A stretch of DNA of 64,000 bases from Candidatus Brocadiia bacterium (GTDB lineage Bacteria; Planctomycetota; Brocadiia; CAIUPP01): assembly GCA_050015075.1 (NCBI GenBank), contig JBEKCB010000020.1, positions 1 through 64,000 of the forward strand, given 5' to 3'. Both the position numbers and the translations under genes were made by a program. How positions within the stretch are numbered: position 1 is the stretch's first letter; every line of letters begins with the position of its first letter. The notes beneath the pieces are model-generated. The model had not been told where the DNA came from, ran no database searches, and was given only the letters and a program-made list of their open reading frames with translations. Shown here piece by piece: positions 1-64,000 of the stretch.

Positions 1-114
1 TTCGCCTGGCTGGGAAACTTTCGCCGTTTGGTCGTTCGCTGGGATCGCAGTCTCACAATCTATAGTGGATTCTTTCACGTCGCATGCCTCATGATCACCC
101 TGAGGCAGTTATGA
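1..114 (+). CDS. IS5-family transposase, 3' end (partial, runs off the window)
   Basis: Frame +1 translates FAWLGNFRRLVVRWDRSLTIYSGFFHVACLMITLRQL*, matching the (VERT)FAWL..FRRL..RW(D/E)R C-terminus of IS5-family DDE transposases. It is not in the ORF track. Confidence 0.85.
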   Translation, partial: FAWLGNFRRLVVRWDRSLTIYSGFFHVACLMITLRQL

Positions 115-126
115 AACCGGTTCTAG
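1..126 (+). mobile_element. Right end of an IS5-family insertion sequence
   Basis: The transposase stop overlaps TATGAAACCGGTTCTAG, which resembles an IS5-type terminal inverted repeat ending at a CTAG/TA target. Confidence 0.7.
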
Positions 127-305
127 TCAACAATGGGTGCTGGAACCACATTGCTTTTGACTGGAGGGAAGTTGCAGGGCGCACTGGCGTCGCGGTATTC
201 GGAATGTCTGATTTCATGGGAGCGCTAAATTATGCGCAACTCACAATGTACGTCTCTCGCCAAGAGCGCGAAGAACGTCGTCACAAAAACCGCAGGTCGC
301 ATTGA
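123..305 (+). pseudogene. 3' remnant of a gene probably interrupted by the IS
   Basis: An open frame runs from the CTAG junction (LVNNGCWNHIAFDWREVAGRTGVAVFGMSDFMGALN...) to 305. The ORF-track start at 84 lies inside the IS. Confidence 0.4.
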
Positions 306-546
306 TGGCGTGCAAGTGTTCCTGTTCGGATCCTCGCGGTATCTCAATGATCCTTCAGATATTGACCTGCTCTTCGTTTATGATAAACAAAAACTTCAGC
401 CAGAACAGGCTTACATGCGCGTTCGTCCAATCGTTAAAGCCGTTTCAAAGAAAACAGGTGTTCCTGTCCATCCCGTAATCCTGACGAAAGAGGAGGAACG
501 CGCCACAAAGTTCATTAAAAGTGTAAAGCCTGTTGTTATGCTATAG
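232..546 (+). CDS. Minimal nucleotidyltransferase (MNT, pol-beta superfamily)
   Basis: 104 aa with the VFLFGS...SDIDLL motif (GS + DxD); lower GC than the flanks. Confidence 0.75.
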   Translation: MRNSQCTSLAKSAKNVVTKTAGRIDGVQVFLFGSSRYLNDPSDIDLLFVYDKQKLQPEQAYMRVRPIVKAVSKKTGVPVHPVILTKEEERATKFIKSVKPVVML

Positions 547-619
547 TGGCAATGAAGGGTGAATCTTTCATTGTGTGGTGAGTAATTGATTCTCGATGCT
601 AATGGCGCGTCCTATTCGC

Positions 620-850
620 TTACGCCGGCAGCAAGTAAACCCGTTCACTCTTGAGAATCTCGCTGGCGTAGGCGAGGCATGCCCGGATGTCTTCGGGTTT
701 CAGATGGTCGTATTCCTTGAGCACTTCCTCCGTCGTCCACCCGCGCGCCAGAAGGTCCACCACGAACTCCACGGAAATTCGGGTGCCCTTGATGATCGGC
801 TTGCCTACCAGGATATCAGGGTCAACGACGATTCGCTTCCGCCAGTCCAT
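620..850 (-). CDS. DUF433 family protein (putative antitoxin)
   Basis: RIVVDPDILVGKPIIKGTRISV...EEVLKEY..L..EDIRACLAYA is the typical DUF433 pattern. Confidence 0.9.
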   Translation of the reverse strand: MDWRKRIVVDPDILVGKPIIKGTRISVEFVVDLLARGWTTEEVLKEYDHLKPEDIRACLAYASEILKSERVYLLPA

Positions 851-972
851 GTCATTCTCCTTTCGCCGGCTGCACCGCTTTCAAGTTCATCTAATCACAA
901 TATTGAGGCTGGCGCAACTGCCGGCGCCGTGCGTTATGGCCATCGAGAACGATGCGCCTGGGGATTCGTCCG

Positions 973-2343
973 TCACCCGCCGCGCCCCGCCACGCTCAGC
1001 GCCTCGAAGCAGACGTACGGCAGTTCCGCCGAGCCGTGCCATTCGGTCTCGGCGGAGAGGTCGCGGATGTGGTTGAAGGCGTCGAACGCGTTGCCCGCGA
1101 GCATGCAGTCCTTCACCCGGCCGACGATCTCGCCGTTCTCGATCAGGAACCCCAGCTCGACGTTGACGGAGAACGCGCCGGCGAGGACGTTCGACTGGCC
1201 TGCGCCGAGCGCCGCCTCGATCAGCAGCCCGCGCTTAAGGCCGGAGAGGATTTTCCGGTACGGCGTTGAGCCGCCGGCGAGCCGCACGTTCGCGTTCCCG
1301 GGCGACGGGGCGCTCGAGTAGCCCCGCACGCCGTTGCCGGTGGAACGCGCGCCCATGTGGCCGGCGGTCTGCAGGTCGTAGAGGAATTCCTTCAGCACGC
1401 CGTTCTCGAAGATCGGCTTGCGCCGCGCCGGCACGCCCTCGTCGTCCACGGCCATCGAGCCGGGCCGGTAGTCCACGAGCGGATCGTCCCAAAGCGTCAC
1501 GCGCGGGTCGAGCACGCGCTCGCCCAGCCGCTTCGCCAGGACCGAGGCGCCCTTCTGCACCACCTTGCCGTTCGTGTTCGTCTCGAACGTAGCCAGCAGG
1601 AAATCCAGCGCATTCGGCGTGAACAGCACCGGCATCTCCTCCGCGCCGAGCTTGACCTCGCGCTCGGACAGCCGCAGCCACTCGAGGACCTTGTCGGCGT
1701 GGCGCATGAGGTCGGCGGAGAAGCGGCAGGAGTCCTCGCCTTCGTCCACCCACAGGAAGCTCTCGCCGCGCACGAGGAAGGCCGAGACGCCCATCGCAAA
1801 ATGGGTGGACGGCTCCTCGTGGTGAAGTCCCGCCGAGTTGCAGAGCACGCTGCGCCCGGACTCGCGGCCGACGCCGCCGCCGCAGTGCGCCTCCGGAGAG
1901 CGCTCGAGCACGCGCGCCACCGCGCCCTTCATCATCTCCACGGCGCGCTCCATCGGCAGCTCCGCCGCGGCCGCGTCGTACACCTTGACCGCCGAGCCGC
2001 CGGTCGCGGCGCCGGGGAACTGGAACCGCGCCTCCTGGCCGAACCCCGCGCTGTCGAGCGCGTTCGCGACCAGGCGGTCCACACTTTCGAAATCGTTCGT
2101 GCAGGAAAACCCCAGCCGGCCGCGATGGATCACCCGCAGGCCCACGCCGCTCGACGAGCTGCCGGAGACCGACTTGAGCTGGTTGTCCTGGAACCGCACC
2201 CCGGCGCTCTCCGCCTCGTCGTAGAGCACTTCGGCGGAGTCGGCTTTTTTCCGCGCCTGTTCGAGGATTTTCTGAGCGATGTCGCCGGCGTTGTCGAACA
2301 AATGGATCTCCTTTTTCAACGCGTCTTCATCCGTCCTCTTCAC
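973..2343 (-). CDS. pmbA: TldE/PmbA family peptidase subunit
   Basis: Contains DDEGVP, STGNG and G.FS...G.LIENGEI...GN motifs, lacks HExxxH, and overlaps tldD by 4 nt. Confidence 0.85.
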   Translation of the reverse strand: MKRTDEDALKKEIHLFDNAGDIAQKILEQARKKADSAEVLYDEAESAGVRFQDNQLKSVSGSSSSGVGLRVIHRGRLGFSCTNDFESVDRLVANALDSAGFGQEARFQFPGAATGGSAVKVYDAAAAELPMERAVEMMKGAVARVLERSPEAHCGGGVGRESGRSVLCNSAGLHHEEPSTHFAMGVSAFLVRGESFLWVDEGEDSCRFSADLMRHADKVLEWLRLSEREVKLGAEEMPVLFTPNALDFLLATFETNTNGKVVQKGASVLAKRLGERVLDPRVTLWDDPLVDYRPGSMAVDDEGVPARRKPIFENGVLKEFLYDLQTAGHMGARSTGNGVRGYSSAPSPGNANVRLAGGSTPYRKILSGLKRGLLIEAALGAGQSNVLAGAFSVNVELGFLIENGEIVGRVKDCMLAGNAFDAFNHIRDLSAETEWHGSAELPYVCFEALSVAGRGG

Positions 2344-3707
2344 TGTCCCCCGATCACCACGTCGCGGATGCGGATATGCGGGCCGCCGTCGGCGACGCGC
2401 AGCGGCGACTGTCCGCCCTTGCCGCAGCCGCCGAGCCCGCCGTACATCTTCAGGTCATTCCCGATCGCGTCAATGTGTTCGAGCGTGTAGAACACGTTGC
2501 CGGTCAGCACCACGTCGCGCACGCGCTCGGCCAGCTTGCCGTTGCGGACGCGGAACGCCTCCTCGGAGGAGAAACTGAACATCTCCATGTCGGTCTGTCC
2601 GCCGAGGAACCCTTTGGCGTAAAGGCCGTCGGCCGTCTCGGCGAGCATGCGCTCGAACGGATAGTCGCGCGGCTCCATGTAGGTGTTGCTCATGCGGACG
2701 ATCGGCTCGTGTCCGTAGCTGATCGCGCGCGCGTTGCCGGTGGGCGCTTCGCCCATGAGTGCGGCGGTCTCGCGCGAGTGCAGCCGCCCGGTGAGCTTGC
2801 CCTCGCGCAGCAGGTAGGTCTTGCGGCTCGGGACGCCCTCGCCGTCGAACCGGTAGCTGCCCGCCTCGGAGGGCAGCGTCGCGTCGTCCACGATGGAGAG
2901 CTGCTCGCCGCCGAACCGGCGTCCGAGCTTCATCATCTCCTTGAGCCGCTCGTGCTCGTAGATGAAATCCGCCTCGCTCAGGTGGCCGAACGCCTCGTGC
3001 ACGAACACGCCGGTGAGGTGCGGGTCGCAGAGGACGGTGTATTTGCCGGCCTCGACCGGTTTCGCGGTCAGGAGTTCCACCGCCTGGCGCGCGGCCTCCT
3101 CGCATTTGGCCTCGAGATGGCGGCAGATCTGGAACCCGCGCAGGTCGCCGACGCCGTAGCGGCCGGTCTGGACGTTCGAGCCTTCCATGGCGATCGCGCT
3201 GAGCGACACGCCGCAGAACGCCACTTCCTGCTCGATCGCCGTGCCCTCGGAGTTGACGAAAGTCACCGATCCGGCCGAATCCATGTAACGCGCGGAGGCG
3301 GTCTGGATTTTCGGCGAGGCGGCGCGCAGGATTTCGTTGTAGCGCCGGCAGAGAGACTCCTTCTCGGCGAGCGTGACCCTGGCCGGGTCCTCCTTCGGCG
3401 CGGCGGCGAAATGTCCGGACTGCGGCGGCACCGGCGCCAGGCGCGCGCTGCCGCCGCCGATCAGCCGGGCCTGGTCGCGCGCCATCCGCACGAAGCGCGG
3501 CATGTCGGCGATATTATTGAACGAGCAGAATCCCCACGCGCCGTTCACGAGCACGCGCACGCACCCGCCGAGCGCCGTGCTTTCGCCGATCGTCTCGAGT
3601 TCCTTGCCGACGTAGCTGACGCTCGTCCCGCGCCCGCGATGCACGCGCGCCTCGGCGTAGTCCATTCCGGCGACGCCGGCGAGCGCCTTGCGAATCATCT
3701 CTTCCAT
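2340..3707 (-). CDS. tldD: TldD family metalloprotease
   Basis: Contains the HEAFGHLSEAD metal-binding motif, FDGEG, PTGNARA, RMSNTY and the C-terminal GCGKGGQ...GGPH. Confidence 0.9.
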   Translation of the reverse strand: MEEMIRKALAGVAGMDYAEARVHRGRGTSVSYVGKELETIGESTALGGCVRVLVNGAWGFCSFNNIADMPRFVRMARDQARLIGGGSARLAPVPPQSGHFAAAPKEDPARVTLAEKESLCRRYNEILRAASPKIQTASARYMDSAGSVTFVNSEGTAIEQEVAFCGVSLSAIAMEGSNVQTGRYGVGDLRGFQICRHLEAKCEEAARQAVELLTAKPVEAGKYTVLCDPHLTGVFVHEAFGHLSEADFIYEHERLKEMMKLGRRFGGEQLSIVDDATLPSEAGSYRFDGEGVPSRKTYLLREGKLTGRLHSRETAALMGEAPTGNARAISYGHEPIVRMSNTYMEPRDYPFERMLAETADGLYAKGFLGGQTDMEMFSFSSEEAFRVRNGKLAERVRDVVLTGNVFYTLEHIDAIGNDLKMYGGLGGCGKGGQSPLRVADGGPHIRIRDVVIGGQ

Positions 3708-3745
3708 TCATCGGCTCCTGATCGTGGAATGCATCAGTTCTCTAC

Positions 3746-3834
3746 GTCATTCCCGCGAACGCGGGAATCCAGGTGATCGGCTTGCGACTTGCCCGCCGGA
3801 GGAAGTTCTGGATTCCCGCTTTCGCGGGAATGAC
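3746..3834. repeat. REP-like inverted doublet (GTCATTCCCGCGAA-GCGGGAATCCAG family)
   Basis: GTCATTCCCGCGAACGCGGGAATCCAG (3746-3772) and the inverted copy CTGGATTCCCGCTTTCGCGGGAATGAC (3808-3834). Confidence 0.85.
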
Positions 3835-3849
3835 AGATAGAGAGTCGCG

Positions 3850-3921
3850 TCAGCGGACGAGCTTATCAAATTCCTCCTCGCCGATCACTTTCACTCCCAG
3901 CTTCCGTGCCTTGGCGAGCTG
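3850..3921 (-). pseudogene. Stranded C-terminal stub (BRCT end) of a previous ligA
   Basis: The minus strand reads QLAKARKLGVKVIGEEEFDKLVR*, like the classic LigA terminus (GSK)LAKA.KLGV.(V/I)..EEEF. It has no start or upstream body. Confidence 0.75.
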
Positions 3922-3969
3922 AGCGCTCAGTTTCAGCCGAACGCAACAAGGTTGCTTTGGAGTGAAGCC

Positions 3970-5235
3970 TCAATCCACCATCACTCCTATGGCCTGCCAG
4001 AATACCGGCTCATGCATGATTCGCGTTCCGTATTTTCGTGCTATCTTGGCCTTCCCTGACTCGGTATAAGGATCCGCTACGACCAAAATGTCCAATTGCT
4101 TGGTCACTGTCTCCGCTACTACCAGACCGCGTTCCTCCGCAAGTCGCTCTGCCATTTCCCGCGATATTTGCATACCCTCCAGCGTGCATTGAGACTCTCC
4201 GGTAAAGCAAACGCTTTTCCCTCGAAGCTCGGCTGAAGTTGCAGCGGTAGGCCGAGGTTTCTCTTCCATTCGCTTGTCAGGCATCTTTCTTTTTGTGATT
4301 GTCAAAGCCTGTTCCAAAAAAGACTGCCCAACTCCCAAAAGATGTGCAAACGACTCAAGTTCGCGCCGCTGTGAGTTGGAGATTGCTCCGTGATCAAGAG
4401 CAGCCTTCGCGAGTTTGGCAATATATTCGCGATGTATTCGCCCGACGATCACTCCGCTCAGTTCGGAATGGGTGGCCCAATCGACAAGTAATGCACCCTC
4501 AGCTTCATCCACCCTACCGCTCTCCAGTACATGGTCGAGCAGCGCCATGTACGAGAGGAGTGAAGCATCGGTTGGTTGATCGGCCGCACCGACCAGCGAC
4601 GCAAGTTTCCGCAAGTAGAAGGGTTCCTGCGCCTGCCTCTTGCGCGATTCTGCGCGCGTAATTGTCTGCACTTCGCTCTTGGGCAGTGACGGCCAAGGAA
4701 TCGGCGCCATCCCAGACAGCTTCGCGCTCAAGCCGGGCTTGATCTCCAAGAGCTTTGACAATAGCTTTGTTGCGGCCCTAGCGTCATGCAATGCTGAATG
4801 CAACTCACCTTGTAACGCCACGTCATATTGACAGCAGCAATGCTGTAGATTTCCTCCTCCGGCAAGCCTCATTGTACAAAGATAGTGACATTTCGGCAGG
4901 TTAATTCCCAGGCGGGCGAATTCCGTTTCAAGGAAGGAAAGATCGAAGTGAACGTTATGTCCCGCTAGCACACTGGTACCGCGAAGGAAATCACACAGCA
5001 GGCCGGCGATATCTTCAAAGCGAGGTGCCGCAAGCACATCGGCAGCCGTCAGCCCGTGAATGCTTGTTGGTCCCATATCCCTCCCGGGATTGACGAGCGT
5101 CACAAACTCTGAATGCGATGAACTGCCGTCTGGCCGCAGCAAGACGGTGGCGATTTCTACAATGCGATCGTTGCGGTACGGGTTCAATCCCGTCGTCTCA
5201 ACATCTATGACGGCGATGTTGTGCATCGCGCTCAC
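3970..5235 (-). CDS. DEDDh 3'-5' exonuclease (DnaQ-like) with a central helical (TerB-like) region and a C-terminal BRCT domain
   Basis: Exo motifs IDVETTG, GHNVHFD and HSALHDA; BRCT motifs GKSVCFTG, VTKQLDILVV, SGKAKIARKYG and FW; lower GC. Confidence 0.85.
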   Translation of the reverse strand: MSAMHNIAVIDVETTGLNPYRNDRIVEIATVLLRPDGSSSHSEFVTLVNPGRDMGPTSIHGLTAADVLAAPRFEDIAGLLCDFLRGTSVLAGHNVHFDLSFLETEFARLGINLPKCHYLCTMRLAGGGNLQHCCCQYDVALQGELHSALHDARAATKLLSKLLEIKPGLSAKLSGMAPIPWPSLPKSEVQTITRAESRKRQAQEPFYLRKLASLVGAADQPTDASLLSYMALLDHVLESGRVDEAEGALLVDWATHSELSGVIVGRIHREYIAKLAKAALDHGAISNSQRRELESFAHLLGVGQSFLEQALTITKRKMPDKRMEEKPRPTAATSAELRGKSVCFTGESQCTLEGMQISREMAERLAEERGLVVAETVTKQLDILVVADPYTESGKAKIARKYGTRIMHEPVFWQAIGVMVD

Positions 5236-5254
5236 CCTCGATCAGGACTTGGTG

Positions 5255-7759
5255 TCAGAAGAGCCGCCCTGCCTTTGCCCGTGTGACATGTTTCTCTGGC
5301 TTGGAAGTGTCATTGTGTCCGAGCATGGTCAGCATTTCTGCCTCGCTGATAGCCTTCACCGCAAGAGCGCGAGCCTTCTCCAATTTCGAGCCGGGATTCT
5401 CACCAACAACGAGGTAATCCGTCTTCCTGCCGACGCTTTCACTTATCGACGCGCCCGCCCGGCGTAAGGCTTCTTGCGCCTCAGGCCGCGTAAACTTCTT
5501 AAGCGAGCCAGTTACCACCACAGTCTTTCCAACAAAGGGTCCTTCGAGGATAGGCTCCGCACGATCTTCTTTCATCTTCAGACCAGCCTCGCGCAGTTTT
5601 GCTATCAGCGCTTCGCTGCGAGGATTGCGAAAGAAGTCGTATACGCTTTGAGCGACAACTGTTCCGATGTCATTTACCTTCCGTAGTTCCTCGGCGCTGG
5701 CTCGAGCCAACTTGCCCATGTCCAAGAAATGCTCCGCAAGCTTCCGGGCGTTGGTTGCGCCGACATGTTTGATTCCCAGTCCATTAATTAAGCGCCATAA
5801 ATCACGCTCCTTGCTGGCCCCAATTGCTTTTATTATGCTGACGGCACTGAGGCCTTCCTCCTCTGACCTGTATTTTGCTATTATTTCGGCGCTCGCAGGA
5901 TTGGCGAAGAATCTGTGTATCATTTCAGCGAGTGCCGCGTCTACTGCACCGGTTTTCAGCAAGGCTTCCACGCTTGCGCCTTCAATTGCATCGAAGTTCC
6001 TGAAGCGCTCTGTTAGCTTACGCGCCGCTTGTTCCTCGACCTCTATCGCGTTTCGTCGGAGAAGATTCCGCAGTGTGCGCCATAACTCCCGTTTGGCGTC
6101 CGGCTTACGGATGAGGCTGTCGAGGGTGGTCCTGTCGAGCGAATACAAGTCGGCGAAATCCTTGACCACACCCTTCTCAACGAGAAGGTTTATTAACTCC
6201 GGGCCAAGCCCCTCGATGTTCATGGCACCACGGGATGCGAAAAAGACAAGGCGCGCCGTCAACATAGCTGGACAAAGCGGAAAAACGCAGCGGTAGCTTG
6301 TACTCACGCGCTCTGGCACGCATACTTTCCTCAGTTCGACCGGAGACTTGCAGGTATTGACTGGGCATAGTGTGCGTTCTTTGGCAACGCCTTTCGACCT
6401 CGGAAGTGTTTTCCAGTCTTTAGCCCTGATGCAGCTATTGTTCGTGCAGCGGTACTGGAGCTTTTCGTAGGCTTCTTCTTTGCGCTCCTCGACGAGGATC
6501 TTTTCCCGACAAACAGAACATGTCTTGGGAGGAAGGATGTCTTTGCCCTTGTGGTGAACGGCAACCTTTACAACTTGCGGAATTATCTCTCCAGCCTTTT
6601 CGATCAGGACGTCGTCGCCAAGGTGGACGCCCTTTCTTCTGATCTCGTTAATGTTGTGCAAAGTCGCATTCGCTACTTTTGTTCCTGCCAATCGCACCGG
6701 ACTGAGCCGAGCCACAGGCGTGAGTATTCCGGTTCTGCCGACCTGCCAATCAACTTCGAGCAGCCTCGTTGTGACTTTTTCCGGCTCAAACTTGAAAGCT
6801 ATCATGCCGACTGGCGCCTTGCTGGTTTCGCCGAGCAGCTCCTGTTGCTTTAGAGAGTTGACTTTTATGACCATGCCATCCCATGCATAAGCAAGCGTGG
6901 TTCTTAGCTTATCCCATTCTTTCGTGAGAGTTATAACTTCCTCAATCGAACCGCAAAGCTTCCTGTGCGGATTGACCGGCAGTCCGAACTTCATGAGGGT
7001 CGTTAGGATTTCCCACTGCGTGTCGAAAGTAACACCTTTTGTCTCGCCGATCGCATAAGCGAAGAAAAGCAACCCGCGCCTCGCGGTTATGCGTGAGTCG
7101 AGGAGTTTTAGGGAACCGGCCGTTGCATTTCGCGGATTGGCGAAAAGCGGAGCGCCTGCCTCCTTGCGTTCCTTGTTGCACTTCTGGAGAGATTTATAAG
7201 ACATGTAGGCTTCGCCACGTATTTCAAGGACATCAGGCGGTTCGTTGATGTGGAGAGCTGCTGGTATGGCGCGGACCGTTCTGACGTTTTGTGTCACGTC
7301 ATCGCCTTTCTCACCGTCGCCTCGTGTGGCGGCAAGTGTAAGACTGCCTCTCTCGTATCGAAGTGAGAGGGCTACGCCATCGACTTTCGGCTCCACGACA
7401 TATTGCAGCTTGTCATGGTTCCCCTTTTTGGCCAGATCCTGATGAACGCGCTTATCAAAGGGGAGCAGTTTATCCGCCGATAACGCCTTGGCGATACTAC
7501 GCATTGGAACTGCATGGCGTACGGACTTAAAGGCAGCAAGGGGTTCGCCGCCGACGCGCTGCGTCGGGGAATCGGGCGTGATCAGATCAGGATGGTGCGC
7601 CTCTAAATCCTCGAGTTGCTCCATCAGGAGATCGTACTCGTGATCCGAGATTTCCGGCGCGTCCTCGACGAAGTACTTCTGGTCGTGGTAGCGAATCGTC
7701 TCGCGGAGCTTTTCGATCTGCTGCTCCACATTGCTCGCCGTCGATTTCTCTTTGCCCAT
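5255..7759 (-). CDS. ligA: NAD-dependent DNA ligase, extended (834 aa)
   Basis: Contains SPTQRVGG, EPKVDG (adenylated Lys), TRGDG, EIRGE, NPRNA, DGMVIK, VGRTG, ATLHN, AGEIIP, HhH motifs and a BRCT domain (VVTGSL...GSKL). Confidence 0.95.
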   Translation of the reverse strand: MGKEKSTASNVEQQIEKLRETIRYHDQKYFVEDAPEISDHEYDLLMEQLEDLEAHHPDLITPDSPTQRVGGEPLAAFKSVRHAVPMRSIAKALSADKLLPFDKRVHQDLAKKGNHDKLQYVVEPKVDGVALSLRYERGSLTLAATRGDGEKGDDVTQNVRTVRAIPAALHINEPPDVLEIRGEAYMSYKSLQKCNKERKEAGAPLFANPRNATAGSLKLLDSRITARRGLLFFAYAIGETKGVTFDTQWEILTTLMKFGLPVNPHRKLCGSIEEVITLTKEWDKLRTTLAYAWDGMVIKVNSLKQQELLGETSKAPVGMIAFKFEPEKVTTRLLEVDWQVGRTGILTPVARLSPVRLAGTKVANATLHNINEIRRKGVHLGDDVLIEKAGEIIPQVVKVAVHHKGKDILPPKTCSVCREKILVEERKEEAYEKLQYRCTNNSCIRAKDWKTLPRSKGVAKERTLCPVNTCKSPVELRKVCVPERVSTSYRCVFPLCPAMLTARLVFFASRGAMNIEGLGPELINLLVEKGVVKDFADLYSLDRTTLDSLIRKPDAKRELWRTLRNLLRRNAIEVEEQAARKLTERFRNFDAIEGASVEALLKTGAVDAALAEMIHRFFANPASAEIIAKYRSEEEGLSAVSIIKAIGASKERDLWRLINGLGIKHVGATNARKLAEHFLDMGKLARASAEELRKVNDIGTVVAQSVYDFFRNPRSEALIAKLREAGLKMKEDRAEPILEGPFVGKTVVVTGSLKKFTRPEAQEALRRAGASISESVGRKTDYLVVGENPGSKLEKARALAVKAISEAEMLTMLGHNDTSKPEKHVTRAKAGRLF

Positions 7760-7822
7760 TTTCGGCCCCTTCCCTCACGCGGTCGTCGCTGCGCGCAGCC
7801 TGAGCCTTGGCGGTGAAAAATT

Positions 7823-9682
7823 TCACGCCTCCGGGAACATCATCGCGTTGGTGAATTCCTGCTGGAAGTCGGCGCGGCCGGCGAGTTCGAGGTACTCGGT
7901 GCAATCGGAGATGCGGTTGGCCTCTTCCTTGCAGCGGCGCGATTGCAGCGCCATGCGCGCGCCGGCCCCGGCGGCGTTGCCGATGTAGAGGATGCGCTCG
8001 GTCGGCACGTCCGGCAGCAGGCCGATGCGCCGCGCCATGTTGCGCCGGATGAAGTTCCCGAACGCGCCGGCGAGCAGCACGTGGCCGAGGTCCTTCGGCT
8101 CGAGGCCGAACTCCTTGAGCAGGATGGCCGCCCCGGCGGCGATGGCGCCCTTGGCCAGTTGCAGCTCGCGGATGTCGCGCTGCGTCAGGCTGAGCGCGCC
8201 GCCGGTGCTGGTCTCTTCCTTCCGGGCGATGATGAATTCGAGCGCGGTCTCGCCCTGGACGACGCGCCGCCGGATCGGATCGGGGACGGACGCGGGCATT
8301 TCGTCGGGCGGCAGGAGCCGTCCGGTCGCCTCGACCGCGCCGACGCGGAGCAGCTCGGCGACGACGTCAATCACGGCGGTGCCGCAGAGACCGCGCGGCG
8401 GCAGGTTGCCGATGACGTTGTACTGCACGTCGTGATTGATGACGAACTTGTCAATGGCCCCGTCGGCGGCGCGCATGCCGAAACGGATGCGCGCGCCCTC
8501 GAACGCGGGGCCGGCGGCGGTCGAGCAACTGACCAGCCGGTCCTTGTTGCCGATGACCAGCTCGCCGTTCGTGCCGATGTCAATCGCCAGGACGCGCTCG
8601 TCGGCGCTGTGCATCCCGGCAGCGAGGATCACGCCGACCGTGTCGGAGCCGACGAACCCGGCGATGTTCGGCAGAGCATGCACCACGCCGTGCGGATGGA
8701 TGCGGAGGCCGACGTCGCGGCCGAGGACGTTGACCGAGCGGCGGAACCCGGCGACGTACGGCGCCTGGGCGATGAATTCCGGGTCCACGCCGAGAAAGAG
8801 GTGGCTCATCGTGGTGTTGCCGACGACGGTGGCTTCGTAGAGGTGCTCGCAGCCGACGCCGGAGGTGTTGCAGCATTCGGCGATGATGTCGTTGAGGCAG
8901 CCGACGATCTTTTCCTGCAGCTCGCGCAGGCCGTCCGGGTGGGTCGCGGCGTGGCGGATGCGGCTGACGACGTCGTCGCCGAACGGGATTTGCGGGTTCG
9001 TGCGCGCCGCGACGGCCAGTTCCCGGCCGTTGACCAGGTCCATCAGGAACCCGACGACCGTCGTGGTGCCGATGTCGAACGCGACCCCGTAGTTGCGAGC
9101 GGTCGTGTCGCCCGGTTCGAGCGCGACGAGCCGCCCTTCGGCGGAGACCGCCGTCACGTTGAAATCCCTGCTCCGGATGACCGACGGCAGGGTGCGCAGC
9201 GCGCTGAGGTCGAGTTCCACTTTCGCCCGGCCGAGCGCGTCGAGCAGGCGGTCCGCGTCCGCGCGCTGATCGTTCAGCGCCGGCGGCGGCAGCGTCACGT
9301 GCTGCTTGGTGACCGTCGGGTGGAGCGCCACCGCCCGGCCGCGCCCGTCGGTCAGGATCTTGTGCTCGAAGAAGCGCATCGAGATCGGCACGTGGACGCA
9401 CAGTTCCCGCGTCACGTGCACCGAGCAGGCCAGGCGCGTGCCGCGCTCGAGCTCGGCCTTCGTGAGCATGCGCCGGTCCGCGTCGGACGGCTCGGGGGCG
9501 TTGCGGGCGATCTCCACGCGGCACTTGCCGCAGACGCCCTGGCCTCCGCAGGGCGTCTCCAGGACGATGCCGGCCTTGCCCGCCGCCTCGATCAGCAGCG
9601 TTCCGGGCAGGACGAACACGGTCCGGCCTTCGGGCTCGAACGTCAGGCGGATCGGATCTCTGGCCGAGGCGGGCATGGTCAT
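7823..9682 (-). CDS. RACo/DUF4445 ASKHA-family reductive activator of corrinoid proteins with an N-terminal [2Fe-2S] domain
   Basis: Contains CGGQGVCGKC...RLAC, DIGTTT, GFVGSD, DIGTNGE, AGPAFEG, GLCGT, DIRELQLAKGAI and AGAFG. Start placed at ATG 9682. Confidence 0.9.
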   Translation of the reverse strand: MTMPASARDPIRLTFEPEGRTVFVLPGTLLIEAAGKAGIVLETPCGGQGVCGKCRVEIARNAPEPSDADRRMLTKAELERGTRLACSVHVTRELCVHVPISMRFFEHKILTDGRGRAVALHPTVTKQHVTLPPPALNDQRADADRLLDALGRAKVELDLSALRTLPSVIRSRDFNVTAVSAEGRLVALEPGDTTARNYGVAFDIGTTTVVGFLMDLVNGRELAVAARTNPQIPFGDDVVSRIRHAATHPDGLRELQEKIVGCLNDIIAECCNTSGVGCEHLYEATVVGNTTMSHLFLGVDPEFIAQAPYVAGFRRSVNVLGRDVGLRIHPHGVVHALPNIAGFVGSDTVGVILAAGMHSADERVLAIDIGTNGELVIGNKDRLVSCSTAAGPAFEGARIRFGMRAADGAIDKFVINHDVQYNVIGNLPPRGLCGTAVIDVVAELLRVGAVEATGRLLPPDEMPASVPDPIRRRVVQGETALEFIIARKEETSTGGALSLTQRDIRELQLAKGAIAAGAAILLKEFGLEPKDLGHVLLAGAFGNFIRRNMARRIGLLPDVPTERILYIGNAAGAGARMALQSRRCKEEANRISDCTEYLELAGRADFQQEFTNAMMFPEA

Positions 9683-9686
9683 CCGG

Positions 9687-9875
9687 CTACTGCTGGACTT
9701 TGATCGCGTCCACGGGACAAGCCTCGAGGCAGGTCTTGCACTTCGTGCATTTTTCCTGATCAATGACGGCCTTGTCGCCGCTCATCGAAATGGCTTCGAC
9801 CGGGCACTCAGGCACGCACGTCTCACAACCCACGCACTCATCGGCGTCAACTTTGATGATTTCCTTCTCGCCCAT
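9687..9875 (-). CDS. 2x[4Fe-4S] ferredoxin
   Basis: Two CxxCxxCxxxCP motifs (CVGCETCVPECP and CTKCKTCLEACP). Confidence 0.92.
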   Translation of the reverse strand: MGEKEIIKVDADECVGCETCVPECPVEAISMSGDKAVIDQEKCTKCKTCLEACPVDAIKVQQ

Positions 9876-10036
9876 GATTCTTCCTTCTTCCAATGGGGTT
9901 CGGCGGTCCCGGACAATCGGAGACCTGATCCTTCTATTTTTACATGAAGTGGGGGTCTAACACAAGTCTTGGCAATGAGCGGCGGATTGGGGTATGATTC
10001 AGGCGCCGTGCGAGCGGTTTTCCGCAGGAGTGGGCC

Positions 10037-11104
10037 GTGCCGCAGGAAGTGGACGAATTGCTGAAGGTCCTCGACAGGTCCCGCCGGCTGCTGGTGGTGA
10101 TCCACGACAACCCGGACCCCGACGCGCTCGCCGGCGCGTGCGCCTTGCAGCGGCTGGCCGAGGAGAAAGCCGGGATCCGCTGCCGCATCTGCTGCGAGCC
10201 GATCGCCGGGCGCGCCGAGAACCGCGCGCTCATCCGCGAACTGCGGCTGAAACTGCGGCCGGTCTCGCGCGTGAACTGGAGCCAATGGCCGCTGGTCGCG
10301 CTGCTCGATACGCAGCCGGGCGCAGGCAATAACTCGTTCCCGCCGCGGCGCGTGCCGGACATCGTGATTGATCACCATCCGCTGCGGCCGAAGACCAAGG
10401 CGCGGTTCCTGGACGTGCGGACCGACTACGGCGCCTGCACGACCATCCTCGCCGAGTACCTGAGCGCCGCATCGGTCACTCCGCCGGCGGACCTGGCCGC
10501 CGCGATGTGCTACGCGATTTCCTCAGAGACGCAGGACCTCGTCCGCCCGACCGTCGAGGCGGACACGCGCGCCTACGTGCAGCTCTATCCGCTCGCGGAC
10601 AAGCGCATGCTCGGCCGCATCCTGCATCCGCGGCTGATGCACAGCTATTTCGCCACGCTCGCGCGCGCGGTGCTGTGCGCCTTCACGTACGGGAACATCA
10701 TCGGTTGCCACCTGGGCGAGATTCCGCACCCGGACTCGGTCAGCCTGGTCGCCGACCTGCTGCTGCGGCACGAGCGGATGGGCTGGTCTATCGTCACGGG
10801 CGCCTGGCAGGGCGATCTCTACGTCTCGCTGAGGGCGATGCCCGACCGAGCGCACGCGGGCGTCGTGCTGGCGCGCATCCTGCGGAAGATCGGGCGCGCG
10901 GGCGGCCACGGGACGATGGCCGCCGGCCGGGTTCCGCTGAAAAGCACGGAACCGGGCGAGCGAGAGCGTCTCGAAAAGGAGATCGTCCTCCACCTCATCC
11001 GCGCCCTTCATCACCGGACCGAGGTCACGCTGCGGCCGCTGATGAGCCCCGAAGAACTCGGCGACGCGCGCGACCGGGAAACGGCCTCGGAGGCGCGTTC
11101 ATAG
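10037..11104 (+). CDS. DHH/DHHA1 family phosphoesterase (NrnA-like)
   Basis: Contains HDNPDPDALAG, DT, IDHH and AGGH..MAAG motifs. Confidence 0.88.
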   Translation: MPQEVDELLKVLDRSRRLLVVIHDNPDPDALAGACALQRLAEEKAGIRCRICCEPIAGRAENRALIRELRLKLRPVSRVNWSQWPLVALLDTQPGAGNNSFPPRRVPDIVIDHHPLRPKTKARFLDVRTDYGACTTILAEYLSAASVTPPADLAAAMCYAISSETQDLVRPTVEADTRAYVQLYPLADKRMLGRILHPRLMHSYFATLARAVLCAFTYGNIIGCHLGEIPHPDSVSLVADLLLRHERMGWSIVTGAWQGDLYVSLRAMPDRAHAGVVLARILRKIGRAGGHGTMAAGRVPLKSTEPGERERLEKEIVLHLIRALHHRTEVTLRPLMSPEELGDARDRETASEARS

Positions 11105-11137
11105 CGTAGTGCTTCAGTCAGACGCCACAATGTCGAA

Positions 11138-11217
11138 GTCATGCTGAGCAAAGCGAAGCATCTCACACGCGTGACTGGAGTTATGCGTATGAGACCCTTC
11201 GCTGCGCTCAGGGTGAC
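11138..11217. repeat. REP-like doublet (GTCATGCTGAG...GCGAAGCATCTC / GAGA.CCTTCG...CTCAGGGTGAC)
   Basis: Inverted pair; related copies occur at about 23473-23588, 30790-30888 and 41303-41388. Confidence 0.75.
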
Positions 11218-11275
11218 GACCTTGCGCATGTCGAATTCTCAAAGCATTTCAAGCGGCCGCTCGGTGGCGGCGCGG

Positions 11276-11304
11276 TTGCAAACGCGCGCCGGGCTGCGTA
11301 TGAT
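11276..11304 (+). promoter_or_regulatory. Sigma70-type promoter for the epimerase gene
   Basis: TTGCAA-17 bp-TATGAT. Confidence 0.6.
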
Positions 11305-11361
11305 CCTGAGCGGCTTTTCTCCGCGCTCCTGCGCGATCATCGTTTTCGGACGGAGGACTCG

Positions 11362-12339
11362 ATGCGGCACCTGATCACCGGCGGCGCGGGATTCATCGGC
11401 TCGCATCTTTGCGAGCAGCTCATTGCAGCGGGCGACGACGTGCTCGTGCTCGACGACCTGAGCACCGGGCGCTATGAGAACGTCGCCGCGCTCGAGGGCG
11501 GCGGACGCTTCCGCTTCATCCTCGGCAGCGTCAACAACGCCGACCTGGTGACCGAATGCGCGCGCCAGTGCGACGCGGTCATGCACCTGGCCTCCGCCGT
11601 CGGCGTGCGGCTGATCATTGACCAGCCGGTCCGCACGATCGAGACGATCGTCTCCGGCACGGACACGGTCCTGCGCGTCTGCGCGCGGTACCGCAAGCCC
11701 GTGCTCATCACCTCGACCTCCGAGGTCTACGGCAAGAGCGAGAAACTGCCGTTCCGCGAGGAGGACGACCGCGTCATGGGGCCGACGACGCAGCGGCGCT
11801 GGAGCTACGCGTGCGCGAAGGCGCTCGACGAGTTCCTGGCGCTGGCGCACTGGTACGAGTACCGGCTGCCGGTGGTGATCGCGCGCCTGTTCAACACCGT
11901 GGGGCCGCGGCAGACCGGGCAATACGGCATGGTCGTCCCGCGGTTCGTGCGGCAGGGGCTGAGCGGCGAGCCGATCACCGTGTACGGCGACGGGAAGCAG
12001 ACGCGCTGCTTCGCGCACGTCCTCGACGTGGTCGAGGCGCTGCCGAAGCTCGTGCAGCTTACGGAGGCGCGCGGGCAGATCTACAACATCGGCAGCACCG
12101 AGGAAGTCACCATGCTCGAACTGGCGCAGCGCGTGAAAGCCGCCACCGGCGGGCGCTCGGAGATCAAGCTGATCCCGTACGAGGAAGCGTACGTCGAGGG
12201 GTTCGAGGACATGCGTCGCCGAGTGCCGGACCTGGGGAAAATCCACAAAGCCATCGGCTATCGCCCGAAACGCGGCTTGGATCAGATCCTGAAAGACGTC
12301 ATCGCCGAGCTGCAACTCAAGCAGATGGCCACGGATTAA
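11362..12339 (+). CDS. NAD-dependent nucleotide-sugar epimerase/dehydratase (extended SDR)
   Basis: Contains TGGAGFIG, STSEVYG, YACAK (YxxxK), RLFNTVGPRQ and GDGKQTR. Confidence 0.92.
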   Translation: MRHLITGGAGFIGSHLCEQLIAAGDDVLVLDDLSTGRYENVAALEGGGRFRFILGSVNNADLVTECARQCDAVMHLASAVGVRLIIDQPVRTIETIVSGTDTVLRVCARYRKPVLITSTSEVYGKSEKLPFREEDDRVMGPTTQRRWSYACAKALDEFLALAHWYEYRLPVVIARLFNTVGPRQTGQYGMVVPRFVRQGLSGEPITVYGDGKQTRCFAHVLDVVEALPKLVQLTEARGQIYNIGSTEEVTMLELAQRVKAATGGRSEIKLIPYEEAYVEGFEDMRRRVPDLGKIHKAIGYRPKRGLDQILKDVIAELQLKQMATD

Positions 12340-12545
12340 TAAAAGAAACGACGGCAACAACGACATCTTTGCCACGGATTACACGGATTACCGGCAGACG
12401 GCGGACAAGACAAGAAAGTAGTACGGTGGCAACGACATCTTCGCCACGGATTTCACGGATGGCCACGGATTAGCGAAAGAAACGACGGCAACAACGACAT
12501 CTTTGCCACGGATTTCACGGATTGCACGGATTACCGGCGGACAAG
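12324..12545 (+). repeat. Left CACGGAT repeat array flanking the GxxExxY gene
   Basis: Multiple (C)CACGGAT(T) units inside a tandemly duplicated block (12324-12395 and 12458-12538). Confidence 0.85.
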
Positions 12546-12585
12546 AGACAACGGAATTAAGATGTAGGCGCAACTGTACAGGCGG

Positions 12586-12951
12586 TCATCGATCGAGGAT
12601 TTTGCGCTTGTGCTCAACGGAGTGACCGAAGTTGAGCAAGAGGCCGACTTCCACGCGCGTGGCCCGCAAGTAACAAACAATCTGCGCGTGGTGAGCTTCT
12701 GCCAGACGTGAAACCGATTTCACCTCTACCAGCACCTTGTCTTCGACAAGCAGGTCGCAGACGTACTCGCCGACTACCGCATCGTGATACCTTACGGTCA
12801 AGGGCTTCTGCTGCTCAACTTTCAGACCGATTTTTCGCAATTCGATGGCCAGGGCGTTCTCGTAAACCTTTTCCGTAAACCCGAAGCCGAAATAAGCGTG
12901 AACCTTGAATGCCGCGCCAATGATCTGGCTGGTGATCTCCCCGTGCTTCAT
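12586..12951 (-). CDS. GxxExxY protein (PD-(D/E)XK-fold, PDDEXK_3-like)
   Basis: IIGAAFKVH..FGFGFTEKVYENAL (GxxExxY), followed by DLLVEDKVLVEVK, QIVCYL and GLLLNFG. Start placed at MKHGEIT. Confidence 0.92.
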   Translation of the reverse strand: MKHGEITSQIIGAAFKVHAYFGFGFTEKVYENALAIELRKIGLKVEQQKPLTVRYHDAVVGEYVCDLLVEDKVLVEVKSVSRLAEAHHAQIVCYLRATRVEVGLLLNFGHSVEHKRKILDR

Positions 12952-12967
12952 CGCCACCTGATCATCT

Positions 12968-13148
12968 CTTTCGTTAATCCGGCCATTCGTGAAATCCGTG
13001 GCAAGAATTTCGTTGCCGCCGTACAACTTACTTGCCTTGTCCGCGGTTGCCGGTAATCCGTGTAATCCGTGAAATCCGTGGCAAAATCGTTTCTTCTGTT
13101 AGCCCGTGGCCACCCGTGAAATCCGTGGCAAAGCTGTCGTCGTTGTCG
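12968..13148 (-). repeat. Right ATCCGTG repeat array (inverse of the left array)
   Basis: Contains TAATCCGTGTAATCCGTGAAATCCGTGGC and similar units. Its reverse complement aligns by eye with 12371-12480. Confidence 0.85.
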
Positions 13149-13847
13149 TCAATCGAAGAACCGGAACCTGAAGATGTGCCATAGCGCGCTGAAGCCGTCG
13201 CGCCAGGTGATTTTTTTGCCCTGGGCGTAGTCGCGGCCGCTGTAGGAAATCGGGGTTTCGTAAATCCGCACCTTCATCCGCGCCAGCTTCGCGGTCATCT
13301 CCGGTTCCACGGAGAAGCGGTTGCTCTTGATCTGCAGGCTCCGCGCCAAGTCGCCGCGGAACACCTTGTAGCCGGTCTCCATGTCGGAGAGGTCCAAGTT
13401 CGTCATCATGTTGCTCAGCGTCGTCAGCATCGCGTTCCCCACGCGATGCCAGAAGAACATCACGCGGTGCGGCCCGCCGAGGAAGCGCGAACCGAACACC
13501 GCGTCGGCGCGCCCATCCAGGATCGGCTGCAGGAGCGTCGGGTAATCCGCCGGGCTGTACTCCAGGTCGGCATCCTGGATGAGGACGATATCGCCCTTCG
13601 TCTGGGCGAAGCCGGTCCGCAGCGCCGCGCCTTTGCCCTGGTTGCGCTCGTGGTGGAAAACGCGCACCTCGTCGCTCCGGAGCTGGTCCACCACCTCGCG
13701 CGTCCCGTCGGTCGAGGCGTCGTCCACGATGACGATTTCCTTGCGGTACGGCGTGGCCTGGACCAGCCGGACGACCTGGGCGAGGAAGTCCTTCTCGTTG
13801 TAGACGGGAATGACGACCGAGAGTAACGGCTCGGGATTTTTTGTCAT
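13149..13847 (-). CDS. GT2 glycosyltransferase (polyprenol-phosphate glycosyltransferase / DPM1-like)
   Basis: Contains [33 protein letters not shown] and DMETGYK. Confidence 0.9.
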
Positions 13848-13911
13848 GCGGATCTCCGATAACTCTTCAGCGAAGCCGATTGCAGAAGCTCGAAGGCAGG
13901 TGTTCTTTCGT

Positions 13912-14163
13912 TCATTTTGCCGCTTCACTAGGTGAATTGCGCTGGTTCTGCTTTGATTCGAGAGTATTCAGGCGCCTGCTCATGGTCACTAAGAGAGCCG
14001 CGCAAATAGTGCCCATACTTCCCGTCATACAGTAAAGGACCGGCAACATGCCCCTTCCAGGAGCCTCGTGTGTGATAATAACGCCTAACGCCGCACCAAC
14101 GCCGAGAATGACCATGCCGAATGACATGACGTACAGACTCAATACTAAAGGATTACGTTTCAT
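13912..14163 (-). CDS. Small two-TM hypothetical membrane protein
   Basis: Two hydrophobic stretches in a lower-GC patch; start uncertain. Confidence 0.5.
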
Positions 14164-14297
14164 GGTCAAGTCCCTTTCAACATTCGACGATACGAAATCG
14201 CAGTCTTCTATTTCGAGTCGGCTCAAGGAGCACCGTGAGTATATACCGGACCTCGCGCCGCGTTCAATCTTCGGGCGCGCATTGCCGGACAGTTTTC

Positions 14298-14819
14298 CTA
14301 TTCCGAGTCGTACTGGATCAGCGAGTAGACGTCGTATTTTTTCAACTTCTCCGCCCCCTTGAGGAACGTGAGGTCTATCAGGAATCCGCAGCCGACGACT
14401 TTGCCGCCGGCCTGCTCGATCAGGCGCGCGGCGGCTTCAGCGGTGCCGCCGGTGGCGACCAGGTCGTCAATCAACAGGACGCGCTGCCCGCGCGCCACCG
14501 CGTCGGCGTGCATCTCGATGCAATCGGTCCCATACTCGAGCGCATACTCCGCGCGGATCGTCTTCGCCGGCAGCTTGCCTTTCTTGCGGACCGGCGCGAA
14601 GCCGACGCCGAGCTTCAGCGCCACCGCCGCGCCGATGATGAAGCCGCGCGACTCGATCCCGAGCACGATCTCGGGCCGCTTCGCCCGGAATCGCTCCGCC
14701 AGGCGCGTCGCCGCCTCATCCAGCGCCGCGCCGTCCTGGACGAGCGTCGTGATGTCGCGGAACATGATCCCCTTTTTCGGGAAGTCCGGCACGGTGCGAA
14801 TCATCGCTTTCAAGTCCAT
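14298..14819 (-). CDS. apt: Adenine phosphoribosyltransferase
   Basis: Contains PDFPKKGIMFRDIT, GIESRGF, RKKGKLP, YALEYG and LIDDLVATGGT (PRPP motif). Confidence 0.96.
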   Translation of the reverse strand: MDLKAMIRTVPDFPKKGIMFRDITTLVQDGAALDEAATRLAERFRAKRPEIVLGIESRGFIIGAAVALKLGVGFAPVRKKGKLPAKTIRAEYALEYGTDCIEMHADAVARGQRVLLIDDLVATGGTAEAAARLIEQAGGKVVGCGFLIDLTFLKGAEKLKKYDVYSLIQYDSE

Positions 14820-14919
14820 CGCCGTTTCCTCCAAATCATTGCGCGAAACCCGCCCTGATCATGCGCCGGCGGTCCGACTCGGCATTCTACACTCCTGAGA
14901 CGGCGCTGAAAATAGTGCC

Positions 14920-14948
14920 TTGCACTTCGTCGGACGGACAAGTATAGT
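14920..14948 (+). promoter_or_regulatory. Sigma70-type promoter
   Basis: TTGCAC-17 bp-TATAGT upstream of 14997. Confidence 0.65.
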
Positions 14949-14996
14949 CTGAAAGCCGGGGTTTTTCCTGCCCTGATTAATCGCGGGAGACGGTTT

Positions 14997-16991
14997 GTGG
15001 ATCACGGAGAACGGCGAAATCCAAATGCTGGACTTCGGGTGTTGAACGCCGCCGCGGCATTGCTCCTGGCGGGGATCTTTTTCGCGGCGTCCGCGCGGGG
15101 CCAGGCCGAACCGCCGGCCGCGCCGGCCGCAAGCACGACCGGCCAGCCCGAGGTGAAGCCGGCGGCCAAGCCGGCCGTCACCGTCGAGGAGGCCGCGGCG
15201 CTGATCGCCATCGTCCGCAGCCACGCGATGAAGGAGGCGATGCCGGCGGAAGTCCCCGCGAGTCTCCGCGCTCCTTCGCAGGCTCCGCTCATCGTCACGC
15301 TCTACTCCGCCGGCCGGCCGGTGGTGCGCACGGTCATCGGGCCGAGCCTGAACGATGCGGCTGAGACGGCCGGCGACCAGTTGGGGCTCTTCCTCTCCAG
15401 GAAGTCGGATGAAATCTCCTCGCGCTGGGGCGTGGTGGAATTGGACGTGGTGGTCGAGCGGAGAGTGCTCGCCGAGCGCGACCGGCGCAGGTTCATCGTT
15501 TCCTTCGATCCGGGGATTCAGGGGCTGGCGTATACGGCGGGCGGGAAGACGGACTATTTCACGCCGATCGCGCTCTTCCGGAACTGGGGAACTCTCGGAG
15601 CGGCCAGGTCCGCCGACATGGTGAAGGCCGCCTACATTGCGCAGGAGTCCAGGGAGCCGCCGCTGCCCGAAGAGGTGGAGCAGATTCTGACCCTCGGCTT
15701 CGTGGAAAAATGGCCCGGCGGCCCGGTCTTTCCGCTCTATCGCGGCAACGTGCTGCTGCCGCCGCCGACCGCGCAGGAGATCGAGGGGGCGATGCTCCGC
15801 ACCGGGCGATGGTTCCTGCAGACGCAGCAGCCGGACGGCTCGTTCCTGCCGAATTATTACCCGGCGGATGAGGGATCGGAGCCGACCTACGGCGTGACGG
15901 ACCATCTGCGCGCGACGGTGGCGCTCGCCCTGCTGTATCATCACACCCAGGACCAGCGTTTCGCCGCCGCCTGCGACCGCGCGATGGAATACTGCTACGC
16001 TCCCCAGTTCGCCAACGAGGACCGCCAGGGGCGGTTCTGGCTGTCGGTGAACGCGACCGACCGCGCCGGGCGGACGGTCGAAGAGCCGAGCGAGCAGACG
16101 GACCTGCAACACGGGATCATCCAACGCGGCAATCGCCTGGCCAGGGAAGAGATTTCGCCTTCGGCGCTGCTGCTGACGGCGCTCTGCTACCGGGCGCTGG
16201 ACGACGCGACGCCGACGGCGGACGGCCGGATGAAGAGCCTGGGCCTGTACCTGTGCGGAAGGGTCGCGCCGGACGGAAGGCTGTACGCCTCATCCGCCGG
16301 CGCGGACGAGAAGAGCGGGCCGTTCAGCGCCAACGGCGTAACGTATGCGGAGGTGCTGACGGCGCTGGACCTGCTGCAACGGGTGTCGCCCACGAAGGAG
16401 CGGCGCGAGGCGGCCGCGCTCATCGCGGACCTGCTGGCGAGTTTTCCGCCGGACGTGCGGGTCCTGACGGACGATATCGCGATGGGGCGCGTGGCCGCAG
16501 CGCTGGCGGCGCACTACAAAGTGTCGCGCAGCGAAAGACACGCGAAGGCGGTCCTCAAGATCGCGGACGTGCTGATGAGCCGGCAGGTCACCGCCGAGAA
16601 AGCGCGGTTCGCCGATTACGTCGGCGGATTCGCGGAAGGAGGGATAATACCGCCGGACATGCAGGCCGCAGCCGCGGGCACTTGCGGCCTGGCCGCCGCT
16701 TACGAGGCCGCCAGCATGCTGCAGCGGCCGGTGGCGCAGTACCCGGCGCCGGTCCGCAGCGCGGCGCTCTTCCTGCTGAACATGCAGTACCGGCCTGAGA
16801 ATGCGTTCTACCTTGTCCAGAGAGACCTGCTTCTCGGCGCGTTCCGCAGGAGCCCCGATGACCTCGGGCTGCACCTGGGCGCCACGGCCGAGAGCGTCCA
16901 GGCGCTCATGGCCGCGTTTGCGGTCGTTGCGGAGAATACGGCCCCGGAGAAAGGCCCGGAAAAACCGCCGGAAAAGCAGGCGCCTCATTGA
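14997..16991 (+). CDS. Secreted protein with an AMMECR1-like N-terminal part and an (alpha/alpha)-toroid C-terminal part
   Basis: Signal-peptide-like N-terminus and a Pro/Ala linker, then FDPGIQGL, WFLQTQQPDGSF..Y, FLLNMQY and GAFRRSP. The domain call is by resemblance only. Confidence 0.55.
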   Translation: MDHGERRNPNAGLRVLNAAAALLLAGIFFAASARGQAEPPAAPAASTTGQPEVKPAAKPAVTVEEAAALIAIVRSHAMKEAMPAEVPASLRAPSQAPLIVTLYSAGRPVVRTVIGPSLNDAAETAGDQLGLFLSRKSDEISSRWGVVELDVVVERRVLAERDRRRFIVSFDPGIQGLAYTAGGKTDYFTPIALFRNWGTLGAARSADMVKAAYIAQESREPPLPEEVEQILTLGFVEKWPGGPVFPLYRGNVLLPPPTAQEIEGAMLRTGRWFLQTQQPDGSFLPNYYPADEGSEPTYGVTDHLRATVALALLYHHTQDQRFAAACDRAMEYCYAPQFANEDRQGRFWLSVNATDRAGRTVEEPSEQTDLQHGIIQRGNRLAREEISPSALLLTALCYRALDDATPTADGRMKSLGLYLCGRVAPDGRLYASSAGADEKSGPFSANGVTYAEVLTALDLLQRVSPTKERREAAALIADLLASFPPDVRVLTDDIAMGRVAAALAAHYKVSRSERHAKAVLKIADVLMSRQVTAEKARFADYVGGFAEGGIIPPDMQAAAAGTCGLAAAYEAASMLQRPVAQYPAPVRSAALFLLNMQYRPENAFYLVQRDLLLGAFRRSPDDLGLHLGATAESVQALMAAFAVVAENTAPEKGPEKPPEKQAPH

Positions 16992-17016
16992 CATACAGGT
17001 GCCCGTCGGGTAGTAT
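16988..17016 (+). promoter_or_regulatory. Sigma70-type promoter of the sigma-factor gene
   Basis: TTGACA-17 bp-TAGTAT, with a GGAGG Shine-Dalgarno before ATG 17087. Confidence 0.7.
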
Positions 17017-17086
17017 TAAGTTGCCGGTCAATGTGTGCGGCAGGGCGTCGAAGGCGCGGCAGGCGCTCCAGTTCGGAGGCGCCGGG

Positions 17087-18745
17087 ATGGCGGCCAAGGA
17101 TCAGGCTGGGTTCCGCGAAATTACAGCGGAGCTTCTGTACACACCGCTGCGCATGCGTTGCGCTCACCTCGCACGGCTCGAGAAGCTCATCCCCGAACTC
17201 GTCGCCGACCGCATGTACACCTACGAGTACATCTTCCACCGCATCACTCTGTTCAATCCCGACTCCAACGGCATGGCGGTTTTCTCCGGGCGCGCGCTTT
17301 GCTGCGGCCTCGGCGCGCTCCTGCGCGATCTCACCCGCCAGGCGCCGCTGGAGGCGGCCGGGAAGGGCGGCGCGGATGAGGACGACGCCGTGTTGCCTCT
17401 GCGCGAGGCAGCGGCGGCGTGCGGCGTTTCGCCCAACACCGTCTGGCGATGGGGCGCCGCCGGGCTGCCGATCAGCTTCTACGTGCTGCCGGACCGCAGC
17501 CGGACCTGGGGCGTGCGGCGCGGGGCGCTCAAGAAGTTCCTCGCGTCGCGGCCTTCGCGCTCGGCCCGGCACGGCAAGCGCATCACCGAAGAGCAGAGGC
17601 GCGCGCTCCTGGCCGAGGCGCACGAACTGGCCGGAAAGAATGTCGCCCGGCCCGAGATCGTCCGCCGGCTGGCCGAGGGCATGGGGCTGCCGGCCGCGAG
17701 CGTCCGGCGCCTGCTGCGCCAGGAACGCTCTCCGGCCGGAGACGCCGACAACCGCCTGAGCGCGGACTGCGAAGAGATGGTGCGGCTGTATCGAAGCGGC
17801 GTGCCGGTGCAGGACATCGCCCGGCGCTTCAGCCGCACGCCGGCCTCGATCTACCGCTCGCTCCACCACGCGCTGATGGAGATGGTGCTCAGCTTCCGCG
17901 TGAAGTACATCCCGAACCCCGTCTTCGCCGCTCCGGACGCGGACGAAATCTGCCTGGGCGACGAAAAGCTCTTCACGTACCCGCCGGAGCCGCCGCCGGG
18001 CATGCTCGAACCGCCGGAAGGCATTCCGCCCTACCTGGCGGAGTTGTACGGCATCCCGCTCCTCTCCCGCGAGCGCGAGAAGGAGCTGTTCCGCAAGTAC
18101 AATTACATCAAGTACCGCGCGGCGATGCTGCAGGAGAAGATCCGGCGGACCGGCTACCGAGCCGGGATGCTCGAGCGCTTCGAGGAGTTGAGGGAGGCCG
18201 CGGCGCAGATCCGGCGGATCCTCATCCGCTGCAACCTGCGGCTGGTCGTGAGCGTCGCCAAGCGCCACATCGGCCCGCTGGCGACCCTCTCCGACCTGAC
18301 CAGCGAAGGGAACCTGTGCCTGATCCGCGCGGTGGAGTGCTACGACTTCAGCCGCGAGGCGCGCTTCGCGACCTACGCGACGTGGGCGCTGACAAAGCAT
18401 TTCGCGCGGGTCGTGCCGGAGGAGAACTATCGCATGTCGGCCTTCGTGACCGGGCAGCAGGCCCGGCTCGACGCGGCCGGCGACGCCCGCGAAACCTCGT
18501 CCGAGCGCACGGAATTGACCGAGCACATCCGGGCGGTCCTCGACCGGGCCATCGTCCATCTCAGCGAACGCGAGCGGACGATCATCGCCTCGCGCTTCGG
18601 CACGCGGGGCCAGCCGGCGAAGACGCTGGAGGAGATCGGCCAACTCATCGGGCTGACGCGCGAGCGCGTGCGCCAGATCGAGGCGCGCGCCCTCGAAAAA
18701 CTCCGCGCCGCCATCGGCCCGGAGGCGATCGAGGGGGTCACCTGA
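17087..18745 (+). CDS. Sigma-70 family factor with a long multi-HTH N-terminal extension (Planctomycete type)
   Basis: Region 1.2 (YL..L..IPLLSRERE), region 2 (NLRLVVSVAK...EGNL.LIRAVE.YD...FATYATW) and region 4 (TLEEIGQLIGLTRERVRQIE). Confidence 0.88.
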   Translation: MAAKDQAGFREITAELLYTPLRMRCAHLARLEKLIPELVADRMYTYEYIFHRITLFNPDSNGMAVFSGRALCCGLGALLRDLTRQAPLEAAGKGGADEDDAVLPLREAAAACGVSPNTVWRWGAAGLPISFYVLPDRSRTWGVRRGALKKFLASRPSRSARHGKRITEEQRRALLAEAHELAGKNVARPEIVRRLAEGMGLPAASVRRLLRQERSPAGDADNRLSADCEEMVRLYRSGVPVQDIARRFSRTPASIYRSLHHALMEMVLSFRVKYIPNPVFAAPDADEICLGDEKLFTYPPEPPPGMLEPPEGIPPYLAELYGIPLLSREREKELFRKYNYIKYRAAMLQEKIRRTGYRAGMLERFEELREAAAQIRRILIRCNLRLVVSVAKRHIGPLATLSDLTSEGNLCLIRAVECYDFSREARFATYATWALTKHFARVVPEENYRMSAFVTGQQARLDAAGDARETSSERTELTEHIRAVLDRAIVHLSERERTIIASRFGTRGQPAKTLEEIGQLIGLTRERVRQIEARALEKLRAAIGPEAIEGVT

Positions 18746-19048
18746 GCGCGCGTCCGCTTCGGAGAGTCCGCCGAGTTTCCGCTTATCCCTGCTTTGCCCC
18801 AAGGCGCGCGTCTGAACACCACCTGGTCAAGGGTCAAGCCCGTCCGAGAGCGAGTCTCGCTCAGTGCTCGCTCTGGCGAATGAGACGTCCACCGATCGCC
18901 GAGAGCATCGCTGGATACGTAACGTAACCAGCCGCCAGGTGCGTATCGTAACCAGTTGGCGATCACGGCTTTTCCTTGGTCGAGATCGCCGGACCAGTTG
19001 AACAACGACGTTGCTTTAGGGACAATGTGGTTTGAACCCTGAAGGGGA

Positions 19049-20992
19049 ATGTTTACGCTGTCTGGGGTGGGAAGAGGCATCCTGTTGACTGAGCGTCATC
19101 GCGATATCCGGTTCGTGCTGTGCCTGTGCGCGATTGTGGCGATTCCCTTCCTGCCCGCGCTCGGCGGCGCCTTCACCAATTGGGACGACGACGTCAATGT
19201 CACGAACAATCCCTATGTCCACGCCGGCCTCCACGACGGCCTGCTGCCGCTGCTGAGCCGGCCTTATTGGCACCTCTACGTCCCGGTCACTTACGCCTTG
19301 TTCTGGGCGGGTTATCATTTGTGGGGCAACGCCGCGGCCGGGTACCACGCCCTGAACCTGGTGTGCCATCTCGTCAGCGCCGTGCTGTTCTATCAGATCC
19401 TGAAATCCATCCTGAAGAGCCGTTGGGCGGCGGTGCTGGCCTGCGCCTGGTGGGCGCTCCAGCCGCTCCAGGTCGAGCCGGTCGCCTGGATCACCGGCCT
19501 GAAGGACGTGCTCAGCGGCATGCTCGCGCTGGCCTGCTGGCGCTTGTACATCGCTTGGCGCGAGCAGCCGGCGGACTCCTCTCTGCCCGCCGAAGCGGCG
19601 GAACTGCGAAGAGCGGGTGTTTCGGCGGCCGCGCGGCGCCGGCTGCTGTTCTGCGCCTCGTGGCTGGCGTTCCTGCTGGCCTGCCAGGCCAAGCCGAACG
19701 TGGTGCTGTTCCCGCTGGTGCTGGCGGGATACGACCTGCTGATCGGCGGCCGGAAGTGGTGCGAACTGGCTCCGCTGGCGCTGTTCCTGGCCGTGAGCCT
19801 GCTGACCGTCGGCATCACCTTGAAGGTCCAACAGCCCGAGCAGGGCGGCGTGCACCTCCCTGGCGGCGTTGTGCCCAGGCTCCTGATCATGGCGGATTCC
19901 GCGGCGTTCTACCTGGAGAAGCTCTCCTGGCCCGCTTCGCTCTGCCCGGTCTACGCGCGAGGCATCGAGCACGGCCTGCGCATGCCCGAGGCCGCGATCC
20001 GCGTCGCGGCCCTGTGCGCCGCGGTCCTGATCGTTCTCTGGCTGGGGCGGCGCTGGTGGCTGGGCGCGATTGTCTTTGTGGCGGGCTGGGCCCCGATTTC
20101 AGGGTTGGTGCCGTTCGGCTACCTGGCCGTTTCCTCGGTGGCCGACCGCTATGCCTATCTGCCCGCGCTCGGCGCGGCGCTGGCGGTCGGAGACCTGATC
20201 TCGCGTTTCGATCACGGGAAAGACGGCCCTGCGGAGTGGCCCGGCATGCTGGCGCGCGGCCTGGCATGCCTCTGGATTCTAGTCTTCGCAGTCCTCACCT
20301 GGTCGCAGATCGCCGTCTGGCACAATTCCGTCGCGCTTTGGGAATGGACCCTCGACTGCAATCCGCATCCCGGCGCGCGGGTGCTGGCGAATTACGGGAG
20401 CGCGCTGTACCACCGCAGCGAGGAGCTTTCCCTCGACGGGCGCGCGGATGATGCGCGGCATACGCTCAACGACGCCTCGAATGTCCTCCAGGGATGCGTC
20501 AGCGAGTACCCGGACCACGCGCCGGGTCATTATAACCTCGCCCTGGTGCTGCAGGCGCGGGGCGATTACGCGGCCGCCCGGGCGGAGTGCCTGGCGGCGC
20601 TCGATGAGGACTCGACGCACGCTGACTACTGGGTGGCGCTGGGCGCGATGGACGCGGCGATGAAGGACTATGCCGGGTGCGTCGAGGCTTCGCAGCGCGC
20701 GCTGAGCCTGGAACCGCGCAACGCGATGGCGGCGCTGAAGCTGGGGCTCGCCGAGGCGGCTTTGAATCGGCCCGTCGAGGCGGCGAGGGCGCTGGCGATC
20801 GTGGTGGAGGCGGACCCGGAGGATTATGAAACGCGATTCAACCTCGCCGTCGCGCTCCAGAGGTCGGGTCGCGCCGCCGAGGCGCGCGCCGAGTTTTCCA
20901 AAGTCGCCGCTGCGCCCGTGGACAAGGTCAACCAGACTCTGCGGGCCGCCGCGGTGGCCGGCATCAACGCTCTCGCCGGAGTTGACCGCTGA
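19049..20992 (+). CDS. TMTC-like GT-C membrane protein with C-terminal TPRs
   Basis: Contains NWDD, YVPVT, YHALNL..H, P...EPVAWI and ADRYAYLP, followed by TPRs. Start uncertain. Confidence 0.8.
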   Translation: MFTLSGVGRGILLTERHRDIRFVLCLCAIVAIPFLPALGGAFTNWDDDVNVTNNPYVHAGLHDGLLPLLSRPYWHLYVPVTYALFWAGYHLWGNAAAGYHALNLVCHLVSAVLFYQILKSILKSRWAAVLACAWWALQPLQVEPVAWITGLKDVLSGMLALACWRLYIAWREQPADSSLPAEAAELRRAGVSAAARRRLLFCASWLAFLLACQAKPNVVLFPLVLAGYDLLIGGRKWCELAPLALFLAVSLLTVGITLKVQQPEQGGVHLPGGVVPRLLIMADSAAFYLEKLSWPASLCPVYARGIEHGLRMPEAAIRVAALCAAVLIVLWLGRRWWLGAIVFVAGWAPISGLVPFGYLAVSSVADRYAYLPALGAALAVGDLISRFDHGKDGPAEWPGMLARGLACLWILVFAVLTWSQIAVWHNSVALWEWTLDCNPHPGARVLANYGSALYHRSEELSLDGRADDARHTLNDASNVLQGCVSEYPDHAPGHYNLALVLQARGDYAAARAECLAALDEDSTHADYWVALGAMDAAMKDYAGCVEASQRALSLEPRNAMAALKLGLAEAALNRPVEAARALAIVVEADPEDYETRFNLAVALQRSGRAAEARAEFSKVAAAPVDKVNQTLRAAAVAGINALAGVDR

Positions 20993-21007
20993 CGCCGAGC
21001 GGGGCGG

Positions 21008-21373
21008 TCAACGTCCGCGCTTCGATCGCCGCATTTCCCGGAGCACCTCTTCGCGCGTGCGCAAGGCGCCGCGCTCGATCTGCCGCGCGACCTCGTCCTC
21101 CAGCCAGCCTTCCTCGGAAGGCTTGTAGCCGCGCAGTCCGCGCACATAAGGGCAGCTTGCGGGGAAGACGCCGAACTGGATGCCCTGCTCCACGTCGAGG
21201 CAGCGCGGGTTGACCTGGAACCTCGTCTCGTACACGGTGCACAGGTTGGTCTGGACGTCGAGGTACGGGCAGGGCGTGCGGCGTGTGAAGACGCAGCCGT
21301 CCACGATGAACTTCTCGTAGCAGCATCGCCCGCAGCGCCGGCAGAGCGCCTCATGAGCCGCTGATGTTGGCAT
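21008..21373 (-). CDS. Cys-cluster (YkgJ/CxxCxxCC-type) protein
   Basis: CRRCGRCC...CPYLD...CTVYETR...C..CPY. Confidence 0.75.
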   Translation of the reverse strand: MPTSAAHEALCRRCGRCCYEKFIVDGCVFTRRTPCPYLDVQTNLCTVYETRFQVNPRCLDVEQGIQFGVFPASCPYVRGLRGYKPSEEGWLEDEVARQIERGALRTREEVLREMRRSKRGR

Positions 21374-21391
21374 GATTAACGACCAGTTTTT

Positions 21392-21509
21392 GCCACGGAT
21401 GGCACGGATTACACGGATTTCCACGGATTAACGGAAAACGGAGATAAGGGCCGTTTCAATCATAGAAGCTGTTCGTCGGTAATCCGTGGGAATCCGTGAA
21501 ATCCGTGGC
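21392..21509. repeat. Gene-less CACGGAT/ATCCGTG inverted array pair
   Basis: GCCACGGATGGCACGGATTACACGGATTTCCACGGATT ... AATCCGTGGGAATCCGTGAAATCCGTGGC; same unit as the arrays around the GxxExxY gene. Confidence 0.85.
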
Positions 21510-21511
21510 GA

Positions 21512-21937
21512 CTATGTCTTTGTTTTCTTCAGCTCGTCGCTGATCTTTTTGCGCCAGGCTTCCTGCTCGCCCGGCGCATACTGGCCGGGGCTCCAGTGGA
21601 ACGAGTAGCCGTCGCCGTTATGCCGCGGGATGATGTGGATGTGGACGTGGGAGACCGTCTGCCCGGAGCAGCGGCCGTTGGTCTGGAAGATGTTGAAGCC
21701 GTCGGCGCGCGCGGCGGCGACGGCGGCGCGGGCCAGGCGGGGCAGCGCCGCGGCGAGGTCGGCCGCCGCCTCGTCCGGCAGGTCCGTCAGGCGCTCGTAG
21801 TGCTTCTTCGGGATGAGCAGCACGTGTCCGGGCTGCACCGGGTTGAGGTCCATGAAGGCGAGCTTGGCCGCGTCTTCATAGACCTTCGCCGACGGGATTT
21901 CCCCCGCAACGATCTTACAGAAGATGCAGTCGGCCAT
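21512..21937 (-). CDS. HIT family nucleotide hydrolase
   Basis: Contains CIFCKIVAGEIP, GHVLLIPKKH and HVHIHIIPR. Confidence 0.93.
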   Translation of the reverse strand: MADCIFCKIVAGEIPSAKVYEDAAKLAFMDLNPVQPGHVLLIPKKHYERLTDLPDEAAADLAAALPRLARAAVAAARADGFNIFQTNGRCSGQTVSHVHIHIIPRHNGDGYSFHWSPGQYAPGEQEAWRKKISDELKKTKT

Positions 21938-21964
21938 GATACGCCTCCGAGACGGACAGGGCGG

Positions 21965-23401
21965 TTACGAAGAAGGCGCGAGGAAACGCAGCGACTGGAT
22001 CGTGTCGCGCACGATCTTGATGTCGCCCAGGTAGGGCGATCTGGCCACCGCCGTCTTGGCGGTCAGTTCGACCAGGTCCGCGGTGATGAGGGACTTCGGC
22101 AGGCAGATCTGGACGGGATGTTCCGGCGGCGGCAGCGTCTCGCGCTCGGCCTTGCCGATGCTGACGGAGACCACTTTCTCGGCGGGGACGGAGAGCGGTT
22201 TGTCCGCGAAATTCGTCTTGACGGTGAACGCGCCGTCCGCGAGCTCGATGCTTTGCGCGTGCATGCGTTCACCGTTCTGGTAGAAGATCGTCTCGAACTT
22301 CGGGTCGGCGTCCTCGATCACTTTCCCCGGGGCCACCACGCCATCCAGCACGGAGAACGACTTGAGGTCGCAATTGTCCCGGAAGGTGCTGAAGACGACG
22401 AACTTGCCCTGTTTCGGGCCGCCGGGAGCCTTCGTCTCGTTGACGAGCTGGCCGTTGACCCAGAGCTTGACATCCGTCGTGGCCGGATCGTACGCGAAGC
22501 GGACCTCCTGGGTCTCCGCGGGCTTCGCGGGAAGGCCGGCGACAATCGCGTTGTGCTGCGCGTCGGTGGCTTTCAATGCGATGATCGAATAGCCGTTCTG
22601 CGCGAGACCGAGGATGACGGCGTTCCCTTCGACGCCGAAGCCGCTGCGCGCGCCGTTGCGCAGCGGCATCTCGCTATCGCCTCGGCCGGGCTCGTCGGCG
22701 AAGAGGCTCAGGCTCCAGCTCTGGCCCATGCGGGCGAAGTCAATGACGGCCGTGACGGCGCCGCTCTGGTCGAGTGGCAGCGTCGCCGTGAAGGGAAAAC
22801 TGGTGATGCGCAGCGCGCCGCCGGCGATCTGCCAGGCGCCGCGGTCAATCTGCAGCGGCCCCGGCTGGCCGGTGGTGAAATTGGTGCGCGCGAGGGCGTC
22901 CACGCTGCCCTGGAACCACATTTGCTTGATGCTGCGCTTGCTGATCTTGATGAAGCCGACCGCGGTGCTGTCGAAGGCGACGTCCTCGGGCGTCATGCCC
23001 TCGATCTTGCCGAAGAGGCGGTCGTCGTTCGTCAGGACAACCAGGTCCCGCCCGCTCTCGACGATGCTGCCGGCGGGGAACTGGATGTCGCGGACCGCCT
23101 CGGTGAAGATGCCGACTTCCTGGTCGAAGAAGGGGCCGGAGAACCGGACCACGCCGTTGGCGATGCTGTTGACCGATCCGGTCAGCCGGTCGCCGGCGCG
23201 CCCGAAAATCGTGGTGCCGAGCTGCGCGGCGGGGACGGCGCCGGGATCGAAGGAATCTTCCGAGCCGCGCGGCTTCGGGACGAAGATGCCCCCGCCGGGC
23301 GCGGCGGGACTCTGCGCCGATGCGGGGTTGACCGCGAAAATCTGGCAGGCGGCCGCGACGACCACCGGAAGGACGAACCCGACGATAGCATGACGTTGCA
23401 C
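21965..23401 (-). CDS. Secreted hypothetical protein with repeated NGD-type beta modules (paralog of 35214 and 53478)
   Basis: Signal peptide; GDRLTG, NDDRLFG and NGERM motifs; shares LPLDQ.G.VT and GPK.G.(F/Y)V.F with the paralogs. Confidence 0.7.
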   Translation of the reverse strand: MQRHAIVGFVLPVVVAAACQIFAVNPASAQSPAAPGGGIFVPKPRGSEDSFDPGAVPAAQLGTTIFGRAGDRLTGSVNSIANGVVRFSGPFFDQEVGIFTEAVRDIQFPAGSIVESGRDLVVLTNDDRLFGKIEGMTPEDVAFDSTAVGFIKISKRSIKQMWFQGSVDALARTNFTTGQPGPLQIDRGAWQIAGGALRITSFPFTATLPLDQSGAVTAVIDFARMGQSWSLSLFADEPGRGDSEMPLRNGARSGFGVEGNAVILGLAQNGYSIIALKATDAQHNAIVAGLPAKPAETQEVRFAYDPATTDVKLWVNGQLVNETKAPGGPKQGKFVVFSTFRDNCDLKSFSVLDGVVAPGKVIEDADPKFETIFYQNGERMHAQSIELADGAFTVKTNFADKPLSVPAEKVVSVSIGKAERETLPPPEHPVQICLPKSLITADLVELTAKTAVARSPYLGDIKIVRDTIQSLRFLAPSS

Positions 23402-23435
23402 GCGGATGACTCCCCAATAACAAGCTGTTCTGGCG

Positions 23436-23626
23436 TAGTGTCCCGAAAATATCATACCGAAGTCCAGCCCGCGTCATGCTGCGCGCAGCCCTTCGGCCGC
23501 GAGCTCAGGGCCGAACGGCGAAGCATCTCACATCTTAAACCGTTGCCGGCGCGCGGCGTATGAGATTCTTCGCGTCGCTCAGGATGACCGCGCATTATGC
23601 AACTTATTTTCGGGGCGCCTCACTAG
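23436..23626. mobile_element. MITE-like element enclosing a REP doublet
   Basis: Ends TAGTGTCCCGAAAATA and TATTTTCGGGGCGCCTCACTAG are imperfectly inverted. Related left ends occur at 30748 and 41261. Confidence 0.55.
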
Positions 23627-23639
23627 CCCCGCCCGAACG

Positions 23640-24623
23640 CTATCTCTGGTAAATCGGCAAGTAATAGTAATTCACTTCGAGCGCGAGAAGGTTGAAGGCC
23701 GTCGGCAGCGTGGGGCCGATCGTCTGGTCAATCCAGGACTCGTCCGGCTGCTGGGCGTTCAGGATGACCGGGGTCTGGACGTCGTTCCATTTCTTCCAGT
23801 ACCGGCCGCCGGCCTGGAGCATGGCTTGGGCGCAATAATAGTTGCGATAGGAGAAGTAGGTCAAGCCCCACGGGTTGTTGGCGAGCCAGTCGGCGGTGAC
23901 CTTGGCCTCTTCGGAATGGTACGCGCCGCTGAGACACATGACGAGCAGGCCGATGCCGGAGCGGGCGTCGTTCGGGCCGTTGGGCGCCTGGTATCCGAAA
24001 CCGCCGCCGGGGCAGTACATGGACTTGTAATACTGCACGCCGCGCTGCATGGTCTCGAGCGGCACCTCGATGCCGCCGCTGGCGGCCGCGCGCAGGGCAA
24101 CCATCTGCGCGCCGGAGACGGTGGTGTCCGAGTCCTCCTCGCCCACGTTGTATCGCCAGCCGCCCTGGCGGTTCTGGCTGGTGACGATCAGGCCCACGGC
24201 TTTCTTGAGCGCCGGGCCCAGCTTGGGGTAATCAATCATGCCGTAAACTTCGGCGAGCGCCAGCGTCGCGAAGCCGTGGTTATACATCGGGCTGCCGTTC
24301 GGCCCGCAGAGCAGGCCGTTGGCCTCCTGGTGGCTGACGATGTATTCCACCGCGCGGCGCATGACCAGGCCGTACCTGCCTTCGTCGGGGGTTTCGCCGT
24401 GCGCCAGGAAGGCCAGCAGGTGCAGTCCGACGACGCCGCAGCCCTGTCCGTTGGGCGGCGGCCAGGAGCCGTCGGCGTTCTGCGTGCGGGCGAGGAACTC
24501 CAGCCCGCGGCTGACGGCCTTCTCGATATCGTCGGTCACGCGCAGGTCCATCTCCTGCGCGCAAGCGGCGCCGGCGAAGCAGAACAGGCCGATGACGGCC
24601 ACCCAGATGCGCGCCCTGCTCAC
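23640..24623 (-). CDS. Secreted prenyltransferase/squalene-cyclase-repeat (alpha/alpha-toroid) protein
   Basis: QW-like repeats (LARTQNADGSW, SQNRQGGWRY, AQQPDESW), MYNHGFATLALAE and a signal peptide. Confidence 0.85.
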   Translation of the reverse strand: MSRARIWVAVIGLFCFAGAACAQEMDLRVTDDIEKAVSRGLEFLARTQNADGSWPPPNGQGCGVVGLHLLAFLAHGETPDEGRYGLVMRRAVEYIVSHQEANGLLCGPNGSPMYNHGFATLALAEVYGMIDYPKLGPALKKAVGLIVTSQNRQGGWRYNVGEEDSDTTVSGAQMVALRAAASGGIEVPLETMQRGVQYYKSMYCPGGGFGYQAPNGPNDARSGIGLLVMCLSGAYHSEEAKVTADWLANNPWGLTYFSYRNYYCAQAMLQAGGRYWKKWNDVQTPVILNAQQPDESWIDQTIGPTLPTAFNLLALEVNYYYLPIYQR

Positions 24624-27600
24624 GGTCGGGTCTCCTTGCGGACCTGGTCGAAGTAGGAATTGAGCAGCCCGCGGAACTCGGGCGGGAATTCCGACTCGAA
24701 CCCGGCCGCCAATTTGTCGTCGTACTTCTGCTGAGTCGTGACCTGGTAGCCGGCCGTGTCGAGCCGGGCCGGCTCGAGCGGGCCGTTGGTGCCGCCGTGG
24801 AACCCGCCGCCGTGGTTGGCCTGGGATAACGTGTGCATCGCCTGCATCGCCGACATCGCCTGGGAGGAGCGGCCGCCGTTCTTCTCCTCCTGTTCCTTGA
24901 GCACCGCCTCGAGCACCTGGATGGCCGCGCTCTGGTTCTTGCGCGTTTCCGCGCCGGCGTCGCCGGATTCGAGGGCGGTGTGGCTCAGGTCCATCTTGGC
25001 GCCGGCCATCTCCAGGGTCTGGGCGAGATGGGATTGCTTCGCCTGGAGCTTGCGGGTGATCTTGGTGGTGTCGTAGCGGATGCGGCCCTGGTGGCGGGCG
25101 AGGGCCATGACACGCTCGGGGAACGCGGACGGCGCCTGCATGCGGGCATGGTCGGCGGCGCCCGTGTCGGCGTGGAGCGTTTTCATCTGCCCGATGATCT
25201 TGGCCAGTTGCATCATCTCTTCCAGGGACATCTCCTCGTCATCCTTCTGCTGCTCGTCCATCTGCTGCTCATCTTCCGCGAGGCTCTTGGACGCCTCTTC
25301 GAGCAGTTCGAGGGCCTTCTTGCCGTGTTCGAGGGCCTGCGGGAGCGACGGCACGGGCAGGTCCTGCGCGGCGAGGCCCATCTCGGCGGAGGCCTGGTCG
25401 AGCTTGTCGGCCGTCTCGATCTTGAACAGGCCGAGTTCCTTGAAGAGATCGCGCATGGCGAGCGAATGTTCGCTGACATCCTGTCCCAGCATGCCCTCGC
25501 GCTCGCCGAGCCGGCTGCCGACGATCTTCACCTGGGGCGGCACGGGCGCGGCTGCGGGCGCGGCGGGCGCCGGCGCCGAGTTCTGCGCAACGACGAGCGG
25601 GGCGACCGTCGCCTCGACCCGGACCACTTGCGGCATGCGGGTCACCGTCGCCGAGGCAATCCGAGGCGTCGGCCGGCGGATGACCTGCATTCTGGCCGGC
25701 CCGTTGACGATCACGACCGCGGGCCGCGCCGGTTCGGGATTCATCGCGCCCGAGTCGGAGGGGTTGGGCGCGGGCTTCGGGAGCGGCTCGTCCGGATCGG
25801 CGCCCTTGACGTCGCCGCCGATCAGTTTCTCCGTGCGGGCGTTGATCTCTTTCTGCCGCTTGATGAACTCCTGGAGTTCCTTCGCGGCCTCGCTCATGTC
25901 GTCGGAGGTGCGCAGGGTCTGGGCCACGTCCATGAGCGAATCGGAGATCGCCTGCTGCCGGGGCGTCTGCGCGAAGAGGTTGTTCTCGGAGATCTGCGAG
26001 GCGACCTCTTCGGAGTTTTCGGTCAGGTGGTCATCCTGCATCTGGCTGAGCGCGTCGGAGGCCTTTTCGGCCTCGCTCACGTTCTCCTGGGTCAAATTCT
26101 CGAGGACCTTCTGGATGTCCTTGTCGAGCGTGGCGATGCCGTTGGAGACCAGCTTCTGGAAGCCGGAGAGGCGCACGATCCGGTCGAGGTCGGCCTGCGA
26201 CAGTTCGGAGGCCAGCCGTCCGCCGACTTCCGTGGCGGCCTTGCCGGTGAGGTTGCGGGCATCCGCCTGGTCGCGCGAGAGTTGCTCGGCCTCGTCGGCG
26301 AGGATCTCCAGCAGCTTGCGGCGCTGGATGCGGCTGATCTCCGAGGAGAGTTTCTCCAGGTCCTCGGCGGCTTCTTTCTGCGCTTTCTGGGCGTCCTGGA
26401 GTTGCTGCTTCTGTCCCGAGTCGGGCTTGCCCGCCTTGCTCTGCGCGGCCTTGGCGAGGTTGTCGGAGGCCTGTTTCATGGGCTCGGACTCGGCTTTGTC
26501 CATGCCGGATTCCGCCTTGGTCAGGTCGGAGAGCAGGCCGGCGGGCGTCATCGGGTTATCGCTGAGGTCGGCGATCACCTCGCCCAGTTGGGTCTCGAGG
26601 CCTTTGACCTTGTCGCGGAGTTCCTCCTGGCGCTGCTGCGCGTCGGCGGCCTCGGGGGCCTTGTTGTCCGTGGGCGCGTCCTTCAGTTCGCCGGTCTGCT
26701 TCGCCTCGGCGCCCTGCTTGCGGGAGGCCAGGTCCACCTTGTCCGCGATCTGCAGCAGCCGGTCCAGCATCATGTCCAGGTGATCGGCGTTGCTGATAAT
26801 GTTGATGCGATAGACTTCCGAGTAGCCGTTCCGGAACATCGCCTCGTCGGCGTAGTCGGAAGCCATCGCGCGGATCTCGATGCGGTCGCCGGGGATCGGG
26901 TTGAAGTCCGCGAGCAGCAGGGCGGTGCTTCCTTCGAGCCGCTGCTGGGTCGCCCCGCCCTCGGAGAGTGGGACGGTTTTCCAGTCGTCGAGCGCGGCGT
27001 CCGTCGGGGCCTTGTCGTGCACCAGGCGCGTTTGCAGCTTCAAGTCGCGGACGCCGTAATCGTCGGTCGCGGAGGCGGTGATCGGGACGCTGGCGCCGGG
27101 CAGTTGCGAAAGGTCGGAGCCGGGCTTCGGGATGGTCACCTCCGGCTTCGTGTCGGGCACGACCTTGATCGAGATTATTTCCGGCGCGCGGTTCGTCAGC
27201 CCGAAGCCGTCCTTGAGGGTGATCTTGTAGTCCACGTCCTCCGTCGGCGTCAGCTTGGGAGAGACGAACATGCCGCCTTCGGCCTTCAAGGGATAGGTTT
27301 GGTCGCCGGCGGTCAGCCACGCGCTGCAGACGAGCTTCGGATCATCGCCGCGAACCGCGGGCCGGACCTGAATGACCACGGTCGAAGGCTGCGGGACGCC
27401 GTCCCTTTCGGGTCCGTTGACCACCGTCACCGGGCCCGCGACGCCCTCGACGGTCGTCTCGGGCCGTTCCGTGTAAGCCGGCGGGGTGACGAGGACGGAC
27501 TTTCCGATGAGCGCCGGCGACGGCAGCGTGCGGACGGCGTACCAGGGCGAGACGTTGTCGCCCGCCTTGACGCGATAGCGCAGGTCGTCGAGGAGCGGCG

Positions 27601-28351
27601 CGCTCTGCCAGGCGCCGACGCCGGCGACCACGACCACGTCGGCGGAGAACGATTCGCGGGCCTGGCGGACTTCCAGGCTGGCGCGCGTCACGGGGCGGCC
27701 GGTGGTTGTGAACCGGACCTGCATCACGTCGCCCTTGCGGATGACCTGGTCGCCCGGCTCGACGTTCAGCTTGGTGTAGGAGAAGAAATCTTCGCGGTTC
27801 GGCTGGAGCAGGCGCCCGACGCTGTTGGAGACGGCCTCCGGCGCGAAGAGATACGCCATCGCCATCGCCAGGGCGAGGACGCCGAAGAGCGCGGCGATGC
27901 GCGCCAGTTTGTCGAGCGGCACGGCCTGGCGCCAGCTCACCGTCTGGCTGCGCTGGTCAATCTGGCTGAGCGCAACGTCCACGAGGCCCTTGGAGACGCC
28001 GTAAGAATCCTGGTCGCGGCTCAGCTCGACGCCGGTCACCAGGTCTTCGGCCATGTTGGGGAAGTTCCGGCCCAGGCGGGCGGCGGTGCGCTCGTCGCCC
28101 ATGCGCTTCGACACGGGCGTCAGGACGCGGCGCACCAGCAGCGCCACGACCGCCAGCGCGACGACCACCAGGAGGACCCACCGCAGCCCTCTCGGAGCGC
28201 CCAGCAGCAAGCGGTCCACCAGCACGCCCAGGCCCGCGCCGCCGAGGATCGCGCAGAACATCATCAGCAGGCCCATCGTCGCCTGCACGACGCGCCAGCG
28301 AAGCCGATAATGGTCCAGCAGGTCGCGCAAGCGTTTCGGGATAGCAGCCAT
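24620..28351 (-). CDS. Large membrane-anchored coiled-coil protein (DUF4175-like)
   Basis: N-terminal TMs, Ig-like segments (DxxPEV, A.DDYGV..L), Q/E/K-rich coiled coil and C-terminal P.EFR.L...YF. Confidence 0.75.
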   Translation of the reverse strand: MAAIPKRLRDLLDHYRLRWRVVQATMGLLMMFCAILGGAGLGVLVDRLLLGAPRGLRWVLLVVVALAVVALLVRRVLTPVSKRMGDERTAARLGRNFPNMAEDLVTGVELSRDQDSYGVSKGLVDVALSQIDQRSQTVSWRQAVPLDKLARIAALFGVLALAMAMAYLFAPEAVSNSVGRLLQPNREDFFSYTKLNVEPGDQVIRKGDVMQVRFTTTGRPVTRASLEVRQARESFSADVVVVAGVGAWQSAPLLDDLRYRVKAGDNVSPWYAVRTLPSPALIGKSVLVTPPAYTERPETTVEGVAGPVTVVNGPERDGVPQPSTVVIQVRPAVRGDDPKLVCSAWLTAGDQTYPLKAEGGMFVSPKLTPTEDVDYKITLKDGFGLTNRAPEIISIKVVPDTKPEVTIPKPGSDLSQLPGASVPITASATDDYGVRDLKLQTRLVHDKAPTDAALDDWKTVPLSEGGATQQRLEGSTALLLADFNPIPGDRIEIRAMASDYADEAMFRNGYSEVYRINIISNADHLDMMLDRLLQIADKVDLASRKQGAEAKQTGELKDAPTDNKAPEAADAQQRQEELRDKVKGLETQLGEVIADLSDNPMTPAGLLSDLTKAESGMDKAESEPMKQASDNLAKAAQSKAGKPDSGQKQQLQDAQKAQKEAAEDLEKLSSEISRIQRRKLLEILADEAEQLSRDQADARNLTGKAATEVGGRLASELSQADLDRIVRLSGFQKLVSNGIATLDKDIQKVLENLTQENVSEAEKASDALSQMQDDHLTENSEEVASQISENNLFAQTPRQQAISDSLMDVAQTLRTSDDMSEAAKELQEFIKRQKEINARTEKLIGGDVKGADPDEPLPKPAPNPSDSGAMNPEPARPAVVIVNGPARMQVIRRPTPRIASATVTRMPQVVRVEATVAPLVVAQNSAPAPAAPAAAPVPPQVKIVGSRLGEREGMLGQDVSEHSLAMRDLFKELGLFKIETADKLDQASAEMGLAAQDLPVPSLPQALEHGKKALELLEEASKSLAEDEQQMDEQQKDDEEMSLEEMMQLAKIIGQMKTLHADTGAADHARMQAPSAFPERVMALARHQGRIRYDTTKITRKLQAKQSHLAQTLEMAGAKMDLSHTALESGDAGAETRKNQSAAIQVLEAVLKEQEEKNGGRSSQAMSAMQAMHTLSQANHGGGFHGGTNGPLEPARLDTAGYQVTTQQKYDDKLAAGFESEFPPEFRGLLNSYFDQVRKETRP

Positions 28352-28386
28352 AGGTTCTCCTTGCAACTTGCGAACGCCTTCGGCAA

Positions 28387-28412
28387 TCCGCCTTCGCCAA
28401 GGCTTCGGCGGA
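28387..28412. repeat. Short palindromic REP-like unit
   Basis: TCCGCCTTCGCCAAGGCTTCGGCGGA, an intergenic hairpin. Confidence 0.55.
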
Positions 28413-28428
28413 CAAGTCCGCAATTACG

Positions 28429-30732
28429 TTACGCGAGTCCTGTGCGCTTTCTCAGGAACCATGCCGCCGACAGAACGAGGGCGAGTACGGCGTAGTAGAT
28501 CCGGTTGCGGAAAGGCGCGTATTCCTCAGTCAACATGCGGTGCCCCGCCTTCGCCGTCAGGAGCGACTTCAAGTCGCCCGTGCCGGCAACGTCATTATAC
28601 TTCCCGCCGCTGGCGGCCGCAATGGCCTTGAGCGCGCTCACATCCTGGGCCAGGAACGATTTTTCGAGGTCCGGCCGCAGCACCTGGAGGATCGCCTTGG
28701 AGTCGAGCGGGTTCTGCCCGTACTTCGCGACGATCGGGTTGAATTTGAGCTGGCCCTCCTGCTGCGGGACGAATGTGCCGCGGTAAATACCCCAGCCGCC
28801 GGGTGCCGCCGCCAGCGCCATGCGCTGCGGTTCGCCCTTCTCGGGCGTGATCAGGACCGAGACGTCGGCGTTCGTGAGCGGGTAGCCGTCGTTGTCGAGG
28901 CAGTACGCCTCGACCTCGACCTTCTCGCCCACGTTGCATTCCACGCGGCTGAGGCTCAGCCGGCAGAGACGGTCGCCCTCGTTGAAATGCTTGCGGATCA
29001 GCCAGCGGATCGCCTGCGCCCAGAAGCGGTAGTGGTACTTGTCGCCGATGCTCTTGCGCCAACGCCAGGTCTCTTCGACGCCGGAGAAGAGCGTTTTGCC
29101 CGCGCCGACGTACTGGATCGCGAGGATGGGCTGGTGGCCGGTGCCGGCGACCTGGTTCGAGTTCGCCAGGAGCATGGCGGCGCCGCGCGCGAGTCCGGCG
29201 ACGTCGGCGGACCAGCCCATGGCGGGCAGGTTGGTCCAGATGCGCTCGTTCTCCACGGCATCGGGCGAGAGGCGCGTGAGGAGGTGCGAGGCGCCTTCCT
29301 GCGTCAGCTCCAGCTTCACGGTGCGCTCGCCGCTGGCGGGCGTGCGCGTGAGCAGCACGGGCAGGACGTCCTCGAGCGGCGTGCCGACCAGGTTGCGATA
29401 GTTCTGCCGCCGGCCGGCGATGAGCGCCAGGGAGCCGCCGCGGACGCGGACCATGTCGGCCAGTTCCTTGAGGAAGGCGTCGGGCAGCAGGTCGCGCGGC
29501 ACGTCGCCCAGGAAAACCAGGTCGTAGTCGGCGAAGTCCTTCTTGTCGGTCGGCAGTTCGGCCAGGTAACCGGGTCCGCGGATGGGGCCGACGCCGGGCC
29601 GGAGCAGGCAGATGGTGGGCGTCACGCCCGGGTCGCGCTCGAGGACGCTGCGGATGAAACGGAACTCCCAGCGCGGCTCGGCGTCAATCAGCAGCACGCG
29701 GATCTTGCGGTCCACGATCTCCACGGTCGTCTCGGCGTGGTTCTTGCCGAGGCCGGGCTGGTCCTCGGTCGGGCGGACGCGCGCGATGAAGGTGCGTCGG
29801 CCGGCGGTGCGCGGCTCGTAAGCCATCTCGACTTGCAGCGGCCGGGCGCCGGGCAGCGTCACCACCGGCTGTTCGGCCACGACGCGGCCGCCGTCGAGCA
29901 GTTCGAGGGTGACGCGCATGGGCACGGCGCTGGTGGCCATGACGGTGGCCTCGAGGAACAGCATGTCTCCGAGCAGCGATTCCTGCGGCCCACGCAGCGA
30001 GAGGACCGAGGCGTCGAGCGGCGGCTCCGGGTTTCCGAGGCCGATGGGATAGACCGGGATGTTGCGCAGGCCGAGCGCGCGCGCCGATTCGGCCGGGTCG
30101 CTGCCGGCGTTCCAGGCGCCGTCGGTGATCAGGACGATGGCGGCGGGAGTCCTCTGCCCGCTTTCGTCGCCGCCGGCGTTGATGAATTCGAGCACATTGC
30201 CGATGGCCGTCTCCTGGCCTTCGTCGTCCACCCGGAAGGCCGTGGAGGCGCCTTCGAGCGGGAGTTTTTTCGCGGCGCCGGCGAAGCCCCAGAGCTGGAT
30301 GTCGAAGACGCGGCTCACGTCGGCGAGCCACGAGCCCGGCGCCAGGTTCAGCAGCGAGCGTTCGATGTCCACGCGGGCGACTTCGCCCGCCTGGGCGCCG
30401 GAGGTTTGAATCTGCGCGTTGCGGATATAGTCCGCCTCGGGGCCTTTGTAGCTGTCGGTCAGGCTCATGCTGCGGGAGTTGTCCGCCAGGACGTAGAGCA
30501 TCGGCTTCTGCGGGTCGGGCCATTCGCGCACCAGGCGCGGGTTGAGCAGCAGCCCGATGGCCAGCAGCGTGCCGACGATGGTCAGGAAGATGATGACGAT
30601 GCGGGTGAACAGCTTGATGCGGGCGAGGTCGCGGACGGTCCAGAAGATCACCGCCGCAAGGACCAGCAGCGCCAGCGCGCCCACGAGCCAGGGCGAAAAC
30701 GGCAGGTCGAAAATGACGTTCGTTCTACCCAA
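28429..30732 (-). CDS. Membrane protein with VWA and glutamine-amidotransferase-like domains
   Basis: MIDAS motif DNSRSM...T...ITDG, plus PRWEFRF, YDLVFLGDV and ETWRWR...FW.Q.IRWL. Confidence 0.82.
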   Translation of the reverse strand: MGRTNVIFDLPFSPWLVGALALLVLAAVIFWTVRDLARIKLFTRIVIIFLTIVGTLLAIGLLLNPRLVREWPDPQKPMLYVLADNSRSMSLTDSYKGPEADYIRNAQIQTSGAQAGEVARVDIERSLLNLAPGSWLADVSRVFDIQLWGFAGAAKKLPLEGASTAFRVDDEGQETAIGNVLEFINAGGDESGQRTPAAIVLITDGAWNAGSDPAESARALGLRNIPVYPIGLGNPEPPLDASVLSLRGPQESLLGDMLFLEATVMATSAVPMRVTLELLDGGRVVAEQPVVTLPGARPLQVEMAYEPRTAGRRTFIARVRPTEDQPGLGKNHAETTVEIVDRKIRVLLIDAEPRWEFRFIRSVLERDPGVTPTICLLRPGVGPIRGPGYLAELPTDKKDFADYDLVFLGDVPRDLLPDAFLKELADMVRVRGGSLALIAGRRQNYRNLVGTPLEDVLPVLLTRTPASGERTVKLELTQEGASHLLTRLSPDAVENERIWTNLPAMGWSADVAGLARGAAMLLANSNQVAGTGHQPILAIQYVGAGKTLFSGVEETWRWRKSIGDKYHYRFWAQAIRWLIRKHFNEGDRLCRLSLSRVECNVGEKVEVEAYCLDNDGYPLTNADVSVLITPEKGEPQRMALAAAPGGWGIYRGTFVPQQEGQLKFNPIVAKYGQNPLDSKAILQVLRPDLEKSFLAQDVSALKAIAAASGGKYNDVAGTGDLKSLLTAKAGHRMLTEEYAPFRNRIYYAVLALVLSAAWFLRKRTGLA

Positions 30733-30747
30733 GCAGCATCGCCTTCA

Positions 30748-30888
30748 TAGTGCAGCGTCCCGAAAATAACATACATGAATCCAGCCCGCGTCGTGCTGCT
30801 CGTAGTGTGCCCGTCAGGGCATACGGAATAGCGCCTGACGGCGCCACTACAAGCGGCGCACGAGATTCCTCGCTCCGCTCGGAATGAC
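30748..30888. mobile_element. MITE/REP composite with a nested GTAG-type REP pair
   Basis: TAGTGCAGCGTCCCGAAAATA left end, internal GTAGTGTGCCCGTCAGGGCA / AGCGCCTGACGGCGCCACTAC pair, and GAGATTCCTCG..CTCGGAATGAC. Confidence 0.55.
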
Positions 30889-30988
30889 CCGAGATCAGGC
30901 AACTAATCTCAGCACCAGTGCGCGACAGATTATCAACCGGGCCCATCGTCAAGCTTCCATCGTCCAGGGTCTGTCGTCTATCGTCAGT

Positions 30989-33193
30989 TTATCGTCGGCT
31001 TCCGCCGGCGGCCGCTTCGGCGGGCTTCGCCGGCGTGGGCCGGTCAATCGCCCAAGCCAGGATCACGGCGCCCAGGATCGCGCAGAGGGCCATGATCGCA
31101 AATGGAAAACTCCACGTCCCGGCGGAAGCTTCGTGACCGGTCGCGGCCAGGTCGCCGTTGGCGGCCATGGCGGTGACGCGGAAACCTTGCAGGAGGTTGC
31201 CCATGACGGCCTGGGGAATCAGCTCCATGTCCGATTCCTCCGGCGGCACGTTGATGGTGCCGACGATCGGCCCGCCTTCGTCCTTGGGCGGCACGGAGCC
31301 GGCGGGCGCCGCGGTGAGGCGATAGAATCCCGCGATGCCGGTATCCTCGAACGACGCCTTGTCCGGGTCGCTCTTCATCGGGGCCAGCGGCTCGACGCGC
31401 CCGTCGGGCGTGACGATGCGCGGCCATTCGGCCAGGGCGGGCACGATCAGCGGCATGAAGGCGCGGTGCGAGGCCGTGATGCCTTTTTCGATCAGGTGGT
31501 TCAAGACGAGCCGATGGACCGTCGGCGGGAAAAACGGCGTGAGCGGCAGGTTCGAGAAATCCACCTGCGCCGAGACGGCGAAGAGGAAGACACGGCCTTT
31601 GCCGGTCTGCTGGACGACGAGGAACGGCTGGCCGGAGTCGGTGCTCATGAGCACCTGCGCGGCGAGCTTCTCGGTGGAGGCGGGCGGCGGCTCGATGGGG
31701 AACAGGCGCGAGATCAGCAGCCGGTTGAGCCCTTCGAGCGGCAGCGTCTGGGTCAGCGGGTTCTGTTGCGAGGCCCAGTTGACCTTGGCGCGTTTGTCGG
31801 TCGGGAAATCCCTGAATCCCTGCAGCGGTATGCGCGGGAACTTGTCGGCGGTCCACTCGGCCGGGACGGTGTGCTCGCCGGGGAAGATGACGAGCAGTCC
31901 GCCCGCCTGGACGTATTCGTCGAGGCGCTGGCGCACGGCGTCGGAAAGCGACGGGACGTCGGTCAGGAACACGGCCTCGAACGGTTGCAGCAGCATGTCG
32001 GAAAGCGCATCGGCCTCGACGACCTTCGGCAGGAAGGGCGAGCGGTAGCCAGCCTCCGCCTCGGTGGGCCGCAGCGCCAGCGAGACGAAGTGCGAGGCGG
32101 CCTTGTCCGGCCGGCCGGCGGGCGCGCCCTCGACGACGAGGACCGGCACCTGGTCCTCGGTGCTGAGGGTGAAGTAGAAGCGGTTGTCGGCGGGGATGAC
32201 GTCCGGATCGAGCTGGACGTATCCGGAGTGCGCGCCGGCCTTGAGCGTGGGCAGGTTGAAGACGCAATCGGCGCGGCCGGCCTCGTGGAAGTTGACGGAG
32301 GCGGAGTCCACGCGCTCGCCGTCGAAGTACAGCGACACGTTCGCCAGGGCGCTCGTCGGCTCGGAGGCGGATTCGGCGCCACCGGTCCGGCGCTCGGCGT
32401 TCAGTTGCACGGTGGCGGTGAGGCGCGGCGCATCGCCTTCGGTGGGGATCGGCGGCGAAAGGCTGAGGCCGGCGAACGAGAAATTGACTCCGGTGCTGCG
32501 TTCGAGGGGCGTGACGACGATTTCGGGCTTGCCGGCCAGCTCGAGGGCCTTCCGCGTGGCCTCCCAGGCGCCGGAGTCCGACGGGCGCCAGTCGGAGGCC
32601 TGGGTGTCGGTGAGGATCCAGATGACGCCTCCGCCGCCGCTGCGCTGGAGCGTTTCGGCGGCGGCGGTGATCGCCTGCGGGATGTCGGCCGCGCCGTCGG
32701 TGAGGCGGGCGGTTTCGATGGCGTTGGAGACGGCGCGCAGGTCGCGGAGCGGCTCGCGCGAAGAGATGCGGCACTCGCCGGCCATGAGCCCGAAGGCCGC
32801 GGCGGTGCCGCGCGGGAACATGGCGATGGCGTTCAGTGCGGCGCGCTTGCCGCGCTCGAAGCAGGTGCCGCCCGCGGTGGTGCTGCTCATGCTGGCGGAA
32901 CCGTCGAGCAGGATGACCATCTTGTTTCCGCTGCCGAGGAGCCGGCCGATGCCGCCGCGCAGGATCGGCTCGAGCAGCACCATGAGCGCGGCGGCCAGGA
33001 TCAGCGTGCGCAGGATCATCAGGAGGATCTGCTGCAGGCGCGCGCGGCGGACGGCCTTGGTCTCGTTGTTGAGCAGGAAGTCAATCGCAGCCCACCGCAC
33101 GCGCCGATACCGCAGGCGCGTGAGCAGGTGGATGATCAGCGGCGCGGCCACCAGCGGAAGCAGCCAGAAAAACTCGGGATGCAGAAAACTCAT
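30989..33193 (-). CDS. BatA N-terminal domain + VWA protein
   Basis: MSFLHP...PLIIHLL...W.AI.FL (BatA), DGSASM MIDAS, LTD.Q and SNLPL.P.F.P. Confidence 0.85.
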   Translation of the reverse strand: MSFLHPEFFWLLPLVAAPLIIHLLTRLRYRRVRWAAIDFLLNNETKAVRRARLQQILLMILRTLILAAALMVLLEPILRGGIGRLLGSGNKMVILLDGSASMSSTTAGGTCFERGKRAALNAIAMFPRGTAAAFGLMAGECRISSREPLRDLRAVSNAIETARLTDGAADIPQAITAAAETLQRSGGGGVIWILTDTQASDWRPSDSGAWEATRKALELAGKPEIVVTPLERSTGVNFSFAGLSLSPPIPTEGDAPRLTATVQLNAERRTGGAESASEPTSALANVSLYFDGERVDSASVNFHEAGRADCVFNLPTLKAGAHSGYVQLDPDVIPADNRFYFTLSTEDQVPVLVVEGAPAGRPDKAASHFVSLALRPTEAEAGYRSPFLPKVVEADALSDMLLQPFEAVFLTDVPSLSDAVRQRLDEYVQAGGLLVIFPGEHTVPAEWTADKFPRIPLQGFRDFPTDKRAKVNWASQQNPLTQTLPLEGLNRLLISRLFPIEPPPASTEKLAAQVLMSTDSGQPFLVVQQTGKGRVFLFAVSAQVDFSNLPLTPFFPPTVHRLVLNHLIEKGITASHRAFMPLIVPALAEWPRIVTPDGRVEPLAPMKSDPDKASFEDTGIAGFYRLTAAPAGSVPPKDEGGPIVGTINVPPEESDMELIPQAVMGNLLQGFRVTAMAANGDLAATGHEASAGTWSFPFAIMALCAILGAVILAWAIDRPTPAKPAEAAAGGSRR

Positions 33194-33212
33194 CGTTGCT
33201 CCACGGCTGTCG

Positions 33213-34109
33213 TTATTTTCTCCTCGCCAGGAATCCCGTTAGCGCGCGGTCGAACGGCAGCGAGAGGCGCATGAGCTCGTAGTCAATGCCCTTCTCGGTG
33301 CAGCCGCGCTTGATTTTTGCGAGGTACTCGCGGAAGCGCTCGCGGTACCCCTCGGCGACCACCTGCGGGTCCGCGATGATCTCCTCGCCGCGCTCCATGC
33401 CCTCGAAGAGCGTCACGCGGTCGTAGGGGAAATCAATCTCGGCGTCGTCCACCAGGTGGAAGGCGATGACCTCGTGGCGGCGGTGCTGGAAGTGCTGCAG
33501 GCCGTTGAGGATTTCCTCGACGTTGTCGAAGAAGTCGCTGAGGATGATGACCATGCTGCGGCGGCGGACCTGCTCGGCGATCTCGTGCAGGACGGCGGGC
33601 AGGTCGGTGTCCTTGCCGGGCGCGGCGGACTCGAGCGTCTCGAGGATGGCGTGGAAGTGCCGGGCGTTGCCGCGCGGCGGGATGAACTGCCGCACGGCGC
33701 TGTCGAAGCAGACGAGGCCGACGTGGTCGCCCTGGCCGAGCATGAGCAGCGCCAGGGCGGCGGCGGCCGAGGCGGCGTAGTCCAGGCGCGTCATGCCCGA
33801 GGTGCCGAAGTCCATCGAGCCGCTGCAATCGAGGAGGATGTAGCAGTTCAGGTTCGTCTCGGCGTCGAACTGCTTGATGAAGTAGCGGTCGGAGCGGGCG
33901 ACGACGCGCCAGTCCAGGTAGCGCAGGTCGTCGCCGGGGACATATTCGCGGTACTCGGCGAACTCGACGTTCAGCCCGTGGTAGGGGCTTTTATGGATGC
34001 CGGTATAGTAGCCTTCCATCGCCTTGCGGGCGCGGAGTTCCATGTGGCTGATGCGCGCCACTGCGCGGCGGTCAATCGTCCGGATCGTTTTCCTGGCTTT
34101 GAGGGCCAT
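33213..34109 (-). CDS. DUF58 protein
   Basis: G.H.S...G..VEFAEYREYVPGDDLR.LDWRV.AR, plus DCSGSM and ILSDF. Confidence 0.92.
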   Translation of the reverse strand: MALKARKTIRTIDRRAVARISHMELRARKAMEGYYTGIHKSPYHGLNVEFAEYREYVPGDDLRYLDWRVVARSDRYFIKQFDAETNLNCYILLDCSGSMDFGTSGMTRLDYAASAAAALALLMLGQGDHVGLVCFDSAVRQFIPPRGNARHFHAILETLESAAPGKDTDLPAVLHEIAEQVRRRSMVIILSDFFDNVEEILNGLQHFQHRRHEVIAFHLVDDAEIDFPYDRVTLFEGMERGEEIIADPQVVAEGYRERFREYLAKIKRGCTEKGIDYELMRLSLPFDRALTGFLARRK

Positions 34110-34151
34110 CTTTATTTCCGTTTGCCGAATGCCGATTGCCGAATGAAGGAA

Positions 34152-35174
34152 TTATTCCTGTTCCAGCGCGGGGATCTCGTCCATGAGTTTCTTGGCGACG
34201 TCGTCGGAGGTCACTCCGTCAGCTTCCGCGTTGAAGTTGAGCAGGATGCGGTGGCGGAGGACCGGGCCGGCGACCGCGCGCACGTCCTCGATGGCGGCAT
34301 ACGGCCGGCCGCGGAGGATCGAGCGGGCCTTGGCGCCGAGGATCAGGTATTGCGAGGCGCGCGGACCCGCGCCCCAGGCGACCCAGTCGCGGATGTAGCC
34401 GGGCGCGTCGGCCTCGCCCTTGCGCGTGCGGCGGGCCAGCGTCACGGCGTACTTGTAGACGTGGTCGGGCACCGGGATGCGATAGACCAGGTCCTGCAGC
34501 GAGACGATGTCCTCGCCGCTGAGCACTTTCTGGACGGCGACCTCGCGGTGCGTGGTGGTCTGGCGGACGATCTGGATCTCCTCGTCGAAGGAGGGATAAT
34601 CCACTTTCACGTGAAACATGAAGCGGTCGCGCTGGGCTTCGGGCAGCGGATAGGTGCCTTCCTGCTCGATGGGGTTCTGCGTGGCCAGCACGAGGAACGG
34701 CTCGTTGAGGCGGTATTCCTTGCCGCCGGCGGTGACGTGGTGCTCCTGCATGGCCTCGAGGAGCGCGGCCTGGGTCTTCGGCGGCGTGCGGTTGACCTCG
34801 TCGGCGAGGATGACGTTGGCGAAGAGCGGACCCTTGACGAAGGCGAACTCGCGGTGGCCCGTGGCGCGGTCTTCGCGGAGGATCTCGGTGCCGATGATGT
34901 CGGCGGGCATCAGGTCGGGCGTGAACTGGATGCGGTGGAACTGGAGCGAGAGCGCCTCGGAGAGCGTGCGCACGAGGAGCGTCTTGGCCAGGCCGGGCAC
35001 GCCCTCGAGCAGGCAGTGCCCGCGCGAGAACATGGCGATGAGCACGTCCTCGATGACCTGGTCCTGCCCGACGATGACGTGCTGCAGTTCCTTGACGAGC
35101 CGGGCGCAGGAGTCTCGAAACCGTTCGATCTCCTGTACGTCATTGTCCTGCATGTTCGGCGCGTTCTGGGCCAT
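34152..35174 (-). CDS. moxR: MoxR-family AAA+ ATPase
   Basis: Walker A GVPGLAKT, RIQFTPDLMPADI, Walker B LADEVNRTPPKTQ.ALLEAM, and ATQNPIEQEGTYPLPEAQ.DRF. Confidence 0.93.
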   Translation of the reverse strand: MAQNAPNMQDNDVQEIERFRDSCARLVKELQHVIVGQDQVIEDVLIAMFSRGHCLLEGVPGLAKTLLVRTLSEALSLQFHRIQFTPDLMPADIIGTEILREDRATGHREFAFVKGPLFANVILADEVNRTPPKTQAALLEAMQEHHVTAGGKEYRLNEPFLVLATQNPIEQEGTYPLPEAQRDRFMFHVKVDYPSFDEEIQIVRQTTTHREVAVQKVLSGEDIVSLQDLVYRIPVPDHVYKYAVTLARRTRKGEADAPGYIRDWVAWGAGPRASQYLILGAKARSILRGRPYAAIEDVRAVAGPVLRHRILLNFNAEADGVTSDDVAKKLMDEIPALEQE

Positions 35175-35213
35175 GAGCAAGCTCCTCAAAAAAGCGATCC
35201 GGTATCAGGTCAG

Positions 35214-37211
35214 TTAGGGCGCGCCGCGGCGAAAACGAATCGAACGGAGCGCGTCGCGCTGGAGGGAAACCGAGCCGAACAGGTCCGACTGGCCGGTGAG
35301 CCGGTCATCGGCCAGCACGCAGGAATGCAGCGTGAAATTGCCCTGCGTGGTCTGCACGGTGGCTTCCGCCGGCAGCGCGGACGGCGCCGCGGCCCGGCGA
35401 GGGAAGCGGACCAGTTGCACGCGTTTCAACTCCGGCTCGATATTGCCGAAGTCGGTGACGATGGTGAACTTGCCCTCCGCGAAAGTCACCGACTTCGCGG
35501 AGATCGTGTCGCCGTTGAGCAGCATCACCTGGACGGAATCCATCGCGGCGGGCAGCGCCTTGCGCGGCAGCACCAGGCCGGGCTCCGCGCGGAGATGCCT
35601 GACGGCCAGGGGCGTGTTCGCGACGAACAGCACGTATCGCCCGGTCTTCGGGCCGACGGTGAACCGGTACTGGCCCGCCAGCGTGTCGCCCAGGTTCGGC
35701 ACGTCGCTCACCCACGGCTGAATCGTGCCCTCCTTCGGATCGTATTGAAGCTGGAACTGAATGCGGGGCTTCGACACCAACTGGTTGCCGGTTCCCCAAC
35801 TGCCCAGGTTCTGGACGCCCGCTTCCGGCGTCACCGCGGCGCAGCCGCTGTCGTTGCTCTTCAAATGAAACATGACGCCGTTGTGCATGTTCTGAAGGTC
35901 CGCCCGGTCGCTGTAGACGAATATCTCGCAGTCGAGCCAAGTCCCCGCCTGCGGCAATTCGATGTCGGCGAAGAAGGTGATCGGCCCGCTCTGATCCAGC
36001 GGGACCGCGAGTATGCCGGGCACGACTTGTCCCTGCGAGCCGGCCGTCAACGTGGCCTTGCCGTCGGCGAGGGTCCAGTTGCCCTGGACGGCCATCCACG
36101 GCTCCAGGGTGCCCCATTCGAACCCCGTGTCCACGAAGTTGGCCGAGGAGCTGTCCATCAAGATTTCCGTCAGCGACGAGGTGGGCGCCGTCAGCGTCCC
36201 GATCTCCGGGTTCGCGATGACGGTCTGGTCCGCGGTGATGGACTGGACCTGTCCGAGGACGAAGTCGCCGTTGTTCATGACGACGCGCGGGCCGGCTTTC
36301 TCTTCGCGGGCCGGCGCGAACTCGACGTGCGAGACCACGGAGGTGGCCAGGCTCACGTCGCCGCCGAACTGGGGCCCGTTGAGGTGCAGCCAGCCGTCCG
36401 CGCTGATGCCGAGCACCGCGCCGGTGAAGCGATCGCCCTGGAGAGTCTGCACCGTGTCGCGCCAGTCCTCGACGGCGAGCGAATACGTGCGCGCCGCCGG
36501 CGGCGGCGCGCCCGCCAGCTTGAAGACGCCGAACGCGGCGGTGTCGTGGTCGAAAGCGTCCGTCTGCGGCGTCCAGGTGTAATTGGCCGGTTTGGCCGGC
36601 GGGTCGGCCCAGCGGACGCGGCCGATGTTGCCGAGGAAGACGACGCCTTCGTGCGGGTCGAGCTTCAGCGCGGCCAGCGGCAGGGCCATCTCCAATTCCC
36701 ACGAGGACTTGCCGCGGCGGCAGGCGGAAATCCACATACTGCCCTTGCTGATCGCCTGCGTCGCGGTTTCCTTCTTCGCCTGGTAAGACAGGTCTATTTT
36801 CTTGTTGAGCGAATTGACGGCGAACTGGGCATAGTCGTCGCGCTGCTTCTCGGGGGCGAGGAAGATCTCGACGTGATCGTCGTGGAGCAGGTCCTTGCTG
36901 CCGTCGTCCGCCTTCGCAACCAGGCGGTCCATCGCCGAGTCGGTGCAGCGCACGGCCAGGTAGAGGGACGCGTCATCCCACACCATCGCGAACTGCGTCT
37001 GCGACGGCTCGCCGACCTCGCCGCCGCCGAGCAGCGTAAAGCCCGTCTGCCAGGGCACGGCGCGCCAGCATTCGTCGTCCAGGCGCCCGTCAATCTTCGG
37101 AGGAGTCTGCGCGCGATAAACCGTGTACGTCCGTGGCTCCGCCCAGGCGGCGGCCGCCAGGACCGCCGAACAGAGGATCGCCAGCAATGGGGTGGGAATC
37201 CGGTTTCTCAT
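35214..37211 (-). CDS. Secreted protein: CBM9/DOMON-like domain plus NGD-type beta modules
   Basis: PKIDGRLDDECW, WD...LYLAV, DHVEIFL and W.LEMALP, followed by GDRFTG, NGDFV and NGDTI repeats. Start at 37211 or 37226. Confidence 0.7.
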   Translation of the reverse strand: MRNRIPTPLLAILCSAVLAAAAWAEPRTYTVYRAQTPPKIDGRLDDECWRAVPWQTGFTLLGGGEVGEPSQTQFAMVWDDASLYLAVRCTDSAMDRLVAKADDGSKDLLHDDHVEIFLAPEKQRDDYAQFAVNSLNKKIDLSYQAKKETATQAISKGSMWISACRRGKSSWELEMALPLAALKLDPHEGVVFLGNIGRVRWADPPAKPANYTWTPQTDAFDHDTAAFGVFKLAGAPPPAARTYSLAVEDWRDTVQTLQGDRFTGAVLGISADGWLHLNGPQFGGDVSLATSVVSHVEFAPAREEKAGPRVVMNNGDFVLGQVQSITADQTVIANPEIGTLTAPTSSLTEILMDSSSANFVDTGFEWGTLEPWMAVQGNWTLADGKATLTAGSQGQVVPGILAVPLDQSGPITFFADIELPQAGTWLDCEIFVYSDRADLQNMHNGVMFHLKSNDSGCAAVTPEAGVQNLGSWGTGNQLVSKPRIQFQLQYDPKEGTIQPWVSDVPNLGDTLAGQYRFTVGPKTGRYVLFVANTPLAVRHLRAEPGLVLPRKALPAAMDSVQVMLLNGDTISAKSVTFAEGKFTIVTDFGNIEPELKRVQLVRFPRRAAAPSALPAEATVQTTQGNFTLHSCVLADDRLTGQSDLFGSVSLQRDALRSIRFRRGAP

Positions 37212-37335
37212 CAGCTGGCGCTCCATGAGAGGCTCGACCACGCTCGCGGCCCTGAGCTGCATCCCAGGGCGCGCGACCGCATGCCGTCCAGAGCGCCGTG
37301 CGCGCCGGCGGCCGGCGTTGCGCGGAAAACAATTC

Positions 37336-37483
37336 ATGTTATTCTTTTTCAGGAGATACTGTCAACTCTTCTTTAATTGGACGCATGCGCGGAGAATCGG
37401 TTCCGGCCGGACCCGATCCGCGCGATCTCCGGCACTTTTCCCCAAGGGGAAATTAATGTTACGCTTTCTGTCGGAACTGTCAA
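37336..37483 (-). promoter_or_regulatory. Two tandem TTGACA...TAACAT promoter-like boxes facing the MoxR operon
   Basis: Minus strand: TTGACA(37365-60)-18-TAACAT(37341-36) and TTGACA(37483-78)-16-TAACAT(37461-56). Confidence 0.5.
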
Positions 37484-37500
37484 TTCTTTGCGGGCGACCG

Positions 37501-38703
37501 ATGATGGACAACCGGCGAGGGACGACCGACGATGGACGATGGACGATCGCCCGGCATCTGCCATCGTCCATCGTCCATCGTCTATCGTCCATCGTCATCT
37601 GTGGCGCGCTAGCGCTGTCGGCGCAGCCGGGCTTCGGCGGCGACGAGCCGATGCCGGGGCTCGACCTTTCGACGAAGAAGGACGCGCTCCGCGCTGTGGA
37701 CCAGGGCATTCAATGGCTGAAGGCCCGCCAGAACGCCGACGGCTCCTGGCCGCCGTCGCCGCAGCCGGCCGTATCCGCCTTTGCGACGCGCGCCATCCTT
37801 CGGGACCCCGCGCGCGAGCGGGGGAAGCTGGACGCGAGCGCCGCCAAAGGGCTAGAATTCATCGCCTCCTGCGCGCAGAAGGACGGCGGCATTTACCGCG
37901 ATTCAGCGTCGCGCACCTGCAGCACGACCGCGTCGGTGCTCGCGTTGGCCGGCTCGCGGCAGGACCGTTATGAGCCGCTGATCCTCGCCGCGCGCCGCTT
38001 CCTGGTGCGCGGGCAGAACCGGCGCGAGAATTCCGAACAATTCGGCGGCTGGGCGGACAGCGATCCACCTGCGGACATGAGGATGACCGCCCTCGCGATC
38101 GAGGCGCTGGCGGCGACCCAGCGCCTCTCAACCGCCGACGCCGAGAAGAACCATTCCGCCCCCGCCGATCCGGACTGGACCGCGGCCGTTGCTTTTCTCG
38201 ACCGCTGCCAGAACCTGCCGACAGCTTACAGCGGGCGCCCGCAGGACCTCGGCGGTTTTTTCAACGAGCCGGATAAGGCGGGGCCTCTGACGCCGCGGCT
38301 TTCCGAAGGCAGCGCCACCGCGCTCGGGCTGGCCGCGCTGCTCGAATCCAACGTCGCCCGCAGCGATCCGCGCGTGGTCGGGGCGGTGGACTGGATCCGC
38401 TCGAACTACACGCTCGACACGCCGGCCGGCGGCCCGGGCAAGCAGGGACTCTGCTTCTATTATTACTCCCTCGCCGGCGCGCTCAGCCTCTACGGCGAAG
38501 AGCCGCTCCTGCGCCCCGAAAAGCGCGCCGCTGACTGGCGCCGCGAACTGATGATCCGGTTGATCTCCCTGCAGCGCACCGACTCGCAGGGACTCGGTTA
38601 TTGGGTGAATGGCCGGGGCGAAGGCGCCGAGAAGGACCCCGTCCTCGTCACGGCTTGGTGCGTCCTGACCCTTGAAACTCTGGCGGACGAGCCGCAGTAT
38701 TAG
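37501..38703 (+). CDS. Secreted prenyltransferase/squalene-cyclase-repeat protein
   Basis: Contains WLKARQNADGSW, AQKDGGIY, FL.RCQN, GL.FYYY and W..EL...L...Q....G.W. No DXDD motif. Confidence 0.8.
   Translation: MMDNRRGTTDDGRWTIARHLPSSIVHRLSSIVICGALALSAQPGFGGDEPMPGLDLSTKKDALRAVDQGIQWLKARQNADGSWPPSPQPAVSAFATRAILRDPARERGKLDASAAKGLEFIASCAQKDGGIYRDSASRTCSTTASVLALAGSRQDRYEPLILAARRFLVRGQNRRENSEQFGGWADSDPPADMRMTALAIEALAATQRLSTADAEKNHSAPADPDWTAAVAFLDRCQNLPTAYSGRPQDLGGFFNEPDKAGPLTPRLSEGSATALGLAALLESNVARSDPRVVGAVDWIRSNYTLDTPAGGPGKQGLCFYYYSLAGALSLYGEEPLLRPEKRAADWRRELMIRLISLQRTDSQGLGYWVNGRGEGAEKDPVLVTAWCVLTLETLADEPQY
37520..37596. repeat. Inverted heptamer arrays (GGACGAT)n / (ATCGTCC)n
   Basis: Directly visible and in frame within the N-terminus of the 37501 ORF. 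Confidence 0.75.
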
Positions 38704-38734
38704 GGCGTCCGCCCGGCATCGGAATGGAGATCGA

Positions 38735-41263
38735 ATGAAGATTTCCCGCGCAGTCGCGGTCATCGCGCAGGTCGCTCTTCTGTTCGGCTTCGCCGCGCGC
38801 TGTTCGGCCGGGCTCGGACCGGAGAACGTGGCGGTCATCATCAACGAGGACAGTTGGGCCTCCAAGGCGGTCGCCAACGAATTCATCGCCCTCTACGGCA
38901 TTCCGCCGGCGAACGTGATCTACCTCAAGCGCCTGCCGGATTTCGAGCAGACGGACATCGAGTCCCTGCGCGCGCATCTGCTCAAGCCGATCATCGAGAC
39001 GCTCGAACAGCGCAAGCTGGCCGCGCAGATTGACTGCGTCGCGTGGTCCTCCGACATCCCGTACATCGTGGACATCACGAAGGACTTCACCTCCGCGCCG
39101 GCGGCCACCGTCGGCACCGCCGGCTCCATCACCGGGCTGACGTATCTCTACCAGTTCGTCTTCGCCGACTCGGCCCACGCGCCGCCGGGCAGCTACACGC
39201 TTCCGGGCAACAACCGTTATTTCCGCCGCGCTCTCGTTCCCAGGAAAGGCCCGGAGCTGACCGACGCGCAGCAGAGCCGATTGAGGGAGGCCGGCCGGCT
39301 GATTCACAGCGAGGCATGGACGGACGCCGAGGCCGTGCTTCGGCCGCTCCTGCAGGAATGTCCCGACAGCGCCCAGGCGAATTGTTATCTCGCGGTCTGC
39401 CTGGCCCATCGCGGCGACCAGGACGCGGCCGTCGAATCGCTCCAGCGCGCGGCCGAGTGCGGCTGGGGCAACTGGCGCGCGTGGCAGGAGAACGAAGCCT
39501 TCGCCGCGCTGCAGGGCCGGAAGGAGTTCAAGGAGGCGCTCGAGAAATCCAAGGCGGTCATCGAGGACGTCGCGCCCTCGCTGGGGTTCCGCAACAGCTA
39601 CGGCTGGAACGCCAAGGGCGAACGGACCGCGTCGGAGAAGGACGTGCGATACCTGCTCTCCGTCATGCTGGCCGTCACGAGCGGGCGCGGCAACTCCGTG
39701 CCGGAGGCGCTGGACGCGCTCCGCGCCTCCGCCGGCGCCGGCGCCACGGCCCCGAAAGGCACGTTCTATTTCATGCGCAACGAGAACATCCGTTCGACCG
39801 TCCGCGACTGGCTTTTCCCCTCCGCCGTCCAGAAACTGCGCGCGATGGGCCTGGCCGCCGAACTGGAGGACGGCATCGTGCCCATGAACAAGCCCGACGT
39901 GCTCGGCGCGGTCATCGGCGCGGCCGAGTACGATTGGAAAGGCTCCGGCAGCAAAATCCTTCCGGGCGCCATCTGCGAGGATTTCACCAGCGCCGGCGGC
40001 ATCCTGACCGTGGGCGGCGGCCAGACGCCGCTCACCAGCCTGATCGCCTGCGGCGCGGCCGGCTCCAGCGGCACCGTGACCGAGCCGATCGCCATCGAGG
40101 AGAAATTCCCGTCGCCGTTCCTCCACGTCCATTACGCGCGCGGCTGCACGCTGGCCGAGGCGTTCTATCAATCCGTCGGGACGCCGTACCAGCTCCTCAT
40201 CGTCGGCGACCCGCTCTGCGCGCCGTGGCGGGAACAGCCGGGCGTGGTCATCGAAGGCCTTGCCGCCGGGCAGGCGGTCAACGGGGTGTTTTCCCTGAAG
40301 CCGTCGGCCGCGCCGCTCAGCACCGTGCCCGTGCAGAGGTTCGAGTTCTACGTGGACGGCCGGTACCGCGGCCGGCTCACGCCCGGCCAGAGCGCCGGAG
40401 GCGATGCGAAGCTGATGGTCAAAGGCTATCACGAAGTGCGCGTCGTCGCGGTCACCGGCGGGCAGCTCGAGGAGCGCACCTCGACCGTCGTGCCGTTCAC
40501 CGTGGACACGTCCGGCCGGCAACTGACGATCTCCGGCCCGGAGAAGAGCGACTCGCCCTGGGATCGGCCGGTGCGCATGCAGGCCGAACTCGCCGGCGCA
40601 GCGGAGATCCTGTTCTTCCACAACCTGCGCCTGGTGGGCGTCATTCATGGAGAGAAAGGCGCGGCCGAGATTGACCCGAACTTCCTCGGCCAGGGTCCCT
40701 GCCGTATCCAGTGCATGGCCGTGGACGCCGCGAAGAAGCCGATGGCGGTGAGCGCGTTCATCGAGCTGCGCGTCGTTCCGCCCGCGCCCGCGCCGGCCGT
40801 CGCCCCGCCCGAAGGAGGATTGTCGGAGCCAGGGCTGCTGCTGACGGCGGAAGGCGGCGCTCCGGTCGCCGTCCCCGACACCGGCAGGAAGAATTGGCTC
40901 ACCGGCGCCGGCGTCAAGGAAGGGCAGTCGTTCACGCTCGAAGGGTACTTCGACGCGCCCGAGGAGACCGTGTATCAATTCCAGGTCCGCGGCAACGTCG
41001 GCCCGGTGGTCGAGGTGGATGGCCGGACGATCGAAGGTCCGAAACCGGACCCCCAGCCGGCGAGCGATGGAGCCGAGCTGGTCGTCGCCGCCCAGTCGGC
41101 CGGCGGCGACGCGTGGACCTTCCTGCCCGTCTCACTCGCGAAGGGCCTGCATCGCCTGCGCGTAACCGGCGTCGCCGCAAAAAGCCCGACGCTGGAAATC
41201 CGCTTCGGCGGCCGAGGCACGCAGTCCATCGGCGCCGACTTCAAGCACGTCAAGGGTCGCTAG
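38735..41263 (+). CDS. TIGR03790-like secreted protein with a TPR and C-terminal Ig/PA14-like domains
   Basis: LGPENV.VIIN..S..S..VA..F...YGIP, PGAI.E..TS.GG, G..G..GTVTEP and G.TLAEAFY.S...PYQ...VGDPL. Confidence 0.72.
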   Translation: MKISRAVAVIAQVALLFGFAARCSAGLGPENVAVIINEDSWASKAVANEFIALYGIPPANVIYLKRLPDFEQTDIESLRAHLLKPIIETLEQRKLAAQIDCVAWSSDIPYIVDITKDFTSAPAATVGTAGSITGLTYLYQFVFADSAHAPPGSYTLPGNNRYFRRALVPRKGPELTDAQQSRLREAGRLIHSEAWTDAEAVLRPLLQECPDSAQANCYLAVCLAHRGDQDAAVESLQRAAECGWGNWRAWQENEAFAALQGRKEFKEALEKSKAVIEDVAPSLGFRNSYGWNAKGERTASEKDVRYLLSVMLAVTSGRGNSVPEALDALRASAGAGATAPKGTFYFMRNENIRSTVRDWLFPSAVQKLRAMGLAAELEDGIVPMNKPDVLGAVIGAAEYDWKGSGSKILPGAICEDFTSAGGILTVGGGQTPLTSLIACGAAGSSGTVTEPIAIEEKFPSPFLHVHYARGCTLAEAFYQSVGTPYQLLIVGDPLCAPWREQPGVVIEGLAAGQAVNGVFSLKPSAAPLSTVPVQRFEFYVDGRYRGRLTPGQSAGGDAKLMVKGYHEVRVVAVTGGQLEERTSTVVPFTVDTSGRQLTISGPEKSDSPWDRPVRMQAELAGAAEILFFHNLRLVGVIHGEKGAAEIDPNFLGQGPCRIQCMAVDAAKKPMAVSAFIELRVVPPAPAPAVAPPEGGLSEPGLLLTAEGGAPVAVPDTGRKNWLTGAGVKEGQSFTLEGYFDAPEETVYQFQVRGNVGPVVEVDGRTIEGPKPDPQPASDGAELVVAAQSAGGDAWTFLPVSLAKGLHRLRVTGVAAKSPTLEIRFGGRGTQSIGADFKHVKGR

Positions 41264-41436
41264 TGTCGTGTTCCGGAAGTAATACGGATAAGTTCAGACC
41301 GCGTCACCCTGAGTGCAGCGAAGGGTCTCATACCACAAACTGTTGCCTGCGCGCCGCGTATGAGATTCCTCGCCCTGCTCGGAATGACCGCTTATTACGG
41401 GACTTATTTGTGAAAAGCTGCGCGATCGGACGCTAG
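41260..41436. mobile_element. MITE-like REP-containing element bounded by CTAG
   Basis: CTAG at 41260-63 (includes the upstream stop codon) and at 41433-36. Internal GTCACCCTGAG..GCGAAGGGTCTC / GAGATTCCTCG..CTCGGAATGAC. Confidence 0.55.
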
Positions 41437-41443
41437 CAGACGC

Positions 41444-41491
41444 TTTGTGATGAACGGTGAAAATCCATTCCAGATTCAGCCACTTCGATAA
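41444..41491 (+). pseudogene. C-terminal remnant of a DUF4160-like protein
   Basis: FVMNGENPFQIQPLR* resembles the DUF4160 terminus and directly precedes DUF2442, its usual partner. Confidence 0.55.
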
Positions 41492-41505
41492 GGGAGGACC
41501 GGAAC

Positions 41506-41751
41506 GTGATTCCTTCAGTTTCAGGCGTGACGCCCAACGAAGATTTCACACTCACTCTGCACTTTGACAATGGTGAGGAAGGGCTGCTTGACATGAAACC
41601 TTACCTGGACTTCGGGGTCTTTCGAAAGATAGGAGATAGCGACAACTTCAAGCGCGTCCGGGTAGCGTTCGACACGATTGAATGGGACGCCGGAGCAGAT
41701 CTTGACCCCGAGTTCGTGTACGCCAAGTGCAGGATTACATCGAAGGCTTAG
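41506..41751 (+). CDS. DUF2442 family protein (putative antitoxin)
   Basis: V.P..DF.L.L.FDNGE...DM..YL..GVF....F..V....TIEW..GADLDPE; GGAGG Shine-Dalgarno. Confidence 0.88.
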   Translation: MIPSVSGVTPNEDFTLTLHFDNGEEGLLDMKPYLDFGVFRKIGDSDNFKRVRVAFDTIEWDAGADLDPEFVYAKCRITSKA

Positions 41752-41842
41752 CCGCCGAATCCGCCGCGATCCTTGCTGCGGGCCTCCGTTTATGGGTTCC
41801 GGCCGCAGCTTTTCTACCTATCCATCTTCAACTTGAAGGCGG

Positions 41843-42241
41843 TTATGGGTGTAAACGGAATGCGTTCCCGCTACAATTTGTCTTATACGCGGGTCTTCGC
41901 GGAAACGTAGTCGTCATCTGTAAAAACTTGCGATAACTCGCTCCGCCGAAGTCCCGGTTACGTATGGATAGTTCCACGCTTCCTTTGTCCAGCGTTTGTA
42001 CTACCGGCCAAGCCATGTGAACATGATAGCCGTCGCAGCCGTTGTGAAGCGCCATCCCTGCAAAACACTTAGCCAAGTAAGCCAATCCCACCGAGTTGCC
42101 GAGCACCCACACGCTGCCATTTTTCATGTCCAGGCGAACATAGACTCTTGCCCTCTTCGGCTTCTTCGGCAGTGGATTCCCAGATGGGTTCAAGTTCGCG
42201 GGCAGGCGATACGTTAACGCTCTTGCCATTCGAGGTTTCAT
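41843..42241 (-). CDS. Putative Imm32-like immunity protein
   Basis: V.V.GN..GL.YLA......H.H......L..GS.EL.I pattern; lower GC. Confidence 0.5.
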   Translation of the reverse strand: MKPRMARALTYRLPANLNPSGNPLPKKPKRARVYVRLDMKNGSVWVLGNSVGLAYLAKCFAGMALHNGCDGYHVHMAWPVVQTLDKGSVELSIRNRDFGGASYRKFLQMTTTFPRRPAYKTNCSGNAFRLHP

Positions 42242-42332
42242 TGCTAATCACCTCAGGCCATCATGGAAATCCGGGGATGCACGACCTGTTGCCCACCTGT
42301 CGTCTCGAACTTCGCCCGCGATGACAAAAAGC

Positions 42333-42400
42333 AATCTATCCGCGGGCAGCGGCGCTGTCAAAAAAATGACAACAGACGAAGATGGGGCTGTCTGTGAAGG
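42333..42400 (-). promoter_or_regulatory. Repeated promoter cassette, copy 1
   Basis: Minus strand TTGACA-GCGCCGCTGCCCGCGGA-TAGATT. Confidence 0.65.
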
Positions 42401-42462
42401 GATGTGCCCCGGCATGCGAGACGGGAAATGCGCCGTGCGCGCCCGGAATACGCTGCTTGCCG

Positions 42463-42927
42463 TCACTTGGACTTGGACGGGGCCGGGCTCGCGACAGTCT
42501 CAAACGCGTTTTTGCCGCAGAGCGGGCACTTGTAGATGAGTTCATATTGGTGCATCGCTTCCGCTATCGCCTCGGTGTCCGCCCGGCTCGGCCTCCCAGA
42601 CGCAGTCTTCGGCCGGAGTTCGGCGGGAAGCTGGGGCAGAGGAATGGGCCGGCCGCACGACGCGCACTTCATCATGTACGTTAGTGTGTATTCGCCCGTC
42701 TTCGGGTTCTTCCAGTGACCGGACGCATCGGGCGTATATTTGGTCTGCCAGTCGCTGTTCGTCTCTCCGAAAACTTCATAGGACTTCATGTCAATCTTCT
42801 CGAACTTCTGGTCCACGTACAACGTGGGGCCGCCTGCTTCGTTCAGGATCCGCGTCACGGTGAACGCCGTTGCGACGCCGATGACGGCGATCAGCAACAC
42901 GATGATCGCGATTTTCTTGCCGTTCAT
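42463..42927 (-). CDS. Membrane-anchored hypothetical protein with two CxxC motifs
   Basis: N-terminal TM, CASC and CPLC. Confidence 0.65.
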   Translation of the reverse strand: MNGKKIAIIVLLIAVIGVATAFTVTRILNEAGGPTLYVDQKFEKIDMKSYEVFGETNSDWQTKYTPDASGHWKNPKTGEYTLTYMMKCASCGRPIPLPQLPAELRPKTASGRPSRADTEAIAEAMHQYELIYKCPLCGKNAFETVASPAPSKSK

Positions 42928-43017
42928 GCTTCGTTTCCTTCCATGAGTGCGCGGAGTGCGGGTATACGGTCTGTTGGCCATCCGGCCGATCGAACTTCGC
43001 TCCTGCTGGCTCAACCC

Positions 43018-43084
43018 ACTCTATCCGCCGGCAGCGGCATTGTCAAGGACGAGAGGAACGGGGCAAGGTGGAGCTGTCTGTCAA
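43018..43084 (-). promoter_or_regulatory. Repeated promoter cassette, copy 2
   Basis: Minus strand TTGACA-ATGCCGCTGCCGGCGGA-TAGAGT. Confidence 0.65.
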
Positions 43085-43111
43085 GCCGTGCGTCCGCGGA
43101 AGGCCCGCGTT

Positions 43112-44542
43112 CTACTTTTTCGCCGGCGCTTTTCGCCACGCCTCAATGAACTTCTTGTCGGCGCGGGTTGATTCGAAGTAGCTCAGGAGGTCCGCCCGCA
43201 GCTCGGACATGACGCCGGGGTGCTCCCGGGCGAGGTTTCTCTCCTGTTGCGGATCGGCGGCCATGTCGAACAGCAGCTCGACTTCAAGGCCGGCAGCGCG
43301 TTCCGTTTTCGCGTAGCCGTCAATGGCCTTATCGGCATGTTTCGCGCCGGCCACGGGTTTTCCGGGGCGGAGCATCGCGGCCCAGTGGTCTTTCCGGACG
43401 GTGGCGAACACCGTTTCCATTCCGATGAAGGGCACGCTCACGGCGAAGTCGCGATGGCGGTCCGGCCCGCCCGTGACGACGCCGGCGAACGACCGGCCGT
43501 TGACGGTCCTGGGGATCGGAACGTGCGCCAGTTCCAGGAGGGTCGGCATGATGTCCTGCGGCTGCACGACGGCGCTGCGCCGGCCGGCGCTTCCGCCGGG
43601 GACGTGAATGATGAAGGGGATGTGGCTGATTTCCTCGTAGAGCGGGATGTATTTGAGCTGGCCCGGCTCCGGGAGGATCCCCTTGCCGATGATGCCGTGC
43701 TCGCCGAGGAGGAAGCCGTGGTCGGTCGTAAAGATGACGAGCGTATCGTCAAGCAGGTTAAGGTCGCTGATCTTCTGGAGCAGCCGGCCCGTCCAGCGGT
43801 CCACCAGGGTGACCTCGGCCGCGTACAGGGCGCGGCAATGGTTGAGTTCCTCCGGCGACAGGTAGCCCTTGACGCTGGCGTATCGCGGGTAGTCCACCAC
43901 TTGGCCGGTGTAGCCGGGGTTGTAGCGCTCGACGTACCAGGGCGGCGCGTCCCACGGCTCATGCGGATCGAAGGTGTCCGTATAGAGGAAGAACGGCCCG
44001 TCGCGGTAGTTGTCCTCGAGCCACTCGCAGGCGCGGGTCATGGTCTGCGCGACGAAGGTGTCGGACTCGTAGCGCCGGGCGGCCACGGCGCGGCGATGGC
44101 GCTCGGCCAGCCGGGCGGCGCCGCGGATTTTCTTCGGGTCGCAAGGGGATTCCGGGCGCCTGGGGTGCGTCTTCCAGCGGTCGGACTCCTGGCCGCGGAT
44201 CCATTCCCACGACTGGAAGCCCCGGTCGAAGTAATACCCGTTCTCCAGGATGTGCGGGCAATCGGTCACCATGGCGGTGGCGTAGCCGGCGTCGGAGAGC
44301 ACCTGCGAGATCACCGTCTCCTTCTCCGTCATCGGCGCCCAGCCGGTGTAGGCGGCGGTGAAGCAGCCGGTCATCACGTCGCGCCGGTTCGGGACCGTAG
44401 GGAAACTGGCGCTGTACGCGTTCTCAAACACCTGGGCGGTGCGCGCGAAGGCGTCGAGGTGCGGCGTGCTGATCCAGCGGTTCCCGTAACAGCCGGCATG
44501 GTCGCGGCGGAACGTGTCGGAGACGATGACGATGAAATTCAT
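43112..44542 (-). CDS. Sulfatase-fold (alkaline phosphatase superfamily) hydrolase with Thr at the nucleophile position
   Basis: IVSDTFRRD, TPHLD, PTVPNR..MTG, DPHEPW, TTDHG and DP.QE.NL. Confidence 0.85.
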   Translation of the reverse strand: MNFIVIVSDTFRRDHAGCYGNRWISTPHLDAFARTAQVFENAYSASFPTVPNRRDVMTGCFTAAYTGWAPMTEKETVISQVLSDAGYATAMVTDCPHILENGYYFDRGFQSWEWIRGQESDRWKTHPRRPESPCDPKKIRGAARLAERHRRAVAARRYESDTFVAQTMTRACEWLEDNYRDGPFFLYTDTFDPHEPWDAPPWYVERYNPGYTGQVVDYPRYASVKGYLSPEELNHCRALYAAEVTLVDRWTGRLLQKISDLNLLDDTLVIFTTDHGFLLGEHGIIGKGILPEPGQLKYIPLYEEISHIPFIIHVPGGSAGRRSAVVQPQDIMPTLLELAHVPIPRTVNGRSFAGVVTGGPDRHRDFAVSVPFIGMETVFATVRKDHWAAMLRPGKPVAGAKHADKAIDGYAKTERAAGLEVELLFDMAADPQQERNLAREHPGVMSELRADLLSYFESTRADKKFIEAWRKAPAKK

Positions 44543-44625
44543 GCGGAGGTTCCCTTCGAGGACGCGGAGACACACGCCCTATTATCGCCCCGCACTCTCG
44601 AACTGCGGCCCTGTTCGCCAGACGC

Positions 44626-44693
44626 ATTTCATCCGCCGGCAGCGGCATTGCCAGGAAAAGCAGGAACAGGGCAATGTGGGGCGGTCTGTCAGG
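44626..44693 (-). promoter_or_regulatory. Repeated promoter cassette, copy 3 (degenerate)
   Basis: Minus strand CTGGCA-ATGCCGCTGCCGGCGGA-TGAAAT; spacer identical to copy 2. Confidence 0.55.
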
Positions 44694-44718
44694 TCGTGTA
44701 TCCCCGCCAAAATTCCTG

Positions 44719-44832
44719 ACCGGCAGCGACCTGCCGGTCGCAGCCGGGAAATCGCGTCACAACCGAAAAGGGCTTGAGGGAAACAGTTCGCCTGCTCCCG
44801 CAAGCCCTTGCTTCAGGTCGGCGGCCTGAAGC
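44719..44832. terminator. Cluster of three GC-rich hairpins downstream of the 44859 gene
   Basis: ACCGGCAG/CTGCCGGT, AAGGGCTTG/CAAGCCCTT and GCTTCAGG/CCTGAAGC. Confidence 0.4.
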
Positions 44833-44858
44833 GGAAAGCACGGTCGCCCGCCGAGGCG

Positions 44859-45293
44859 CTACTTCGTGGTGGTCGCTTCGCCGGCGCCTGACGCCGGAGC
44901 AGCAACGTCGCTCGTAATCCTGACCATCCTGGCGATGTTGTCGGCAGTGCTGTAAGCCGCCATCACTTCCTGCCCGACCTTGAGTTCCTCGAACTTCACC
45001 TGCGGGGTGGGTCCGCGTCCACGCGGCGCATTGGTGGCTGCGGCGGCGGGCGCCACCGCTTTGAGGATGCGCGTCGTTTCGTTGCAGGTGATGACCACGT
45101 CCTTCGTCTCGCCATTAGCAGTCACCGCGATGGTGAGCGCCTGGCCGTCAATCTTGGTTATTTTTCCGGAGATGCGGGCGTACTGCTGGGCCATACGCGT
45201 GTTGGCGGGGGCGGACCCGGTGGCGGGCTGCGCCATGGCCGGGACTGCCAACGCTATTGCGACAACCACTGCTGCGACTGCGACGTACCTCAT
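44859..45293 (-). CDS. Small secreted beta protein (DUF5666/OB-fold-like)
   Basis: Signal peptide; G.ITKIDG..LTI...T.I....ELKVGQ.V pattern. Confidence 0.6.
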   Translation of the reverse strand: MRYVAVAAVVVAIALAVPAMAQPATGSAPANTRMAQQYARISGKITKIDGQALTIAVTANGETKDVVITCNETTRILKAVAPAAAATNAPRGRGPTPQVKFEELKVGQEVMAAYSTADNIARMVRITSDVAAPASGAGEATTTK

Positions 45294-45675
45294 GTTCTGC
45301 CCTTTCTTATCTGAACCGGGACTTCCCGGCTGACTCGCAGTTCACGACCGCCGTGAACCTGCGAAGCCTAATTCTACCTTCCCCGGCTGAAAAAGCAAGC
45401 GAGATTCGCGTCCTAACTCGGTGACCAGCCTCACCCGACGGTCCGGCGTCAAGGGAGATGCCGCAGCGCGGCCGTCCCGCCGGCGCCCGAACCGCAGAGG
45501 AAGCCGTGCCGTTCCGCTCCGTCCGGCAGCGGCGGATGAGGCCGGGCGATCCGGGCGAAGGTCGGGTGCAATCCCATCGTGGATGCCGACGTGGCCCGCG
45601 TGGTCGAGTTCCACGACAAGTCAATCCGGGTCGAATCAACCTCGAATTGGCGCAGTCGGCAACAGCGATCGCAAC

Positions 45676-45704
45676 TTGACAAAGGCGATCTCTGGCGCTA
45701 GAAA
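45676..45704 (+). promoter_or_regulatory. Sigma70-type promoter
   Basis: TTGACA-17 bp-TAGAAA upstream of 45793. Confidence 0.45.
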
Positions 45705-45792
45705 TGGATAGAGGAGGCTTGGCCGGCACCGGGGCGCGCGGCCAAGGGGAATTCGGGGTTATTCAGGACGCGTGGAAGGGGGTAACCAAGCC

Positions 45793-47622
45793 ATGGTCCA
45801 TGGAAGTGCGACGCGGCGTTTTAATTCTGCGGCCGTTTCTTTCTTTTGCCTGCTCGCCGCGTCCGCCGTCGCTCTGGCGGATGCGAAAGTCGAAGAACAA
45901 CCCTTGAGCCCTGACGAGGGCGGCCTCGGCTGCGCCATCAGTTCGCACGGGGCGCATGCGGCCGTCCTGGCCGTCAAGGGCAGCCGCTTCGTCGTCCTGA
46001 TTGACGGCGTTGAAGGGCCTCGCATTGAAGAGCTGCTTTCAAGCATCCAGGGCGCCCCGGTTTCCGGCGGCTACTGGATCGGGCAGGTTCCGATCCTGTT
46101 CTCCGACGGCGGCGAACACTGCGCCTACGTGGCGAAATCGGGCGATGATTACATTATTATGCTGGACGGCAAGGAAGCGGGGCGCGGCCCGATTTCCACC
46201 GGGGGGCAGATCACGCTGCCTCTGACGTTTTCGCGCGGCGGCCGGCATTTCTTCTACATGAACCAGGATGACGCGGGCAAATACCATATCGTGGCGGACG
46301 GCCAGCCCGGTCCCGCGTGCTACATACCGATGCAGTTGGTCATCAGCCCCGACGGCGAGCATTATGCCTACGTCGGCTACGAGCATGACCGGGCGCAGAC
46401 CAAATGGGGCGTAGTGGACGGCCGCCAGGTCAACTTTTTCGGCGAAGAGCTGCAGTTCACCGGCCGGAACGTTCTCGTCAGCAAAATGAGCGGCGACGGC
46501 GCGAACATCCTCGTCCTGAACGGCAAGCCCGAGATCAAGGCGTACCAGCTCAGCCCGATGTGGATCTCTCCGGACGGCCGCCAGATCGCCATCGTCGTCA
46601 CGCCGCGGAGCGGCGATCCGAGCGAGTTCACCGTCAACGGGAAGGTCGTCCCGGATACGCAGGGACTGAGGGTTGACAGCCTGTATTTCAGCGCCGACGG
46701 CAAGCGATATGCCGCGCTCTGCGAGACCCGGACCGGCAGCAAGTTCATGATCGTGGACGGCAAGCGCGGCGAGGAATATCAGGACATCCCGAACAGCCTG
46801 ATTCCGGACACGCAGGCCCACTGGCGTTTCACGACCGCCAATGATCAGGTGACCGTCGCGAGCATGCAGCCGGTGACGCCGGCGTTCACCGCCGATTCCT
46901 CCAAGTTCGTCTATCTCGCCAAGCAAGGGGCGCGGTCTTTCCTGGTTGTGGATGGCCAGGAATCGAACGGCTTCGGGAACGTGATCTCGCTGATGTTGAG
47001 CTCCACCGGAAGCCGCGTCGGGATGCTGGCCGTCGCGCCCGACGGAAAGCAGCATGTGCTCGTGGACGACAAGGACCAGACGCTCACTTCGTTTCAGGCG
47101 GCGGGAGCGCAGCGGATCTCCTGCCTGACCTTCAGCCCCGGCCTGGCGCACTACGCTTACCTCTACGGCCAAAGGATCTGCCTCGACGGCGTCGCTCAGC
47201 CCGGCGTCATCAACGGCGCGTCCTACGTCTTCAGCCCCGATGACCAGCATCTCGCCTACCCGGCCGAGCTGGCGGACCGCGGATGCTTCATCATGGACGG
47301 CAAGGTCGTCGCCGAGGATGTGTACTCGGTCAATTATGCGTTCTTCAGCCCCGACAGCCGGCATCTCTATTGGGTCTCGTCGTGGAACCTCCGGGCCCAG
47401 GGAACCAAGGACGCACACATGCTCTGCGTCGACGGCAAACCGGCGGCTCACTATTCCGAAGCCGGCGGCGGATTGCCCGTGAACTTTGAATTCTCCGCCG
47501 ACGGCGTCCTGACGTTCGTGGCCCTCAAGGATGGGAAGCTCGTGCGCTTCCGCGTGACCCCGTCGGCCGACGCGAACGTCGGCACCATGCTGGCCGCCGC
47601 GCCGGTGGCCAAGGACAAGTGA
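45793..47622 (+). CDS. Secreted beta-propeller (WD40/TolB-like) protein
   Basis: Signal peptide and many FS(P/A)DG.H.AY...(V/L)DG repeats. Confidence 0.78.
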   Translation: MVHGSATRRFNSAAVSFFCLLAASAVALADAKVEEQPLSPDEGGLGCAISSHGAHAAVLAVKGSRFVVLIDGVEGPRIEELLSSIQGAPVSGGYWIGQVPILFSDGGEHCAYVAKSGDDYIIMLDGKEAGRGPISTGGQITLPLTFSRGGRHFFYMNQDDAGKYHIVADGQPGPACYIPMQLVISPDGEHYAYVGYEHDRAQTKWGVVDGRQVNFFGEELQFTGRNVLVSKMSGDGANILVLNGKPEIKAYQLSPMWISPDGRQIAIVVTPRSGDPSEFTVNGKVVPDTQGLRVDSLYFSADGKRYAALCETRTGSKFMIVDGKRGEEYQDIPNSLIPDTQAHWRFTTANDQVTVASMQPVTPAFTADSSKFVYLAKQGARSFLVVDGQESNGFGNVISLMLSSTGSRVGMLAVAPDGKQHVLVDDKDQTLTSFQAAGAQRISCLTFSPGLAHYAYLYGQRICLDGVAQPGVINGASYVFSPDDQHLAYPAELADRGCFIMDGKVVAEDVYSVNYAFFSPDSRHLYWVSSWNLRAQGTKDAHMLCVDGKPAAHYSEAGGGLPVNFEFSADGVLTFVALKDGKLVRFRVTPSADANVGTMLAAAPVAKDK

Positions 47623-47643
47623 CCCCTTGAACCTTCAAAGGAC

Positions 47644-48699
47644 ATGCCCATGAAAAAGAATGCGTTGCGCAGTCTGGCGTTGCTCGGATTGGCCTGGGGG
47701 CTCTGCGCCGCGCTGGCGGTGGCCGCGCCGCCGGAAACCCTGTCGCTGGCCGACCTCGCCAATCGGCCGGACCACTGGCCGGCCACGGTCACGCTCCAGA
47801 GGGATCTTCGTTTCACCAGCGGGCTCGTCGTCCACCAGGGCGGGCAGCTCCGGCTGGTGCGTTTCGACGGCTCGCAGGCGCTGGTGGCTGATGCCGCCGG
47901 TCATCTGTTCAAGGTCATGCCCGATGATTGCGGGCTGCTCGACGCCGCAAACCAGGCGTGGGCGGCGCTCACCCCGGCGCAACGGGCCGTCGCCCCGGAA
48001 ACGCTCGCCGGCGACCTTTCTCTCTGGCCCGTGCGGGTCGCCGTGAATTCCGAGATCTCCTGCACTTTGGGGAAGCTGCCCGCCGGGACTGAGGTGACGC
48101 TGCTGACGGCCTCCCAAAAGGGCGCGGACGTGGCCTGGCCGAATTCCGCCAATCGGCTTTCCATTGATTTCGGCAGCATTGACCTGATCGCGCGCGCGCG
48201 GCAACTGGCCCTGATCGCTCCGGACCAGCGCCCCTCGCGCATCGCCGCGGCCCTTCAAGGCATCCTCGTGGGCGCGGACGGAAAGCCGTATCACGACGAG
48301 CATCTAGGCGACAAGAAGATCTTCGCGCTCTATTTCGGCGCCGGCTGGTGCCCGCCCTGCCAGGTCTTCTCGCCGGATTTCGTGAAATTCGTCCATGACG
48401 CCATGCCCCGGCATCCCGAGCTGGCGGTCGTCTTCCTGAGCTCCGACAAGCAAGTCGCCGACATGCTCGCCTACATGCAGAAGGAAGAAATGACTTTCCC
48501 GGCCGTGCCTCCGAAAGTCTTGACTCATTCGAACCCGCTCTCGGATTACGAGGTCCAGCTCATCCCGCACCTGATCATCGTGGACCGTTTCGGAAAGGTG
48601 CTGGCCGACAGCGATGACGGCCACGGCAATCGCATTGACCCGATGGACACGGTCGCGGCCCTCGGCAAAATCCTGGCGGCTCCGCCGAGCGCACAGTGA
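47644..48699 (+). CDS. Secreted protein with a C-terminal tryparedoxin/nucleoredoxin-like thioredoxin domain
   Basis: LYFGAGWCPPC..F.P, VVFLSSD and IPHLIIVD; signal peptide. Confidence 0.8.
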   Translation: MPMKKNALRSLALLGLAWGLCAALAVAAPPETLSLADLANRPDHWPATVTLQRDLRFTSGLVVHQGGQLRLVRFDGSQALVADAAGHLFKVMPDDCGLLDAANQAWAALTPAQRAVAPETLAGDLSLWPVRVAVNSEISCTLGKLPAGTEVTLLTASQKGADVAWPNSANRLSIDFGSIDLIARARQLALIAPDQRPSRIAAALQGILVGADGKPYHDEHLGDKKIFALYFGAGWCPPCQVFSPDFVKFVHDAMPRHPELAVVFLSSDKQVADMLAYMQKEEMTFPAVPPKVLTHSNPLSDYEVQLIPHLIIVDRFGKVLADSDDGHGNRIDPMDTVAALGKILAAPPSAQ

Positions 48700-48777
48700 T
48701 CGCTCCGCTGCTGCGCATAGCATAGAGCAGGAGCGCGACGCCTTCTCCTTTTCTGGCGCCCCGTTTTACTTGGCGCC

Positions 48778-48824
48778 CCGCGGCACAACTACGTATTGCG
48801 TAGTAGTGCCGCGGTTTTTCTTTT
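48778..48824. terminator. Intrinsic terminator between convergent genes
   Basis: CCGCGGCACAACTACG-loop-CGTAGTAGTGCCGCGG followed by TTTTTCTTTT. Confidence 0.6.
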
Positions 48825-48877
48825 GATACTTTGCTCTGGTGGGGCAGTGCGCTAAGTCGCGCGCCCGCGGCGCAACG

Positions 48878-49072
48878 TCACCACGGCCATCTGTCCTCGA
48901 GTGGTTTGTAGAGACGATAGAGCCACGTATCCGTCTGCGGGTGCGACTGCTCTTTCGCCACGTCCAGCAGTCCCGAGTAGTGGAGAAAAAGGAACCCGGC
49001 CAGGTAGAGCACGCATAGTGTGGCAAGAAGCAGTATGAGCTTCCTCAGAGCCAGGCCGCGGCATCTTCTCAT
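48878..49072 (-). CDS. Small single-TM hypothetical protein
   Basis: One hydrophobic segment, then LYRLYKPLE; follows the 49094 gene closely. Confidence 0.4.
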   Translation of the reverse strand: MRRCRGLALRKLILLLATLCVLYLAGFLFLHYSGLLDVAKEQSHPQTDTWLYRLYKPLEDRWPW

Positions 49073-49093
49073 TGGGATCCGGTGATACACGGC

Positions 49094-50563
49094 CTACTTC
49101 CAAGTCGTCTCCGCCGGCGGAGTTTTCTCTCCATCCGGGCCCGGCGGGATGTGGTCGCGATATTTGCGCCACATTTCCATCATGAATGAATCCCACGTCT
49201 GCCTTTGCCAGCAATAGTCGGGATAGGTCAGTCCGCCGGCAGGATAGGGACGAAAATTGGTTTGGGTCTGGATGGTCTTCAGGAACTGCGTATCGTCCTC
49301 CGTCATCCAGCGATCCACATAGCTGAAGAACGCGTCATGGTCCCAGTATTTTTCCGCATGCATAAGCCTGGCCGCCAGGGCTTCGCCCATCCATGCAAGA
49401 CTCGTGCAGCCGCGGCGGTACGCTTCGTTCATGCCGGGCTCCTCCGGGTCAATCGGCCAGTCCTTGGGCTGAAGATGTTCGTACTGGCCCCAGCCGGGCG
49501 TTTTCGTATTGACATCATGCCCGTTCTTGTCAACTCCCATATGCCCCGCATAAACCACCTCCGCTCCGGTCCAGCAGCGCCTGTACAAGGTCTGCATGTC
49601 TTCCCCGAACTGGCAGTTTGGGTAACTCTTGTTAGGCGACGCCATTGCGTCGTCGCCCAGCATGATCCCGGCAAATACAATCGGCCACTTCCTTCCCGAC
49701 CCATGTCCGCCGTGAGCCTGCCAGCCGTGGAAGCCTGCTCTCACAATACCCCACAGATCAATTCCGTTCTGAACGAAACCAATCAGGAGCTTCTCTTTTT
49801 TCGCCGGCGGCAGATCGGTCATTAGAATCAAGCTGGCCAGGCTGGCGGACCGGGCTAACTCTCTTCCATACTGGGGCTGGTATTCCATCGGGGCGTCGAA
49901 GGAAAAGAAAACCAGATCGAGCCACACGCGGATGTAGTGATCCTCAATCTCCTTCATCGTCACCATATCCTGCTCGGTGCTGAAAGTGTCTTTGCCGTAA
50001 GGCAAACTGGGCAAAAGGTTCCTTTTTAGATTGCTTGCCCGGTAGATTTTCTGGGACCGGTCGCAATAGGACGGACGAAAGGCATCCGCCGGCACAGCCG
50101 CAGCGAGACAAGTGAGCACGCAAGCGCTTTTCACCGGGCAGGGCGACTTGTCGGCCCTTCGAAGCCAGTTAGGAAGTTTCCCGAATTCAGCATCGGTCGC
50201 GCTGATCGTGGAGATCAGCGCATCGCCGGGCTTCATGTGAATCGGGAGAGAAGCGCACATCTTGGCGTCAAAACGACCTCCCTCTTCACGACTGTCATAT
50301 CCGCTGGCGCCGTCCGAAAGCGGCGGATTCAACTCGCTTCCATTTCGCCCGTTTCCCGGCGGAGGAGTGATTGAAACCACTTCACAGTTCCCCACAACAT
50401 AATAATCGCCGGTGACAAACCGCCCGACCTCAACCGGTTCACTTAGTTTCCATGTGATCCCGTATTGGGTAATGGTGTCCGTTTTCTCAGCGCGGGCGTT
50501 CTGACTGAACACACCTAACAGAATGGCTGCGATGATCGCAACTGCGTACTTAGATACGCGCAT
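49094..50563 (-). CDS. Secreted hypothetical protein (lower GC)
   Basis: Clear signal peptide (ARA), GGAGG Shine-Dalgarno and a 489-aa open frame. No recognised family. Confidence 0.75.
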   Translation of the reverse strand: MRVSKYAVAIIAAILLGVFSQNARAEKTDTITQYGITWKLSEPVEVGRFVTGDYYVVGNCEVVSITPPPGNGRNGSELNPPLSDGASGYDSREEGGRFDAKMCASLPIHMKPGDALISTISATDAEFGKLPNWLRRADKSPCPVKSACVLTCLAAAVPADAFRPSYCDRSQKIYRASNLKRNLLPSLPYGKDTFSTEQDMVTMKEIEDHYIRVWLDLVFFSFDAPMEYQPQYGRELARSASLASLILMTDLPPAKKEKLLIGFVQNGIDLWGIVRAGFHGWQAHGGHGSGRKWPIVFAGIMLGDDAMASPNKSYPNCQFGEDMQTLYRRCWTGAEVVYAGHMGVDKNGHDVNTKTPGWGQYEHLQPKDWPIDPEEPGMNEAYRRGCTSLAWMGEALAARLMHAEKYWDHDAFFSYVDRWMTEDDTQFLKTIQTQTNFRPYPAGGLTYPDYCWQRQTWDSFMMEMWRKYRDHIPPGPDGEKTPPAETTWK

Positions 50564-50593
50564 GGTCGCCTCCTGCTATAGAACCCCGGGATA

Positions 50594-51361
50594 TTATCGC
50601 GTAAAGATGAGGTTCTGCACCTTCCCTTCGGTATAGTCAATGATGTCGGCATTGTGCAAGGTCCAGCCGGCCGCGAAAAACAGGCTCTTGACCCGCGACG
50701 CGACGTCCTGGTACATGCAGACCTCGATCAGCACGCTCTTCAGGCGGGCGTCGTTCAGCACGCGGGCCGCGCCGCGGGCGACCTGCTCCTCGAGCCCGTC
50801 CACGTCCACCTTGATATGGGTCGGAAAAGGCAGGCCGAACCGGCCGGTCAGGTCGTCGAGCGAGACGCCCATCATGCCCTGGCGGTTCTTCGGAGTGAAG
50901 GGCTTCTCGCACTGCGTGACGGGCCGGCCATACGTGTGGAGCGAGGCGCCCGGCGCGAAGGACTTCACGTAGAAGAAGTCCATGCCGGTCTGGTCCGTGA
51001 TCGCCAGGCAGTGAGCGGTTACGGCTTCCGATAGGCCGTTCAGGACGATGTTCCGGTTCAGCCGGGCGTAATTGAGGGCCTCCGGCTCGAAGGCGAGCAC
51101 GCGGCAGTTCCCGTTCAATCGCTTGGCCGCATAGAGCCCGTACTGGCCGATATTGGCGCCGACGTCATAGAGGACGTCGCCCTCATGCACAAATGAATCT
51201 ATCCACGCGATCGTGTCGGGCTCCTTGGTGGCGTAGGTGTCCGCGCGCCAGCGCTCGAAGCTCATCGTCTCGCCCGGCCAGACTTCCGAATCCACGTGCA
51301 GAAGGACGGACACGTCGCCGATCCTGCACGATACGACATCGCCCATCTTGTCTGCGGCCAT
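50594..51361 (-). CDS. FkbM family SAM-dependent methyltransferase
   Basis: KEPDT..WI, YDVGANIGQY, AFEP and HIKVDVDG.E. The ORF-track extension to 52057 overlaps the next gene and was trimmed. Confidence 0.88.
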   Translation of the reverse strand: MAADKMGDVVSCRIGDVSVLLHVDSEVWPGETMSFERWRADTYATKEPDTIAWIDSFVHEGDVLYDVGANIGQYGLYAAKRLNGNCRVLAFEPEALNYARLNRNIVLNGLSEAVTAHCLAITDQTGMDFFYVKSFAPGASLHTYGRPVTQCEKPFTPKNRQGMMGVSLDDLTGRFGLPFPTHIKVDVDGLEEQVARGAARVLNDARLKSVLIEVCMYQDVASRVKSLFFAAGWTLHNADIIDYTEGKVQNLIFTR

Positions 51362-51378
51362 CCCCGGAACTCCTAATA

Positions 51379-53385
51379 TTACGTGACAACCAGTTCGATG
51401 ACGGTCGGCGGGCCCGCGCGCCGGAAGGCGCTGACCGCGCGGACTTCCAGCCGGTTCGCGCCTTGGGTCAACGGCCACTCCAGGCATTCGTCCGTCCGCT
51501 CCCACGATTCGGCCTCCGTTGCAACCGTTGCCGGGCCGCGCTTGACCTCGTAATGGGTGAAGTTCGGCATCGCGTGCTCGAAGCGCACTTCCAATACGCC
51601 GGGCCGGCGCGTCTGCTGGAGGTACGCGCGCACGCGGCCGACCGTCCAACAGAAATCGCTGCGGCGCTGCGTCTGAAGGGAATGCTCCGGGTACTTCGGG
51701 TTCGCCGCATCCGTCCACCAGAGGAAGCCGTTCCAGTGGTAGTGGTCGGTGCCGTGCGCATGCTCGACCGGGGCCGGTTCGACGAGGTAGTCGTTCCGCA
51801 GGCAGAGGGCGAAGCGGCAGTAGATCTTCATCGAGCTTTCCAGCGGCTTGCAGATGTACTCGCTGGAGCTGAAGACGGGAGTCGGGCCGCTGATGACGTT
51901 GGGGAGCCGCGGCTGCCAGGGCGCCCGCCAGACGCGCTGCGTCAGTCGCTCGCCGCGTCCCAGGCGGACGGCCTCGTGAAGCTCCAGCGCGTTGATGGGC
52001 CGGCCGTCGAGTTCCCAGATGAAATTGTTGTCGCCGGCGGAATCCATGAGGATCCACTTGCCGAGTTCATCCACCCAGACCTCGTTGAGGCAGTGGTGGT
52101 CAATGACGATGATGCGCGCGTGGAAGCCCAGCGCGCCGGCGCAGGCGGCGTAGAGCGCCGACCAGTGCGTGCACATGCCGAAGCCCCAGTTGTTCTTGAC
52201 CGTATCGAGGATCTCGAACGGGTCCCAGGACGGGCAGTACGGGAAATCGCGGCTCTGCCAGCCGAACCACTGTTTCCAGCACCAGTCGCGCAGGAGGCAG
52301 AGGCGCTCCAGGTCGGTCTTGCCGCGCGCGATGACGTCGTCCAGGCGGTATTGCCTGACCAGGCGCTGCGCGCGCGGGTTGGGCGCCATCCACTCGAAGG
52401 CGTAGGAGCTGCGCGCCAGCTCCGGGCGGTCCCAGTGCGCGATCCGGCAATCGGCGGCGGGCTGCGCCACCTTGATCTCCGGCTTGAGCGTGACGCGCGA
52501 GACGACCGGCGTCGCGTCGAGCCGCCGGCTCGAGAGCGTCGCGCGCCATTGCACAAAGCGGCCCGGCCGATCGAGCCGCGCGACCGGGCGCCAGGCGGAC
52601 CAGCTCTTCGGGTCGAACGCCGGCGTCGGGCCGCTGCGCATCTCGAAGAGGACGGCCGTCCCGGCCGGCGCGGTGCGGCGCGCCTCCAGTCGGCAGGAGC
52701 GGATTTCCATCACCGGCGCAATGCGCCCTGCGCCGTCCGGATCGCCCAGGTCCGCCACGGGCGAGGTCAGGCTGGCCGCAACCGGATGGCCCATCGCGCG
52801 CAGGCGGACGAGGTACTCGCCCGGCTGGTTCCGGTTCGGCCCGGCGGCGTTGAAGTGCCACGTCCGGCCGCCGTTGAAACTGCGGAGGCTGCGGCCGCCG
52901 GCGCCGGCGCCCGCCAGGGTGGATTCCGAGAGATCGCCGCCGGAGAAGGCCGACGCTTTCGCCGGCAGGCCCGAGGCGGACTCCAGGTAAAGCCAGCCGT
53001 GCCCGGCGAAGACCACCTCGTTGCGCCCCGCTTTCAGGAAACGTCCCGGCACGGAGCAGCGGTCCCACCCGCCGGTCAGGAGCCGCGCCACGCGCTGCTG
53101 ATGCGCGATCTTGTGGCCGTTGACGAGGATCGTCCAGAGCGCATCGCTGTCGGCGGGCGGCTGGTTGACGAACCACAGGAGCGTGGCGTCCTTGATTCTT
53201 CCGGGCGACGGCAAATCGAAAAGGACCTTCGCCCACTGCGCGGGCGTGATGTCGTCCCGCAGCCCGAGCTTCTGGGCCTCTTCATTGTGGAAGAGGACGG
53301 TGGGCGCGAGCCGCGCTTCGCGTCCGCCCTTCGTCAACTCGACGCCGGCGTCGCGCAGGCAGTCTTCGAATCGGCAGCCGATCAT
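51379..53385 (-). CDS. Transglutaminase-like domain protein with N-terminal beta domains
   Basis: Cys-His-Asp triad pattern GMCTH...LG..AR...HCLNEVW...KWILMD. Confidence 0.78.
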   Translation of the reverse strand: MIGCRFEDCLRDAGVELTKGGREARLAPTVLFHNEEAQKLGLRDDITPAQWAKVLFDLPSPGRIKDATLLWFVNQPPADSDALWTILVNGHKIAHQQRVARLLTGGWDRCSVPGRFLKAGRNEVVFAGHGWLYLESASGLPAKASAFSGGDLSESTLAGAGAGGRSLRSFNGGRTWHFNAAGPNRNQPGEYLVRLRAMGHPVAASLTSPVADLGDPDGAGRIAPVMEIRSCRLEARRTAPAGTAVLFEMRSGPTPAFDPKSWSAWRPVARLDRPGRFVQWRATLSSRRLDATPVVSRVTLKPEIKVAQPAADCRIAHWDRPELARSSYAFEWMAPNPRAQRLVRQYRLDDVIARGKTDLERLCLLRDWCWKQWFGWQSRDFPYCPSWDPFEILDTVKNNWGFGMCTHWSALYAACAGALGFHARIIVIDHHCLNEVWVDELGKWILMDSAGDNNFIWELDGRPINALELHEAVRLGRGERLTQRVWRAPWQPRLPNVISGPTPVFSSSEYICKPLESSMKIYCRFALCLRNDYLVEPAPVEHAHGTDHYHWNGFLWWTDAANPKYPEHSLQTQRRSDFCWTVGRVRAYLQQTRRPGVLEVRFEHAMPNFTHYEVKRGPATVATEAESWERTDECLEWPLTQGANRLEVRAVSAFRRAGPPTVIELVVT

Positions 53386-53426
53386 GATTTCTCTCCGAGG
53401 GAATCGGGGGACGTACGACAGAGCGC

Positions 53427-53473
53427 ACTATATCTGCGGGCGGCGGCGGTGTCAAGAAAATCGAGAACAGGGC
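53427..53473 (-). promoter_or_regulatory. Repeated promoter cassette, copy 4
   Basis: Minus strand TTGACA-CCGCCGCCGCCCGCAGA-TATAGT, with an upstream flank similar to copies 2 and 3. Confidence 0.65.
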
Positions 53474-53477
53474 GCGA

Positions 53478-55412
53478 CTACGACGCCGGGAAGGAGATGC
53501 TCTTGACGACGCGGCGCGAGAGTTTGAGTTCGCCGAGGTCCGGGCTCTTGCCGATGACGAACTCGTCGGTGATCGCCTCCACGTCAAGCGCAAAACGGCT
53601 GCCGCTGGTCTCCACGAAGGCGGCGGCGGTTTCGGCGGCGGGCGGCTTCTCGGCCTTGGCCGGGAATGTGATGGCGACGACGCGGTCGGGGCTGACCTTC
53701 ATCGGGCCGAATTCCGTCGTGTAGACGAAGCTGCCGTCCGCGAACTCGACCTGGCCGGCGCGCACGATGTCGCCGTTCGTGAGGTAGCTGAGAATCTCGC
53801 CGGGCTTCGGGCCGGCCATCGGGTGCTCCGGCGCGGGCAAGCCGCAGTACACGGACAGGCGGTGGAGGTCCAGCGGCCGCGTCGCGCCGAAGATGACGTA
53901 TTCTCCCGTCCTGGGGCCTTGGGGCGTGGTGATTTCGGCGACCTGCTTGCCGTTGTACCATGCTCCGGCGTAGCCGTCCGACGGGTCGTACGTCACCTTG
54001 ATCCGAACGCGCTCCTTGGCCGCCGCCTGCGTCAAGCGCTGGCGCGGCCTGGGCGGAGACCACGCCTGCCCGTCGTTGTACACGACGAACATGGCCGACG
54101 GAATGATATGGAGCATGATGCCGTTCTGAATCTCCATCTGCGGATGCGCGCGGTCGGCGAAAAGCTGGATGTGGAGCGGTGTGAAGGGCGGCGCCGAGTC
54201 GTAGTCGGCGATGAGCGTCACGGGCTTGTCCTGGTGCAGCGGCAGCGAGAGGATCGCCTGGTATTGGCCGCCGGGCGTCCCGCCGGAAAGGTGCAGGAGG
54301 CCGTTGCTGAAATTGCAGCTTCCCGCGAGCAGTTCCCAGGGCTTGAGGACGCCGGTCTCGAAACGGCTGTCGAGCCAGAAGCCGCTCAAGGAGATGTTCG
54401 ACAGGAGCCCGCGCGGGATGGAGACGCGCCCGAGCGACGGAGATTCGATCTCGAGCGTCTCGGCGGAGAGCGAGACGATCTTGCCGCTGATCTGGTCGCC
54501 GTTGTTCAGGAAGAACCGCGAGGGAGCGGCGTCCACCTCCGTCCACGCCAGGTCCAGCCGCTGCACCTCGTCGGCGCCGAAGCTGACGTCTTCGGCGAAC
54601 GTGGGCGAGGAGAACCGGATTTTTCCGTCGGCGAGGCTGAGGAGGTTGCCGTTGATCAGGTCGTCGTTGCGCAGGCAGACCGCGTCGCCGCCCAGGACCG
54701 GCGGCGCCTTCGGAGCGGGGCCGCAGAGCTTGAACAGGCCGAAGTCGGCCGATTTGCGAAGGTCGCGGTGCACCGGGTTCCAGGCCATGTCTTTCACGGG
54801 GGCGCCGGGACGAACGCGGCAGATGTTGCCGGCGTACGTGATTCCTTCCTTGAGCGGAAACGCGATGCTCGGCAGCGGAATGGCCGCCTCGATCACCCAC
54901 TCGGCGCCGTGCACCCGCACGGCGGAGTCGAAGCCGGCCTGCTGCAGGCGCAGCCAGCGGTCCCCCGGCGCATTCTCCGACCGGCCCTCCTCGATCCATT
55001 GGCCCACGCGGCCGCCCGCGGGGTTCAGGAAGATCTGGAGGAAGGCGGCGGGCTTGTCGGACGACGCGAGCAGGATCTCGATGTGGTCGTCATTGACGAT
55101 CCGCGGATCGTGCCCGGTGATTTCGGCATGGATCGCCTGGGGCCTGGGTTCCTTGCAGCGGACCGCCACGTAAAGGAACCTCTCGTCCCAGGCCATGGCG
55201 AACTGCGTCTGCACGTCCGCCGCGGCTCCCTGGGGCCCGGTGAAATCGCCGCTCCAGGGCGTCGCGCGCCAGATGTCGTCGCGCACGTCGCCGTCAATGA
55301 ACGGCGGATGGTCCGTCTGAAAAACCTGGTACTCGCGCGGCGCCGCCAGGGCGGTGGCGCCGAGGAGGCATGCGGCGGCCAGGAGGATTCCATTCAGGCG
55401 CGGCTTCGACAT
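53478..55412 (-). CDS. Secreted CBM9/DOMON-like + NGD-module protein (paralog of 35214)
   Basis: PFIDGDV.D.IW, TQFAMAWD..FLYVAVRC and DHIEI, followed by NDDLING, NGDQISG and NGDIV. Confidence 0.72.
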   Translation of the reverse strand: MSKPRLNGILLAAACLLGATALAAPREYQVFQTDHPPFIDGDVRDDIWRATPWSGDFTGPQGAAADVQTQFAMAWDERFLYVAVRCKEPRPQAIHAEITGHDPRIVNDDHIEILLASSDKPAAFLQIFLNPAGGRVGQWIEEGRSENAPGDRWLRLQQAGFDSAVRVHGAEWVIEAAIPLPSIAFPLKEGITYAGNICRVRPGAPVKDMAWNPVHRDLRKSADFGLFKLCGPAPKAPPVLGGDAVCLRNDDLINGNLLSLADGKIRFSSPTFAEDVSFGADEVQRLDLAWTEVDAAPSRFFLNNGDQISGKIVSLSAETLEIESPSLGRVSIPRGLLSNISLSGFWLDSRFETGVLKPWELLAGSCNFSNGLLHLSGGTPGGQYQAILSLPLHQDKPVTLIADYDSAPPFTPLHIQLFADRAHPQMEIQNGIMLHIIPSAMFVVYNDGQAWSPPRPRQRLTQAAAKERVRIKVTYDPSDGYAGAWYNGKQVAEITTPQGPRTGEYVIFGATRPLDLHRLSVYCGLPAPEHPMAGPKPGEILSYLTNGDIVRAGQVEFADGSFVYTTEFGPMKVSPDRVVAITFPAKAEKPPAAETAAAFVETSGSRFALDVEAITDEFVIGKSPDLGELKLSRRVVKSISFPAS

Positions 55413-55597
55413 AGTTTTCCGTCCCTTTTTGCGACCGGATTGCCCATCATATCATAAGGCGCGCGCGAATTGAACCGGGCGGTCCGCTCTTCATCGCGCG
55501 GCGCGCTGACATTTGGACAGGAGACTTCGGCGAGTGTGGAGCTTTGCGGCGGATGGCGATCAGCGGGGAACGGACGATCTGCGCGCCGGCGGACGAT

Positions 55598-56503
55598 TCA
55601 TTTCACCTCGGTCGCCCGCACGGTCAGGCTTTGGTCGTTCGCGATCTCAAGGACAAATTCGCCCGCGCCCGGATTGGGCTTTCCCCGGGCGATCAATTTT
55701 ATGGCCATGTCCATCGAGCCTTCCGCGGGCAGACTGAGGGATGTTGCAACCGGAAGCTTGTTGCTGAAGTCGGCCTTCAACGCGCTCTTCTCAACGGTAA
55801 ACCCCGGCGGAAGCGGCGGTTCGAACTTGTCGCAGGTGAAAGCGCAAGTCAACTGCAGGCATTCCGTTTTGCCGACGCGGACGACTTTGTCGAGGGTGAC
55901 GGTTGATTTGAAGTCTTCCTTTTTCGCCAGGATCCCGTAGCGAATGATATCCTTCGCCATCAGTTCGGAGTTGCCTTCCCAGCGGTCGCCCACCTTCTTC
56001 CGTTCTTTCGAGCCGAAGACCTCGTCGTCCGTCGGCCCGTTCGGGTTCTCGGAGACCAGGTTCAGCAGCCTCAGCGACTCTTCGGTGTCCGGGTCCAGGC
56101 CGCCGGCCATATCGAATGCCTGCCCTTTTCCGTCCCACGCGACGGTGACGACGCTGCCCTTGGGCAATAATTCTCTCCGGGCATCGCCTTCGATTCGAGT
56201 CAGTTTTTCCACTTCGACCTTGACCCGGGTGTTCGCGCCTTTCTCGCTCACGGCAAGAATGGTCGCCACCAGTTCGGCTTCGACCGTAAATTTGCTGTTC
56301 TTGTCCTGGATAACCTTGTCGTCCTGTTTGACGACTTGCGAGGTGGACTCTTTGCCGACCATCGCCAGGCGGCACTTGGACCCGATGGGATCCGGGCGGT
56401 CCAGACGGATTTCATAATCCTGGGCGAACAGGGCCGAACAGGGCGCCAAAGCCAGCGCCAGGATTGCTGCGGTGGATTTAAGGCTGCTGCGCGGGCGCTT
56501 CAT
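55598..56503 (-). CDS. Secreted hypothetical protein
   Basis: Signal peptide (ALFA-Q), GGAGG Shine-Dalgarno, beta-rich sequence. Confidence 0.7.
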   Translation of the reverse strand: MKRPRSSLKSTAAILALALAPCSALFAQDYEIRLDRPDPIGSKCRLAMVGKESTSQVVKQDDKVIQDKNSKFTVEAELVATILAVSEKGANTRVKVEVEKLTRIEGDARRELLPKGSVVTVAWDGKGQAFDMAGGLDPDTEESLRLLNLVSENPNGPTDDEVFGSKERKKVGDRWEGNSELMAKDIIRYGILAKKEDFKSTVTLDKVVRVGKTECLQLTCAFTCDKFEPPLPPGFTVEKSALKADFSNKLPVATSLSLPAEGSMDMAIKLIARGKPNPGAGEFVLEIANDQSLTVRATEVK

Positions 56504-56542
56504 GATTTCGTCTCCTCCAGAAGTCGGCACTTCACGCGGTTC

Positions 56543-57406
56543 TCACTCCTTGAGCGGCGGAGCGGGGCGGAGGGCCTGTTTCTGCTCGTACATCAGGTGG
56601 TCGGCGCGCGCGACGAGGTCGGCGATGGAGCATTCCTGGCCGGGCTCGGATCGCGCCATGCCGATGCAGACGGAGATCTGGTACGTGCGGCCGGGCTGCG
56701 CGTTCACGGCGGTGAGCTTTTCCTGCAGGCGCGCGATCATCCGGTTCGCGGTGTTCGGGCCGATCTCGAGGGCGAGGACGACGAACTCGTCACCGCCGAC
56801 GCGGGCGATGAGGTCGGACTCGCGGAAGGTCGCCTTGAGGAGCCGGGCGGTCTCGATCAGCGCCTGGTCGCCCACATTATGGCCGAGCGTGTCGTTGATC
56901 CGCTTGAAGCCGTTCAGGTCCAGGAACAGGCAGCAGAGGCCTTCCCGGAGGCGCCTGGCCAGCCTGAGATAGTCTTCGGCAACCGCATGGAACCCGCGGC
57001 GATTGAGGATGTCGGTCAGCTCATCCACGGTGGCCAGTTCGCGCAGGGCGTTCTCGAGCAGCAACTGCCGCGCGATATTCTTGATCATCGGGCGGTACAG
57101 GCCGGCGTACATCACCGGCATGATCAAGACCACCAGCGAGATGCCCGTCAGAAGCGCCTCGGCATAGGGACTGCGAATATTGCGGATGCCGGTCAGGCGC
57201 AACGCCAGGCAGACGAAGAATTGCGAGATGAATACGGCGACGATGCTGGTGAGGAAAAGGCGGAACGGCGTGACCTGTTTCTCGAAGATTTTCGGCAGCG
57301 CGCCGCGCGTGAGGTCCATCGGCTCATGACGCCGCCCCGGCGTTCGCGCGCCGGGCTTGCGTTCCGCGAGCCCCTCGTCATTCTTCTCCGAAGGTTCCGG
57401 CGGCAT
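56543..57406 (-). CDS. Membrane-bound diguanylate cyclase
   Basis: Two TMs, DELT..LNRR, DLNGFKRINDTLGH.VGD, an RESD I-site and an intact GGDEF. Start may be 57319. Confidence 0.9.
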   Translation of the reverse strand: MPPEPSEKNDEGLAERKPGARTPGRRHEPMDLTRGALPKIFEKQVTPFRLFLTSIVAVFISQFFVCLALRLTGIRNIRSPYAEALLTGISLVVLIMPVMYAGLYRPMIKNIARQLLLENALRELATVDELTDILNRRGFHAVAEDYLRLARRLREGLCCLFLDLNGFKRINDTLGHNVGDQALIETARLLKATFRESDLIARVGGDEFVVLALEIGPNTANRMIARLQEKLTAVNAQPGRTYQISVCIGMARSEPGQECSIADLVARADHLMYEQKQALRPAPPLKE

Positions 57407-57541
57407 GCCGATCTCCTGCTGCTCCTCTCATTCCCGGCCGATGCGCGCAGGCGGCGGGAATCGCGCCCATCAACAGCGAAAATAACATAACAGGATCGGG
57501 CTCAAAAAGGAAGCCATCCGCCGCGAGGCGTGTTGATCCTG

Positions 57542-58447
57542 CTAAAGTTGCCGCAGCCGGGCGATCGCGTCCTGCCGGACCTCGGGCGTGCCGCCGCGCT
57601 GCGTGGCGACGTACGCGCCCCAGAGGTTCGCCTCGCGGCCGATTTCCGCCGGCGGCAGCCGCTTGAGGCAGGAGATCATCAGCGACGCAGTGAAGGCGTC
57701 GCCCGATCCGACGGTGTCCGCCACGGTCACTTTCAACCCGGGCGCGTGGACTTCCTCGCCGCCGCGATAGAGCGTGCAGCCGTCGGCGCCGCGCGTGACG
57801 GCCATCAACTCGATGCCGTAACGCTCCATGAAGCCGCGGATTCCGCCGGCGAAATCGGACGCGAAGAGGTCCTTGAGGACTTCCAGCTCCGCCTCGTTGA
57901 GCTTGACCACCTGCGCGCGTTTGAATCCGCCGGCGAGGGTTTCGCGGCTGAAGAAATTCTGGCGCAGGTTGACGTCAAAGACCTTCAGCGCCTTCTTCGC
58001 CTGGTCAATCATGCGCAGGATTCCGGCGCGGCCGGCGGGATTGCGCTGGGCCAGCGACCCGAAGCAGACCGCGTCGCAGCGCGAGAGCGGCTCGGCGAGA
58101 TTCTCCTCCCACGCCAGGAAATCGTACGCCGCGTTCTCGACGATCGTGTAGCTCGGTTCGCCCCGGGCTGAGACGGCCACGCGGACGATGCCGGTCGGAT
58201 GGACCGGGTCCACCTGGACGCAGGAAGTATCGAGCCGTTTATCCTTCATCACTTGCAGGATCGCCTGGCCGTCGGGATCGTCTCCCACGCGGCTGATCGG
58301 CAGCGCCCGCGCGCCCATGCACTGGGCCATGTAGCCGCAGTTCAGCGGCGCGCCGCCGAGCACCTTGCGGTCCGGGAAGCAGTCCCAGAGAATCTCGCCG
58401 ATGCAGGCGACCAGCGGCAGGGCCGGCCCGGGTTGAGCGGATTTCAT
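57542..58447 (-). CDS. PfkB family carbohydrate kinase (fructokinase-like)
   Basis: GEILWD, GGAPLN, FDVNLR, KLNEAE and DTVGSGDAF. Confidence 0.92.
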   Translation of the reverse strand: MKSAQPGPALPLVACIGEILWDCFPDRKVLGGAPLNCGYMAQCMGARALPISRVGDDPDGQAILQVMKDKRLDTSCVQVDPVHPTGIVRVAVSARGEPSYTIVENAAYDFLAWEENLAEPLSRCDAVCFGSLAQRNPAGRAGILRMIDQAKKALKVFDVNLRQNFFSRETLAGGFKRAQVVKLNEAELEVLKDLFASDFAGGIRGFMERYGIELMAVTRGADGCTLYRGGEEVHAPGLKVTVADTVGSGDAFTASLMISCLKRLPPAEIGREANLWGAYVATQRGGTPEVRQDAIARLRQL

Positions 58448-58536
58448 GGCGTCGTCTCATAGCGCTGCGCGGCTGGAAGCGATCGCAGATATTTTACATC
58501 GCCGTGAAACTTCTGCAAGCGGGAAGGGCGGCGATT

Positions 58537-58565
58537 TGGACGCTCACACGATTCTGCGATATAAT
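58537..58565 (+). promoter_or_regulatory. Sigma70-type promoter
   Basis: TGGACG-17 bp-TATAAT upstream of 58616. Confidence 0.5.
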
Positions 58566-58615
58566 CCGCGTGGACATGCCGCCAAAAAGTCGCCCTGTAA
58601 ATTGAAACGGAAAAC

Positions 58616-59656
58616 ATGACATCGCGCGAGCGCACGCTGGCCGCTTGCGCCTTCCGGCGGCCGGACCGCATCCCGCGGTTCGACAACTTCCAGGAGTATA
58701 CGAAGGAGTGGGAGTCGCGGTTCGGGCCGGCGGTATCTCTGGTGGACATGGAGATCATCGTCCCGGACGAAACGCCGTTCCCCAGCCGCGCCCGGCGGAC
58801 CAGGGAAGAAGCCGGCTGGATTTACGAGGTGGACGGCTGGGGCCGGACCCTCCGCCGCAGGCCGGATGCGTTCTTCGTCGAGGTGCTCCGAACGCCGATC
58901 CCCGCGGGCGCTGACCCGGATTCCGTCCGGTTCGACTCTCCCGGTCTCGACGCCCGTTACGCCGTGAAGAGCCTGGAGGAGATCGGGCGGCTCAAGCGGC
59001 AGCGCGCCCTGTTCGCTAAGACGGGCGGCCCTTTTCTGCGCACCAGTTTCGTGCGCGGCGAGACGCAGTTCCTGCTCGACATCGCCGGCGATCCGCCGCT
59101 GGCCGCTGCGCTGGCCGGCAAGGTCGCCGATCACCTCGCCGCCGTCGGAGTCGAGGCGGTCACGCGCTACGGCCTGCAGGAAACCGGGGTCTGGATTTAC
59201 GACGACATGGGGTATAACGACGGTCCGATGTTCAGCCCGAAGTCATTCGAGCGCGTTTTGCTGCCGGCATACCGGCGGATGATCGCCGCGTACAAGCGCG
59301 CCGGTGCGCGGTACGTTTTCCTGCACTCCGACGGCGACATCCGTCCGCTGCTGGACATGCTCGTGGACGCCGGAATTGACGGGCTGAACCCGCTGGAGCG
59401 CCGCGCGAACATGGACCCGGCGGAAATCCGCAAGCGTTACCCTCGGCTCATCCTGGCCGGCGGCATGGACAACTCCGACGCGCTCATTCGCGGCCCCGTC
59501 GAGCGCATCCGGGCGCAGGCGCGCGAGCTGATTGATCTCGGCCGCGACGGCGGCCTGGTCATCGGCGCGCACTCCATCAGCCCCGAGGTCCCCATCGAGC
59601 ACTTCGCCGCATACCACGAGACCTGCCTGAAGTACGGCGACTTCGCGGCGCGCTGA
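58616..59656 (+). CDS. Uroporphyrinogen decarboxylase-like (UroD/MtaA superfamily) protein
   Basis: MTSRER...PDR.P, DDMG...P.FSP, HSDG, G.DGLNP.E and GG...HSI. Confidence 0.82.
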   Translation: MTSRERTLAACAFRRPDRIPRFDNFQEYTKEWESRFGPAVSLVDMEIIVPDETPFPSRARRTREEAGWIYEVDGWGRTLRRRPDAFFVEVLRTPIPAGADPDSVRFDSPGLDARYAVKSLEEIGRLKRQRALFAKTGGPFLRTSFVRGETQFLLDIAGDPPLAAALAGKVADHLAAVGVEAVTRYGLQETGVWIYDDMGYNDGPMFSPKSFERVLLPAYRRMIAAYKRAGARYVFLHSDGDIRPLLDMLVDAGIDGLNPLERRANMDPAEIRKRYPRLILAGGMDNSDALIRGPVERIRAQARELIDLGRDGGLVIGAHSISPEVPIEHFAAYHETCLKYGDFAAR

Positions 59657-59777
59657 GGCCCGGCGGACGAGGGAACGAATTATCCTGTTATTTGCGCGCC
59701 CCTCAAGTGCGCCTAACTTTGCGGCGTTATTCTTCCATATAGGTTGTGGGGAACCTGAAAACCCTTTGGAAGAAGCC

Positions 59778-60068
59778 ATGACCGAACAGGACGTCATCAA
59801 CGCCTTCCTGGCTGGAATGAAAGCGGAGGCTGCTCCGCTCCGGTCCGACGGCGTGCGGCTGTACGTGGGTGGGGACTTCATCGCCGAATGGTGCGCGCAG
59901 CGGCTGGTCATCGAGCCGCGCCGGCAGGACGCCGCGTCGGAGCGCTGCAAGGACCTGCTCACGCACTCCATTCTGTTGCGCATGAGCCTGCACCACGAAG
60001 TGCGCCGTCTCCTGCGCCGGAACAGCCGCGACCTGTGCGCCGCGCTGCCGCGAGGCCATCGCTTGTAG
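59778..60068 (+). CDS. Hypothetical protein
   Basis: 96-aa ORF with host-like codon usage and a purine-rich region upstream. Confidence 0.5.
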   Translation: MTEQDVINAFLAGMKAEAAPLRSDGVRLYVGGDFIAEWCAQRLVIEPRRQDAASERCKDLLTHSILLRMSLHHEVRRLLRRNSRDLCAALPRGHRL

Positions 60069-60085
60069 CGGCGCCGTCAGGCGCT
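60065..60085 (+). repeat. Single GTAG-type REP unit
   Basis: GTAGCGGCGCCGTCAGGCGCT is nearly identical to the reverse complement of 30830-30850. Confidence 0.6.
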
Positions 60086-60120
60086 GCTTCGCATGCCTTG
60101 GCGGGCACACTGCGAGCGGC

Positions 60121-60149
60121 TTGACGGGAGCGGCCTGCGCCGTCAGAAT
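60121..60149 (+). promoter_or_regulatory. Putative leaderless promoter
   Basis: TTGACG-17-CAGAAT, 7 nt before ATG 60157, with no Shine-Dalgarno. Duplicated at 62442-62470. Confidence 0.5.
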
Positions 60150-60156
60150 ATCGCGC

Positions 60157-62388
60157 ATGAAAAAGGCTCCGGAGCGCCTGCGCGCCGCACGCCGATTCCT
60201 TCCAGCCGCGCTGATCGTTGCGGCGGCGCTGCTCGCCTACTGGCCGGCGCTGCGCGGCGGCTATATCTGGGACGACGAGGTCCTGATTGTCAAGAACCGC
60301 GACGTGCGCGCGGAGGACGGGCTGCTCCGAGTCTGGTTCAACCGCAAGTCGCTCGAATACCTCCCGCTGACCTACAGCATGCACTGGCTGGAGTGGCGCG
60401 TTTTCAAGGGGTCGGCGACGGGCCCGCACGTGATCAACGTCCTGCTCCATGGCCTGAGCGCGGCGCTGCTCGGTTTCGTCCTCCAGCGGCTGCGCGTGCC
60501 CGGGGCGTGGCTGGCCGCGCTCCTCTTCGCCCTGCACCCGGTGGCGGTCGCCTCCGCCGCGTGGCTCTCCGAACGCAAGAACACGCTCTCGATGGTCCTC
60601 TACCTCGGGAGCATCCTGGCGTATCTGCACTTTGAGGACGTCCCGGATCGCGCCGGTCCTCAACACGACGACACGGCGAAGGGCCAGCGGCATTATTTTC
60701 TTTCTCTTGGCTTGTTCCTGTTGGCGCTGCTCGCGAAGACCTCGGTGGTGATGCTGCCGGTGGTGCTGTTGCTGCTGGCGTGGTGGCGGCGAGGAAAGGT
60801 GGCGGGCCGGGACCTGCTTCGGACAGTCCCGTTCTTCGCGTTGTCGCTGGCGCTGGGACTGGTGACGGTGTGGTTCCAATGGCATAACGCCATCGGGCAG
60901 GAGGTGGCCCGGCCCGAGGGTGCCGCCTCGCGCGTCGCCGCCGCCGGCTGGATCGCGTGGTTCTACCTCTACAAGATACTGCTGCCGGCGGGCCTGTACG
61001 CGATCTACCCGCGGTGGGAAGTGAGCGGCTCGTCCGTCCTCTCTTTCCTTCCGCTCGCGCTGCTGGCGGCGGCGACGGCGCTCCTCTGGGCAAAGCGCAA
61101 GCGCTGGGGCCCGGGACCGCTGGTCGCGTGGGCGTACTTCATGGTCTCGCTCCTGCCGGTGCTGGGGTTCGCAGAGATGTCGTTCATGCACCTGTCACTG
61201 GTGGCGGATCATCTTCAATATCTGGCCATGCCGGGGATCCTTGCGCTGGCGGCGGCGCTCCTCGCGCGCGCGACGGCCGGCGGGAGCGGAGGCCGTCGAG
61301 CCGCCGTGGCCGTGGGAATCTGCCTGGCGGCGCTGGCGGCGCTCACGTTCCAGCGCGCCGGCGTCTTCAGCAGCAACCAGCGCCTCTGGCGCGATAACCT
61401 GGTGAAGAGCCCGCGCTCGGCGCCGCTCTGGTGCGACCTGGGCCTGGCGTACTTCGCCGCGGGCGCCCCGGACGAGGCGATCCGCTACTTCGACAAGTCG
61501 CTGGAACTGGACCCCAGGTACTACCACGCGTGGCTCGGACGAGGCATCGCCCGCGCCGCCGCCAACCGGTCCGCCGAGGCCATCCGCGACTACGACCAGG
61601 CCATTGCGTTCAAGCCGGACTCCGCCGTGGCGTGGTATAACCGGAGCAACGCCTACTTCAACACCGGCCACCCGGCGGAGGCGCTGCGCGACCTGGACAA
61701 GGCCATCGCGCTCAATCCCGATTACGCTGAGGCGTACCTCAACCGCGGCCTCATCTACGCGGCCGCCAGGCGCTACGCCGAGGCCGTACGCGACTACGAC
61801 CAGGCCATTGCGGTCCAGTCCGATTGCGCCCAGGCCTACGTCAATCGCGGCCTGGTCTTCGCGGCTACCAACCGGTCCGCCGAGGCCATGCGCGACTACG
61901 ATCAGGCCATCGAACTCAAGCCCGATTGCGTCGAGGCGTGGTACAACCGCGGCACCGCTTATGCCCGCGCCGGCCGCCTGGACTTGGCCCTGCGCGACCT
62001 GGACGAGGCCATCGCGCTCAAGCCCGATTACACCCAGGCGTACATCAATCGCGGCAACGTCTACATGGCCGCACGGCGTTACGCCGAGGCTATCGGCGAC
62101 TACGGCAAGGCCGTCGCCTGCGATCCGCGCAATGCCGATGCCTGGTACAATCGCGCCAACGCTTGCCTGGCCGCCAACCGGCCGGCGGAGGCGGTCCAGG
62201 ACCTGGATCGGCTGATCGAGCTGCGGCCGCGGGAAGCGCGCGGGTATTACCTGCGCGCCACCGCCCGCAGGCTCATGAAGCAAGACAGCGAGGCGCTCGC
62301 GGACCTGCTGATGGTCCGGCAACTCGGCGGGACGGTGCCGGAGGAACTCCTGCGCTCCCTCGCCCACTCTGCGCAACCGACTCGCTGA
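60157..62388 (+). CDS. TMTC-like GT-C membrane protein with a long TPR tail
   Basis: IWDD, YLPLT, NVLLH, HPV.V.S.AW.SERKN and VADHLQY, followed by tandem 34-aa TPRs. Confidence 0.85.
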   Translation: MKKAPERLRAARRFLPAALIVAAALLAYWPALRGGYIWDDEVLIVKNRDVRAEDGLLRVWFNRKSLEYLPLTYSMHWLEWRVFKGSATGPHVINVLLHGLSAALLGFVLQRLRVPGAWLAALLFALHPVAVASAAWLSERKNTLSMVLYLGSILAYLHFEDVPDRAGPQHDDTAKGQRHYFLSLGLFLLALLAKTSVVMLPVVLLLLAWWRRGKVAGRDLLRTVPFFALSLALGLVTVWFQWHNAIGQEVARPEGAASRVAAAGWIAWFYLYKILLPAGLYAIYPRWEVSGSSVLSFLPLALLAAATALLWAKRKRWGPGPLVAWAYFMVSLLPVLGFAEMSFMHLSLVADHLQYLAMPGILALAAALLARATAGGSGGRRAAVAVGICLAALAALTFQRAGVFSSNQRLWRDNLVKSPRSAPLWCDLGLAYFAAGAPDEAIRYFDKSLELDPRYYHAWLGRGIARAAANRSAEAIRDYDQAIAFKPDSAVAWYNRSNAYFNTGHPAEALRDLDKAIALNPDYAEAYLNRGLIYAAARRYAEAVRDYDQAIAVQSDCAQAYVNRGLVFAATNRSAEAMRDYDQAIELKPDCVEAWYNRGTAYARAGRLDLALRDLDEAIALKPDYTQAYINRGNVYMAARRYAEAIGDYGKAVACDPRNADAWYNRANACLAANRPAEAVQDLDRLIELRPREARGYYLRATARRLMKQDSEALADLLMVRQLGGTVPEELLRSLAHSAQPTR

Positions 62389-62477
62389 TTTTCCGCCCGG
62401 GGCTGCCGCGACCTGCTCCAAGGCGCCGCGAGGCCAATCGCTTGACGCGACCGGCCTGCGCCGTCAAAATGGGGCGC

Positions 62478-64000
62478 ATGAGCCAGGCCCCGGAGCGCCC
62501 GCGCGCCTCACGCCGATTCCTTCCAGCCGCACTGATCGTCGCGGCGGTGCTGCTCGCCTACGCGCCGGTTTTCCGCGCCGGGTTCATCTGGGACGATGAC
62601 AAGTTCCTGACCGAGAACCCGCTCATCCATGCCCCCGACGGCCTGTACCGTTTCTGGTTCACCGCGGAGCCGCCGGACTACTTCCCGCTGACCTCCAGCA
62701 TGCTCTGGTTCGAGTGGCGTTTGTGGGGGCCGAACGCATTCGGCTACCACCTGGTCAACGTGCTGCTGCATGCGGCGAGCGCGGTGCTGCTCTGGCGCGT
62801 GCTTCTGCGGCTCAAGGTTCCCGGCGCGTGGCTGGCGGGGCTGCTCTTCGCGGTGCACCCGGTGGCGGTCGAGTCGGTGGCGTGGATCACCGAGCGCAAG
62901 AACACCCTGCCGATGGTGTTCTACCTGGCGAGTATCCTGGCGTATCTGCGTTTTGAGGACGGCTGTTCTCACCACGACGACACGACGGACGGCAATCCGC
63001 AGTATTTGTTTTCTCTTGGCCTGTTCCTGCTGGCCCTGCTGGCGAAGACCTCGGTAGTGATGCTGCCGGCGGTGCTGCTTCTCTGCGCGTGGTGGCGGCG
63101 CGGAAAAGTTACGGCGCGGGACCTGCTCCGGATGGTTCCGTTCTTCGCGCTGTCGCTGGCGCTGGGGCTGGTGACGGTGTGGTTCCAATGGCACAACGCC
63201 ATCGGGCATGAGATGATCCGCACGGAGGGCGCGGCCTCGCGCGTCGCCGGCGCCGGCTGGATCGTGTGGTTCTACCTCTACAAGATCCTGCTGCCGGCAG
63301 GACTGTGCGCCGCCTACCCGCTGTGGGAAGTGGATGGCTCCAGCGTCCTGTGTTTCCTCCCGATCGCGCTGCTGGCGGCGACGACGGCGCTTCTCTGGGC
63401 GGGACGCAGGCGCTGGGGCTCGGGGCCGCTGGTCGCCTGGGCGTACTTCATGGTCCTGCTCCTGCCGGTGCTGGGGTTTGTGGAAATGACGTTCATGGAA
63501 CTGTCGCTGGTGGCGGACCATCTTCAGTACGCGGCGATGCCCGGCATCCTGGCGCTGGCGGCGGGACTGCTGGCTTGCGTCATGGAGCGGCCCGGCGCGC
63601 CCGCCCGCCGAAGCCCCCGCGAAGGCAGGTGGCGCCCGGTCGCAGTGGCCGCCGCCGGCGCGCTGGTCCTGGCCTGCGCCGCCCTCACTTTCTGCCGGAC
63701 CTTCGTCTACCATGACGAGGAAACGCTCTGGCGCGACACGCTGGCGAAGAACCCGAAGGCGTGGATCGCTAAAGTCAACCTGAGCGACCTGCTCCTCCGG
63801 CGCGCGACGGCGCCCGGCGCGGACTCGGCCGCGCTCCTCGCCGAGGCGGGACGATACCGCCAGGAGGCGATTCGCAACCTGGACCAGGCCATTGTTCTCA
63901 GGCCCGACGACGCGCAAGCGTACCTCGATCGCGGCAATATCCAGGTGGAAGCCCGGCGCTACGCCGAGGGCATCTACGACTACGACCAGGCCATCGCGCT
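62478..64000 (+). CDS. TMTC-like GT-C/TPR protein, tandem paralog (partial, runs off the window)
   Basis: ATG 62478 opens MSQAPERPRASRRFLPAALIV...FIWDDDKFL...YFPLT...HPVAVESVAWITERKN...VADHLQY. It is absent from the ORF track because there is no stop in the window. Confidence 0.85.
   Translation, partial: MSQAPERPRASRRFLPAALIVAAVLLAYAPVFRAGFIWDDDKFLTENPLIHAPDGLYRFWFTAEPPDYFPLTSSMLWFEWRLWGPNAFGYHLVNVLLHAASAVLLWRVLLRLKVPGAWLAGLLFAVHPVAVESVAWITERKNTLPMVFYLASILAYLRFEDGCSHHDDTTDGNPQYLFSLGLFLLALLAKTSVVMLPAVLLLCAWWRRGKVTARDLLRMVPFFALSLALGLVTVWFQWHNAIGHEMIRTEGAASRVAGAGWIVWFYLYKILLPAGLCAAYPLWEVDGSSVLCFLPIALLAATTALLWAGRRRWGSGPLVAWAYFMVLLLPVLGFVEMTFMELSLVADHLQYAAMPGILALAAGLLACVMERPGAPARRSPREGRWRPVAVAAAGALVLACAALTFCRTFVYHDEETLWRDTLAKNPKAWIAKVNLSDLLLRRATAPGADSAALLAEAGRYRQEAIRNLDQAIVLRPDDAQAYLDRGNIQVEARRYAEGIYDYDQAIA

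Follow-up and report, generated by a model that had tools for sequence, protein, structure and literature searches.

In REPIN/RAYT systems, doublets of REP sequences that form hairpins are accompanied by a REP-associated tyrosine transposase (RAYT), as set out in the original report and in a review (Bertels & Rainey 2011, PMC3116915; 2011 review, PMC3337134). The REP unit itself is described as a short palindrome that ends in a conserved tag, either GTAG or CGTC (PMC3733652). Another arrangement comes from Coxiella, where an intervening sequence (IVS) in the 23S rRNA carries an S23p (PF05635) ORF (PMC4990558). Proteins of the GxxExxY (PDDEXK_3) family are listed as having an unknown function in a table of PMC3424549. 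Below we compare these systems with a locus in which a GxxExxY gene is enclosed by inverted arrays of a 7-nt core, CACGGAT.

The window in which this locus resides is the whole 64-kb stretch of DNA that was analysed (positions 1 to 64,000 of contig JBEKCB010000020.1), and derives from the genome of a Candidatus Brocadiia bacterium, hereafter the source genome. Two host genes frame the locus, one coding for an NAD-dependent sugar epimerase/dehydratase of the SDR type (11362-12339, + strand; PF01370, E = 9e-52; PF16363, E = 1e-54) and the other for a family-2 glycosyltransferase (GT2; 13149-13928, - strand; PF00535, E = 1.6e-37). The entire spacer between them is occupied by an 827-bp block (12324-13150). 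An ORF at 12586-13026 on the - strand has an internal ATG at 12951 that yields a 121-aa protein, and the corresponding gene (12586-12951) is located downstream of and in the same orientation as the GT2 gene.

The 121-aa protein matches TIGR04256 (GxxExxY; E = 8.4e-41, 139 bits, cut-off 35) and PF13366 (PDDEXK_3; E = 9.3e-41, 139.3 bits, cut-off 22), the latter being its sole profile match in a Pfam-type search; no transposase family matched the ORF in the profile search. Its GxxExxY motif reads G24-F-T-E27-K-V-Y30, and the putative catalytic residues are D66, E76 and K78, followed by Q90-x-x-x-Y94. Among 70 sequences, E27, D66 and K78 are invariant, and G24, Y30 and E76 are at least 90% conserved. 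A sequence search of the PDB gave no match at E <= 1. The predicted structure (pLDDT 95.6) has fold matches to Cas4 SSO0001, lambda/LHK exonuclease, Hjc and the nuclease domain of BpuSI, the best of which are moderate (Foldseek E = 6e-4, VIA Z = 8.8). On the basis of this model, the protein is predicted to adopt a restriction-endonuclease-like alpha/beta fold and to be a putative PD-(D/E)XK nuclease. Like Cas4, RecB-type enzymes, lambda exonuclease and Hjc (PDB 4ic1, 3syy, 6m9k and 2wiw), it has the core fold and an acidic/lysine motif followed by a QxxxY helix, but it differs from them in being a minimal core without an Fe-S module or extra domains.

The block consists of three tandem CACGGAT arm modules to the left of the gene and three inverted modules to its right. 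CACGGAT occurs 21 times in the window, compared with 9.4 +/- 3.1 expected (0 of 100 shuffles reach 21), and the copies are confined to three places: a + strand group of nine (12330-12531), a - strand group of five (12994-13127) and a further group of seven at 21394-21507. The cores recur with a period of 9-10 nt, and the arms follow the scheme TTTGC + (CACGGAT + 2-3 nt) x 2-3 + TACCGGC. Left arm module 1 (12324-12396) has cores starting at 12330, 12373 and 12382; module 2 (12438-12475) has cores at 12445, 12454 and 12464; and module 3 (12500-12538), with cores at 12507, 12516 and 12525, is shaped like the left arm of the gene-less hairpins described below. On the - strand, right arm module 1 (12972-13006) is degenerate and retains a single exact core (12994-13000), module 2 (13048-13086) has cores at 13056, 13065 and 13074, and module 3 (13100-13150) is again degenerate, with a core at 13121-13127 and, further out, a segment of inverted repeat extending as far as the stop codon of GT2.

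There are 17 inverted pairs around the gene, including 12398-12464/12981-13047 (67 nt, 85%), 12373-12396/13048-13071 (24 nt, 100%) and 12502-12538/13049-13085 (37 nt, 97%). The first of these takes in the left linker (12397-12437, + strand) and the right linker (13007-13047, - strand), which are complementary to each other, and the matched arms are therefore approximately 90-110 nt long. The left arm also carries an internal duplication with an offset of 134 nt (12324-12389 versus 12458-12523, 94%). Moreover, the first CACGGAT (12330-12336) is located within the 3' end of the epimerase gene, whose product ends in ...QMATD* at 12339, such that left arm module 1 supplies its last four codons and stop. 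The sister species lacks this module, and its epimerase is four residues shorter at the C-terminus. An initial annotation, made from the letters of the window, had already proposed the GxxExxY gene between the epimerase and GT2 genes, the opposed arrays on its two sides, a long imperfect inverted repeat that includes the linkers, the 134-bp duplication and the contribution of the first repeat unit to the end of the epimerase, and all of these features are borne out by the profile matches, ORF calls and alignments given above.

The third cluster of cores in the window belongs to a hairpin without a gene (21387-21512), which has four cores, a loop of approximately 53 nt and three inverted cores, and which is predicted to fold as DNA at -37.3 kcal/mol (z -7.3). 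The source genome has 16 complete and approximately six partial gene-less CACGGAT hairpins, which are dispersed and have their own loop consensus, unlike the inner flanks of the cassette. A purine-rich arm upstream of the gene was considered as a strand signal and rejected. Given that a hairpin of the form R-loop-Y reads alike on both strands, an upstream purine arm shows no more than that the majority of cassettes have the R...Y form.

A pattern of doubled CACGGAT cores occurs 87 times in the source genome and 117 times in the sister species, as opposed to 0-2 times in 31 of 39 other relatives, and a reversed control pattern is almost never found. Ten genomes have at least five such doublets, and six of these have a CACGGAT-armed gene among the genes retrieved; among those same genes, none was found for the other four (G018, G031, G019 and G002). 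Hairpins of other families are likewise numerous. The source genome has at least 113 periodic hairpin loci versus five GxxExxY genes, and none of its three largest strictly periodic families (25, 21 and 21 loci) is accompanied by a GxxExxY gene there. Several families that seem to be orphaned in the source genome (CACAGAT, CACAACG, CGCGAAAG and CGCAAAG) have a cognate GxxExxY gene in relatives. CACAGAT doublets number 67 in the source genome, where the cognate gene was not found and the orthologous site is empty, versus 46 in the gene-bearing sister species (G001), and CACRACG doublets number 38 versus 28. Thus, these two families are equally abundant without their cognate gene.

The initial annotation had predicted that inverted arrays would be enriched beside GxxExxY genes and that the repeats would covary with protein phylogeny, and both predictions hold. 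All five GxxExxY genes of the source genome are bracketed by inverted short-unit arrays, with flank inverted-repeat scores of 20, 41, 30, 37 and 18; a score of at least 18 is rare among control ORFs of the same genome, at 3 of 681 random ORFs and 3 of 616 small ones. The five paralogues are 37-49% identical to one another and each has its own, different repeat unit (CGCAGAG for the one at C22:14826-15203), and the sister species has six such genes. Among homologues from many phyla, which were gathered with the single window protein as query and are therefore biased towards its clade, 54 of 77 loci score at least 14, versus 3 of 231 mismatched-flank controls, and the remaining 23 have no clear bracket. 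The corresponding values for relatives are 45 of 78 loci (33 without a clear bracket) and 5 of 234 controls. This packaging of a gene with its repeat, alongside many hairpin copies that lack the gene, is met again in phyla of both bacteria and archaea, and both in the source genome and in relatives there is one gene per arm family per genome. Genes for PF05635 four-helix-bundle proteins in relatives have the same array brackets at 22 of 26 loci, versus 2 of 104 controls. These proteins are not nucleases, and therefore the architecture does not need a nuclease. Further genes of the source genome also lie between periodic arms (ParA-like, GT1, methyltransferase and others); from their translations, these were judged to be host genes located between two separate hairpins, and were set aside.

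These characteristics resemble those of REPIN/RAYT systems in several respects: each repeat family has a single enzyme gene, on either side of which its repeats stand inverted to each other; a genome can hold several families, each with its own gene (here five genes and five units); and gene-less hairpins are dispersed in extragenic space. However, the enzyme in those systems is an HUH Y1 (IS200-like) transposase rather than a putative PD-(D/E)XK nuclease, and the repeat is a single 20-40-nt palindrome with a GTAG/CGTC tag rather than phased arrays of a 7-nt core. No such end tag is present in the CACGGAT arms. In addition, the gene described here lies inside the hairpin. The arrays are not explained by any Y1/RAYT gene: the only two Y1_Tnp matches in the source genome (C26 and C44) both have unrelated inverted repeats, and the sister species has no Y1_Tnp match, yet carries 117 arrays.

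The core sequence tracks protein clade and not host. When 58 loci are labelled by the end of the core (33 ...GAT, 20 ...GAG and 5 ...GAA), the label changes four times on the protein tree, whereas shuffled labels change 21 times on average and never fewer than 15 times (0 of 500 reach four). Host phyla are mixed within each core class, and the paralogues of the source genome fall in protein clades that match their own arms. Within a protein clade the 7-nt cores stay conserved even though the proteins share only approximately 45-60% identity. The cores are also constrained, in that 76 of 77 core positions are identical between the source genome and the sister species, versus 239 of 285 non-core intergenic positions and 105 of 122 third codon positions of the GxxExxY gene.

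Movement of these elements, as proposed in the initial annotation, would sit poorly with stable synteny, and on this point the outcome is divided. The sister species has the epimerase-GT2 cassette itself at the corresponding position, which speaks against movement, whereas paralogous cassettes are present or absent at orthologous sites. An empty epimerase-GT2 site, for which the initial annotation suggested looking in relatives, was not found because gene order downstream of the epimerase differs in G002-G004 and in more distant relatives. Metagenome contigs from four runs likewise revealed no empty allele, and the pieces that cover the cassette are identical to the window. Putative joints of approximately 500-590 nt in these data were rejected as empty alleles, since their sides are only 20-41 letters long and their loop sequences are different, and we read them as gene-less hairpins from elsewhere.

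Each of the seven gene-less CACGGAT hairpins tested has a counterpart at the same site in the sister species, from which it differs in module number alone. Thus, no recent movement of these hairpins is seen, and array length changes by the gain or loss of modules. A CACAGAT cassette of 558 nt in the sister species corresponds to 44 nt in the source genome, and given that the cassette is at the same site in the outgroup G002, it was lost from the source genome. Conversely, a 492-nt cassette of the source genome (C49) is absent from the sister species, where 7 nt separate the aligned flanks by blastn (approximately 33 nt differ by eye); outgroups G002 and G003, in which the flanks are rearranged, are uninformative for the polarity of this difference. 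At two further orthologous sites, all that the source genome retains is a gene-less hairpin or the remnant of an arm. One orthologous site has a hairpin alone in the source genome versus arm-arm-gene-arm-loop-arm in the sister species, and one intergenic site is occupied by different elements in the two species. The C3 cassette of the source genome is arranged as arm, gene and complete hairpin, and only its left flank is syntenic in the sister species. No target-site duplication or defined cut site is evident at the hairpin ends or at the filled and empty junctions inspected; classical IS and MITE elements have terminal inverted repeats with a target-site duplication, and a transposase in the autonomous copy.

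Gene and arms are best described as being inherited as one unit, and cassettes appear and disappear whole. Cores that follow the tree would also be expected if gene and arms were simply passed on together. The GxxExxY gene is under purifying selection, with a dN/dS of 0.11 relative to the sister species, and this, together with long-term vertical inheritance, is a further likeness to REPIN/RAYT systems. Domesticated RAYTs are reportedly treated in one paper.

Several other explanations for the block need to be considered. It might act at the level of RNA in the manner of the 23S rRNA IVS, with the arms pairing in a GT2 read-through transcript and the stem being trimmed by a double-strand RNase, much as RNase III excises the IVS from its transcript; such trimming would shield the messages of the host genes and would free the small ORF or regulate it, and the function of the protein would be unrelated to the arms. 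The layout matches, in that the source on the IVS (PMC4990558) describes a small ORF within inverted repeats that are able to form a long stem, and a selfish insertion that is acquired horizontally and then retained vertically. The bracketed PF05635 genes of relatives belong to the same family as the IVS ORF, the gene-less hairpin at 21387-21512 folds strongly, and the GxxExxY gene follows the GT2 gene in the same orientation, with no sigma-70-like promoter (the scan covered sigma-70-type sites) or intrinsic terminator consensus in 12250-13250. Rfam has no family that matches 12200-13300. However, the IVS resides in an rRNA helix and its ORF codes for a four-helix bundle, whereas the block lies between protein-coding genes and combines a nuclease-fold ORF with phased-repeat arms. 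Pairing alone would conserve complementarity, yet the cores are conserved in sequence, both between the two species and within protein clades of modest identity. Furthermore, the spacers between cores are often unpaired, being consistently ttc in the left arm versus ggc in the right, and a plain stem leaves the phased repeats unexplained. We consider an RNA-level cassette fairly unlikely. Somewhat less probable in our judgement is that the hairpins came first and spread by other means, with the GxxExxY gene a selfish passenger, such as a homing-type nuclease, that entered hairpins and was later lost. The excess of hairpin loci over genes, the two families that are abundant without a gene, the lone hairpin at a site that holds a cassette in the sister species, the composition of the C3 cassette and the exchange of elements at one intergenic site would all fit such a history. 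A spreading homing element would not be expected to leave one gene per arm family per genome, though, and the single site with an outgroup shows loss rather than insertion. The tracking of protein clade by the cores across phyla also indicates that free movement of the gene from one hairpin family to another does not occur.

It is improbable, in our view, that the arrays are operator-like iterons for self-regulation or titration, with the protein employed elsewhere (for example, in defence or addiction) and the hairpins being decayed cassettes. A phasing of 9-10 nt does set the cores on one face of the helix, the arrays are directly upstream of the start codon in this cassette and in the paralogous ones, and at two sites no more than a hairpin or the remnant of an arm is left of a cassette. 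The loop consensus of the gene-less hairpins nevertheless points to copying of hairpins, and not to approximately 16 independent gene losses. Finally, a common intergenic repeat could happen to flank an unrelated small gene, since the source genome is dense in hairpins and a few large host genes do lie between two hairpins of one family. The bracketing of 5 of 5 genes in the source genome and of most homologous loci across phyla, set against the few controls that score as high, makes such a coincidence scarcely credible, as does the arrangement in the window, where every core of the left flank is forward and every core of the right flank inverted.

With these alternatives in mind, we consider that the block is a gene-bearing member of a hairpin-array family, comprising a repeat and its cognate protein in a REPIN/RAYT-like relationship, and we assign this interpretation, including a role for the protein in binding, cutting and spreading the repeats, a probability of about one half. 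Most likely, the protein would read the phased cores of its own arms and those of the gene-less hairpins. It might then nick or cut at the cores, either in duplex DNA or in an extruded or single-stranded hairpin, and this cutting could promote the copying, recombination or maintenance of hairpin elements. Such a system would work much like REPIN/RAYT, in that a single-copy enzyme gene with its own flanking repeats is joined by hairpin copies that are not autonomous; the enzyme, however, has an unrelated fold, and the arms are phased arrays of two to three cores each. Somewhat more tentatively, and with the odds leaning against it, we propose that GxxExxY proteins as a family, and PF05635 proteins in parallel, may be sequence-specific readers of phased arrays. 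They would then constitute a second, HUH-independent class of replicator built from a repeat plus a protein, present in bacteria and archaea, whose core co-diversifies with protein clade.

Full-text literature searches, the scope of which excluded most subscription journals, returned no published description of a GxxExxY gene paired with a repeat, and the pairing is apparently new to print. A large protein family found across phyla is now tied to a candidate DNA partner in the form of clade-specific heptamer arrays, and the defined repeat core makes the function of the family directly testable by binding and cleavage assays on a set oligonucleotide. If the link is functional, GxxExxY proteins would be a second kind of enzyme with which the REPIN/RAYT way of life is achieved. 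There would then be a connection to the intervening sequences of rRNA that bear an ORF and have long lacked an explanation, and the hundreds of intergenic hairpins found per genome in little-studied phyla would be accounted for. Should the broader replicator class also prove real, the GAT, GAG and GAA classes and their finer subtypes would amount to a natural and readable code for protein-DNA recognition, and the class would explain much of the burden of intergenic hairpins carried by Planctomycetota, Verrucomicrobiota, Acidobacteriota, Chloroflexota, Bacteroidota and other phyla. For the organism itself, the hairpins reshape the ends of genes, as with the last four codons of the epimerase, and their expansion and contraction set sister species apart.

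The draft genome whose contig C20 supplied the window (4.64 Mb, G+C 64.7%) has its closest public relative, by GxxExxY gene, in a MAG labelled Candidatus Brocadiia (Planctomycetota), and peat metagenome runs contain DNA near-identical to the window. The 121-aa GxxExxY ORF (12586-12951, minus strand; PF13366 E-value 9e-41; TIGR04256 139 bits, cut-off 35) is located downstream of and in the same orientation as a GT2 glycosyltransferase gene (13149-13928, minus strand), and its left neighbour codes for an SDR sugar epimerase/dehydratase (11362-12339, plus strand). Outside the ORF, the epimerase-GT2 spacer is repeat: nine forward copies of the core CACGGAT lie on the left and five inverted copies on the right, and the whole window holds 21 where 9.4 +/- 3.1 are expected. 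Within an arm module, which reads TTTGC-(core + 2-3 nt) x 2-3-TACCGGC, the cores recur every 9-10 nt; three such modules stand in tandem on each side of the gene, with linkers that are complementary between left and right. Re-examination of the sequence bore out the initial annotation in its coordinates, in its 134-nt duplication and in its first core overlapping the final codons of the epimerase gene.

All five GxxExxY genes of this genome lie between inverted short-unit arrays whose units all differ (CACGGAT, CGCAGAG, GCCGATGAAC/GCAGATGAAC, CGCCAAGA and CACGGAA), and their proteins show 37-49% identity to that of the window. One paralogue, at a contig end (L028, C41:198-551), has a frame open upstream and no ATG, GTG or TTG before its first helix, and may either start from a different codon or be in decay. 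The five genes have inverted-repeat scores, which measure the flank-to-flank match, of 18-41; a score of 18 is reached by three of 681 random and three of 616 small ORFs. Of all 3323 ORFs in the crude set, 30 score at least 14, and most of these are large host genes with a hairpin on either side or are IS-like. The strongest non-periodic flanking inverted repeat in the genome-wide scan (score 51) surrounds a 1062-aa ORF at C4:160477-163843.

With the window protein as query, 80 loci were drawn across phyla from a species-level genome collection, and among the 77 with usable flanks 54 score at least 14 and 33 at least 18, versus three and two of 231 mismatched-flank controls. GxxExxY genes are present in 31 of 41 related genomes; flanks of 80 such genes were fetched, and of the 78 usable, 45 and 29 reach these scores, versus five and none of 234 controls. 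The bracket is thereby found at approximately 60-70% of GxxExxY loci, the remainder having none at the score threshold used.

Core sequence also follows protein lineage. When each locus on a tree of 78 proteins was labelled by the base that ends the shared core theme C[AG]CN[AG]A-N, 58 received a label (33 T, 20 G and 5 A) and 20 could not be labelled; the label changes four times, versus 21 times on average and never fewer than 15 after shuffling (0 of 500 reach four). Host phyla are mixed inside each core class (T and G loci number 5 and 2 in Acidobacteriota; T, A and G loci number 3, 2 and 5 in Chloroflexota), and this genome has two loci in each of the T and G classes. Smaller subclades have more specific core variants, for example CACAGAT, CGCCGAT and ACACGGAT, and protein identity correlates with flank similarity (rho 0.32; Mantel 0/300). 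Clade-tracking alone is no proof of recognition, because gene and arms travel together. The core nevertheless persists between proteins so far diverged that neutral DNA would have been randomised. Between this genome and its sister species, 76 of 77 core positions are identical, versus 239 of 285 in non-core spacer and 105 of 122 third codon positions, a comparison in which the aligner can be anchored by repeats; this conservation agrees with the clade-tracking. Purifying selection acts on the gene itself (dN 0.026, dS 0.236, ratio 0.11).

Gene-less CACGGAT hairpins (16 complete and about six partial, roughly 100-130 nt) are dispersed in the genome, each with three cores before a loop of about 50 nt and three inverted ones after it. 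One is in the window at 21394-21507 (fold -37.3 kcal/mol, z -7.3), where the flanking genes, judged by visible stop and start codons, are apparently both on the minus strand; the syntenic contig of the sister species has CACGGAT hairpin matches some 8.5 kb from the cassette, which suggests conservation of this hairpin. A strict scan for periodic arms yielded 113 hairpin loci in 20 clusters by unit, and since it failed to pick up the CACGGAT family the real total is higher. Three large families are without a GxxExxY gene in this genome, namely GAGGACGAGGACGA (25 loci, pyrimidine arm first), GACGATAGAC (21 loci) and GGGAGATTGG (21 loci), with examples at C1:136302, C11:5912 and C13:12080; C1:52166 and C11:2913; and C1:210021 and C13:9836. 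Palindromes of GTCATTCCCGCGAAGGCGGGAATCCA type are also dispersed as inverted doublets with no phased units (C1:154010, C1:185358, C11:28117, C12:14346, C6:61689 and C6:133045).

The sister species (91-94% DNA identity) carries the CACGGAT cassette at the orthologous position. The two proteins are 95% identical; in the sister species the outermost left module of the window, some 100 nt, is missing and the right side has an additional 25-nt piece. Flank mapping of seven gene-less CACGGAT hairpins placed every one at an identical site in the two genomes, and no new insertion of the family was seen. Orthologous lengths are unequal (for example 254/408, 184/334 and 380/171 nt), and therefore the arrays breathe via module gain and loss. 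The hairpin at C5:174534-174913, whose right arm has expanded to 19 inverted cores, arranged as tandem modules each about 49 nt long, is 195 nt longer than at its orthologous site in the sister species.

The two species do not have the same set of cassettes. The sister species has six, of which those with CACGGAT and CGCAGAG are clearly common to both. Its CACAGAT cassette (558 nt) is matched here by 44 unrelated nt and in a further relative, G003, by 66 nt; G002, of another genus, has the cassette at that site, so it is old and was lost from this genome. Where the sister species has its CACAACG cassette, only a gene-less hairpin of that family is present here; where it has its CACCAAG cassette, gene included, the left arm is kept here with a nested GGGAGATT-family hairpin (C15:81429-81548); and where it has its ACAGGAT cassette, this genome has a hairpin of a different family. 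Conversely, a 492-nt cassette on C49 is absent from the sister species, where the flanks aligned by blastn are 7 nt apart; inspection by eye puts the differing stretch at about 33 nt, which resemble outer arm ends. A TCGTAATCG-family hairpin and the small palindrome next to it, together about 165 nt (L131:11561-11715 on C10 of the sister species), are replaced here by 7-8 nt (C5:~108096), with no target duplication evident.

Hairpin numbers can be set beside gene presence. CACAGAT doublets number 67 in this genome, where no cognate CACAGAT-armed gene was found, 46 in the sister species, 21 in G002 and two in G003; for CACRACG the doublet counts are 38 here and 28 in the sister species, which has the cognate gene. 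Among fetched genes, a CACGGAT-armed one occurs in six of ten genomes with at least five CACGGAT doublets and not in the other four, and such arms flank none of 31 genes from eight zero-array genomes. PF05635 four-helix-bundle genes have the same bracket at 22 of 26 loci in relatives, versus 2 of 104 controls. Positional stability, doublet counts and these PF05635 brackets speak against active spreading by the GxxExxY gene.

The predicted structure (pLDDT 95.6, from a 70-sequence alignment) is a minimal restriction-endonuclease-like core. No solved structure was found by sequence match; the nearest by fold are Cas4 SSO0001, the LHK and lambda exonucleases, Hjc and the BpuSI nuclease domain, along with several uncharacterised REase-like proteins (best scores, Foldseek E 6e-4 and VIA Z 8.3-8.8). 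Residues E27, D66 and K78 are invariant in the alignment, and conservation reaches 90% or more at E76, Q90 and Y94. Given this fold and these residues, nuclease activity is plausible.

We give about even odds (approximately 0.5) to a model resembling REPIN/RAYT systems, in which doublet hairpins are paired with a cognate Y1 transposase. Most economically, the GxxExxY protein would read the phased cores, and this might lead to cutting, copying, maintenance or regulation. As other candidate mobilisers, this genome has two Y1_Tnp (IS200/RAYT-like) genes, at C26:67017-67346 (plus strand) and C44:10217-10519 (minus strand); the inverted repeats flanking them are unrelated, for example of GTATTCCCGGGACATAATAC type, and the sister species yielded no Y1_Tnp match. 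An RNA-level role akin to that of 23S rRNA intervening sequences is unlikely. The units that bracket PF05635 genes (23S rRNA IVS protein) differ from GxxExxY arm units and include GACGATGGAC, the unit of a family that is 'orphan' here. In this genome, PF05635 genes at C1:168128-168427 and C13:29599-29814 (both minus strand) lie between inverted CGAATGGCGAATGCCGATTGCCGA and GTGGACTTT arrays, respectively, and GACGATGGAC arrays bracket L298 of the sister species.

That the gene is a passenger dwelling in a hairpin loop is a picture that gene-less hairpins would suit and core clade-tracking would suit poorly, and we hold it to be rather doubtful. Operator-like arrays seem improbable. Chance association is contradicted by the control counts, and we give it almost no credence.

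No description of the pairing of GxxExxY genes with arrays was found in the portions of the literature searched. What the evidence supports best is a structural and evolutionary statement: the block is a hairpin-array cassette, with cores that are under constraint and linked to the descent of the protein encoded inside it.
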